From Selaginella moellendorffii (lineage: Eukaryota > Plantae > Lycopodiophyta), in the NCBI RefSeq assembly GCF_000143415.4, contig NW_003314283.1:1109734-1173733 (forward strand): a stretch of DNA of 64,000 bases, written 5' to 3'. The translations under genes were made by a program, and so were the position numbers. Positions 1 through 64,000 of the stretch are shown here, piece after piece. The stretch's first letter is position 1. Every line of letters begins with the position of its first letter. The notes under the pieces are model-generated. The model saw only the letters and a program-made list of their open reading frames with translations. It was not told the DNA's origin and made no database searches.

Positions 1-744
1 TCCCTTTGTCAGTCCCCACTAAGTCCCTTTCTGCCCCTGGCCGTGTTTGCCAACACTGCCACTTGATCGAGACCCACAGGCCCGACCACTAAGTCCCACG
101 GTCCTCTGGGACTTCCTCACCACACAACTGTGTCCTTGGTCACTACCCCAGAGGACTGCTCCTCTTCCTTTCCACAGTCTGGGCCTTTGGGGCAACATTT
201 CGGAACACCGTGGCCTTACGCGAGCCACCTGGGTACTCTCCTCGCCTTCTGCCCTTAGGTGCTCTAGCCATGGGCTTAGAGCGAGGTTCCGTTGAGCCAC
301 GCCTGGTATCCAAGTAGGTAGTGCCACCCACACTTGGACTGGGAGCATCGGCCAGTCGATCTCCCGGGGGAACTAGAGCCGGCTCTTGAACACTTCACCA
401 AGCTACCCCGCTTGTCAGTCCGTGTTCACTCTAGTCTTGGACTTCCCAGTGGGCAGCTCATCACCCAACACTGGGTCCGGCCTTCCTGGGCCAAACTGGC
501 CTTTCCTTGCCAAACTGGCTCCACTGCAGTCCTCCCCCTACTATACTTTTGGAGCTCACCAAACCCCCCAGGGTCTGGGAGACGAACGCTTTGGGCTTTC
601 ACCCTCTCAGGCTCCGGACTCGGACTCGGACTCGGACTCGGACTCGGACTCGGACTCGGACTCGGACTCGGACTCGGACTCGGACTCGGGCTCGGGCTCG
701 GTCTCGGCCTCGGCCTCGGCCTCGGTCTCGGTCTTTGGTCCCGA

Positions 745-776
<32 letters not shown>

Positions 777-1416
777 CCGGTCTCGGTCTCGACTTCGGAC
801 TCCATCTCGGACTCCATCTCGGACTCCATCTCGGACTCCATCTCGGGTCCATCTCGGACTCCATCTCGGACTCCATTTCGGGTCCATCTCGGGTCCACCT
901 CGGACTCCATCTCGGACTCCATCTCGGGTCCATCTCGGACTCCACTTCGGACTCCAACTCGGGCTCCATCTCGGGTCCATCTCGGACTCCACTTCGGACA
1001 CCAACTCGGGCTCCATCTCGGGTCCATCTCGGACTCCACTTCGGACACCAACTCGGGTCCATCTCGGGTCCACCTCGGACTCCACTTCGGACTCCTTCTC
1101 GGACTCCATCTCGGGTCCATCTCGGACTCCATCTCGGACTCCATTTCGGGTCCATCTCGGGTCCACCTCGGACTCCATCTCGGACTCTCCCACGTGTCAT
1201 GTGTTGGCCCTTTTGGGTCCCTTTTTGGAGCCTCGCCTTTTGCTCGCTTCGTGCTCGTTCCTCGAGCACTTCGTTGGGAGTTCCACTCCTGCTCTTGACT
1301 TTTCAAGTCGGAGCTTTTGGTCCAAACGTGTTACACTCGTTCGGCTCTTGCTTCGGCCACTACCATGTAGCGCCCTTCCGGCTCCACTTTGGGGCCTAGG
1401 GATTTTGTGTCTCACA
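1..1416 (-). mobile_element. Family B LTR (copy B1), runs off the window start; inserted into the 5' LTR of element A1
   Basis: The minus strand from 1416 reads TGTGAGACACAAAATCCCTAGGCC, matching the LTR starts at 27088 and 37526, and stays colinear with them. The host A-LTR resumes at 1417 (GCTAGTTGG, equal to 7506). Confidence 0.9.
613..1186. repeat. Compound micro/minisatellite inside the B LTR: (GGACTC)n, (GGTCTC)n and 11-12 nt CCATCTCGGACT/CCATCTCGGGT units
   Basis: Tandem units are directly visible. They explain the stop-free DS/GL/TR/SR/WSPR ORFs in the track. Confidence 0.95.
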
Positions 1417-4400
1417 GCTAGTTGGTGGAGTACCCATATCCTCGCGTTAGGCCACCGGTATGCCGAAATAGCGCCAGACTCCGTTTGGCTCCGTTTTGCG
1501 TGTTGGTCCTGGCATTGGGATGCTGGTTGCTCCAGGACTGTTCCAAGTCGCTCCGGACTCCCGTCCCTTCGCTCCTTGGGCTTCATGCTCGGGAGTTGCT
1601 CCGTGGTTCGGTTTTGTCACTCCTCGGCTCCATGCTTGGGAGTTTGGCACCGTTCCTTCGTTCAGTGGCCCAAGGCCCTGAACCTCGGGTTCCTGTGGAC
1701 ACGTGGCATGGACACGTGGCATGTGACACATGGCATCTGTCACGTGGCACAAAGAGGGTTTAGGTTCCGCTTCGTGGTGTTATCCTATGGTAAATCACCA
1801 TAGGATAAAGGGTCAAAACCACGTGCGCTACATTTGGTATCAGAGGATGAGTCTCAGCGAGTACTATTCAATGAGATTGGGCAACTAGTCTCGTTGCATA
1901 CGCAGAGATGAAAACGATGATCCAAGTGGGTACACGTTTGGTGCAAAGGGTTCACATTTGTTCCTTGGGTATGGATTTGGTTACCTTGTTGTACCTTATG
2001 ATGTGAGCTTGCTCTTGGGCTCATAAGATGGATTGAGTTGTTCCGTTCGCACGAGTTTGCGTTTGGGCTCGTGAGTGAGGCACATTAGCAACTCAAGGTT
2101 ACACTTTGAGTTGGCAAAATTAATGTTAGCCTATTGGTGGTTCCATGAGTTGTTCCATGTACCGTGAGTGAAAGCAAACCTTCCCTGAGTTTGCTATGAG
2201 TGGCAAATAGGCTGGTCCGTAGCTATTTAGCACGGCACTAGTGGATCCTTCCTAGGCATGATTACAAGTGGATCAATCAAGACTGTAGGGATTAGTCTAT
2301 TGGTTCAAGTAATCATTGCCGTGCTCTCTTATAAACTTTTCTTGGATTGGACTGAAGGCAGTGTGAACGCAAGCTTGAGGTGTAGTCAAAGATGAGACTG
2401 AAAAGAGAGTCGTCGGGGACGAAGGATCAAACACGTAAATCATCTTCTCTTTTGGAGAGATGATTTGCAACGAGGTGTGACTCATTGCTCGTGTTCACAT
2501 TATGCAATCAAGAGTCCCTATCTTGATGCATGTTGGAGGTGATGGTCTTACAAGTGGGGTGAGTCATGGGATGGATAGTGGTGAAGCACTATACCATTTT
2601 GTCTAGACTCGCTATTGGAAGACTTGAGTTGCAATGCTCAATTCTTTTTCTAAGAACCTTGCTATTGCTCCTTGAGTAGCTTGGTGTTGGATTAGTGTTG
2701 AGTTTGGTCAAAAAGAGAGTGGCATGAGTTTGTCCTTGTTGTGAACAAAAGTTAGTGGTGCTGAGTGTTGTAAATCTCTATCGGTGGAGTGTAGCATTTA
2801 TGTTGCATTTTGTCGAATCGAGTTTGCATTTGATACTCACATAAACCTTTGAAGTAATGACATAGACATTACTCGTGGTGTTGCTCAATTGATGATCAAG
2901 TCATTGTGATTTCTATATCATATCCATGTGATAATGAGCAATGTGTTTACGAAGTTGCTTGGTTAAATGATGATCAACCCCAAAGTGGTTGATAGTGAAG
3001 CTAATCTACTTGCAAGAAGTATCATTGTAGTAGCTTTGACGGGATTCTCGATAGTGGTCCATTATGCTAAGCTTAAGTTGGTACGTTGTTCCTTGAGGGT
3101 TTGCCCATAAGGTGTTGGAAAAAGGGTCGTAGCATTCATTTGCTATAGCTTATAAGTTGATTCGTTAACACTTGGAGTAGATCGTTGGATGGAGAAGGTG
3201 TGTAGTTGAGGCATTGACATCGCTAACACTTGTGTTAGTGGAAGTGGCATTGTTATTTCAAGTGATGAGGATTTTCCTTAGAGCTTGATTTTCTATGTCA
3301 TTTTTCTTGTTAGTGTTTTAGCTTCACATTGGATCTTGAAGGTGGTTGAAGAAGAGTGTTAGTGCAATGTGGATATCCGAAGATGTGGTCTTTGTGATCA
3401 AGCCTTGGATGTTCACTTTGCATTTTACGGATGTCGGTGTTGGATGTTGAAAGAATGGGCAAAAAGATGTTCGAGGCTTAAGCATACTATGGGTCATGAG
3501 AATTTGTGTTGAGGTGAACCTATGTGAAGTTGTTAGTAGGAGGAAGTTGGTTGAGTCTTGAAAGTTTGTATTCCTGGACTGAGAGTCATTCTTTCTCTAG
3601 GATGGAAAATTTTTCACAAATTTTCTTAGACTTTTCCAATGGCTGATCTGTTATCACTTTGTTCGAAAACCATTCCGTTTTCGTAAGCCAGTACAAACTA
3701 GTGAAGGGGTTGGAGTTGACTTCGGTTGGCTTAGATCTTAGTAGGTAGTTTGTATGATGCAACCCGAAAAGGATGGTAACTTTTGGGGCTAAGGCAATTG
3801 AGTTGGATAGAGTCTGGAGTTAGTGTAGAAAAGTGGCCATTGCACTTTTCTAGAAAGGTGACCCTTGTGCCTTTCTTTTGTAGCGTTATGCTTGGTGGCA
3901 AGTTGCACTTTGCATTTTGTTAGACTCTATGAGAGTAGTTAGCTCTCACTGATCTTGATTTGGTCTTGGTGGCTTTGCGCCTTGGCTAAGGATAGTGATG
4001 TTCAACTTAGTTGTTTGAGTTTGAGATGTTGGTACCCGTACTGTAGCTTTGTCTATGAGGAGGTTGTGTACCGATATGGATCCATCTCATGGTCTTCACT
4101 TTAGTTTCAGCTGAGTGTTGAACATGCATAGCTAGCCTCTTCAAGGCATGCTCAGAGCTAGTGACTAAATGCATTGGTGAGCTTATCGCGGTTGAGTTGG
4201 ATTCGAGTGGTCATTTAGTTCGTGCTTGTCTATGAAACTTTATCTCGTACCTGAGGTATCACATTCATGTTGGACAAGTGTATGACTAAATGACGTGAGT
4301 TTAGTGTTTCGATCTCGTGAAAGCAAGTTGAAAAAGTGATGGTTAGTAGCTTTGCGACTAATGATTGCTTATAGACTTCAGCGAGCATTGTTTAACACTT

Positions 4401-7400
4401 GCTTCGCTCGATGAAGATTTATCACTGATGGGTTTACTTTACCGGATCGTGTTGTTAGACTTACATGGGTTTTCCATGTTGGCATGTCAACTCTACCTCT
4501 ATCGATGTCATTTGATCGCATTTAGTCCGTGGTGTTGGATTTCATTGAGTCTTGGACGTGGTGATTCACTCCTTGAGGAAGTGTTATCTGTGACTGAGTA
4601 TTGTTGAGAGATTGATCTCAGATACTAACTAAAGTATCTTCGACCTTGGTTAGCTTGGTTGCTAGAAAGTCTTGAGTGGTGATACACTCGTGCTTTCTTC
4701 TAGCTTTGTTCTAGTGTTGATGGTATTGAAGTGATGCCTTATCGTTGACATTGTTGATGTTGAGATTTCAGTGAAATGAGATGTCTCTCTACAAGATTAA
4801 TGTCGAGTTTCATTAGTCTTGATGAAGATAGTGTTGATGATTTGGCTATAGCCTTGTATTATTAGCATTCGCGCATTTGCTAGATAGCAACTGTATTGAC
4901 GTTCAAATGAACTGAGTGGCAAGTTGAGTTAGTTATGTTCTAGATGAGATTAGTAGGGGTTGAGCTTTGAGCTTTTCCTTGAAAAGTGATTTAGTCATGG
5001 ACTATACTAACTCTACAAGTGGGAGAGTTAGTGATTGATATTGGAATATTTGAATCTTTATTGGATTTGAGTTGGAATATATCGATCATTGATGATTCTT
5101 CTTGTGCTTGTTATGATGTGAGTTACGTTTTGCTATAGATGGATTCATGGAGGATCGTTTGGTGATCACTTGTTGAGCATAGCTTTGTTATGCTTAGCTT
5201 TTGGATTGATGTAGACATGCTCTTCATTAGCTTTGCACTAAGAAGTTTAGCTTATGGATGTATTGAGGAGAATATTGTGGGTTGTACCATGATTTCTTCT
5301 TTAACATTGAAGTTAGTCCATGCAAGACTCGTGATCATTATTAGGCAAGACTTGGCTATAGACTTCTTCGAGCTTTTGGTTATTTGAGTTTTTGTGCTCA
5401 TTGTTCCATTTGTTAGAAGTTGTTGGGGAAGGCATTTTGGCTCCTAGCTTCAATGTTGAAATTAGTATTTGCATATGGCAATCATTGGTGATGATTGACT
5501 ATCATCTAAGATAGTTGATTATCCTTGTCAAGGGTTTTGTTTGATTATTGTTGGTATGGAATGATTTGCTGTTCTTCGGGATAGTAGATTCTTTCTTTGA
5601 TGATGATTATGCATTTCTCTATTGATAGGATGATTGATGATCTTTTATGGTAGTTAGTTGTTCTCTTTGATGGCTTTTGGCTTTTTGCAATACCACATGT
5701 TTTTTGTGGTTTGCTCTGGATTGGTCTCTTGGGTTTGAGACATCAGTAGGATATGGCTGACACTTGCTTCAGCAACTTGAGTTCCTTAGTGTTGTTGGCT
5801 GGAATCTATTCGGATTGGCTAGTGTGATCGTTAGCATGAATGAGTGTTTGTTGGTCTTGCCACATTCATTCTGTTGATTATTGCTTGAGTTAGTTTTGAT
5901 AGATTGGGATGTTATTTCCTTCGGGTGATACATTCGCGAGCATTGTGCTTGTCAGTCAATGATACTTTGTGTTCTTTGAGTTATCTCTAGTAAGTTGTTG
6001 CCTTACTGTCTGCTATCTTCGATACTTAAGTTTCATCATTGAGTTTCCTTGATGATATACTTGCTATTGGATTTTATGGGATAGTGAATCCTATGTTTAC
6101 CAATTATGATGATCTTGGTCGTTCCTGTACTACACTACTAGTTTATCAGATGATAACTTACTTGGAATACTTTTGTGTTCTGCTCTAAGTCTCTAAGATA
6201 TCATTGTCTCTGACTTTGATATTGTCCATCTATTGATCTTTGAGTTTGGGCCAGTAATGGGCAGACTGGCTTCGGCACTTCGTGTGCATGGTGAAATCTC
6301 TAGTCATGGGGTAGCTACTGTCGACTGGTCACATAACCCGCCTCTTTGTCGATGTTCCTTATTCCGTTGAAAGGGCGTGACCGTGTAAACAACTCTAACT
6401 GCCTGTTTACAGTAGTCTATCTAAACCTTACCGACGGATTTGGTTTCTTTGCTTAGGAGGGTTGGGGCCTCTGGCTTCTCTCTCTATGTCCCTGCGGGCA
6501 GGGGCATATCACACTTTTGTAAGCTAGGTGACTCCCAGAGCAGCAAGGGTGGCTGACTCCGTTGGTCATTTCCTTGTCGGCGACGGCCGAAAGGTGTCTG
6601 AGCTGGTAGCGCATCCACGTTAGACAAAGAGGTTGCCCCCTAACTCATTTAAGTTGGTGCATTTTTTATATAATGTGAGTACCGTGAACTTATTCTGGAG
6701 TTGTTTCCTTGGCGGTATTCTAGACTCGAGTATGCATCGACGAGGACGTCGATCTTCCCAAGGGGGGGAGAGTGTCGCGCATGTGACTTTGGGTATCGAA
6801 AGTTACCTGTCGACCTGTCCTTACGGACACTCTTACCTTACTGCCACGATGGCAGGAGGTCGGTATTGCTGGACCCGTTATTAGTCTCCGCCTAAGCTAG
6901 TTGAGAAACTGGTCATCACATGTGCACTTAGACCGGAAGGGCACTAAGGAAGGAAATCCTAAGTTGTCATTTAGTCAAGCAGACTTGACACGGTGATGAG
7001 AAACTCATGATGTTGGCTTGCACTTGCTAGTGTTGGGAACCCCCGTGATATTGAGCTTGGTCCCTCAATATCGCTACATGATAGCTTACCGTGTCTGCCA
7101 AACACCCTCGCTATCATGTCCTTTGTGTTAGTCTCATTTTGGTCCCAAATGCTATTTATGGAAAGTGTCCAGATTTGCTCATTTGGCATATCTACGGAAT
7201 GTAGAGATTGTCCTGAACACAATGGTGTTCGTCCCATGCCCAAATTCGCAATCTAGGGACATTCCATATTTAGTAAGTTTCGAGCTTGTCCCAGAGACTA
7301 ACTCCTGATACTAAGGGAGGCTTGGGGTGAAAGCCCAAAGCGTGTGTTCCTCAAGGGGGGGGGGCTATGGGGGGTTCCAAATGTATAGTAGGGATAGTGG

Positions 7401-7921
7401 GTAGGTCGGGCATGGCCGACCAACCTGAGGCATAGTCTAGCTCCCGCTTGCGTGCCTGTCCTTGTTCTGCGTCCGGCTTGGGTCTAAGCCCAAGTTCCAT
7501 TCCATGCTAGTTGGTGGAGTACCCATATCCTCGCGTTAGGCCACCGGTATGCCGAAATAGCGCCAAACTCCGTTTGGCTCCGTTTTGCGTGCTGGTCCTG
7601 GCATTGGGATGCTGGTTGCTCCAGGACTGTTCCAAGCCGCTCCGGGCTCCCGTCCCTTCGCTCCTTGGGCTTCATGCTCGGGAGTTGCTCCGTGGTTCGG
7701 TTTTGTCACTCCTCGGCTCCATGCTTGGGAGTTTAGCACCGTTCCTTCGTTCAGTGGCCCAAGGCCCTGAACCTCGGGTTCCTGTGGACACGTGGCATGG
7801 ACACGTGGCATGTGACACGTGGCATCTGTCACGTGGCACAAAGAGGGTTTAGGTTCCGCTTCATGGTGTTATCCTATGGTAAATCACCATAGGATAAAGG
7901 GTCAAAACCACGTGCGCTACA
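1417..7921 (+). mobile_element. Large non-autonomous LTR element (LARD-like), family A copy A1
   Basis: 5' LTR remnant 1417-1832 ends GCGCTACA. PBS TGGTATCAGAG (tRNA-iMet) at 1835-1845. Polypurine tract (PPT) AGGGGGGGAGAG at 6761-6772. 3' LTR 6773-7921 (TGTCGCGC...GCGCTACA). About 7 mismatches over the 416 shared LTR bases. No long ORF in the 4.9 kb interior. Confidence 0.88.
7787..7837 (+). promoter_or_regulatory. Tandem G-box/ABRE array (4 x CACGTGGC) in the A LTR
   Basis: GACACGTGGC three times plus TCACGTGGC. The 5' LTR has the same array at about 1698-1748, with one unit mutated. Confidence 0.55.
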
Positions 7922-8602
7922 ATAGTATCCTCATCTTATAATTCCATTTAGTTGTACACCTCCTCCTATCTCCACAATCACTATGAAAGAACTCTTTCAT
8001 GAAGAATCTATTTTCCTTTTTACTTTGCATGTTTCTCCTGTTACTCTTTTTGAGAAGTATCATGATTTTGGGGATGTGTTTGACAAGAAAAAAGCTAGTG
8101 TACTGCCTGTTCATCGACCTTATGACTGTCCCATTGATTTACAAGAAGGAGTGTCACCTCCATAGGGGCCTATCTACAGGTTATCCTTGTCTGAGCTTAA
8201 GGCTGTCAAGACCCCCAACAAGATCAAGACTGGAAAATGCAAAAAGACAAAGAGAAAAGCTAGTGGAAACAAAGAAGAGGCCTTAGACTGGCGTTGATTC
8301 AGATTGTGGAGAAATGGAACAAGGCTAACCTAATATATACTATAGGTTGATGAAGCTCCACCACTCTTGGATCGAGGACGGCCTAAATATAGCTGAGGTC
8401 GAGGAGGTGCCACATCATCATCAGGAATGTGGCTCGAGACTCAGGAATCGGGAAGTGTCTCGAGAGTCAGGAATAGGGAAGTGTCTCGAGAGTCAAGAAT
8501 AGGGAAGTGTCTCGAGAGTCAGGAATGTGGTCTGCTGGTCAGGAATCCGGCGAGAGTTAGGAATGTGGCAAGAATTGGGGGATTCCTGACAGCACCCCCT
8601 CC

Positions 8603-11600
8603 TCAAGAACGAGTGGAACGAGGATGTGAACGAGAACGAAGAAGAGGATGAGATGAGCGGCGAGGGATGGGAGATGAAGAAAAAGAATGAGGACTGGGAC
8701 GAGAAGGATAGCAGCGGTGGAAGTCCTGAACAAGGTCAGGAGAATGAATCAGGTTGTCCGCAGGTTCCCAAGTGCGTTCCTCAGGTCCGTAACCCTTCCA
8801 GTCTACCAGATAGTAGAGTTTAGACCGTGAAATCTTGGAATCAAGGATGTCCTGAACCTCGTACTCAGACCCATCCTCGAGCTGCACTGGTGGAGGCGGA
8901 GAATGACCCGATTTGGAATAGGACTGGGAATATAAGGCTTAAGGAGAGAGGAGTGAAAAACGGGGTGAATTTGATATGAGGAGGGAAGTGCAAGGCGATA
9001 AGTCACAGGATTAATGATGGCAGTGATAGGAAAAGGACCAAGGCATTTGAAATCGAGTTTTGGACAGGGCCTGGTGGTGGAGATATTTCGCCTGAGGAGC
9101 CAGACTTTATCCCCGATATTGTAAGGGGGACAATCCTGACGATGGACATTGGCAAATGTTTTATGAGATTCCTGAGCACGATGGAGGTGGAAGGAGATAG
9201 AGTTGTGGATTTTCTGGAGGTTGGAGATAAATGCCTCAGAGCGGGGATTTGAACGAGAGGATTCAGATGGAGAAGGAAGTGAGAGATTGAATTGGGGATT
9301 TCGGCCAGAGTTCGCAAAGAAGGGGGAAACTCGAAGAGAGGAGTGAACAGAGTTGTTATAGGAGAACTCAGCAAGGGGAAGGATATCGAACCAGTTATCC
9401 TGATGATAGTTGATGAAGCACCTCAAGAATTGTTCCAACGTTTGAATCGTTCGCTCGAACTGCCCATCAGTTTGAGGATGATATGCCGAAGAGAGGTTGG
9501 CCTTCACTCCAAGTAGTTGCAAAAACCGTTGCCAGAAATGAGAGATGAACTGAGGCCCCCGATCCGAAACCACATCTGTAGGATTCCCATGAAGTCAGAA
9601 AATTTCCCTGAATACCAGTTTTGCCATGTCCTCACCCAAAAACTCCTTGGTACATGGCAGGAAGTGCGCCATCTTTGTGAAGCAATCCACCACGACTAAA
9701 ATGCTGTTGAAGCCTCCAGAACTCGGAAGATCACTCAAGAAATCCATGGAGATGGATTCCCAAGGACCGAAGGGACCGAAAGGGAACGAAGCAAACCTGA
9801 AGGAAGGTGGCGAGGTACCTTATTCCAGGCACAAGTGTCACAGGAGGTAACAAAAGCTTTTATGTAGTCATCCATGTGAGGCCACCAAAAGTCCCGTGCA
9901 ACTAGCTCATAGGTTTTCGCAATGCCGAAGTGACCAGCAGTTGGGCTATCGTGGCACGCCATCAGGACCAACCTTCAAGCATCACCTTCAAGAACGTAAA
10001 GCTGCTCCCCACGGTACAATAAGCCATCTAAGAACTCGAACTCGTCAAATCGCCGGCAGTCGAGAGTCACTGGGTGTCCAGCCTAAAGATGGGGGAAGAT
10101 GTCGCTAGCGAGATCATCAGATTGAAGATCATTTCTGATTGCATCCATCAAGGAGGAGTCCTGAGGGGCCAGGGAAATTGCCATAACTTGAAGCCGATCA
10201 GGACCGAGGATAACTTGATCCTGTTGATCGAAGGCAGGATTACCAGGCCTGAGACTGAGATAGGAGCGCCTTGAAAGAGCATCAGGAAGGCCTTGAAACT
10301 TTCCAGGTCTGTAGTTGATAACAAAGTCAAACCGACTCAGGAATTGTGCCCACCTTGCTTGACAATGGCTTAAAACTCGGGAAGTGGCAAAGTACTCGAG
10401 ATTTTTGTGATCCGTTTAGACTGTTGTTTGATGGCTCGCCCCCTCCAAGAAACGGCACCACTCTCCAAAGGAATCCACGATGGCAAGGAGCTCCTTGTCG
10501 TGGATTTCGTAATTGATCTCCGCAGGCTAGAATTTCCAAGAATGGAAAGCGACCGGATGAAGTTCGTGATCCGCTCCGAGTTGAGACAGCACAGCACCAA
10601 TGGTAAAGTCGGAGGCGTCAGCCTCGATGAAGAAAGGTTGTGAGGAATCAGCATGGATCAAGACAGGAGCAGAACTGAAAGCCGCCTTGAGTGTGTCGAA
10701 GGCCTGCTGGGCAGCAGCAGACCAAGAGAAGGGAACATCCTTGCGAGTGAGATGTGTGAGAGGAAGGACAATGTTAGAGTAGTGATCAATGAATTTGCGG
10801 TAGAAGTTGGCGAAGCCAAGGAAAACCTGAACGTCCGACATTGATTGTGGAGGCTCCCATTCGAGAATAGTCTTGACTTTGGCAGGATCCATCGTGATAC
10901 CCTCAGGAGTGACAAAGTACCCAAGGAACTCCACAGACTGCTGATCAAAGGAACATTTCTCAAGCTTCGCATATAGGCCGTGTTCTCGCAGCTTCGCTAG
11001 CACCTTGCGTACATGTTCGTCATGCTCCTCCTGAGTTTTTGAGTAGATGAGGATGTCATCGAGGTAGACGATCACCATCTGATCAAGAAACTCCCGAAAG
11101 ACATCGTTCGCCATGTGTTGGAAAACTGCTGGAGCATTTGTCAAGCCAAATGGCATGACAGTGTACTCGAAGTGGCCATAGCGGGTTCGGAACGCAATCT
11201 TCCATTCATCACCAGGTCGGATCCAGATCAGGTTGTATGCTCCACGGAGGTCGATCTTGGTGAAGAAGCGGGCACCGCCGAGGCGTTCCAACAGGTCCGA
11301 GATCAGGGGCAGCAGATAACAATTCCGAACAGTGACCTTGTTCAAACCTCGATAGTCGATGACTAGCCGCAAGCTCCCATCCTTCTTCTTGACAAAAAAG
11401 ACAGGTGCTCCAGCCGGGGACTGCGAATGCTGAATGTAGCCCGAGGCAAGGTTCTCATCCACATACTCTTTGAGGGCCTTAAGCTCGGACGGGGATAACC
11501 CGTAGATAGGCCCCCATGGAGGTGACGCTCCTTCCTGTAAATCAATGGGACAATCATAAGGCCGATGAACAGGCAGTACACTAGCTTTTTTCTTGTCAAA

Positions 11601-12359
11601 CAAATCCCCAAAATCATGATACTTCTCAGGAAGACTGACAGGAGAAACATGCAAAGCAAAAAGAAAAAGAGGTTCTTCATGAAGGAGTTCTTTCATAGTG
11701 ATTGTGGAGATAGGAGGAGGTGTACGACTAAATGGAATGATGAGACGAGGATACGGTCCAGTGTAAGATGGAAGAGAGGAAAAAGAAGAGGGTGAAAACT
11801 TTATAGAGTCAGGAACAGAACCCCGATTTGAGTTTAGGGAACTTTTCCTGATTCGGACTCGATGAACAGCAGGGGAAGCTGTGGGAGAGATGAGCTGTAA
11901 TTCCTTCCAATAGATCTGAGGCTGATGTAGTTGGAACCAAGGAAGACCGAGCACCACAGAGGAGGACTTGCTGTTGATGATGTTGAAGGCGATATCGGTG
12001 ACGGTGGAGCCGATGTGTACTCGAACGGGCAACGTTTCCCTAAGTCCAGAAGATGGAGACACAAAATGCTCGCCGATGCCTTCAACCCTCAAATCCCGTA
12101 TGGTAGGAGAAAGAGGAACGTGATGTCGGGCAGCAAAGTCCGTGTCCATGAAGCAAGAAGTTGCACCCGAGTCCAGTAACGCCAGAGCCTTGAGTCCTGA
12201 TTGTCCAGTGAAAGAAAGGAGACATGGGACGCGGAAGTTGTGGGAATTGGTGGTGGCTTTGATGAAAGGTGGTGAGGAGCTTGATAAAGAAGAAAAGTGA
12301 TTTTTATTCGGGGAGTTCAAACATACAGCTCCTACTCTGTTTGGACAGGGTCGTTTCCC
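8603..12359 (-). pseudogene. pol: Pol of C1 (protease, RT, RNase H, integrase, chromodomain), broken in the 3' half
   Basis: Motifs ALLDSGAT, VYLDD, IEADAS, HDSPTAGHFG, VSDRGPQF, AYHPQTDGQ and YEVQDILDS...YLVDWKGY...TWEP. It is split over several ORFs by stops and frameshifts. Confidence 0.9.
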
Positions 12360-13213
12360 GACTGCAATAGAGGTGGACTTTGAGGCAGAGTGAACTCGAG
12401 CAGTCGAGGAGGCTTCTTGGGACATACAGCTGCTTTGTGATTAGGATCAGCACAATAGAGGCAAAGATTATGAGATATTCGACGTTGCTTCTCAGCAGGA
12501 CTCAACTTCCCTCTAATGAGTCGGGGAGTACCAGAAATATCCATTGGAACCGGAGCAGTAGGTTCAGGAGTATGCCCCGAAGACTCAAGCTGGGATTCCT
12601 GAGTCTGGGACGGAAAAACAGCGGCGCGGCGACTTTCCTGACGACGTTCAAAGAGACGATTGTCACATCGAACAGCTTTGTTGATGGCATCCGACAAGTC
12701 CTTGGGATCCTCCATGGTGAGCAACAAATCCTTGACACCGTTGTTGAGGCCGAAACGAAATTGGTCAATCAGGGCCCGCTCATCCCACTGAGTGTCCAAA
12801 GCAAGGAGTTGGAACTCTGCAGCGTAGATCGAGGCAGAATGAGACCCCTGAGAGAGACATCTCATCTTTGTGGTAGCAGCCCGAACCCGATCCGTCTCGC
12901 CAAAACATGCTTCGAGCTTCTCTTTGAACAATTGAAGATCCATCAGCTGTGGAACCACGACCCCTTTCATGCTCTTCTCCAGAAGAGGAGAAAACCATGA
13001 CAAAGCTGCACCTTCGAGCAACGTCCCAATCGCGCCGATTTGAGACTCGGGAGTAAGGTACCGCCGATGTTGAAGTGCGAAGATCAACTCCATCTGGTTT
13101 AGGAATCCGCGAAGCTCCGAACTCTTGCCTGAAAATTTCGCCGGGAAACTCACCTTCGGTTCAGGAACTTTGCTGGATCCTTGAGCCGAAAATGAAGCAA
13201 GTTCCTGCTGCAT
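12332..13213 (-). CDS. gag: Gag of C1 (Ty3 capsid plus CCHC zinc knuckle)
   Basis: 293 aa ORF with PEG10/RTL1-like KFSGKSSELRGFLNQMELIF, LSQGSHSASIYAAEF and CLYCADPNHKAAVC. Confidence 0.9.
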   Translation of the reverse strand: MQQELASFSAQGSSKVPEPKVSFPAKFSGKSSELRGFLNQMELIFALQHRRYLTPESQIGAIGTLLEGAALSWFSPLLEKSMKGVVVPQLMDLQLFKEKLEACFGETDRVRAATTKMRCLSQGSHSASIYAAEFQLLALDTQWDERALIDQFRFGLNNGVKDLLLTMEDPKDLSDAINKAVRCDNRLFERRQESRRAAVFPSQTQESQLESSGHTPEPTAPVPMDISGTPRLIRGKLSPAEKQRRISHNLCLYCADPNHKAAVCPKKPPRLLEFTLPQSPPLLQSGNDPVQTE

Positions 13214-16196
13214 GCGAAGAAGGGTCGCCTTCAGCTCAGTATTCTCAGACTAGATTTTTGCAAGGACTTCAGCAAAGAAATCAGGATGGCTTGGAGACTC
13301 CATTGGCAAGAAGAAAGAAAAAAGGGGGAAAAAAAGGCAAAGGTAATCAAACAATCAAAACGAAAATCAAAAAACGAAAAAACACAATCTGAATCAAACT
13401 GTCAAGACCCCCAACAAGATCAAGATTGGAAAATGCAAAAAGACAAAGAAAAAAGCTAGTGGAAACAAAGAAGAGGCCTTAGACTGGCGTTGATTCAGAT
13501 TGTGGAGAAATGGAACAAGGCTAACCTATATATACTATAGGTTGATGAAGCTCCACCACTCTTGGATCGAGGACGGCCTAAATATAGCTGAGGTCGAGGA
13601 GGTGCCACATCATCATCAGGAATGTGGTTCGAGACTCAGGAATCGGGAAGTGTCTCGAGAGTCAGGAATAGGGAAGTGTCTCGAGAGTCAGGAATAGGGA
13701 AGTGTCTTGAGAGTCAGGAATGTGGTCTGCAGGTCAGGAATCCGGCGAGAGTTAGGAATGTGGCAAGAATTGGGGGATTCCTGACAAAGGCCCTCAAAGA
13801 GTACGTGGATGAGAACCTTGCCTTGGGGTACATTCAGCATTTGCAGTCCCCGGCTGGAGCGCCTGTCTTCTTTGTCAAGAAGAAGGATGGGAGTTTGCGG
13901 CTAGTCATTGACTACCGAGGTTTGAACAAGATGATTGTTTGGAACCTTGGAACTTGATCCGGATCCGGCCTGGTGATGAATGGAAGACTGTGTTCTGAAC
14001 CTGCTATGGCCACTTCGAGTACACTGTCATGCCATTTGGCTTGACAAATGCTCCAGCAGTTTTCCAACAGATGGCGAATGACGTCTTTCGGGAGTTTTTT
14101 GATCAGATGGTGATCGTCTACCTCGATGACATCCTCATCTACTCAAAAACTCAAGAGGAGCACAACAAGCATGTGCGCAAGGTGCTGGCAAAGCTGCGGA
14201 AACATGGCCTATATGCGAAGCTTGAGAAATGTTCTTTCGATCAGGAGTCTGTGGAGTTCCTTGGGTACATTGTCACTCCTGAGGGTATCACGATGGATCC
14301 TGCCAAAGTCAAGACTATTCTCGAATGGGAGCCTCCACAATCAATGTCAGACGTTCAGGTTTTCCTTGGCTTCGCCAACTTCTACCGCAAATTCATTGAT
14401 CACTACTCTGACATTGTCCTTCCTTTCACGCATCTCACTCGCAAGGATGTTCCCTTCTCTTAGTCTGCTGCTGCCTAGTAGGCGTTTGACACACTCAAGG
14501 CGGCTTTTAGTTCTGCTCCCATCTTGATCCATGCTGATCCCTCACAACCTTTCTTCATCGGGGCTGATGCCTCCGACTTTGCCATCGGTGTTGTGCTGTC
14601 TCAACTCGGAGCGGATCAAGAACTTCATCCGGTCGCTTTTCATTCTCGGAAATTCCAGCCTGTGGAGATCAATTACGAAATCCACGACAAGGAGCTCCTT
14701 GCCATCGTGGATTCCTTTGGAGAGTGGCGCTGTTTCTTGGAGGGGGCGGGCCATCAAATAACAGTCTGGACGGATCACAAAAATCTCAAGTACTTTGCCA
14801 CTTCCCGAGTTTTGAGCCGTCGTCAAGCAAGGTGGGCACAATTCCTGAGTCAGTTTGACTTTGTTATCAACTACAGACCTGGAAAGTTTCAAGGCCTTCC
14901 TGATGCTCTTTCAAGGCGCTCCTATCTCAATCTCAGGCCTGGTAATCCTGCCTTCGATCAACAGGATCAAGTTATCCTCAGTTTTGATCGATTTCAAGTT
15001 ATGGCAATTTCCCTGGCCCCTCAGGACTCCTCCTTGGTGGATGCGATCAGAAACAATCTTCAATCCGATGACCTCACCAGCAACATTTTCCCCCATCTTT
15101 AGGCTAGACACCCAATGACTCCCAACTGCTAGCGATTTGATGAGTTCAAGTTCTTAGATGGCTCGTTGTACCGTGGGGAGCAGCTTTACATTCCTAAAGC
15201 TGATGCTTGAAGGTTGGTCCTGATGGCATGCCACAATAGCTCGACTGCTAGTCATTTCGGCATTGTGAAAACCTATGAGTTGGTTGCACGGGACTTTTGG
15301 TGGCCTCACATGGACGACTACATCAAAGCTTTTGTTACCTCCTGTGATAGTTGCACCCGGAATAAGGTACTTCACCACCTTCCTTCAGGTTTGCTTTGTT
15401 CCTTCCCAATCCCTTCAGGTCCTTGGGAATCCATCTCCATGGATTTCTTGAGTGATCTTCTGAGTTCTGGAGGCTTCAACAGCATTTTAGTTGTGGTGGA
15501 TTGCTTCACAAAGATGGCGCACTTCCTGCTGTGTACCAAGGAGTTTTCGGGCGAGGACATGGCAAAATTGGTATTTAGGGAAATTTTCTAGCTTCATGGG
15601 ATTCCTGCAAATGTAGTTTTGGATCGGGGACCTCAGTTCATCTCTCATTTCTAGCAATGGTTCTTGCAGCTGCTTGGAGTGAAGGTCAACCTCTCTTCGG
15701 CGTATCATCCTCAAACTGATGGAAAGTCTGAGTGAACAATTCAGACGTTGGAACAATTCCTGAGGTGCTTCATCAACTATCATCAAGATGACTGGTTTGA
15801 TATCCTTCCCCTTACTGAGTTCTCCTATAACAACTCTGTTCACTTCTCTCTTCGAGTTTCCCCCTTCTTTGCAAACTCTGGTTGAAATCCTTGATTCAAT
15901 CTCTCACTTCCTTCTCCATCTGAATCCTCTTGTTCAAATCCCCGCTCTAAGGCATTTGTCTCCAACCTCCAGGAAATCCACAACTCCATCTCCTTCCACC
16001 TCCATCGTGCTCAGGAATCTCACAAAACATTTGCCAATGTCCATTGTCAAAATTGTCCCCCTTACAATATCGAGGATAAAGTTTGGCTCCTTAGGTGAAA
16101 TATCTCCACCACCAAGCCATTTCCCAAACTCAATTTAAAATGCCTCGGTTTTTTCCCTATCATTGCCATCATTAATCCTGTCACTTATCACCTTCC

Positions 16197-16873
16197 TGTA
16201 AGCAACCAAAGGGAACGACTCGAGAGACGATCCATGGGGTTCAAATATAGAGGGAAAGGGCCCATGAACAAGAGTGCACCCCCTTTTCCAATTGGTTAAG
16301 GGTCTTGGGATACTTGGAGTTAAGCGTCCTTGGGGTTGAATAGTACTGGGCTGGGTGACCTCCCGGGAAGTCCAAACTCAGGAGTTTACATTTGGTATCA
16401 AAGCGGTCTCGGGTCCGACTCTGTTGGTTGGCTAAAGGAATCACACCACATGTTGATTGACATCTGGCTGGTCCAGTTTGCTCCTGCTGGGCTCGACCCG
16501 AGGGGTAGGGTGTCAAGAGAGCGGGGCTCTCGGGAGAGCTGCGGCTCTCAGCTTCCGTTCACGAGGGCGTGAACTTGCAGAGAAGCGTGGTGGATTGTAA
16601 GAGAGCGGGGCTCTCGGGAGAGCTGCGGCTCTCAGCTTCCGTTCACGAGGGCGTGAACTTGCAGAGAAGCGTGGTGGATTGTAAGCAACCAAAGGGAACG
16701 ACTCGAGAGACGATCCATGGGGTTCAAATATAGAGGGAAAGGGCCCATGAACAAGAGTGCACCCCCTTTTCCAATTGGTTAAGGGTCTTGGGATACTTGG
16801 AGTTAAGCGTCCTTGGGGTTGAATAGTACTGGGCTGGGTGACCTCCCGGGAAGTCCAAACTCAGGAGCTTACA
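16197..16873 (+). mobile_element. Cassandra-type TRIM with 5S rRNA-derived sequence in both LTRs
   Basis: 194-bp LTRs at 16197-16390 and 16680-16873 differ at one base. TSD CTTCC. PBS TGGTATCAAAGC at 16393-16404. No ORF. 5S-like AGTTAAGCGTCCTTGGG...AGTACTGGGCTGGGTGACCTCCCGGGAAGTCC at 16318-16373 and 16801-16856. Confidence 0.92.
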
Positions 16874-17638
16874 CTTCCACTTCCCTCCTCATATCAAATT
16901 CATCCCATTTTTCACTCCTCTCTCCTTGAGCTTTATATTCCCAGTCCTATTCCAAATCAGGTCATTCCTCTACCTCCACCAGTGCAGCTTGAGGATGGGT
17001 CTGAGTACAAGGTTTAGGACATCCTTGATTCCAAGATCTCACGGTCTAAACTCTACTATCTAGTCGACTGGAAGGGTTATAGACCTAAGGAACGCACTTG
17101 GGAATCTGTGGACAACCTGATTCATTCTCCTGACCTTGTTCAGGACTTCCACCGCCGTTATCCTTCTCGTCGCAATCCTCATTCTTTTTCTCCATCTTCT
17201 GTCCCTCGCCGCCCATCTCATCCTCCTCTTCGTTCTTATTCACGTCCTCGTTCCATTTGTTCTTGAGGAGGGGGTGCTGTCAGGAATCCCCCAATTCTTG
17301 CCACATTTCTGACTCTCGCTGGATTCCTGACTTGCAAACCACATTCCTGACTCTCGAGACACTTCCCTATTCCTCACCCTTTGATTTCCAGTACGATTCC
17401 TGAGTTTCGAGCCACATTCCTAATGATGATGGGGCACCTCCTCGACCTCAGCTATATTTAATTCGTCCTCGATTCAAGAGTGGTGGAGCTTCATCAACCT
17501 ATAGTATATATAAGTTAGCCTTGTTCCATTTCTCCACAATCTGAATCAATGCCAGTCTAAGGCCTCTTTTTCGTTTCCACTAGCATTTCTCTTTGTCTTT
17601 TGTATTTTCTAGTCTTGATCTTGTTGGGGGTCTTGACA

Positions 17639-18838
17639 CATACTAAGTAACTCAAGTTGCTCAAATAAGAGTCAACTACATCCTATTAATGTCTCAAACC
17701 CAAGAAACCAATTTAGAGTAACCACAAAGTACATGTGGTAATATGAAAAAGTATATACTATCAAAGAGAACAACTAACTATCATAAAAAATTATTAATCA
17801 TCCTATTAATAAAGATATACATAATTACCATTGAAGAAACAATCCACAATCTCGAAGAATGGCAAATCCTTCAACATCAATCATAATCAAGCAAAACTTT
17901 TTGACATGGATAATCAACTATCTTAAATGATAGTTAATCATCACCAATGATTGCTAAATGAAAATACCAACTTCAATATCGAAACTAATGAATCAAAATG
18001 CCTTCCTTAACATCTTTTAAACATGGAGTGAAGGAGTGAAGGTATTAGAGCATGGAGCGACCCTCAAGCATACAGCTTAAGGAGCAAAGGGACAGGAGCA
18101 TAGAGCAACTTAGAATAATCTTAGAACATATAACATCTAATGCCAAGATTAACATGCAAAATGGAGCTAAATGAAGTTTGGTGCTATTTAAGGATATTGG
18201 TGGTTTAACACGAGGATATGAGTACTCCACCAACTAGCATAGTGTGGAATTTGGGTTTAAACTCAAGTCAAACACAGAACAAAAGCAAACACACAAGCAA
18301 AAGCTAAATTATGCCTCAGGTTGGTAGGCCATGCTTAACCTACCCATTATCCTTAGTATACATTTGGAACCCCCCACCTCCTTAAGAAATGCATGTTTTG
18401 GGTTTTCACCCTTAGTCACCCTTAGTACCAGCAGTTAATCTTTAGGACTAACAAATTTAAACATTTTCCATAAATAGCAATTAAGATTGAACAGAATTAC
18501 ACAAGGTACATGATAGCAAGGGTGTTTGGCAAACACGATAAGCTATCATTTTGCAAATATTAAGGGACCAAATTCAATATTAAAGAGGTTCCTAACACTA
18601 GTAAGTGCAAGTCAACAAATGAATTTCTCTAACCAATTTAACTAATAGCACTTAGGAATTTTGTCTTTATGCTCTTTTGGTCAAGTGTACATGCAAAAAC
18701 TAGTTTTTCAACTAGCTTAGGTGGAGATTGAAAAAGGGTTTAACAATACTGACCTCTTGCCGTCATGGCAGTAAAGAAAAAATATCCGAAAGGACTAACC
18801 AATAGGTAACTTTTGATACTTGCAGTCATATTTGCAAT
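17639..18838 (-). mobile_element. Old, internally deleted family A copy (A2), host of C2
   Basis: 17641-18020 is the reverse complement of A1 interior ~5400-5790. 18025-18838 is the reverse complement of the A LTR, including GAGTACTCCACCAACTAGC. Heavy C>T/G>A decay. Confidence 0.75.
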
Positions 18839-19404
18839 ATGCAATCATATCAAATATAACTTCAAGGTATATCCCCTTTATTTTATACTTCTTATTTATT
18901 CCATTCCTTTCACTTTGTTCCATTTATTATTTTGTTTCTTTTTATACTTTTATCACTTTTGTCTCCTTATTATTTCCTACCATATTTCCTTCTAATTCTT
19001 CTATTCCTCCCTAGATCCCTTAACTAGTCTTTGTGTCATGGCAATTGACTAGATTACGTAGAAGTATATTGATCTCTTCGACTTTGAAATATCATCTAGT
19101 GCCAAGATTGCACTATATTAATCTATTCTAATTGGAGATGCTCATTCAATCAAGATTCATCCATCACCAAAGAAGATCAAGATATTATAAGCAAATATTT
19201 AGGAGATGTTAAAGAAATGTGTTATTCAAAAATCTCAAAGTCCTTGAATGTGTGAACTTCATTTTGTGACGAAGATGGATAGGAGTATCTAATTCTATAT
19301 CAAATATTGTCTATTAAATGTTATAACTATCCCAAATGTGTACACTCTTCCTTATACTATTGATCATTTAGATTATTTAAAGAGAAGTTTTTAATTCATC
19401 AAGT

Positions 19405-20000
19405 TGGTGTATACAAAAAAAAAAAAACTTAAAATAGAGTTCAAATATAGAAGGATATAAGAATGCACCCTCTTTTTTAATTGATTAATGATTTTAGGAT
19501 TTTTGTAACCAACTGTAAATTGTAAATTGTAACCAACTAAAAAGAATGACTTGAGAGACAATCCATTATGGTTCAAATAACCTATAAATAACAGTGCATC
19601 CTTTTTTCCAATGGTCTTGAGATATTTAAAGTTAAACATCCTTGAATTTAAGTAGTTGATCAAAGTTACTAGGCCTCTAATTTCAAAATCCTCCAATCAT
19701 CACCATCAAGATTGTTAGACATATGTCTAAAAGACTATATTGAGCTAGGTGACTTTTTAAGAAAATTAATAACATCTTTAGGATGGGTATTAGGATGGAT
19801 GACCTCAAAAGCTTACATTTTATAGTAAATAGGTCTAGATCCAACTCTATTAGTTAACTAGGGAATCAAGCCATATATTGAAATTAATATCTAGTGGTCT
19901 AGTTTAGTCAAATAGGGTCTCAAATCCATGTCTAGTGGATGATAAGCTATCATATAACATTATTAAGGGATTAAACTCAATATTGTGGGGATTTTTTATA
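19405..20000 (+). mobile_element. Degenerate Cassandra-type TRIM fragments
   Basis: TGTAACCAACTAAAAAGAATGACTTGAGAGACAATCCAT at 19528 aligns to the LTR start. A decayed 5S box and internal-domain remnants follow. Confidence 0.6.
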
Positions 20001-22696
20001 CAACTTCTGTAAGCCAATAGCATAAGTTTCTCAAACCAGGTTAAATATGCTCAATTAAAAGCACATAAGAATTCCTCCTTTATATTTATCCAATTTAAGT
20101 ACACATGAACTAACTAATTTCTCAAGTACCTCAATTGGGAACTATAAAAAGAACTAACTATACCGAGCTTTTGCCATTATGGTAGTAAGGAGAGAGTATC
20201 CATATGGACTACCCTACAAGTATTTTTCATTACTTGAAATCACATTGGTAATAAAGCTTTAATGTCAACATTTTATTAGTGCTACTGTGGTGGAAAGTGT
20301 TGATATTTAAATTATTCTGGGAAACAAGGAATTACAAGAGTAATGAAAAAGCCTTGTGTGAATAAGTTAGTAACCTTTTTTTATTAAAGGGTTCAATTGG
20401 CATCAATTCATCATAATAAGATATCCTTTGTTATTCTTTTCATATTAGTCAATAAGGGTTATTACTCAATTTATGAAGATCTATTCCAGAGCAAACAAAA
20501 ATAGAGTTATATTTTCACGTTTATTTCCTGCATAGATCCTTGGACCAATTGGAGATTTCTTTGTCACTAAAATAGCGAATGAAAGAGGTGTCAATGAGTA
20601 GCTTTTCCTTGTGAGTTTTCAACAGTTAGATGTGTATGTCAATGCCTCTGCTCCAATTGATCAATCTCGACTCTTGAGATGGAGTTGGAAATAGTGCTAC
20701 AAATGAAGGTAAACAAATAACAGCCTGGAGAAGATAAAAGTAAGCTAATATGTATACCATAGACAAGGAACCTCCACAAAGATTTGGAGTACAAACCTCA
20801 CATATAAAGGAGAGTGCAACTTGGCCCAGTGCATTGTGCTAAGCATGCAAAGGTGGTCATCACACACCAAGAACATTCTTCATAGTTTAAAGTTTAGAGG
20901 GCTAAGTATTAACTAGCCTAATCCTGTTATTTTAATGCTCAAGTAAATAGACTTTCCTACAAGTAGATGTGCACCTTTATTTGCCAATTCATCTGCAACT
21001 TAATTTCTAGTGATGTCATAGTGCCTTTTGACATTACAAAAATAAATTGGAACAAGCAATATCCTAGCAACCCATTGGATAATGTCTATATTTGGATGGC
21101 AATCTAGTGCTTTTATGTATTATATATAAATCTCCACTAGTGTCAAGAAATCATAATTTTCCATATATACAAATATTGGCTCCTACACATCCCATTGCCA
21201 TTCCATCTCTAAAAAAATGTCAAGAGTTCACAACAAGAGATTAAATATGATGGTAGATCTTGTATCTAAATTGTTGTTTGATCTTCTCCTACAAGTAAGT
21301 TAGATAAAAACTCTTAAAATAAATACTCCATAACCTCCAAAAGCTTTACACTTGAATAATCCATTAATGAAAATTTGCAATTTATGGTTATTCACTACCA
21401 TTTATAACATATGCACAATCATGTTCACCTTAAACATTTCACTTCCTTGTCTTTAATATTTTTCTATTTTGGAAAGTATACATAACTCAAAAGGTAATGA
21501 TATTTTATATAAGCTATGAAAATTGTTCTTTCTTTTTTAATTTGGAAATTCCAAGTGTTTGAGAACAAAGATGATGCATGAACTGAAACTAACAATGGCC
21601 AACACTAAAATAACAACTCTAGAAACCTACCAATACAATTTAAAATTTTCATCTTTTCATCAAGCTTTTCATCTAGATCAAGCTTACAATCATGAAAGTT
21701 GATCATGCCATCATTTGTTATTTAGAATTTGAAAAGCTAAAAGGAAAAAGCTTTGGGAACATCCTACTTAACCATTGGGACTTTTTAGTATTTAACAATA
21801 AAATTCAACAGTAAAAAACAACCTTCTTAAAGTGTTGTTGAATAAAAGATCCCAAAATCATGATCAAAACAATAAAGAGTTGGGTTGGATATATTTAGAG
21901 CCCACTATATCCAAGATTGAGTTTGAGACCAAATTTAGGATCAAATCTGAGTTAAATTCAGATATAATACAAGTTGTGTTGAAAGCCTAAAACACTCATC
22001 TTTTAAAGTAAAGGTTTCAAAAGTAAAGTAAGAAGAATAAAGCTAAAAACTCAGTCTTGAAAGAATTCTTTAGAGATGCTTTAAAACTATATTAGGGTTG
22101 AAACTAGGGATAAGAACCTTGGGTGGGAGTAATTATTGATTTGAAAGGTATTAGGGGGGAACCTCAAGTGTTTAATAATAACTTCCACTTTCGGAAGAAA
22201 AACCAACTATAATGTTTATGGCTCAGATGGAATAGTGTCTCACTTGAATAGATGAGGCTTATTGGTCCTCACCCTTTTCTAAAAGGCTTGGGACCTCCTT
22301 TTTGGAGTAACTTTTATTTGGTTTTACTTAGCTTTAGCTATTCATTATATGAGCAATAGAGTGTTAGCCACTTCTTCATAAATTTCCAAACTCTCTCTCT
22401 TAATCCCTTTCCCCAAGATAGATTGGATTAAGGTTCAGTTATATTCTCCATAAACACAAGTAGCCACATACATTAAGTTTTCAGGTTCTAAACATCTTTT
22501 GTACAACAAGATTTGTAAATCCAAAACCTTAAGTGCATCTTTTAGTTCAAAACCTTAAAGGGAAACATCATGGCCTAATAACTCGATATAGGTACCTTAA
22601 CCCCCTAGCTCCATAAGAAAAATTAACTATAGCAAAGTCAAAACTGGTTGGATATGTGAGGTAAGTTGACAAATTAGTAAAGAAAAAATGTAGGGT

Positions 22697-24795
22697 TTAT
22701 GGAGCGTCGGTCCTTTTTGTTATGAAAAAGGATGGAACCATGAAGATGTGTATTGACTATCGGGACACTCAACAAGATCACAGTTAAAAACAATTATCCT
22801 TTGCCTCGCATTGATGACTTGTTTGACCAACTTTTAAAGGCTAAGTATTTTACGCAACTTGATTTGTGGTCCGGGTATCATAAGATACGGGTGGCAGATC
22901 AGGATGTGGAGAAAACAGCCTTTAAGACTTGGTATAGATCTTATGAGTTCCTTGTCATGCCGTTCGGGTTATGCAATGCTCTGGCAACGTTCAACACTAT
23001 GATGGATAGAATATTTGGAGATTATTTGGACACATTTGTTGTCCTATACATTGACGATGTTCTAGTCTTTAGCGAAATGTTAGAGGATCATTTGAAACAC
23101 TTGGAGCTGGTGGTTCAGAAGTTGCGTGAACACAAACTGTATACTAAGGAAAGTAAATGCGCTTTTGGACAATTGCGTGTAAACTTTCTCGGACATATAG
23201 TTGGTGGTGGCGTGATTGAGGTCGATCCAAAGAAGGTGGAAGCAATGAAGTCCTGGGAAGTTCTGACCACTGTATCAGATGTTCGTTCCTTTCTTGGTTT
23301 GGTGGGATACTATCGCAAGTTTGTCCGCAATTTTGCAAGAATTGCTCTTCCGTTAACTGAGTTGACGAAGAGTAGTATTCCGTTTCACTAGACACCATCT
23401 TGTCAACATGCTTTTGTACGGTTGAAGGAGATCTTAACTACGGTTCCTGTTCTCAGGATCCCGGATCTTGATAAACCCTTCGAAGTGCATTGTGATGCAT
23501 CTGGTTATACTATTGATGCCGTTGGAACACTAGAGACACTACTTAGGTGGACATACCAAGGTTTATACGGATAGTAACACACTAAGCTACTTTGCTACGC
23601 AGCCTAAGCTTATGCCGAAGCAGGCTCATTGGCAAGAGAAGCTTGCTATATATGATATTAAAATCATATATAAACATGGTAAAGACAATATTGTTCCAGA
23701 TGCGTTGAGTCATCAAATTCAATTCCGGGCAATATCGGCAATCAGTTTAGACTGGTTGGAGGACGTTCGGGCTTCGTATGGAAGTGATCCATTGGCGAAG
23801 GCAATCTTATGCTGTGCGGGGTTGTTGAGGCAAAGCCCTAGTAGCGAAGCAGCAAAAGTTGCTAGTCGCACTAATGCGAAGCTTCACTCCTTAGTTCAGG
23901 ATGGGCTTATATTCTATAAGCAAGAAAGATTGTATCTTCCCTGCAACAGTTGTTTCTATGGGAACATCATGATGTTCCGGCAGTGGGACATGGGGGGAAG
24001 CGAAAGACTCTGGCTTCATTGAAAAAGGGATTTTTCTGGTCTAGTATGGAAGGTGATGTAGCGGATTATGTCCGTTCTTGCCCTATATACCAGCAATGTA
24101 AGCGCAGAGCTGAGAAGCAGGCTGGAAAGTTGCAGTGCATTCTAGTACCGGCATGGCCATTTCAAAGTGTGGCACTTGATTTCATCACTTGCTTGCCAAA
24201 GTCTAAGGGTTATAATACTTTGATGGTGGTTGTGGATCGGTTGTCAAAGATTGCACACTTCATTCCAACTGTGGGAACAGTAAATGTGAAACAAGCAGCA
24301 AAGCTCTTTTTCCATGAAGTAGTGTGGGTTCGTGGTCTTCTTGAAGAGATGATCTCGGATAGAAATATGAGGTTTACGGGGAAGTTTTGGGGCACACTGT
24401 TCCAGTTGTTTGGTACCAAGTTGAAGTTTAGTATGGCTTATCATCCTCAAACTAATGGGCAGACTGAATGCGTGAATGCTCAAGTTGAGGATTATCTGCA
24501 GTACTATGTCGCGGCGGACCAACGCGACTGGGTTGAGCATTTGGATACAGCAGAAATCTGTTATAACAACACATTTCACAGCACTATTGGCTGTTCTCCA
24601 TGGGAGATGTTGCAAGGAAATGCTCGCAAAGTGCCTCAACAAATTATTGTACCAAAATCAATGTCTGAAGTGTTGGTCCCAGCTGTTGAGACTTATGCGG
24701 AGCAACTACGCCAAGGTTGGTCTAGAGCTACTGAGGCAATGGGCAAAGCTTAGGATAGGTATTGACGTGACAAGGATCAGCATCGTCAGGATGTA
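22697..24795 (+). pseudogene. Truncated Ty3/gypsy pol fragment (RT-RH-INT) of a further family; no LTRs visible
   Basis: Motifs KKDGTMKMCIDYR, YPLPRIDDL, LYIDD, HCDASG, HDVPAVGHGG and AYHPQTNGQTE, with frameshifts and stops. Confidence 0.85.
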
Positions 24796-24857
24796 TGGTC
24801 CATAATGGCATCTGTGAGGCTGCAATACAAGATGTAATGTAATATTAGAAGCCATAG

Positions 24858-25560
24858 GAACTCAGGAGGAATAGTATGAAAAAGAAATAGTTAATATTCA
24901 CTTTTAAAAGCCATGAAGAGCTGCTAGCCTTTCGTGAGTGTCAATGTTTATAGTTTGCTTGCAAGAATCAGAAAACTCTTAGTTTTCACTCGATAAAGAA
25001 GTTGCAAACAGTGGCTGGATAAAACTGTTTTCCCGACGAGCGAAGCTCGTGAGTGATCTTGACATCCATGAGCCGGTGATTGTCTTTGGAGTGAGTGATT
25101 TCGATCGAGCCTTGGATAACATCACTGTCTTCGATTACCACTGGAGGCTGGAGAAGGAAGATCAAAGAGACGCTTTGAAGCATCTGTTGTCTCCAGTGTG
25201 TTGTGTCAGTGTCACTTGGACTGTACAAACACTATCTTACTTATCCAGTTGTTGTCAACTCGACTTCCTTGTCCACTGGATTCGACGAGTTTCCCTGGAA
25301 AGACACACTAATAGAGTTAGTGAAGAGAAAAAGAGAGAGCTGGAGAGATTTTCTGATCCGCAAGAACCAAAAGTAGCCGGCAAATCCACAGAGCCTAAAG
25401 AGTGAATGTGAATCGCGACTTAACAGCATTGGAGCAACTGATCTCTTTCACAACAACAGGCTCGGATATAAGTTTGACCATCAGGAATGCTGCCGTACCT
25501 GGATTGTACAGCAATGCTATCAAACAAGTCTTTGGCCTCGTTCATAAGTCCAGCTTTACC
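24858..25560 (-). pseudogene. PPR::PRMT10 chimeric pseudogene, distal half (PPR end plus PRMT10 exons 5-7 and 3'UTR)
   Basis: Reverse complement of 42385-43080 with introns retained (QPPVVIEDSDVIQGSIEITHSKDNHRLMDVK). It is preceded by PPR-like GKAGLMNEAKDLFDS. Confidence 0.85.
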
Positions 25561-25561
25561 A

Positions 25562-27087
25562 TAATACCTATTGATAAACTTGTTAAAGTGTTAAAGTTAA
25601 ATCATTAGATGATCTTATAGTTAAGCAAGGACAAAATCTTTGTGAAGTTAAAGAATATAGTTTTTAGTTCAAAGTGTTAATTTAAATTATTGGTAATGGT
25701 GTGGCTTGGTCAAGGTGATCAAGTGGGAAAGATACATAAAGAAAATAAACTACAACAATATAATGGTATTATAAGTTCAAAACAATAGTCTCTAAGGAAG
25801 GACCCATGGGTGGGTCTCAAGGTTAAGCCATCCCATAACATAAAATATTGGAAAGACTTATTAAGGGTGAATACCTTTTGGACTTAGCAAAATAAAGCAT
25901 TTGTTATGGAATTAAAAGGATACTTCAAGGATGGAGGTAGTGATCCTACGTTATTTAGTGCAACGATCAAAAGATAGGAGCAAAAAACTAATGGCTAAGA
26001 TTAAGTTATGGAAATCATTGGAAGGAATCTAAATGGCAAAGTTATGCAAAAAACACTCATATATTAGATGTTAATAAATTATGGGAAAGGAAATATGTTT
26101 CTAATGATGGATTCCCAAATGCTTCAATTTAACAAAAGTGAAATCTCTAAGGAAGGGAGAGGCAAGGTAACCAAACGATAGGGCCGTGGATAGCCTTAAC
26201 ACAAATTATAGATAAGTGGAACTTAGTGCCTAAAGTGGCATGAAATAAAAGAAAAGATGATAGTGCCCTCAAGTAAAGAACTTTATAAAATGGGGAAGTG
26301 GAGTTTGCACAACATGTACAATGCAAGGTGTAGAGAACACTTAGGAAATTGACTTCAAAAAGTCAAAATTAAAAGTTTTAAAGTGTGATATTTATGTTGA
26401 TGGAAGCTAAAACTACTTGGGTATGAGTAGCTAGATTGAGATAGAGAAGGTGTTTTTAATAGGTTTAACAAAAACTAAACCAAATAAAGGGAAAGAACCA
26501 TTATAAATGGTATAATGAGTCTCTAAGTTCGGGAGATTATTCTCCTTATAGGAGGGGAAAGGCATGATGAGCCTTCAATGTCAAACTATTGATAAATATT
26601 AGTTTGGTGCTAAAAAAATGGTAGTTTATGATAGAGTTACTTTGTAAAATGGTTTATTGTTCAATGAGGATATTAAACTTCGTCTATGGGTAGTGGAATT
26701 GTGAGACACAAATCCCTGAGCCCCAAAGTGGAGCATAAAGGGTGTTATATGGTGGTGGTTAAAGTGGAAGTCTAACAAACATAATATATTTGGACTAAAG
26801 GCTTTAACTTGGAAAGTCGAGAGTGGGAGTGGAACTTCGAATGAAGTGCTTGAGGGATGAGTATGAAGCAATTGGTGATTGAGTCTCTAAAAAGGGACAC
26901 CAAAAAGACTAAAGTATAGCAAGTGTCATGACACATGAAAGTGTCAGGAACAAGTCCAAGAAGGAGTCTGAGATGGAGTCCAAGATGGAGTCTGATATGC
27001 ACTTAGGATAGAGTTCGAGATGGACCCAAGATGGAGTCTGAGATAAAGTCCAAGATGGACTTGAGATAAAGTCTGAGATGGACCCGA
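25562..27087 (+). mobile_element. Old truncated family B fragment (B3: 3' interior plus LTR start at 26700; continues 39232-39267)
   Basis: Colinear with B2 36396-37900 but more decayed. LTR start TGTGAGACAC at 26700. Confidence 0.8.
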
Positions 27088-27316
27088 TGTGAGACACAAA
27101 ATCCCTAGGCCCCAAAGTGGAGCCGGAAGGGTGCCACAAGGTAGTGGCCGAAGCGAAAGCCAAACGAGTGTAACACGTTTGGATTAAAAGCTCCGACTTG
27201 AAAGGTCGAGAGCGGGAGTGGAACTCCCAACAAAGTGCTCGAGGAATGAGCACGAAGCGAGCAATAAGCAAGGCTCTAAAAAAGGGACCCAAAAGGATCA
27301 ACACATGACACGTGGA

Positions 27317-30300
27317 TGTCAGGAATCCCCCAATTCTTGCCACATTCTTGACTCTCACCGGATTCCTGACCTGCAGACCACATTCCTGACTCTCGAGACA
27401 CTTCCCTATTCCTGACTCTCGAGACACTTCCCGATTCTTGAGTCTCGAGCCACATTCCTGATGATGATGTGGCGCCTCCTCGACCTCAGCGATATTTAGG
27501 CCGTCCTCGATCCAAGAGTGGTGGAGCTTCATCAACCTATAGTATATATAGGTTAGCCTTGTTCCATTTCTCCACAATCTGAATCAACGCCAGTCTAAGG
27601 CCTTTTCTTTGTTTCCACTAGTTTTTCTCTTTGTCTTTTTGCATTTTCCAGTCTTGATCTTGTCAGGGGTCTTGACAATTTGATTCAGATTGTGTTTTTT
27701 CGTTTTTTGATTTAGCTCGTTTTAATTGTTTGATTACCTTTGCCTTTTTTCCCCCTTTTTTCTTTCTTCTTGCCAATGGAGTCTCCAAGCCATCCTGATT
27801 TCTTTGCTGAAGTCCTTGCAAAAATCCAGTCTGAGAATACCGAGCTGAAGGCGACCCTTCTTCGCATGCAGCAGGAGCTTGCTTCACTTTCGGCTTAAGG
27901 ATCCAGCAAAGTTCCTGAACCGAATGTGAGCTTCCCGGCGAAATTTTCAGGCAAGCGTTCGGAGCTTCGCGGATTCCTGAACCAAATGGAGTTGATCTTC
28001 GCACTTCAACATCGGCGGTACCCCACTCCCGAGTCTCAAATCAGCGCGATTGGGACGTTGCTCAAAGGTGCAGCTTTGTCATGGTTTTCTCCTCTTCTGG
28101 AGAAGAGCATGAAAGGGGTCGTGGTTCCGGAGCTGATGGATCTTCAATTGTTCAAAGAGAAGCTCGAAGCATGTTTTGGCGAGACGGATCGGGTTCAGGC
28201 TGCTACCACAAAGATGAGACGTCTCTCTCAGGGGTCTCGTCCTACCTCGATCTACGTTGCAGAGTTCCAACTCCTTGCTTTGGACACTCAGTGGGATGAG
28301 CAGGCCCTAATTGACCAATTTCGTTTCGGCCTCAACAATGGTGTCAAGGATTTGTTGCTCACCATGGAGGATCCCAAGGACCTGTCGGACGCCATTAACA
28401 AAGCTGTTCGATGTGACAATCGTCTCTTTGAACGTCGTTAGGAAAGTCGCCGCGCCGCTGTTTTTCCGTCCCAGACTCAGGAATCCCAGCTTGAGTCTTC
28501 GGGGCATACTCTTGAACCTACTGCTCCGGTTCCGATGGATATTTCTGGTACTCCCCGACTCATTAGAGGGAAGTTGAGTCCTGCTGAGAAGCAATGTCGA
28601 ATATCTCATAATCTTTGCCTCTATTGTGCTGATCCTAATCACAAAGCAGCTGTATGTCCCAAGAAGCCTCCTCGACTGCTTGAGTTCACTCTGCCTCAAA
28701 GTCTACCTCTATTGCAGTCGGGAAACGACCCTGTCCAAACAGAGTAAGAGCTGTCTGTTTGGACTCCCCGAAAAAAAATCACTTTTCTTCTTTATCAAGC
28801 TCCTCACCACCTTTCATCAAAGCCACCACCAATTCCCGCAACTTCTGCGTCCCATGTCTCCTTTCTTTCACCGGACAATCAGGACTCAAGGCTTTGGCGC
28901 TACTGGACTCGGGTGCAACTTCCTGCTTCATGGACACGGACTTTGCTACCTGACATCACGTTCCTCTTTCTCCTACCATACGGGATTTGAGGGTTGAAGG
29001 CATCGGCGGGCATTTTGTGTCTTCATCTTCTAGACTTAGGGAAACGTTGCCCGTTCGAGTACACATCGGGTCCACCGTCACCGATATCGCCTTCAACATC
29101 ATCAACAGCAAGTCCTCTGTGGTGCTCGGTCTTCCTTGGTTCCAACTACATCAGCCTCAAATCTGTTGGAAGGAATTACAGCTCATCTCTCCCATGGCTT
29201 CCCCTGCTGTTCATCGAGTCCGAATCAGGAAAAGTTCCCTAAACTCAAATCGGGGTTCTGTTCCTGACTCTACAAAGTTTTCACCCTCTTCTTTTTCCTC
29301 TCTTCCATCTTACACTGGACCGTATCCTCGTCTCATCATTCCATTTAGTCGTACGCCTCCTCCTATCTCCACAATCACTATGAGGAGCATGACGAACATG
29401 TACGCAAGGTGCTAGCGAAGCTGCGAGAACACGGCCTATACGCGAAGCTTGAGAAATGTTCCTTTGATCAATAGTCTGTGGAGTTCCTTGGGTACATTGT
29501 CACTCTTCAGGGTATCATGATGGATCTTGCCAAAGTCAAGACTATTCTCGAATGGGAGCCTCCACAATCAATGTCGAACGTTCAAGTTTTCCTTGGCTTC
29601 GCCAACTTCTACCGCAAATTCATTGATCACTACTCTGACATTGTCCTTCCTCTCACACATCTCACTCGCAAGGATGTTCCCTTCTCTTGGTCTGCTGCTG
29701 CCCAGCAGGCCTTCGACACACTCAAGGCGGCCTTCAGTTCTACTCCTGTCTTGATCCATGCTGATTCTTCACAACCTTTCTTCATCGAGGCTGACGCCTC
29801 CGACTTTGCCATTGGTGCTGTGCTATCTCAACTCGGAGCGGATCATGAACTTCATCCGGTCACTTTCCATTCTCGGAAATTCCAGCCTGCAGAGATCAAT
29901 TATGAAATCCACGACAAGGAGCTCCTTGCCATCGTGGATTCCTTTGGAGAGTGGCGCCGTTTCTTGGAATGGGCGGACCATCAAACAATAGTCTGGACGG
30001 ATCACAAAAATCTCGAGTACTTTGCCACTTCCCGAGTTTTGAGCCGTCGTCAAGCAAGGTGGGCACAATTCCTGAGTCGGTTTGACTTTGTTATCAAGTA
30101 CAGACCGGGAAAGTTTCAAGGCCTTCCTAATGCTCTTTCAAGGCGCTTCTATCTCAGTCTCAGGCCTGGTAATCCTGCCTTCGATCAACAGGATCAAGTT
30201 ATCCTCAGTCCTGATCGGCTTCAAGTTATGGCAATTTCCTTGGCCCCTTAGGACTCCTCCTTGATGGATGCGATCAGAAACGAGCTCCAATCTGATGACC

Positions 30301-32183
30301 TCGCCAGTGATATTTTCACCCATCTTCAGGCTGGACACCCAGTGACTCCCGACTGCCGGCAATTTGACGAGTTCGAGTTCTTAGATGGCTTATTGTATCG
30401 TGGGGAGTAGCTTTACGTTCCTGAAGGTGATGCTCGAAGGTTGGTCCTGATGGCATGCCACGATAGCCCGACTGCTGGTCATTTCGGCATTGCGAAAACC
30501 TATGAGCTAGTTGCACGGGACTTTTGGTGGCCTCACATGGACGACTACATCAAAGCTTTTGTTACCTCCTGTGACATTTGTGCCCGGAATAAGGTACCTC
30601 GCCACCTTCCTTCAGGTTTGCTTCGTTCCCTCCGGGTCCCTTCAGGTCTTTGGGAATCCATCTCCATGGATTTCTTGAGTGATCTTCCGAGTTCTGGAGG
30701 CTTCAACAGTATTTTAGTCGTGGTGGATCGTTTCACAAAGATGGCGCACTTCTTGCCGTGTACCAAGGAATTTTCGGGCGAGGACATGGCAAAACTGGTA
30801 TTCAGGGAAATTTTCCGACTTCATGGGATTCCTACAGATGTGGTTTCGGATTGGGAGCCTCAGTTCATCTCTCATTTCTGGCAACGGTTTTTGCAGCTGC
30901 TTGGAGTGAAGGCCAACCTCTCTTCGGCATATCATCCTCAAACTAATGGACAGTCCGAGCGAACGATTCAGACGTTGGAACAATTCTTGAGGTGCTTCAT
31001 CAACTATCATCAGGATAACTGGTTCGATATCCTTCCCCTTGCTGAGTTCTCCTATAACAACTCTGTTCACTCCTCTCTTCGAGTTTCCCCCTTCTTTGCG
31101 AACTCTGGCCGAAATCCCCGATTCAATCTCTCACTTCCTTCTCCATCTGAATCCTCTCATTCAAATCCCCACTCTGAGGCATTTATCTCCAACCTCCAGG
31201 AAATCCACAACTCCATCTCCTTCCACCTCCATCGTGCTCAGGAATCTCACAAAACATTTGCCAATGTCCATCGTCAGGATTGTCCCCCTTACAATATCGG
31301 GGATAAAGTCTGGCTCCTTAGGTGAAATATCTCCACCACCAGGCCCTGTCCAAAACTCAATTTCAAACGCCTTGGTCCTTTCCCTATCACTACCATCATT
31401 AATCCTGTCACTTATCACCTTGCACTTCCCTCCTCATATCAAATTCACCTCGTTTTTCACTCCTCTCTCCTTGAGCCTTATATTCCCAATCCTATTCCAA
31501 ATCGGGTCATTCCTCCGCCTCTGCCAGTGCAGCTCGAGGATGGGTCTGAGTACGAGGTTCAGGACATCCTTGATTCCAAGATTTCACGGTCTAAACTCTA
31601 CTATCTGGTCGACTGGAAAGGTTACGGACTTGAGGAACGCACTTGGGAACCTGCGGACAACCTGATTCATTCTCCTGACCTTGTTCAGGACTTCCACCGC
31701 CACTATCCTTCTCGTCCCAGTCCTCATTCTTTTTCTCCATCTCCCATCCCTCGCCGCTCATCTCATCCTCCTCTTCGTTCTCGTTCACATCCTCGTTCCA
31801 CTCGTTCTTAAGGAGGGGGTGCTGTCAGGAATCCCCTAATTCTTGCCACATTCCTAACTCTCGCCGGATTCCTGACCTGCAGACCACATTCCTGACTCTC
31901 GAGACACTTCCCTATTCCTGACTCTCGAGACACTTCCCGATTCCTGAGTCTCGAGCCACATTCCTAATGATGATGTGGCACCTCCTCGACTTCAGCTATA
32001 TTTAAGCCGTCCTCGATCCAAGAGTGGTGGAGCTTCATCAACCTATAGTATATATAGGTTAGCCTTGTTCCATTTCTCCACAATTTGAATCAACGCCAGT
32101 TTAAGGCCTCTTCTTTGTTTCCACTAGCTTTTCTCTTTGTCTTTTTGCATTTTCCAGTCTTGATCTTGTCAGGGGTTTTGACA
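27317..32183 (+). mobile_element. Family C chromovirus copy C3 with an internal RT deletion
   Basis: 361-bp LTRs at 27317-27677 and 31823-32183. TSD GTGGA/GTGAA. gag, PR, RH, INT and chromodomain present. About 0.66 kb of RT, including YLDD, is missing at ~29383. Confidence 0.93.
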
Positions 32184-35100
32184 GTGAAAGTGTCCGAGAT
32201 GAACTTGAGATGGAGTCTGAGATGGAGTCCGAGATGGGGTCCGAGATGGAGTCCTAGATGGACCGAGACGGAGTCCGAGATGGATCCGAGATGGAGTCCA
32301 AGATGGACTCCAAGATGGACCGAGACGGAATCCAAGATGGAGTCCGAGATGGACCCGAGATGGAATCCGAGATGGAGTCCAAGGTCAAGACCGAGATTGG
32401 GACCGAGACTGAGACTGAGACCGAGGCCAGGAATGAGGCCGAGGCCGAGGCCGAGACCGAGCCCGAACCCGAGTCCGAGTTGGAGTCCTGAGTTCGAGTC
32501 TGAGAGGGTGAAAGCCCAAAGCGTTCGTCTCCCAGACCCTGGGGGGTTTGGTGAGCTCCAAAAGTATAGTAGGGGGGAGGACTACAGTGGAGCCAGTTTG
32601 GCTAGGAAAGGCCAGTTTGGCCTAGGAAGGCTGTTCCCAATGTTGGGTGATGAGCTGCCCACTGGGAAGTCCAAGACTAAAGTGAACACGGACCGACAAG
32701 CGGGGTAGCTTGGTGAAGTGTTCAAGAGCCGGCTTTAGTTCCCCTGGGAGATCAATTGGCCAATGCTCCCAGTCCAAGTGTGGGTGGCACTACCTACTTG
32801 GATACCTAGTGTGGCTCAACGGAACCTCACTCTAAGCCCACGGCTAGAGCACCCAAAGGCGGAAGGTGGGGAGAGTACCCACGAGGCCTATGGTATTCCG
32901 AAATGTTGCCCCAAGGTCTTAAACTGTGAAAAGGAAAAGGAGCCGTCCTATAGTGTAGAGACCAAGGATGCAATCATGTGAGGAGGAAGTCCCAGACGAC
33001 CGTGGGACTTAGTGGTTGGGCCTGTGAGCCTTGATCCAGTGGCAGTGTTGGCGAACACGGCTATGGGCAAAAAGGGACTTGGTGGAGACCGGAAAAGGGA
33101 TGTTGGGGAAGGCTATTCCCTATGTCTGTGTGCATCCTAAGGACGCTAAAGAGTGGATTTGGGATGATCACTCATGGACGGATGGCCTAGTCTTTGAGAA
33201 ACGGGACTGTAATGTAGGTGGTGTCAGACCACTGGTGTGACCAAGGTGATTGGGCATGGCCTCAACGTAATGGGCTGATATGTCGGTGGTACCTTGGGGT
33301 GTCGATCATGGGATCGGATACGTAGAGCACTTGGACCAAGTGCAAAAGTTGAGTGGCATGGATGCCATTCTTGGGGCTGGCAAGCCCCAAGTTCGGTATT
33401 GGACTTATGGAGGTTGTGAATGAGACTCCTCCAAGTGGTCGGAGGTATGGTTAAGTGACTAAAGTAGAATGGAAAATTTAGTTGCTTACAATTTGGTATC
33501 AGAGTTGTTCCTTAGTCCGGCTTTTATTGGTGCTCAAGTATATCACTATTGATATTGGAAACGGAAGGTCCTAGAAGTGGGCCTATCCTTGAGGAGTAGC
33601 ATGTTGAGAGGACATGGCTCTCCACTCAAGTTCATGCGTGAACATGGGCACGATGTGGTGGATAGAAAAGGGGCCAATAAGGGAATGACTTTGGGATCTT
33701 GGGAATAATATAAGGTTTCCCTCAGAGAGTTGAGGATGTGATCCGGATGAGCGGTTGACTCAGCAAACTGGCTAAGGTAGTTGTGGTAAACAACTATAGT
33801 TGGTATCACGGGAAAGATAGAGGCTCCAAAACAATAAAGGAGTCACAAAATTATCCTCGCATAATTGAGGCTAGTGTTCATGAATTTGAGACCGAAATTG
33901 ATGACCGTGAGAAGTGAAGTACGGATGAGGACACGAGTCCTTGAAATGGTAGCCGAGGCTACCTTTTATAAATGCTGGAACAACCCAAGGAGTTGGGGGT
34001 GTACTTAGAGGATGAGTTGGTATTCTTATCACATGGACAAGTGGTCTTAAAATGCAAAAGGTTGCCCCAAGAGAACAAATCAAGTGTCGGAGTAACAATT
34101 GGAAAGATGGTTCTTGTGAGTAGAACTTGAATACAAGAAGTTGTATTTCAGTGAGCTGGCACCTTAAAGGTAGGACCTCATGGGTCATCAGATGACAAAG
34201 TCCAAAAAGCTAGATGACTCAAATAGAGTCAAGGAATAATACTAAAGGATTGATGGAAGCATTTGGATTGAGGTGTGTTGTACCCCACGAAGGATGGGGG
34301 GAATCATAAGATCCAAGTATGAGAACAGAGGGTATTTTATTGATGGCAGAATGTGCCATACTAAAGTCGTGGGAAAGGTGTTCCTAGAAAAAGCAACTTT
34401 GGTGCAGAGTTGTGTGCGAACACTATGGTGTAGTGCTAACGGATAGTTGACATGAGAAACAACTAGGTTAATTCTGGCAAAGACCTAGACACAAGTGCAA
34501 AGTGTCATAAAGGCAGACTCATGGAGCTGATGGTGTAGAGACACCAAATGGGCCAAGGTGTGATACCTTGAGGTTATATTGATGGGTTCATAAGAACCCC
34601 TTGCCAAGGGAATCCCAATTTAAATGGGAATGGCATAGTCTAAATTGAAAAGCATGTGGTAGAGTGTAGTAACCTAGATAATGATGAAAGTGTGGAAGCA
34701 CCAACAATGAGTTGTAGGGCTTGACAACTATGAGGCAACTAAGTAAGAGGTGCAAGATAATTGGTTAAACGGATAGAAGGTAGCTACCTAAAATTTCTTA
34801 ATGGCATAAGGAAGTTAGATATACCCTTACGGGGGATAAATTGCTTATGTTGCAATATAGTGAGTCAATGTTGTAAAAGGAAATGCTCATTGTCAAGAAG
34901 GCTATCATTGGGACACCCAAACACTCTAAAACACCAGGAAGTGGTGTTTGGTGTTGCAAGGGCATTAGATAAGGCCCAAGGGACTAAGTCCCTAGCGAAT
35001 GATGAATAGGAAGTGTTATCCAAATGTCTAAGGTTCTGGAGACGGGAGAAATCTGTCTACCCGATTTGGATAAAGCAAAAAATGGGATTTTGGCAAGGCT

Positions 35101-37759
35101 AGTGATGGGCATATAGAGGCCCATAAGTAGCAACATTAATCCCGGTGCGTGGGATTATGAGGTGAGCATGCCCAGATTAAGGAACCACTCCCTAAGCTAT
35201 TGGGTAAATTCATCCCTATGAATACTTGCTAAGGCATAGTAGAAGGTGCAAAGCTATCTTTTTAGTTTGGAGGAGAATAAGCAAAGGAAACATATAAGGC
35301 CAAAAAGTAAGTAGTATTGAGATGGAATTGAACCATAAAAATTGAAGGGCATAACTGACAGTGGTTATGCAAGTTGGGAGTGGAGAATCAAGAGGGTGCT
35401 CGAGGATGTTGTTACTAGCAACCGCAGTGCTATGGAGAGTCTAAAATGTGAAATTATCCATGTTAGACGATATAGTGAGTAAGGAGCTTGCAAAGGAGAA
35501 GCCTTAGCAAGCTAAGGAACAGAGTTCCATGAAGGTTCCCAAAGACAATTCTAAGTAGATAAGTACCTAGAAAGCTAAATGTAAATGGTTCCTAAAGTGC
35601 GCAAAATTAGAGTGGCGCAGCAGAAGCATGGTCTTGAAGCTGGCCATGAGGCGAGGCTATCAAAGTTGGGGAAGTATTTCCCAAGTGTTCAAAGAAAGGG
35701 CTTTGAATGAAAGTCGATGGTTAGGACTATCACGCTTATGCATGAACTATGTTACGGTGGCCGGATGACTTACTAAGTGAGATTGGCAAGTCAGGGGAAC
35801 AAATCCCTAGTCAAAGGTGCTAACTTCAAAAGGGATGGCCCATGGGGCCAAGCATGGAAGAATCTATGCATGATCACATACTTGTCTAGTGAGAGGGCTT
35901 GGCAGTGCGGAGGAACTAGGTTCCTAAGCTGTGATCTATAGTGCGCTTTAAATATAAATTGGTGCAACGACATGGGGAGTCACGCCAGGCATCTTGGATG
36001 ATGCCTTCTGTAGATGCATATACGGAGGTTGGGTTCGAGTCCCGACCCTCTAGTGCTTGGGTTCAAGTCCCAAATCACTAGGGCGTGGTGATGGTTTGGA
36101 ATATGAGGACATTCATTTTTCGGTGGTCATGGACTCTCAATGAGGAGACTGGTTTGGGCACACTGCCAAGCGAGGGATGCCTTGGAGTCATGATGCACGG
36201 TTAGATTGCTTAGTATGGCTTGGCAATCTAACTTGAACACTTTGGTGCGAGTGGCACCAAGGACGTGGTGAATGAGATAGGGATATCCAGTCTCAGTTGC
36301 TATGGACCCTTAGCCAGAAGGGCTGGCTTGGGTGCACCACCAAGTGTGGGGGATGCCCTCGGGGTCATAGTGAACAACTTCAAGGTCTGGAAGATCTAGT
36401 ACCTATTGGCAAACCTGTTAAGGTGCCAAAGTTGGATCACTAGGTGGTCTTATGGCTAAAAAAAAGGACAAGGTCCTTGCGAGGTTAAGAGATAAAGTTC
36501 CTAATTCAAAAGTGTTGATTTGAACTATTGATGATGGTGTGGCTTAGTCAAGGTAACCAAGTGGGAAGAATACCTAAGGGAAAGAATTATGTTAATGTGA
36601 TGGCATAATAAGTCTGAGAAAAGTAGTCTCTATAAGAGATCCAAGGGAGGGTCTCAAAAGTGGGGCCATGGATAAAGCCTACAGTAGAAAATGTTAAAGA
36701 AACATACTAAGGGTGAACACCCTCTGGACTTGGCAAAGTAAAGTGTTTGCTATGGAACCGAAAGGAAACCTCGAAAATGGAGGTAGTGATTCTATGTTGC
36801 TGGGGGCAACAATCAAGGATAGGAGCAAAAGACTAGTGGCTAAGAAAAGACCCATGGGAATCATGGGAAAGAATCTAAATGGCAAAGTTAGGCCGAGAAC
36901 ACTAATGTGTTGAGTGCTAATGGATTGTGAAAAATGCAATATTTCCCCAATGATGGATTCCCAACCACTCCGATTTGGCGAAAGTGGAAGCTTCAAGAGG
37001 GGCAGCGTCAAGGTAGCTAAATAATAAGGTCGGGGGCAGCCCTAGCACCAATTATGATAACTGGAACTTAGTGCCAAAAGTGGCACGATGTCGATGAGAG
37101 GATGATAGTGCCCTCAAGTAAAGAACTTCCTAGGATGGGGAAGTGGAGTTGCACCATGTGCAACGTAAGGTGTTGGAGACACTTAGGAAATTGACTCTGA
37201 GAAGTCAAAATTAAAAGTTCTAAAGTGCAAAGGTTATGTCGATGGAATCTAAGACTACACGAGAATGAGTAGTGGAATTGAGTTAGAAAAGGTGTCTCTA
37301 ACGGGTTTAGCGAAAACTGAACCAATAAAAGGGAGTAAACCACCCCAGGTGGCCGAATGAGTCTCTATGTTGGAGAGACTATGCTCCTTAAAGGATGGAT
37401 AAGGCATGATGAGCTTTCGCTATCAAACCATAGACAAATATTAGCCAGGTGCCAAGGATGGAAACAGTAATAAAAGGGTTTACCGTTCAATGAGGACATC
37501 GAACTTTGTTTATGGGTGGTGGAGTTGTGAGACACAAAATCCTTAGGCCCCAAAGTGGAGCCAAAAGGGCGCCATGTGGTAGTGGCTGAAGCAAAAGCCA
37601 AACGAGCGTAACACGCTTGGACTAAAAGCTCCGACTTGAAAGGTCAAGAGCGAGAGTGGAACTCCCAATAAAGTGCTCGAGGAATGAGCACGAAGCAAGC
37701 AATAAAAGAGGCTCTAAAAAAGGGACCCAAAAGGACTAACACATGACATGTGGAAGTGT

Positions 37760-38235
37760 CTGAGATAGACTTGAGATGGAGTCTGAGATGGGGTCCAAGA
37801 TGGAGTCCGAGATGGAGTCCGAGATGGAGTCCGAGATGGAGTCCGAGATGGAGTTCGAGATGGAGTCCAAGATGGACCGAGATGGAGTCTGAGATGGAGT
37901 TCGAGATGGATCCGAGATGGACCCGAGATGGACCCGAGATGGAGTCTGAGATGGACCCAAGATGGAGTCCGAGATGGACCGAGACAGAGTCCGAGATGAG
38001 GTCCGAGATGGACTCGAGATGGAATCTGAGATGGAGTCTGAGAAGGACCCGAGATGGAGTCTGAGGTCAAGACCGAGACAAGGACCGAGACCGAGATCAA
38101 GACCCAGACCGAGACCGAGACCGAAATCGGGACCGAGACCGAGACCGAGGTTGAGGTCGAGACCGAGCCCGAGCCCAAGTCCGAGTCCGTGTCCGAGTCC
38201 GAGTCCGAGTCCGAGTCCGAGTCCGAGTTTGAGTC
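37760..38235. repeat. B-LTR minisatellite (GATGGAGTCCGA / GAGACC / GAGTCC units); a shorter version lies at 32190-32500
   Basis: Tandem units are directly visible. Confidence 0.9.
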
Positions 38236-39270
38236 TGAAAGGGTAAAAGCCCAAAGCGTTCATCTCCTAGACCCTAGGGGGTTTGGTGAGCTCCAAAAGT
38301 ATAGTAGGGGGAGGACTGCAGTGGAGCCAGTTTGGCCAAGAAAGGCCAGTTTGGCTTAGGAAGGCTGTACCCAGTGTTGGGTGATGAGCTGCCCACTGGG
38401 AAGTCCAAGACTAGAGTGAACACGGACCGACAAGCGAGGTAGCTTGGTGAAGTGTTCAAAAGCCGGCTTTAGTTCCCCTGGGAGATCAATTGGCCGATGC
38501 TCCCAGTCAAAGTGTGGGTGGCACTACCTACTTGGATACCTGGTGTGGCTCAACGGAACCTTGCTCTAAACCCACGGCTAGAGCACCCAAAGGCAGAAGG
38601 CAGGGAGAGTACCCATGAGGCTCGCGTAAGGCCACGGTGTTCCGAAATGTTGCCCCAAGGTCCCAGACTGTGAAAAGGAAGAGGAGCTGTCCTATAGTGT
38701 AGAGACCAAGGATGCAGTCATGTGAGGAGGAAGTCCCAGACGACCGTGGGACTTAGTGGTCGGGCTTGTGAGCCTCGATCCAATGGCAATATTGGCGAAC
38801 ACGGCTATGGGCAAAAAAGGACTTGGTGGAGACTGGAAAAAGGATGTTAGGGAAGGCTATTCCCCATGTCTGTGTGCATCCTAAGGATGCTAAGGAGTGG
38901 ATCTGGGATGATCACTCATGGACAGATGGCCCAGTCTTTGAGAGACGGGATTGTAATGTAGGTGGTGTCAGACCACTGGTGTGACCAAGGTGATTGGGCA
39001 TGGCCTCAGTGTAACAGGCTGATATGTCGGTGGTACCTTGGGGTGTCGATCATGGGATTGGACACGTAGAGCATTTGGACCAAGTGCAAAGGTTGAGTGG
39101 CATGGATGCCATTCTTGGGGCTGGCAAGCCCCAAATTTGGAATTGGACTTATAGTTGTGAATGAGATTCCTCCAAGTGGTCGGAAGTATGGTTAAGTGAC
39201 TAAAGTAGAATGGAAAATTTAGTCACTTACACCCGAGAGGAAGTTTGAGGTCGAGTCCAAGATGGACCCA

Positions 39271-40560
39271 AGATCATCAATCATACACTGTGATCTTCCT
39301 TGGAAACCACAAAATAATCAAACTCCATCGATCCAAAGCATTGACAGGCCTCTTTCAAATGACTTGAGTGGCTCAACGCTCTGTAAGAATGCTCATAAAT
39401 GTTCGACTAACACCCTCCAATTGAGAATGTAAAGGAGAGTCTTGGAACATCCCTGAAGCAGTGAAGTCCACAACACAATGCTTTCGATTGGCACAGCGTC
39501 AAAGAGCTTCTTAGCATCGCATATGAGTGCTCCACAGTAGTTTAATCTGAATCATGCCTTAGTGTCAAACTCGATTTCCTTCTCCACTGGATTCGACGAA
39601 TTCCCCTGGAAAGCCACACTAGTAGAGTTAGCGAAAAGAAAGAGAGAGAGAGGGATAGAGTGGGATTTTATCATGAAAGCGTGAACATCAGCCAGCAGAG
39701 CCTGTCACTTCCAAAAAGAGTAAACGAAAATCGCAAGTTCACAGCAGCAATGTCCTGGATTGTTGCATTGCGCAATCGATCTCTTACAACCAGGTTACTA
39801 ATCACTTGACTTGGATACCAGGAATGCCGCCACCGCCGCATGCTATCAAAAAGGTTCATTCACAAGTCCAGGTCTACCAAGAACATAAATCATGTCTGAA
39901 AACACAAAATAATCAAACTCCATTGAACCAAGCTGGAGTGGCTCAATGCTGTAAGAATGCACACATAAATGTTACTTAGTCCTGACTAACACCCTCCAAA
40001 TTGAGAACGTAAAGGAGAGCCTTGGATGCCGCGAATGGGCATATGCTGTGTCTCTGGTGGGCATCAAATTCATTATGATTTGTCAAAAATGTTAGTTAAG
40101 GATGGCAAGCATGGCATTCCACATCACTCCGTAGCGATACGGCATCGATTCCAACAGCTTCCTTGTCGTCAACCAGGCGAGGGTGTGTCATGTTTGACAC
40201 AATACCCCACGTGGAACATTAGTGCCTTGCTCGTGATATAAGATACCAGGTCATCTGGTCATGGAGATTCCCAGCCTGGGCATATGCTGTGAGCAGAATC
40301 GTCCATCTATGAGACCAAGTCCGCCTGTGGCATCTCTCTAAGTGTGCTGTCCAAAAACTCTATATTCTGGGGATGGGAATATGCTCTAAGCAATCTCATT
40401 CCAAGAGACAATGTTCTCTCATTCATTGCATCAACGATCCCTTTGGCCGATGCCAGATGCCCATCCTGGGAATACCCCTGAAGCAGCTAAGTCCATGTGG
40501 GCATATGACTGTATCTTATCCGCCACTGTGCCTTGGCACGTGTCTCAAGTACATTGCACG
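39271..40560 (-). pseudogene. PLS-class PPR pseudogene segments fused to a PRMT10 exon 5-6 fragment (39565-39820)
   Basis: Minus-strand translation across frameshifts gives LLQGYSQDGHLASAK, REMPQADLVS, ILLTAYAQAGNL, DAKKLFDAVP..WTSLL and CFGSMEFDY...CMIDDL. The PRMT10 fragment matches 42400-42680. Confidence 0.75.
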
Positions 40561-40682
40561 TCTCCTAGCCCACGTTATTCATGCTAATAGTATAAATATA
40601 TGTCTTCCTCCACTCTATATACATACCACTCTCTGTAGCTATCTTTGCAGCAGCACAGTTTAGTCCCTGCGTAGCAAATCCC

Positions 40683-40979
40683 ATGGAGAAGGCAGCAAAG
40701 ATTGCTTTTATTCTCACACTCATAGTTGCAATTTCATTTGCCTCACTTGAGTTCACCAATGCTATTGAGATAGCTCCCAACACAAAGTTTGTGCCGGCTT
40801 CTTCTCTTCTCTCATACTTCAGGAACCTGAAAGAGATGGAGTGCATGCCGCACTCTCAATGCTGCCCCGACTCCAAGCCCTGCCCATCAGAGGACCAGGA
40901 GTGTAAGATCTGTGCCAAAATTTATCCTGCACTGTGCTTCTGCACAGACAAATCTGGGCTTAACAAGCTGATGCTGTAA
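40683..40979 (+). CDS. Secreted cysteine-rich peptide, Bowman-Birk-like protease inhibitor (98 aa)
   Basis: Hydrophobic N-terminal signal and 8 Cys. The 9-residue loop CAKIYPALC followed by FCTD resembles the BBI loop CALSYPAQCFCVD. TATAAATA at ~40591, probable 3'UTR intron 40987-41041, AATAAA at ~41087. Confidence 0.75.
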   Translation: MEKAAKIAFILTLIVAISFASLEFTNAIEIAPNTKFVPASSLLSYFRNLKEMECMPHSQCCPDSKPCPSEDQECKICAKIYPALCFCTDKSGLNKLML

Positions 40980-41366
40980 TCTGGAGGTATGACTTAATTC
41001 GTGTTTCTTTATACTCAGTGCTAATCATTTGTGTGTCCTAGAAGATGGACAACTTGATGCACACCTTCTGATCTAAAGAATGGAGTAATAAATGTCTTTA
41101 TGTGCTAAAACTATGTGATTTTGGGCATTTTTCGCTTTGCAAGTGATCCATTAGTGGTTATTTCTTTGATAGCCACGACATGTACTGTGTAATTCGCTAC
41201 TGGTAATAATAAAAAAACTCTCAAGCTTGTTTGAGAGTTGACAACGACAAGTCTTAACGGTGACGTGTCAGCACGGCATGATGACGTGTCTGTACGGTTT
41301 GGGTCTAGGGTTTTGGATTTTTTGTCTATGTCTTCTAGGGTTTTACAGGCAGCGGTGGCGGTGAGG

Positions 41367-42958
<1,592 letters not shown>

Positions 42959-43100
42959 AAACTAAGATTTTCCTGATTCTTTCAAGCAAAACTATAGACA
43001 TTGACACTCACGAAAGGGTACCACCTCTTCATGACTTAATATTAACTATTCCTTTTTCATACTATTCCTCCTGAGCTCCAGGTACTGCTGCGATCCAAAA

Positions 43101-43409
43101 ATGGCACTTTTAGGGGACAACACCCAGCCTTACACCATAGATCATCCTAAATCTTTCACGAAGAACAATGATATAGATATATCGTTGTTCTTTGTGAAAG
43201 GTTCAATGAAGTATGGTTACACCATAGATGATCTAAACGTTGCTAGAAGTTTGAGGATCAAGCTTCCCTCTCGAACATACTTTCGAGTTGCGGCGCGTGA
43301 AAATGATGAAATTCCCACTGGTTTGCATCTGGATGTCAAGGACTTGGAGCCACAGCCAGCTCGCACTCCGTTCTATATCAGTGAAGACTGGTACTTTTTG
43401 TTTGACTGA
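43101..43409 (+). other. 102-codon ORF of unknown status downstream of PRMT10
   Basis: ATG-started ORF with protein-like composition but no recognised domain. Part of it (43240-43321) is duplicated with an indel at 44702-44782. Confidence 0.2.
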
Positions 43410-43706
43410 TGCTAATGACAATACAATCAAGTCAGGCCGGATGCTGCCAGACGAAAAGCTTGTTGTCAAGTGATTACAAGAGGGAAGTAGCAACAAAGAC
43501 CAAACAGAGCGAGCGAGCTTGATTAAATGCCTTATACATAACTTTGAATGGAAGATATATAAAATATAAACGTCTGTATTGAAGCAGAAATTTCCCCGAC
43601 TCTGAAACTCAAAAAAATAATAAAAAAATGCAAACATCCCAAAGGGAATCCCGCACACAAAGGAAAACAACAAAGAAACACGAGATAAGTTAAGCATACC
43701 TCCAGA

Positions 43707-44004
43707 TTACAGCATCAGCTTGTTAAGCCCAGATTTGTCCGTGCAGAAGCACAGTGCAGGATAAATTTTGGCACAGATCTTACACTCCTGGTCCTCTGAT
43801 GGGCAGGGCTTGGAGTTGGGGCAGCATTGAGAGTGCGGCATGCACTCCATCTCTTTCAGGCTCCTGAAGTATGAGAGAAGAGAAGAAGCCGGCACAAACT
43901 TTGTGTTGGGAGCTATCTCAATAGCATTAATGGACTCGGAGTGAAGCAAATGCAAATGCAACAGTGAGTGTGAGAACAAGAGTGATCTTTGCTGCCTTTT
44001 CCAT
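43707..44004 (-). pseudogene. Inverted, frameshifted copy of the Bowman-Birk-like gene
   Basis: 298 nt versus 297 nt. An extra C in the signal region gives TAA at codon 26. The mature region is nearly identical. Confidence 0.85.
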
Positions 44005-44159
44005 GGGATTTGCTTTGCGAAGACTAAACTGTGCTGCTTGCAAAGATAACTAGAACCTAAAAATGGTCTGTCTATAGAGTGGAGGAAGACATGTATTTAT
44101 GCTATTAGACAAGCCTTGCATGAATACCATGGGCTGGCTGTTATTGTGATCGTGGGCTT

Positions 44160-44782
44160 CGCTTTTGATGCAGCTTAGAGCATATGCCCATACACAGAAT
44201 ATAAAATCTTTGGACACCGATGCCACACGTCTCGTTTGTGGACGATTCTGCTCACAGCATATGGGTGCCTATAGCGAGGCTTGGACTGATTATGGTGTGG
44301 GCGTGGGGACGGCCATGGTGGCGGCATATGCCCATTCATGGCAGCCGGACTTCTTATTTGAGAACATGCCCTGACGGTCACTAGCGCCGCGAAGAGCAGG
44401 AAGATTCCATACTTGAGATGGCACAGCAGCCATAGAAACGCCTGCGCGATCAGAAACGTGAACAAGAGATTGACCAACACCGTGATGCTCTGCCCCGCTG
44501 ATCGCGTCTCGAGCGGGAAAATCTCGCTCAGACGCTAACAGGTGCTTCGAAGCTGTTTTCTCTCTTTGTGATCAACGGTTTTCCACTCGCTCCGAAAACC
44601 ACCAGCTCGGTCAAGATCACGAGCTTCGAGAACAGACGAAGTTCTTCCTGATTACATTAAACACCCTTTCTAATTCCTCTTGACCTCAGTTTGCTCCAAA
44701 AGTTGTTAGAAGTTTAAGAACCAAGTTTCCCTCTCGAACTTGCTTTCATGGTGGCCCGTGAAAGTGATGAAATTCCCAGTGG
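44160..44782 (+). pseudogene. Decayed PPR remnant followed by a PRMT10 3'-end remnant
   Basis: GCTTAGAGCATATGCCCAT and GGACGATTCTGCTCACAGCATATG mirror 40270-40391. Translation includes [10 protein letters not shown]...LFENMP. 44538-44640 resembles 42721-42920. Confidence 0.6.
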
Positions 44783-44858
44783 AAAAGAAAAATTTGCACG
44801 AGGTTAAACACTGCCTTTGTAAAAATTTGCACGTAACAGTGATTTTGTCAAAAAGGCT

Positions 44859-44929
44859 TGCACTGCCCGGGAATCGAACCCGGGTCTGTACCGTGGCAGG
44901 GTACTATTCTACCACTAGACCAGCAGTGC
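44859..44929 (-). tRNA. trnG-GCC: tRNA-Gly (GCC)
   Basis: GCACTGCTGGTCTAGTGGTAGAATAGTACCCTGCCACGGTACAGACCCGGGTTCGATTCCCGGGCAGTGCA folds as a full cloverleaf with A/B boxes. A T5 terminator lies 4 nt downstream. Confidence 0.97.
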
Positions 44930-44971
44930 ATCATGTTGGCAATGTGAGGTTTATTCTAACAAAACCGCGCT

Positions 44972-45042
44972 AAACCCTAAGCAGAGAATATACTCGAATA
45001 TCCCAGCTTAAACCCTAGAGGCGGCGGCCATGGACTTATAAG
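44972..45042 (+). promoter_or_regulatory. Telo-boxes (AAACCCTAA 44972, AAACCCTAG 45010) and TATA-like element of the TOM9/snoRNA host gene
   Basis: Motifs seen directly. Telo-boxes are typical of plant translation and ribosome-biogenesis gene promoters. Confidence 0.55.
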
Positions 45043-45097
45043 CGAGGGCGCCGCGTTTTCTTCAAGCCCAGGTATGCGGCGTTTTGCGTCTTTGGTA

Positions 45098-45183
45098 GCA
45101 CAGTGATGAGAGAATTTGGGTTGATGAGCGGGGAAGAAACATCCCCCTTTGATTCTACACAACCTCCTACTCATACTGAGTGC
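45098..45183 (+). ncRNA. Intronic box C/D snoRNA with a 25S rRNA guide (possibly snoR7-like)
   Basis: Box C GTGATGA at 45103-45109, box D CTGA at 45176-45179, terminal stem GCAC/GTGC. Guide CCTCCTACTCAT is complementary to LSU rRNA AUGAGUAGGAGG (rRNA sequence from memory). Confidence 0.75.
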
Positions 45184-45218
45184 CCTCTTCCTCCATTTTT
45201 GCTGTCTTTGTTGTTGTT

Positions 45219-45302
45219 TGGGCAGAGGATGATAGATTCTTGATGGGTAATTTGCGGCTGACCACATTGGTGTGATGCCTCACCTTGGAGACCTGATGCC
45301 CA
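45219..45302 (+). ncRNA. Intronic double-guide box C/D snoRNA (U16 and U55 guides, snoR15-like)
   Basis: 6-bp terminal stem TGGGCA/TGCCCA and variant box C AGGATGA. TGGGTAATTTGCG before D' CTGA (45258) is anti-18S CGCAAAUUACCCA. TCACCTTGGAGAC before D CTGA (45293) is anti-25S GUCUCCAAGGUGA. Confidence 0.85.
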
Positions 45303-45394
45303 TTTGAATGAATGAATCCTCTCGAGAGAGACCCTATAAATCTTGATCGAAACGCTGTGAACTTTTGTCTTTCAGGGCTCTCTGATCTTTGGAG

Positions 45395-45664
45395 ATGGGC
45401 GATGGCTCTGTTTTGAGCCGAGTGAGCAGCGGCATTGCCGAATCGAGGCGCGCAGTGAGCAGCACTTGCGTGTTTGGAGGCCGAGTGCTGCGCAGCACGG
45501 GCAAGGCGGCATGGATTGCAGGCACAACCTTTTTGCTGCTGGTTGTGCCACTTATTTTTGAGGTGGACAGGGACCAGCAGCTGCAGGAGCTTGAGTCTCA
45601 ACAAGCGACGCTGTTGGGTGGTGCGGCCCAGCCTGCTGCTGCTGCTGCGGCTGCGGCCAAATGA
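45395..45664 (+). CDS. TOM9: Mitochondrial import receptor TOM9 (plant TOM22)
   Basis: STGKAAWIAGTTFLLLVVPLIFEVDRDQQ signature. 5'UTR intron GT 45072 to AG 45375. Confidence 0.93.
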   Translation: MGDGSVLSRVSSGIAESRRAVSSTCVFGGRVLRSTGKAAWIAGTTFLLLVVPLIFEVDRDQQLQELESQQATLLGGAAQPAAAAAAAAK

Positions 45665-46108
45665 GGATATAACCATGATTTTGTTCTATCCTGATGATTC
45701 CTGAAGGTCCCGAGTATGGGCACTCATACGAACATAAAAACTGTTAATTGCCTTGGGATCAGAAAAAAAAAAACTAATATGAAAGAAATAAAAATAGTTG
45801 AATATTCATTTGGCTGTTTACAAGAAGCATGAGACCAAGATATTAAGCTGTTTTGATGATCTCATGAGCCATTTGATGGATTATAGTAAAATCTGTTTTG
45901 ATTCTGCCACCAAGTCTTTTGTCCATGCCCTGAGCTTCACTGATCTGCTTAATGCCCTTCATGAAGCTCAGATCTGCTTAATGCCCTTCTTATTGCATCT
46001 TAGGTTGCTTATGGCATCTTGGGTAATGTGATCTTTCTTGAGCTTCACTCATGCTATTATTACATCTTGGGTTAATTTTGGGTTGGATGTCACTTGAAAA
46101 ATTGATAT

Positions 46109-49100
46109 TGTGAGTGTTTGGAATATGGAAAGGGAATACAAGAAAATGTGCATATCAATTAGCCCAAAAACCCTAGTTTATATATAGAAGCGAGTGGTCC
46201 GAATTGAAACCAATCCGACGGTTACTAAAATCCCACTATGCTAATATTAATATAGTCGTACACTTGGCCTTCACATCATCCCCTCCTCTTGGAATAATGG
46301 AAGACCATTAGGGTTCTTTTGTAGATGGGCCGGGATCGGGAGGAACGTCAGGAGGAGGCATTGGTGGATTTGTAGGTGGTATTAAATCCTCCTAATCCCT
46401 TTGTACTAAGAGTTTTAGTTGCTGCACATGCACAATTTCTGGAGTATTGGCCTGTTAAATATCATGCCGAACCTTATAAACTTGTGGTCCAACTTGCCGC
46501 AACACTCGATACGGTCCTTTTTACTGCGCAAGAAGCCCTTTAGATAAACCATGTATTGTAAGATGGGGAAAACGGACTAACACAAAATCATCCACTTTGT
46601 ACTCCGCAAGTGGATGATGATGGGAATTGTAGCGCCATTGTTGTCCCACTTGTACACAGCCTAAGTGTTCAACAGACTCTGTTCGGACAAGTGGAAGAAT
46701 ACTCGTCAAATACTGATCACATGACCTAGCATCGATAGCTCGTGGCAACCGCAAAGGTAAACCCAACTCCGTTGGTAATATTGGATCATGACCATATAGG
46801 AGTTTATATGGTGAAGCACCAATAGAACTCTGCACCCCTGTGACATATGCATACCGAAGAGACGGCAAATAACCATCTCAATCCGAATGTTGAAAGTTCA
46901 CATATTTCGCAATCATCTTTTTAAATGTCCGAATGAGCCGTTCTACCAGACCGTTTGATTGTGGATGATAAGCACTCGTGAAAGTGTGGCGTATCCCCAA
47001 CCGAGACGTCAAGACATGAAATGCCTCAACCATAAATGCAGGACCATTATCCGAAAGAATCCGCTCTGGACAAGAATACTGGAGCACCACTTGATTGAGG
47101 AGGAAGTATCCAACAGTAGTTGCAGAGGCGCTAGCAAGAGCACCAACTTCCACCCAACGAGTTATGTAGTCAGAAGCAATAATAACATACTCATTGTTAG
47201 CAGTCGACCGTGGAAAAGGTCCTATAAGATCAAATGCCACCAACTCAAACGAACAGGAAACTGCAATTGACTCTAACCGTCCTTCCGCAACACGAGGGGG
47301 AGTATTACGAGCTTGGCACCAAACGCAGCTACGCATATACCGGATAATATCACATCGCATCTCCAGCCAATTAAAAGACCGGCGCAGCTTCTCAGTTAGA
47401 CAACAATGTCCCATATACCCACCTTGAATTGGAGAATCATGGTAGGCATGGAGAAACCGCAGAATAAAGATAGAAGGCACCACCAGCCATAAATGATCAT
47501 CAGGATCCGTCCCCACAAAATAAAGAAGGCCATCTTCAAAGCGATATTGAGAATGTAAATGCAGGAAAGGCAAGTCATCAGCAAGTGATGCAAGATTCTC
47601 AAACCCATCTCGAAGCCTTCAAATTCATGGCTTAATTTTTTTAGCCTCGCAAACCTCATCAAGAGAAGGTAGATCTTGCTCTACGCCTTGTGGACACTGA
47701 ACGTCAAGAACAGCAACTGTCGAGGGCATAGAATCCTCGTCTAGAAAATCCACAAATGCTGGAACAATAGGTTCATCAGAAACATGAGAAATGAGTGGAG
47801 AAGGAAGAGGAGCTCGAGAAAGGGCATTAGCATCAGCCATAGAACTCCCTGGGCGATGAACAAAATCATAAACATATATCTGAAACTTCAAAGCCCACTG
47901 AACAGTATGACCAACTAGGTTCTTCCGCTTCAATAATGAAGTAATAATAGCATGGTCACCTTCAAGTAACGTCCAAGAACCATGTAGATATGCATGAAGT
48001 TTCTTGAAGTTTTTAGACTGCTGCTAAACACTCCTTCTCTGTCGTGGAGTAGTTTATCTCTGCTAGTTGTAATTTATGACTTATATATACAATGGGATGG
48101 CGGTGATCAGGCACACTCGAGCTCTCTTGCATTAACACACCTCCAAGACCAATGTCAAAAGCATCCACGTGCAAAACAAAATGTCGAGTGTAGTTAGGAT
48201 ATGCCAAAACTGGAGGAGTTGTCAATAGCTCTTTGAAATCCCCGAATGCCCGCTCACAATCCGGAGACAAGATGAAAGATGACGTTGATGATTTCAGCAA
48301 TGCTCGCAACGGTGCAGTACGATCAGAAAGATGATCCATAAAACAACCGAGATACTGCACCTTGCCTAAGAAGCGTTGCACATCATTCACTTCGGAGTAG
48401 GGAACTTCAGAATAGCCACAAGTTTGTCAGGATCAACTTGCAAACCCTCACGAGAAATATGGTACCCAAGATAAGTTGTGTCCTTGGACCCAAACATGCA
48501 CTTCGACCGCTTCAGCTTTAAACCAACGTCACGTAGCCAATCCAACACTTTACAAACATCACAAAAGTGCTCCTCCTACGTCCCCTCTGAGTGGATCAAG
48601 ACATTAGCAATGAAGTCAACAGTCACCTCCGGCATATTGCAAAGAACCTCGTCCATCATCTGCTGGAAAGTTGCTGAAGCATTGTTTAAACCAAACGGCA
48701 TCACCAAAATCTCATACAAACTAAATGGTGTATGAAAAGCAGTCTTTGGAATATTTTCTTCGGCCATCGATACTTGCCAGTACCCAGAAGCAAGATTTAA
48801 CTTGGTGAACCAACGACTTCGCCCCAAATGATCCAAGAGATCAGCAGTGTGAGGAAGAGGGTACACATCTGGGATCGTCACTTCCTTTAACGGATGATAG
48901 TCGATACAGAAACGAATACTCGTATTAGGCTTCATCACAAGATGAGATTCACATGCCCAAGGATTCCACAACTTCTGAATAACACCCTTCTCCAACATCT
49001 CCTTGACGTTTGCACATAAAATCTTGATTTCCTTGGGCGACCGACAACGAACAAAAACCTTGATTGGATGAGCATCCCCGGTTGGAATCGGATGACGTGT

Positions 49101-51080
49101 GGCAATCTTGGCCCCAGATGATAGGTCAAAGTCAAAGAGATCAAAATACTCCTTCATGAGCCGGTCAACCATTGCAACACAAAGATCGTCGGAGGGATCG
49201 AAAAAGGGAAGAGCAGAATAAGATGGAAATATAAGAAGAAATAGTGGGGGAACAAAAGTAATGGAAGCAGAAGTAGAAGTAAAGGGACGAAGAGGTACGG
49301 AAGTGAGAGGAATGGATGAAATATAAGGAAGTATGAGAGAAGGGGGAGAAGCCTCAAAGTTATATTTGGCATGATTGCGTTGCAACCAATCTATACCAAG
49401 AATGAGGTCAAAAGCTTGACTCAACACCACCCGCAACGACTGCAACTCAAGCTCGAGATCGCCCACACGTACAACCAGGTCCGCCTTATCCCATGCACAT
49501 GCATGTGTATGGTTGTTGCCATAAAAAATGAAAATTGGTTCCACCGCACGACGCAAGTGTAAATGGTAACGTGTGGCAATAGGTCGAGCAATAGAAGATA
49601 AACTCAAACCTGTATCAACCAATACGAAGAGAATAATATGAAACCTCTTGTTATAAAAACGAGCTTGGAACATAAACACTAGATGAACCGGTGCCAAGTG
49701 AACCCCTTGATAATACTCCCGAAAGAAAGATAGAAGGGTCATTGACTTATTTGCGCAAGGTCCCTCCGTTACTTGCGCGACTCTTCATTTCCCGGATGCA
49801 TTTTGGTGTCCAAACCTTCCACGGCAGCAGCACCAATGGGACGTTGCTGACGCCAAGGTCTCCAGCCAGGAAATGGAGGTCGCCAATCCAGAAAACGCCG
49901 ACAATGCCGATAAGTATGACCAACTTCATCACACGCCCAGTAACGAACATCACAGCTATGACCACGTCCTCGCCCTTGTCCTTGGACTCAAGTAGCAGCA
50001 GCATCAACCTCCATTGGAACAGGACCATCACCCATAGGAAGTGGAGCTGAAGGACGTGTAGTGAGAAGTGGAAGAGGCGACGTCTCATAACGTTGTGCCA
50101 AGTGAAGAGCATCATCAAGGGTGGCGGGAGCAAGTGCATGCACAAGTCCGACAAGATCTTGATGAAGTGCTAGCCACAACATTCCTAGCTTGATCCGCTC
50201 CGACATATTTGGCTTCGCATGAAATAAAAGACTTTGGAAACGAATGCCAAATTGCATCATCGACTCAGATGGCCCTTGGCGAAGACGATGCAATTGTTGG
50301 AAGGCATCATCACAGTCATCGGTATGTCCGAAGGTGCGTTTGAAAATGTCCGGAAGGACACTCCAATCCCCATGAGTGGCTGCGCTCAACCCATTGTACC
50401 ACTGCGCCATCCCTTGAAGACACGTGGGAAACTCACGCAAACGTTGAGCATCATCCCAAGAATAATATGTGGCAATCACTGTGAAGTGATCGAACCAATG
50501 GTACACATCATCCCCAGGATTCCCGCGAAAAAACTTTGGCTGAACGCAAGGATTAGCACCAAGAGTAGGAGGAGTTGTACCACGTGCCATGCATGCCGCC
50601 ATCAATTGAGTTTGGTTGTTCAATTGCAACTGCATAGCATCAAGCAATTGTACCAATTGCTGCTCCAGAGTCAAAGGAGGAGATTGCTGATCTGCCATGA
50701 AGACAAACGAAGAAAGAGCAAAAGAAGAGAAATGACAAAAAACTAGAAGGAAATGGTAGATCTAGACAATGCAAAAAGCTAGATTTAAACCAAAATCCTG
50801 AAAAGAAAGAACAAAAGAAAGGAAATGGAAAAAGTTAGATCTAAACAATGCAAAAATTAGATCTAAACCAAAATCCTAAATCCAAGCACTTCCTAAAGAC
50901 AATCAAAAGTGCCTCTCACCTCCACCAATGTGAGTGTTTGGAATATGGAAAGGGAATACAGAAAATGTTCATATCAATACAGAAGTGAGTGGTCTGGATT
51001 GAAACTAATCCGACAGTTACCAAAATCCCACTACGCTAATATTAGTATATGGCATCGTAGCCGTACACTTGGCCCTCACA
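46109..51080 (-). mobile_element. Decayed Ty3/gypsy retrotransposon, family D, with short LTRs and no chromodomain seen
   Basis: LTRs 46109-46275 and 50929-51080 (TGTGAG...TCACA). ATAT flanks both ends. PPT next to 46275. PBS TGGTGGAGGTGAG. Remnants of gag (49988-50698), LVDTG protease, RT, RH and INT (SDNGPAF, SAYHPQSNGLVER). Confidence 0.9.
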
Positions 51081-53108
51081 ATATAAAAATATATAATATA
51101 TTTTTTAAAAATATATCCACTCCTATTGCCTAGATTGGTAATTTATTTTAGCCACCTTAACATATCTACTAGGCAAAAATACTCAATCCCTAGTTCAATT
51201 GCAAAATTCTGGAATGTGAAGGAGAAAGAATTTATAGTAATCTACAATCTCAGCTATAGTGTGATCATGATCAGTAATCACTCAATTAAATCTACACTTC
51301 AAGGACCATGGTTGGCATGGAGCATAGGTTAGACATTTTTTCACCACATGCTTTATGTTGTAAACTTTTTCATAGCATGTGGAGCAAAAGCAAATATCAT
51401 GTGGTAGCAAAGGTTTCAAATAGTATCTATGTTTTATCATCAATCTTTAACATCCTTTTTTGCCTTAGTTTATAGGTGACTAAGATTTTTCAATTGGTAG
51501 GTGGTGAGGTCATCATAGATTTTCAAATTGAATTAGCACTTGGGGACTGATGGTGTTTGTGTAAATTCCAAAAAGGACAATATTTTTCATCTAGTCATCA
51601 CATTGATGTTAGAGGGATTGTTATTCTAAAACTTGAGTTGCTATATTAATTGTGTTGTCAGTGTGAAAAAGTTGTGGCCTTGGTGGTTGTCTATGAATCT
51701 GAACATTTCATATCAAAGTCTAAATTATATTCAAATAAAGCCAAGAAAAAATGGTTAAAATTACATTGAAATATGTGTTTAATATCAATAGTATAAGAAA
51801 TTACATTTCATTTTACAAGATATTAAGATAATAAATTTATCAAAATCTAGTTGTAAACATTTTCCATGATTTATTTTAATGAATATGAACATAAAATCAC
51901 TAAAATTTCTCTTCTTTAACAAACTTCTTAAATGATCTGTTTAATTATTAAACTTAACGTCTTGCTAGTTCCATTTAAAAGGTAATAAAATAAACACTAT
52001 CTCTATTTAAACCATTTTTAAATAAATAATAATAAATGAAATTTTTTTTTAGCTTTTCTTTGCTGGCTTATGAAATGTTATAATTCTAAAAAGATTTTAC
52101 AAAATAATTAGATATGGAGAAATACGAAAATTCTTCAGGTTTTTACAAATATTAAGTTTTTAATATATAATTTTATTAAGAAATAATACATAATTAATTA
52201 TGAATTATTTGAAGCTTTAAAACTAAGTGTAATATTATAAAGTACAGGCATGCTATAATTCATCAATAATATAAAAATTATCATGGAATTTATAAGGGTT
52301 TAGTTTTGCTAAAAGATTTGAGAAATTAGTATACTACTTCAAATGAATAAAATAATATATCAGAAAACAAATAATAATAATAAAATAAAACAAAATATTT
52401 AGTAAATTAATATTTTAAATAACTAAGAATTACTAGAATTTATTCAATATTTGACTTTAATGTATAATGTTTTATAATCTCTTTTAAAAATGATTTTTTA
52501 AATTTGAACTAAGTTTAAAAGCATATTATAGTTGCAATTTTGTCAAATTTGATTACAAATATTTTACTATTGTATATATTTAAAATACATATAATAACAC
52601 AATAATATCCAAGCATCTAACCTATAATAAAATTAAATGACCTTTTCTTTTGTGAACAAATACTCTTATAAAATAGTATAATATTTTTAAAATTTTTATT
52701 ATTCTAAATATCTATATAAATATTTTCTCTTAAATAAGTATATGACTTATTTTTTTAATATATAATAAGAAAAAATCCATATGAATTAAATCATTTAAGG
52801 TTATTTAAGTTTTTATGTATTCTATAATTCCATTTGAAGATTCACCTTTTCAGTCAGTGTAATTTTTAAAGAAAACTGTATATAAGAATAAATAACTAAT
52901 CTAGAGATCAATTATTTAATCTTTAAAAGTTTTAATAATTTTGTTTTTAGCTATATAAAAAACTTTAACATTAAACTAGCTAAAGAATAAGAAATTGAAT
53001 TTTTATTTTGTAAGGCCTAATGCCTGCCTTAAATCAATCTTCACACCTATTGTACTTATAAGTAAGCAAGGAGAATGATGTCAAATCACTTTCCCCACTT
53101 ATTATGCT

Positions 53109-53450
53109 TGTAAGCAATTAAAAAAAATGACTTGAAATATGATCCATAAGAGTTTAGAGCAAAAGAACTTATAAGTAAAGTACACCCTTTTTCCTATTGG
53201 TTAAAAGAGTTAGAATACTTGGGGTTAAGAGTATTTTGATTTAAGTAGTATTGAGTTGGTTGACTCCTTAAGAAGTCTAGAGTTTAAATTTGAATAATAT
53301 TGACTCTATTGGTTGGGAATCAGAGGAGTATTAACTCTGATTCTATTGATTGGTTATAGGGGTTAATATATTTAGTTTCCTATTTGACTCTAGTGATGCC
53401 AATAACTCTATTGGTTGGTTAAAGACATTTAGTTTACCATTTGGCTTTAG
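53109..53450 (+). mobile_element. Degenerate Cassandra-type LTR plus repeated internal-domain pieces
   Basis: TGTAAGCAA...GATCCAT...CCTTTTTCCTATTGGTTAA...TACTTGGGGTTAAG...AGTAGTATTG...TGACTCC...GAAGTC is colinear with 16197-16390. Repeats of GACTCTATTGGTTGG follow. Confidence 0.65.
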
Positions 53451-55912
53451 TGATGCCAATATAAGTTTTAACTTAGAACCAACTTTTAGGTTATAAATGT
53501 TCTAGAGGTGGTGGTAAATAATTGTTCACAACTGATAAACTATTTCAAAGTTTGAGCTCTATACATACCTTGATAATGTTTCATGACCACCTTCATCTGT
53601 TTTCAGGATTGTTAGGACAAGAACATCTCTAGATGCATTCATAACTCTGGATCGAACTATTTATACTAGCACCAAAGTGGCTCTTGATATATTGGGTCAC
53701 ATGAATATGTAGCTTTTGCATTTTTTCCAACATGATGGAGTTTTAGAAGAATATACTATGGCAAATTTTTCACCAATAATACAATCATATAGGAGATAGA
53801 AATTCTTTAATGCCCTAAAGAACCACATGTGTGTCAAGTGTGTTAAGTTCTTGCAAAACATGGATATAGACATGGTGATAAATAGCTCATCTTTGCTATC
53901 AATTGACAGAGCTCCTTTTTGCAAGGAGGCAATAATGGAAATTGCCTATAGTGTCATCAAGCCTATAGTTCTTTAATCTCTTAATCAACCAATAATGTGG
54001 ATTTATTTTAATTAACTTATAAGTTCTTTATTATAAACATCAATCATATGGAGTACAAAACCTGGTGCAAAAGGTAATCAATGTTTAGAAGATTTGATAA
54101 TATATAATGATTATTATTTATGATCATACAGATTAATTTGGATAAATTATTAGGTTTCTGTTTTATTATGTATTCAATGTAATTGTTTATGACTCAAATC
54201 ATAAATAATTTTCTACCCAATGCATATAGCAATTTTGTTTGCTTAATAGTAGTGTTTATAATTATTAATAAAATTGATCATTTGGAAGTTTTTAATTATA
54301 TTCATGTTTATAATTTATGAGTACATGATTAATCTTATTATATATCAACCATTAAAATAAACTAGAATATACTATAAGTGTTTAGGACAGTTTAAAAATT
54401 ATAAACACAAGATTAATCTAAATGAATAAAAACTGTTGGATGATAAAATATCCTAGAATATCCAGGCTCCTTTCTTAGAATGGTGAAATCTTGTGTTTTG
54501 CTTTCAATATTGTTATTGTGCTCAAGAATTAGGTAAGACTACATCCCTGACTGCGTACCTCCGAATTTGGCATTGCCACAGTTAGTGTGCAGCATTTGAT
54601 TCTAATAGCTCAAGTAGGAAATCTGCACATATGTGTGTGTGTGAGAGAGAGAAAGAGCGCCATGCCCCATACCAATATCATAATAACATTTTGCATAGGA
54701 TTATAATATTATGTGAAACAAAAATGCAAATAAAAATTCTCACACCTAAAATATGCTCTGGTGGAAATTCTGCACAAGAATGTGTTGATGGAAAGAACTA
54801 TTCCATTAGAGTGGTTCCATACTGCCCATTTGAAGCAATTGTGCAACATTGTCCACTGCAGAAAAGTTAGAGCCCCTAGTGAGTTCCAGTAAAAAGATCA
54901 CACCTACCAAGTTTGATTATCAGCCAAAGCTTGATTATTAGTTGCCAATGGCCTTGATCAGTGGCGCCTACATTATGGAGATTGAGCTGGGCACCTCACC
55001 CAAGAAATTCAAGGTGAATGGTGACACAGGTAGTGATCTCATGTGATTGAGAACTGTGCTTGTAGTGCTATAGTCAAAATGAGCAAGTTCTTCCTTCTCC
55101 CAGATATCATACTCCACATCTAATTACTAGCTAAGCACACCAAGAATTTATATGTGGTGCTGATATGTAACATGCTCATGTATGCTCATGCCTTAGATAA
55201 AAAACGTTCAGTCTTAGCGTCATGCAAATTTAATCATAATTTGATTCCAATAGATATCTAGATAAAGAATAAAATATAATAAAACATACGACACATCATA
55301 TTATCCTCATCCTCTAAAGCTAAACACTATAAGATGATTTAAATGTCTGCAAATACAATGATGTTGTTAAGCTTTTGATCACCTTTGGATCAGCTTCTTT
55401 TCTCTAGATTTGAGGTCAGATATTCTCAAGCATAATATTCACCAGTCTTTATGCTCTTACCACGTTCATTCCTTCAACATCTAAACCATGTATGGAAAAC
55501 TCCCATACTTTTAATGAACCAATTCTTTCAAAAGGGGGGTCAGACTTATTCACGTGACCAAATGAAAGTGGTAAAATTTTAGTACACGCCCCCCTTTTGC
55601 ATAAATGCTTTTGGCCTTCGGCCGGCTCGCGCAATCCAAGCCCTCCATTCTTTGTGCTGACGGCGCAGATGCTAGCAAACCGACACAAGCAGGATCCTTG
55701 TGACCCACGTACGCCGTTGGATAGGGACGTGATCGGACGGCTAATGAGACGGCTAAACAGAGCCCAAATATTTTTCTCTGTAGGTCACATCGCAGGATCT
55801 TCTCACTGCGAGGAAGAATGTAGGTGCGATTATCGATCGATCGATCGATCGAGCGAGCGATCACTTCGCACACGGCAATCGGTGGCGGCGCAGCAGCTCT
55901 CTCGCTCCAGCG

Positions 55913-57137
55913 ATGGGTCGGACTCCTTGCTGCGACAAAGCAGCTGTGAAGAAGGGGCCGTGGTCTCCCGACGAGGATGTCCGGCTGCGAGATTACATCC
56001 AGCGCCATGGCACGGGAGGCAACTGGATCACTCTGCCTGGCAAAGCCGGTGAGTTCTTGGATTCTTGGAAGGGAGGGATTCCACGCTCGGGCCGCGCGAT
56101 GGTCGCAAGAAAGCTCGAAATTTCGGTGGAGTCCGATGCAATGCGTGCTAATCGAGCTCGGGTTTCGTGGATCGCAGGCTTGAACCGCTGTGGGAAGAGC
56201 TGCCGGCTGCGATGGGTGAATTACCTCCGGCCGGATATCAAGCGCGGGAGTTTCACTCCCGAGGAAGAGAAGCGCATTTGCGATCTCCATGCCAGCATTG
56301 GCAGCAGGTACTCCCATCTCTTCTTGCTCGGGATTTCATGCTTCCATTTGCCTGAAACGTCTCTTCTTGTTTGATTTGAGAGGATTTGGGATTGATTGAT
56401 CGAGAATTCGAACTGATCAATCTTTTTCTTTCTTTCTCCTTTGTAGATGGTCGGTGATTGCCGCTGAGCTCCCCGGTAGAACGGACAACGACATAAAGAA
56501 TCACTGGAACACAAAGCTCAAGAAGAAAAATCTCTCGCCTTTTCCGACTTCCACGAAGGCATCGCCCATGGCGGAGAGCTTGCAGAGAGCCATGGAGGCG
56601 GTGAAGAAACCGGAGGCAGCGATCAACGCCAAGAGCGACGATCCACCTCGCAAAACGCGATCGGGAAGAGCAAAACCACAGCCTGCCAGTGCCAGCGACG
56701 TTCTAGAAGATCATCAAGATCGACGAAGTTCTCACACTTCCAGTTCTTCCGCGATCACTCCTGACACCAAAACCAACAAAGCGAGCAGCAGCAACAGCAG
56801 TACCAGCAGCGGCATCACCACCGCTTTCCACGAGGATTGGGCCGCCGAGAACTTCCATCTCCTTCTTCCCAAGATGGAGCTAGAAGAAGACTGTTCCAAG
56901 CACCAAGAACACGAGTTTGAGCGACGAGACCACCTCCATCGCCAACTCAATCGCCGTGCTAGCACTGTCCGAGAGATCATCGACGCTGGCCACCTCGATG
57001 CTCTGGCGAGGAATCTCGCAGCGGTGGACGAGTCCTTCTTCGATCCAAATTGGTGGTCTTCCCTCGTGATCTCTCCCAAACTTCCAGGAGAGAGAGCTCT
57101 CGATTCGATCTTCGCTAGCAGCGGACACTGTTGTTAG
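55913..57137 (+). CDS. R2R3-MYB transcription factor, subgroup 14-like (RAX/MYB36 clade)
   Basis: [20 protein letters not shown]...[20 protein letters not shown] and [10 protein letters not shown]. Exons 55913-56048, 56178-56307, 56447-57137. Confidence 0.93.
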
Positions 57138-57315
57138 CTTTTGGAAGGAACCTCGCGTTCCATTTTTTTCCTCTCAATCTTAACAAATATCCACTTCTTT
57201 CTATCATGATCTTGATCATAGCTCTTATCCATCATCGTTGTATTTACATTTGAGAAAACCATGAGAGTTCTGAGAGAGCCAATTCTCCCATGAACATCCA
57301 CAACTCTACCACCTT

Positions 57316-59782
57316 TTAGATCGAGAATCTATCGACGATGTCCCAAAGGACGCTCCTCATCTTGTCCAGCGACAGCGGCCTGTAGAGCACCGCCACAAAT
57401 CCCAGCTTGAGAAGATGCTCTCTCGCGCTCGCGTCCGCGTCGGTGGTAAGCGCCACCAGCAGTGGCCTCTCGTTGATCGGGACCTCCTGGAGCTCCGCCA
57501 GGAGATCCAAGCTCTCCTGCTGCTGCCAAGGCGGGCTCGATGACAAGTCGAGCACTGCTACTCTGAACCGCGGCCCCGGAGGATGGCGGACGAGTTGCAA
57601 GCACTGCTGGATGGACATGGCCTCGGTAACGTCGCAGCCCAGTCGGAGCATCACTCCTCTGGTCATGACGTTGCCGCCAGTTTCACTCACCAGGAGGAGT
57701 TTGAGTCCGCTCAAGCTCATCGATCCTTGCAGTTTGTGCTGCTGCTGCTGCTGCTGTAGTTGTAGTTGCTGTTGCTGATCGGGTTTGTCTGACTTTCCGA
57801 GTTTCACGAGGATTGTCACGGTCGATCCCTTGCCGAGGCCCTCGCTCTCGATCCAGATGTGGCCCCCCATCAAGCTTACAAACCTGGAAAGAGCGTGATG
57901 AGAAGCTTTTTCTTTATTCTAAAGAAGCTAGCAGCTTTTACCTTTTGCATAGTGCTAAGCCCAGGCCTGGACCGCTCCGCTTGTTGACTTGGACAAACTT
58001 TGTGAAGAGCTTGGGGATGTCTTGGGAGCGTAGGCCAATGCCAGTGTCCTTTACCTGCCGTTGCAAAGATGCCGCGGTTAAGAAAAAAGTTTTGTGTGGG
58101 TGGAGAGCTTACTTGTATTCTAATGTAAAAGTGAGAATCGCCCTGTGTTGGAAGGAACTCTGGTGCTCTAGGATCTCGCGAGTACTCCGGCCTCTCCATG
58201 CAAGCGGACACAGTGATACTTCCATCCTTCGTGAACTTGACGGCATTTCCTATGATGAATAGAACGATCTGCAAGAGACGCTTCTCGTCTCCAACAGCAA
58301 ATTCCGGAAGGTCGGCAGCCAAATTCATGGTGATGTAAAGCTTCTTCACAGCAGCTATTGGCTTCACAAGGTTGTAGACCTGGACAACAACACAATTAAA
58401 AATTGAAACAACAAAAAGAGAGAGACCGGAGACAAACCTCTCGGAAGAGAAACAGAAGGTTGAATGGAGCAATCTCGAGTTGGAAGCTGCCATCTTCGAG
58501 CTTGGAGAGGTCCAAAACATCGTCTATAAGCTTGGCCAAAAGCCTGCTATTGCGTAGGATGGTCTCCACCATCGACCGTTGCTCCGCATTGAGCTGGCTG
58601 TCCTGGAGGAGCGACGAGAGAGTTATGATCGTATGCATGGGAACACGCATCTCGTGATTCATGACAGCCAGGAAATCGTTGCAAGCGGACACGGCAGTCT
58701 CTGCCTCCTGTCGAGCAGCGTCCAGCGCTATGTTTTGCTCCACTAGCAAGTCTCGGGACCGTATGGATTCCTCCAATATTGCCGCGTGGGAGAGAGCGAC
58801 GGCAACCTGCAAAGCAAATCACCAACTTAGAGGAAAAAGTAAAGAAAAAGGAATCAAATAAGAGACCACTTGCCTGGTCGGCGACGACTTCCACAAGCTC
58901 AAGCTCGTGAATGCGCCACCTTCGCGCGCTATCTGACGGCAATATCAAAACCAGCAGCGCATACGGACCTTTGGCCGGCTCGGGCCAGTCGACGATTGGA
59001 AAGTTCACCATGCGCAAGAGCGGCACGCGCACAGCAACAGCATCTCCAGAAATGTATTTCCCAGCGTGTGTTCTTGTCATGGCCACAGGGCTGCTGGACG
59101 GAATGACCACCGCGCGATTGCTGCTGAAAACCTGTCGCAGCGTTGGGTGGTGTATCGGCACGATCCCAACGTTGGCCTTGCTCAGCTGGCGAAGCGAGTG
59201 TGTGAGCTGAAGCTCGAGACCGTTTCTAGTCGGCATCCACAGCGTGCATTCTTCCAGAGCCAAAGCCTTCCCGAGCTCGACCAGCGTGGAGTTGAGAATG
59301 GTGTGCCTGTCTAGCGTGCTCCGGATCTCCTGCGTGAGCATTCTTACGTGCCGGCCAGCCTCTTCCTGCGTCCGGATGATCCCCATCTCCCTGTCCAGCT
59401 CGTCCGCCTTGTTCTTGAGGAAGAGCTCGCGGGTCTTGACGCTGAGCAAGTCGGGGATGATATGGACGAGCATGAGCGCTGTGGCGCACGAAACCACCGC
59501 TGTGAGAATTTTCGCGACTGTCATCACGGTCGCCATTGTTCTCGAGTGAGAGCCCAGCGTCCAGAGGCTGATGAAATGCGTAGCTCCACACAGGACGATG
59601 AAGGCACCAAACTGTACGAGCACCCAGCGGTATGGAAACAAGGCGGATTTCTTGACGAAGTAGATGAGCTCGATCGGAATGGAGAAGTAGGCGAGCGCAA
59701 TGAAGAAATCCGCGATGTACTGGTACCGGATGTGGATGTCATCGGACGACCACTGCGGCTCGATGATGCAGTTGCAATCCAT
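57316..59782 (-). CDS. ETR1: Subfamily I ethylene receptor with receiver domain (ETR1-like)
   Basis: [22 protein letters not shown] domain, MNHEMR H-box, VKDTGIG and receiver domain. Exons 59782-58874, 58806-58438, 58379-58113, 58054-57942, 57883-57316. Confidence 0.95.
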
Positions 59783-60413
59783 CTTGCTCCTCCTCTTCCT
59801 CCTGCGCTACCTCCTAGGCCCTTGCCCCTAATCCCTGGCTGTGATTCTCACTCCTGGCCGATCCAGACGCCATTGGAATGGAGAATTTCGGAATGACGAG
59901 GTGGAGATTACCGCAGAATCTCACTCTCCCGATTTCGAGCTGACAGGAGCTCCTAGCGGCGCGGCCGTGCTTACCTCGCGCTCGAGATTCCAGCGCCTCG
60001 ATCGTGGCCAAAACCCTAGACGAAGAGACAGAGAGAGCTCCTCCACTAGCTGCATTCCGTGGAGCATATTGCTAGTAAAAGTCGAAAGCATTCACGGAAA
60101 GAGAAAAACTTCACGGACCAGGCATATAGATGATCCCGGACCGTTGATCCTGTAAAATCGCATTCCCAGCCGTCGGATCAAAATCACAGTTTTACCCACT
60201 TTCCCGCGGGTCTCGAGCCGGCGACTTTCTCTCGAGGTATATTCTTTTTCCCCTTGAGGTATATGCTTTTTCTCTTGCTGAGGATTAGGGTTGAAGTGCT
60301 GCTCGATCGATCGATAGGCGCTGGCGCAGATCCGGCGCTGCGCAATGCCGGTGTAGGAGGCGGCGAGAGGTTTGTGTGCCGGACGGGAATTTCGCGTCGC
60401 TGTGCAATGCGAA

Positions 60414-63400
60414 ATGGCGGATCCAGCAGCTTTCGATTTCTTCTTCCAGCAGGCCGATGTGGATCGGGATGGGAAGGTGAGTGGCGCCGAGGCAATCCAC
60501 TTCTTCAAGGGATCGAATTTGCCTCAGCCTGTTCTTGCCAAGGTAATGTAAATAGCGATGTATTTTCCTTGTTTTTATTCTTTCTTTTGCTCTTTGTAGA
60601 TTTGGCATGCTGCGGACAATGGCCATACCGGGTTTCTCTCGCGACCAGAGTTTTATAACGCCTTGAAGCTCGTCACGGTTGCTCAGTCTGGACGAGAGCT
60701 GACGCCGGAGATCATGAGAGCGGCGCTCGTCGGGCCGGCGTCGCTCAAGATTCCATCTCCAAAAATTCAGCTCCCCGCGGGCCAGCAGTCGCAAATCCCA
60801 GTTCCTGGACAACAGGCACCACCACCTCTTCCAGTTTCAACGACGCAAGTTACTGTTCAACCTGGTAGGACTTCGTTTAGCAGTGGACCGCCACCTCCAC
60901 CACTTCAAGGCTCTCTACAACAAAATGCATCGTTTAGCGTCGCACAGCCAGCTCCCGGTGCTTTACCAAGACCATCGTTTACCGGCGGCGGCGCGTCACA
61001 GCCACCATCGTATACCGGTGCTACCACGCTACAACCACAGCAGGGACCATCTTTTCCCGGTGCTACCACGCCACAACCACAGCAAACACCATCGTTTGCC
61101 AGTGCTACCGCGTCACAGCCATCATCATCGTTTGCAAGCGCTCCTTTACCACAACCACAGCAAACACCGTCGTTTCCTACGCAACTGCAGCAAGCACCAT
61201 CGTTTGCTACCAATGCAAACACGCCACAGCTTCAGCAAACACCATCGTTTGCCACTGCTCCTACACCACAGCCTCAGCAAACTCCTCGGGCACCGGTGTA
61301 TCAACAGCAACCTCCAGTACAAAGCGTTCCAAGACCAGGTTCTTCCGGTGGACTTGGAGCAGAATCTTGGCGGCCAAGCAGTGTGCAAGGTCAGCTCTTT
61401 TCATCGGCAACCCCAGTGAGACCAACAACTTCAGCTATACCCAATCAAAGTTTTTCTGTCAACAATGGCCCGAGCACCAACTTTGCTTCCCAGCAAGGTC
61501 CTGGTGCTCCTCCGGGGTTGCGGGCTGGAGCTGGAGCTCCCGATGGAGCTAAAGCCTCTGGAGGATTTAGTCCCTTTGGCAACGACGCGTTTTCCGTGAG
61601 CTCTACTACAGCAAGACCGGCGATTGATCAGAACTTTGTTGCTTCATCTCCGTTGACACCGAGACAGCCGTCTCCTGGAATGTCCCCGCAAGCGCCGCCT
61701 CCTAAAGTCATGCACGGTTTCAGACCGCCAATGGGGTCTGCATGGCCTAAGATGACAGCAAACGATGTACAGCGCTACTCTCGAGTTTTTACGGACGTTG
61801 ACACAGATAAAGACGGGAAGATCACAGGCATACAAGCACGGGATCTCTTCTTGAGCTGGAGACTTCCTAGAGGTATTTTATTTTGTCAGACGTGCATTGG
61901 CTCTTAACTTTCTCTCCAGACGTCTTGAAGCAGGTTTGGGACCTATCGGATCAAGATGGCGATAGCATGCTTTCTTTTCGGGAATTCTCTACGGCTTTAT
62001 ATCTGATGGAACGGCTCCGAGAAGGCCGCCCTTTACCTCCTGTTCTTCCAGCGGGCTTTCATTTTGACGATGGCACTCCTCAGTCTCATCTTGCTGCTGC
62101 ACAAGGCTATAATCAACCTTCTTGGCAGCGCAATGCAAGTACGTTCATTCTTTCCTTTTCGTACTGGAGTATGAATTAACACAAACGAACAGGACCAGGT
62201 ATGCCTCCAGGACTTGTTCCGCAAGAACAATTCGGCATGCCAGGTGCATTTCAAGGACAACAGACAGGAAGACATGCTAGAGCCAGACCCAGGGGTGCGG
62301 AGTTTAATGGCAGTGACAAGGTAAATTAATCAATAAAGACGTGGGGGCAACCTGACTTTCTGTTATTTGCAGCCAAATCAAAGTGAGGGGAAAGTTTTGG
62401 ATTCAAAAGAAAAGCTTGAATATTATCGTAACAAGCTACAGGAAATCGTAAGGACGTCGTCGAGTTTTCTTTTTTTTTTTCTCCTGTGGTAACATTCTGT
62501 ATGCAGGTGTTATTCAAAAGAAAATGTGACAACCGTTTATCGGAGATCACTGACAGAGCGGCTGCCGAAAAACGCGAGGTGGGAGGTCCTATTAGTTCTT
62601 TGTTTATCTGGTTGGGAACGTCGATTTTTGTGTGTAGGAGGAAATCATGGCGAAGAAGTATGAAGAGAAGTATAAGCAGGCACTGGAAGTGAATTCACGT
62701 TTGGTGTCTGAAGAAGCAGCCTTTCGCGAAACACAGGTCTGCTTGTGCCTAAGATATGCATACTAAAAAATGGTCTCTTCAGACTCTCAAATCTGAGCTT
62801 CGGAGTGCGATTGCTGAAATTGAACGCGGGGGAAATCCAAATGCGCTGCTCCAGGTTACGCACAGAATTATTTATGCCTGCTCTGATTTTTTTTTCCCTC
62901 TCCAACAGACTCGTGCAGATCGTATTGCAAATGACCTTGATGAACTTGAGAAGGCGTTGGTCCAGCGTGGTAACCTTCTTGGGCTTCAAGTTAGCGGGAC
63001 AGCCAAAGTTGAGCTTCCATTTGGTAAGTGAAACAATCAGGACATTTATAGCTTATGCTGACGCGTGGATTGACAGGATGGCAGCCAGGGCTTCAAGAAA
63101 ATGCCGTTGAATGGGATGAGGACTGGGATAAGTTTGATGACGAAGGTTGGCAATTGTTTATTTCCCATTCGCATATTTACTTATAATTCATGCAGGATAC
63201 AACACGATTCAAGGGATTATGGACGAGCAACCTGTATCTGGAACAGCCTCACATCCTGGCTGGGACGAGAATAGCATGTTTGCTGATGGCTTTGACTTTG
63301 CATCCGAGCCCATTCACGCGGAGGAAAACTTTGATAAAGGGCCTGCTGACTCGCCGCACGCAGAAAGCGAAACGAGCTCCATCAAAAGTGGTGTTGATAG

Positions 63401-64000
63401 CCCACAGTGGTCTCCAAAAGGTTATCCGTCCAAGAGAAGCATTCCTGGAAGTTCTCCTTTGTCAGCCAAAGCAGATCACAGGCAAGGACGTAAATTTCTG
63501 ACTTTTTGTTTTTCTTCTAATATACGTCTTGTAGCTTTGAGTCGCACGAAGACGAGCCGCCCTTCCATTCTTCAAGGTTTGCTCTTCGATTTCATGGTAA
63601 TGAACTTTTGTTTCGACTCGTTCTCTTTTGCAGCTTTGATCAAGATCCATCTTTTGACTCAACGGATCACTACGAAGAAACTCCTTGGACTAGCGCGTTC
63701 GGCAACCCAAACGAGGATGTGTGGGGTCTAGGGACCGACTCTCCATCTTCCTCTTTCCAGGTACTCTATAACTTGTTATTCTGATTTGGTGTCATCATAA
63801 CACAGGCGTCTTTCCTTCAGCCTTTAGCGGTTAAAACCCGATCAGAAAGAGACTCTTTGGACTTGGGATCGATAAACATAAGCTCTCCTGCTCACAGCGA
63901 AGCCAAGAACGAAGGCGACTTCTTTGGCAAAAAGGAGTGGAACGATTGGCCTGGTGACACCAACAGCACTTCAGTGCCAAGCACTCCGTTGTTTAAGAGT
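60414..64000 (+). CDS. EH-domain endocytic adaptor (AtEH/Pan1-like, TPLATE complex); multi-exon, truncated at the window end
   Basis: EH1 ADVDRDGKVSGAEA...EFYNALKLVTVAQ, P/Q-rich linker, EH2 DTDKDGKITG...WDLSDQDGDSMLS, coiled coil, and ELPFGWQPG...WDEDWDKF. Exon 1 60414-60542, exon 2 from 60600. Confidence 0.9.

Follow-up and report, generated by a model that had tools for sequence, protein, structure and literature searches.

The plus strand of a 64-kb window on scaffold GL377587.1 of the Selaginella moellendorffii genome assembly GCA_000143415.2 (the window being the whole stretch of DNA that was analysed, 64,000 nt) carries a TOM9 gene whose 5′UTR contains an intron with two box C/D units, both in sense orientation and here called unit 1 and unit 2. 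A tRNA-Gly(GCC) gene and two telo-boxes are found upstream. The coordinates of all features are compiled in Table 1.

The TOM9 locus and its 5′UTR intron

Contigs from four public runs of four studies, labelled only 'RNA? (a guess)', were placed on positions 44500-46500, and the joins between exons were read from these contigs only. One spliced contig of run X3 (depth 464) displayed a raw splice joint at 45068>45373, which after the 'cut +3' shift corresponds exactly to a 304-nt intron with GT..AG ends and an exon joint at 45071|45376. The coding sequence is contained entirely in exon 2. Its 89-aa product matched the Pfam domain Tom22 with 34.2 bits (curated cut-off 28.7) and has plant TOM9/TOM22 proteins as relatives; judged by its sequence, the ORF downstream of the intron is that of a Tom22/TOM9 protein. 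An earlier note on this DNA had proposed a two-gene box C/D cluster in a spliced 5′UTR intron of TOM9, which is borne out by the exact joint (45072-45375), the Tom22 domain and the anatomy of the units.

Table 1. Features of the TOM9 locus and of the two intronic units (positions in the window).
Feature	Position	Strand	Basis or remark
tRNA-Gly(GCC), divergent neighbor	44858-44930	-	ARAGORN; Rfam tRNA 58.8 bits
Telo-box AAACCCTA	44972-44979	+	Upstream of likely transcript start; identical in second haplotype
Exon 1, untranslated	45002-45071	+	5′ limit approximate: loose adapter-bearing contig end at 45002 (X3) and splice joint
Second telo-box AAACCCTA	45010-45017	+	Inside 5′UTR; kept in second haplotype
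Intron in 5′UTR	45072-45375	+	Spliced contig, X3
Unit 1, putative Z105-like box C/D snoRNA	45094-45186	+	Z105 28.4 bits (below threshold); unique motif; haplotype identity; contigs of four runs
Unit 1 terminal stem, GCAC / GUGC	45098-45101 / 45180-45183	+	
Unit 1 C box, GUGAUGA	45103-45109	+	
Unit 1 candidate D′, AUGA	45124-45127	+	
Unit 1 internal hairpin, GGGGA...UCCCC	45130-45146	+	
Unit 1 D guide	45163-45175	+	
Unit 1 D box, CUGA	45176-45179	+	
U-rich spacer between units, 30 nt	45187-45216	+	Strongly diverged between haplotypes
Unit 2, assigned as snoR15/Z101 orthologue	45217-45304	+	Rfam RF00358 66.1 bits; guide pairing
Unit 2 terminal stem (5 bp), GGGCA / UGCCC	45220-45224 / 45297-45301	+	
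Unit 2 C box, AGGAUGA	45226-45232	+	
Unit 2 18S guide (D′ guide)	45244-45256	+	
Unit 2 D′ box, CUGA	45258-45261	+	
Unit 2 C′ box, UGAUGC	45273-45278	+	
Unit 2 LSU guide (D guide)	45279/80-45292	+	
Unit 2 D box, CUGA	45293-45296	+	
Exon 2 with entire TOM9 coding sequence	45376-45790	+	3′ end approximate; contigs stop at 45773-45795
TOM9 coding sequence, 89 aa	45395-45664	+	Uninterrupted ORF; Pfam Tom22

The upstream region agrees in part with the description in the earlier note. Its telo-boxes were found at 44972 and 45010, and the tRNA-Gly that it placed back-to-back with the snoRNA genes is present. However, this minus-strand gene is directed away from TOM9 and is closely followed by a T5 terminator of its own; it therefore does not belong to the snoRNA unit. 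Dicistronic tRNA-Gly-snoRNA genes of plants were reportedly described by Kruszka et al. in 2003. As in these, a tRNA-Gly and a C/D snoRNA are separated by about 170 nt or less, but here the tRNA is encoded on the opposite strand; this orientation and the T5 run that follows the tRNA do not fit a tRNA-snoRNA dicistron.

Just past the tRNA-Gly terminator, the 13-nt string AAAAATTTGCACG occurs twice, at 44788-44800 and 44821-44833, 33 nt apart. The entire window contains seven telo-boxes versus 2.6 expected. Among the others, a minus-strand pair 30 nt apart (41306-41343) and a plus-strand copy at 46168-46175, beside a stretch of TATATATA, probably mark promoters of neighboring genes. In the untranslated exon 1, a 16-nt indel (45050-45065) distinguishes the two haplotypes, while the surrounding telo-boxes and the splice site are kept. 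The hexamer AGCCCA, which is the site II motif (TGGGCT) in reverse, is located directly 5′ of the 5′ splice site (45065-45070) and is likewise kept in haplotype 2.

Unit 2 and its rRNA targets

Unit 2 is closed by a terminal stem and has a D box and a C box with one mismatch. The latter deviates from RUGAUGA by a G in place of the normally invariant U at position 2, and does so in both haplotypes. In the Rfam scan, unit 2 matched snoZ101 (RF00358) with 66.1 bits (gathering score 44; E 1e-10 for the whole window) over the full model (positions 1-96 of 96), and its copy in the allelic haplotype reached 68.4 bits. This family assignment makes unit 2 orthologous to Arabidopsis snoR15 and rice Z101. 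The terminal stems with C and D boxes that the earlier note had described for each unit were found in both of them (GCAC/GUGC and GGGCA/UGCCC).

The Rfam scan detected no rRNA within the 64-kb window; guide pairing is given here for 57 eukaryotic rDNA loci from one metagenome scan for the LSU target, none of them from Selaginella. The D′ guide of unit 2 forms 13 Watson-Crick base pairs with 18S CGCAAAUUACCCA (GCGCAAATTACCCA, eight loci), and the D guide forms 13 base pairs with LSU GUCUCCAAGGUGA (GTCTCCAAGGTGA, 55 loci), both in rRNA of metagenomic eukaryotes. Where the next LSU base is a G, i.e. GUCUCCAAGGUGA(G), the latter pairing extends to 14 base pairs. The fifth pair upstream of D′ selects an A in the 18S rRNA and that upstream of D a C in the LSU rRNA. 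Around the selected A, a C at -22, an A at +28 and a C at +33 were present in 8/8 loci and a G at -48 in 7/8. Around the selected C, all 55 loci had C at both -13 and -10, G at -5 and A at +11, and 35 of the 55 had T at +32. With the two exceptions of 18S -48 and LSU +32, these bases are mostly as expected from the Arabidopsis methylation map. Because the neighboring bases largely agree with this map, the nucleotides selected by the two guides are, as far as pairing can tell, the equivalents of Arabidopsis 18S A440 and 25S C1860, like those of snoR15. The D+5 rule had led the earlier note to the same 18S adenosine and to the LSU cytidine of U55.

AtsnoR15 belongs to RF00358 (clan CL00057) and targets SSU Am438 (human Am484) and LSU Cm1850 (human Cm2791, U55/U39) (PMC3511168). 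In current numbering, both Arabidopsis RiboMeth-seq studies give this pair as 18S Am440 and 25S Cm1860 (PMC8583080; PMC8053127), and the human counterpart of 25S Cm1850/1860 is Cm2791/2804, guided by U55/U39 (PMC3511168, PMC8583080, PMC8053127). These three sources agree with the statement in the earlier note that Arabidopsis snoR15 carries both guides on one RNA. Its naming of the 18S guide holds in part: AtU16 guides the same Arabidopsis 18S site as snoR15, with HBII-429 given as human guide (PMC3511168), and yeast snR87 fits by arithmetic only, the yeast column being blank in two tables. None of the guide strings was found in the supplement of PMC8053127.

In supplement 5 of PMC5122169, the snoR15 D′ guide reads TGGGTAATTTGC(A/G)NCTGA in nine aligned angiosperm species. 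Unit 2 matches its core TGGGTAATTTGC, and the D′ guide TGGGTAATTTGCG is common to unit 2 and to the barley and Arabidopsis snoR15 copies of the same supplement. Supplement 1 of this survey (Bhattacharya et al. 2016) scores snoR15 as 0 in S. moellendorffii, Physcomitrella (P. patens), Pinus (P. taeda) and Amborella. Among 49 of the box C/D families in its table, which has 54 more columns, U36II has the sole non-zero Selaginella entry. Measured against this supplement, in which snoR15 is scored absent from Selaginella, the members described here are new.

Unit 1, haplotype conservation and contig coverage

Unit 1 displays a canonical C box, a D box and a terminal stem. No other RUGAUGA...CUGA motif closed by a stem of at least 4 bp occurs on either strand of the window (128 kb of sequence); in shuffled sequence, 0.16 such C/D-plus-stem motifs occurred per window. 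Its Rfam scores were 28.4 bits for Z105 (RF00145) and 24.2 bits for Z162, with a gathering score of 45 for each. Because the score lies below the Rfam gathering threshold, we name unit 1 'Z105-like' and not a member of RF00145. The scan of the intron that the earlier note had suggested thus yielded unit 2 above threshold (RF00358) and unit 1 below it, and Rfam-based annotation would catch the former and overlook the latter.

The D guide of unit 1, ACCUCCUACUCAU, beside the D box, is identical over 13 nt to the Z105 model consensus (RF00145) and is shared with rice Z105. Moreover, the D′ region GAGAAUUUGGGUUG-AUGA resembles GAGAAUUGGUUU-CUGA of wheat Z105 as given in supplement 92 of PMC5122169. 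The central part, which contains the GGGGA...UCCCC hairpin, is unlike Z105. For the wheat D′, the same supplement holds an automatic prediction, a weak match (-9.9 kcal/mol) near 18S nucleotide 51, which is not a known methylation site; among the searchable supplementary files of this paper (200 of 621), a D′ target file is named for Z105 and none for the D guide. Our literature search found no paper mentioning snoZ105.

The D guide of unit 1 forms 10 contiguous base pairs (45163-45172) with LSU GAGUAGGAGG and 12 in one locus, again in metagenomic rDNA; a longer LSU complement of 12 bp or more would be AUGAGUAGGAGG. Of the three rRNA guides of 12-13 nt claimed in the earlier note, the two of unit 2 (13 and 13-14 bp) hold; for the third, in unit 1, contiguous pairing in these metagenomic loci is 10 bp, and 12 bp in one of them. 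The A selected by the unit 1 D guide precedes the U24 C site by 92 nt and corresponds to about A1355 in Arabidopsis, where neither of the two Arabidopsis RiboMeth-seq studies mapped a methylation (PMC8053127; PMC8583080). For the D′ region, no consistent rRNA match was found among the tested metagenomic rDNA loci. Homology of unit 1 to U38 or snoR7 was rejected, because the position of the LSU site fits neither A1143 nor A1377; furthermore, the D′ region lacks complementarity to C473 of 18S, the site of snoR7.

Comparison of the two haplotypes revealed different degrees of conservation along the intron. All 93 nt of unit 1 are identical, and unit 2 has 2 differences in 88 nt. Outside the units, the intron differs at 36 of 124 alignment columns and the spacer at 11 of 31. 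Gap columns were counted singly, which inflates Fisher p-values, but the contrast is evident. Folding z-scores of -1.7 and -0.7 are as expected for C/D RNAs and added little.

The sub-threshold Rfam score, the pairing of only 10 bp to conserved LSU rRNA at a position without known methylation in Arabidopsis, and a D′ region with no convincing match in the tested rDNA loci are also what would be seen if unit 2 worked alone and unit 1 were a decaying or chance C/D-like relic without a target. We consider this unlikely. A relic would hardly have retained a perfect C box, D box and stem in a motif unique to the window, nor remained free of differences over 93 nt next to a diverged spacer. The 13-nt identity with the rice Z105 guide, the similarity of the D′ region to wheat Z105 and the contigs of four runs that cover the unit likewise argue against decay. 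We therefore infer that unit 1 is a Z105-like box C/D snoRNA gene. A lesser possibility is that it directs a methylation of lycophyte or monocot type that is absent from Arabidopsis, and that its D′ guide co-varies with a variable hairpin close to the 18S 5′ end.

Contigs of all four runs, each from a different study, covered both units, although contigs do not define the size or the ends of an RNA. X1 and X2 contain a contig that extends from unit 2 over the 3′ splice site into exon 2. Together with the guessed RNA label of the runs, this would be compatible with coverage by unspliced pre-mRNA or genomic DNA only and with no accumulating snoRNA, which we regard as very improbable. Depth was zero in the flanking intergenic DNA (44500-44834 and 46041-46500), a spliced form was present, and adapter-bearing contig ends occurred at 45002 and 45773; since the runs thus behave as transcript assemblies, their contigs appear to be RNA-derived. 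Moreover, the first 15 nt of the intron (45072-45086) were uncovered in 4/4 runs, and coverage began at 45087 (45091 in X2) even with an intron depth of 160. Such a gap is unexpected for plain unspliced pre-mRNA, but the haplotype SNP at 45086 may mark an assembly-graph boundary. Because 45086 and 45191 are haplotype SNPs, some contig ends probably are such boundaries. In X3 one contig ends exactly at 45375. The overall pattern would fit trimmed processing intermediates and some unspliced RNA, with contig ends that are partly assembly-graph boundaries.

The RNA-derived contigs fall into two allele sets over 45431-45614, e.g. with G>A at 45431 and C>T at 45451, and both TOM9 alleles therefore appear to be expressed. 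A loose contig end at 45310 looks like the second haplotype, as judged by eye.

Host gene and comparison with known snoRNA systems

The TOM9 intron was compared with the allelic haplotype and with the TOM9 loci of the S. moellendorffii paralogue, Diphasiastrum (three loci), Adiantum, Sphagnum (two loci) and Cryptomeria. A snoZ101 match was obtained at the allelic haplotype only. At the remaining, about nine, loci no snoRNA was detected, and the three guide motifs were absent from them with one mismatch allowed. Hosting of snoRNAs in TOM9 is thus not conserved among the compared loci, and the search in another lycophyte, a fern and a bryophyte that the earlier note had called for (Diphasiastrum, Adiantum, Sphagnum) came out negative. 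The S. moellendorffii paralogue (59% identity) has a divergent upstream tRNA-Thr(AGU) 1.2 kb away (1746-1819 on the minus strand of its locus, L003) and no snoRNA.

These data bear on the link to mitochondrial biogenesis that had been drawn from the identity of the host. If that link were real, hosting under telo-boxes would be a selected device by which methylation of cytosolic rRNA is coupled to protein import into mitochondria. The guides for two conserved rRNA methylations and a core subunit of the import pore would be regulated together by the telo-box promoter that they share, and the maturation of cytosolic ribosomes in Selaginella would be tied to mitochondrial biogenesis. Two telo-boxes do flank the likely transcript start in both haplotypes, and host and snoRNAs are necessarily on one promoter. 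Nevertheless, we consider such a device very unlikely. The coupling is unsupported because non-allelic TOM9 loci, including the paralogue and that of another lycophyte, lack the snoRNAs and the guide motifs. Furthermore, Arabidopsis snoR15 resides in the independent cluster snoR14-1/snoR15/snoR86-2 (PMC2875012), and positions of intronic snoRNAs are unstable and drift among hosts, which need only broad expression (Hoeppner & Poole, PMC3511168). The presence of the two snoRNAs in TOM9 is explained by such drift from one broadly expressed gene to another, and TOM9 most likely is a convenient, broadly expressed carrier.

The anatomy of the sequence, the splice joint, the family match, the base pairing with conserved rRNA, the conservation between haplotypes and the RNA-derived coverage converge on one reading: the TOM9 5′UTR intron very probably hosts two sense box C/D snoRNAs, the snoR15 orthologue unit 2 and the Z105-like unit 1, with the host gene as mere carrier. 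By analogy with known plant intronic and polycistronic snoRNA biogenesis, both units are presumed to be processed, assembled into RNPs and active in methylation. Pol II would transcribe them together with the host from the telo-box promoter. Cleavage in the U-rich spacer and exonuclease trimming would release them from the spliced intron or the pre-mRNA, and trimming would halt at the terminal stems after binding of Snu13, Nop56, Nop58 and fibrillarin. The D′ guide of unit 2 would then put fibrillarin on the equivalent of Arabidopsis 18S A440 (human A484), and its D guide on the LSU equivalent of Arabidopsis C1860 (human C2791/2804).

On this reading, two snoRNA genes are added to a genome whose snoRNAs are barely catalogued, and the dual-guide design of snoR15 would be pushed back to the base of vascular plants. 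The locus would be another case of snoRNAs moving among broadly expressed host genes and involves no new mechanism.

Like snoR15/Z101, unit 2 combines two guides on a single RNA, the one at D′ directed at 18S Am440 and the one at D at 25S Cm1860. In contrast to Arabidopsis snoR15 with its independent polycistronic cluster (PMC2875012), it is located in the intron of a protein-coding gene. AtU16/HBII-429 and human U55/U39 target the same two nucleotides as unit 2 (human 18S Am484 and 28S Cm2791/2804; PMC3511168, PMC8583080), but humans use separate snoRNAs for the two sites, whereas unit 2 would serve both. For the 18S site, the Rfam family of unit 2 differs from that of AtU16/HBII-429. The C box AGGAUGA also sets unit 2 apart from snoR15/Z101.

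In plants, clusters of intronic snoRNAs are known from a variety of host genes. The present arrangement, an intronic cluster with a member of the snoR15 family, is ordinary for plants, and no special mitochondrial link is seen; a literature search found no paper on intronic snoRNAs together with TOM9. Studies of rice and Chlamydomonas, cited in PMC2875012 and PMC5122169, reportedly describe intronic snoRNA gene clusters. As in these clusters, several sense-strand snoRNAs share one intron and are separated by a short U-rich spacer, whereas TOM9 as host and a lycophyte as lineage are new.
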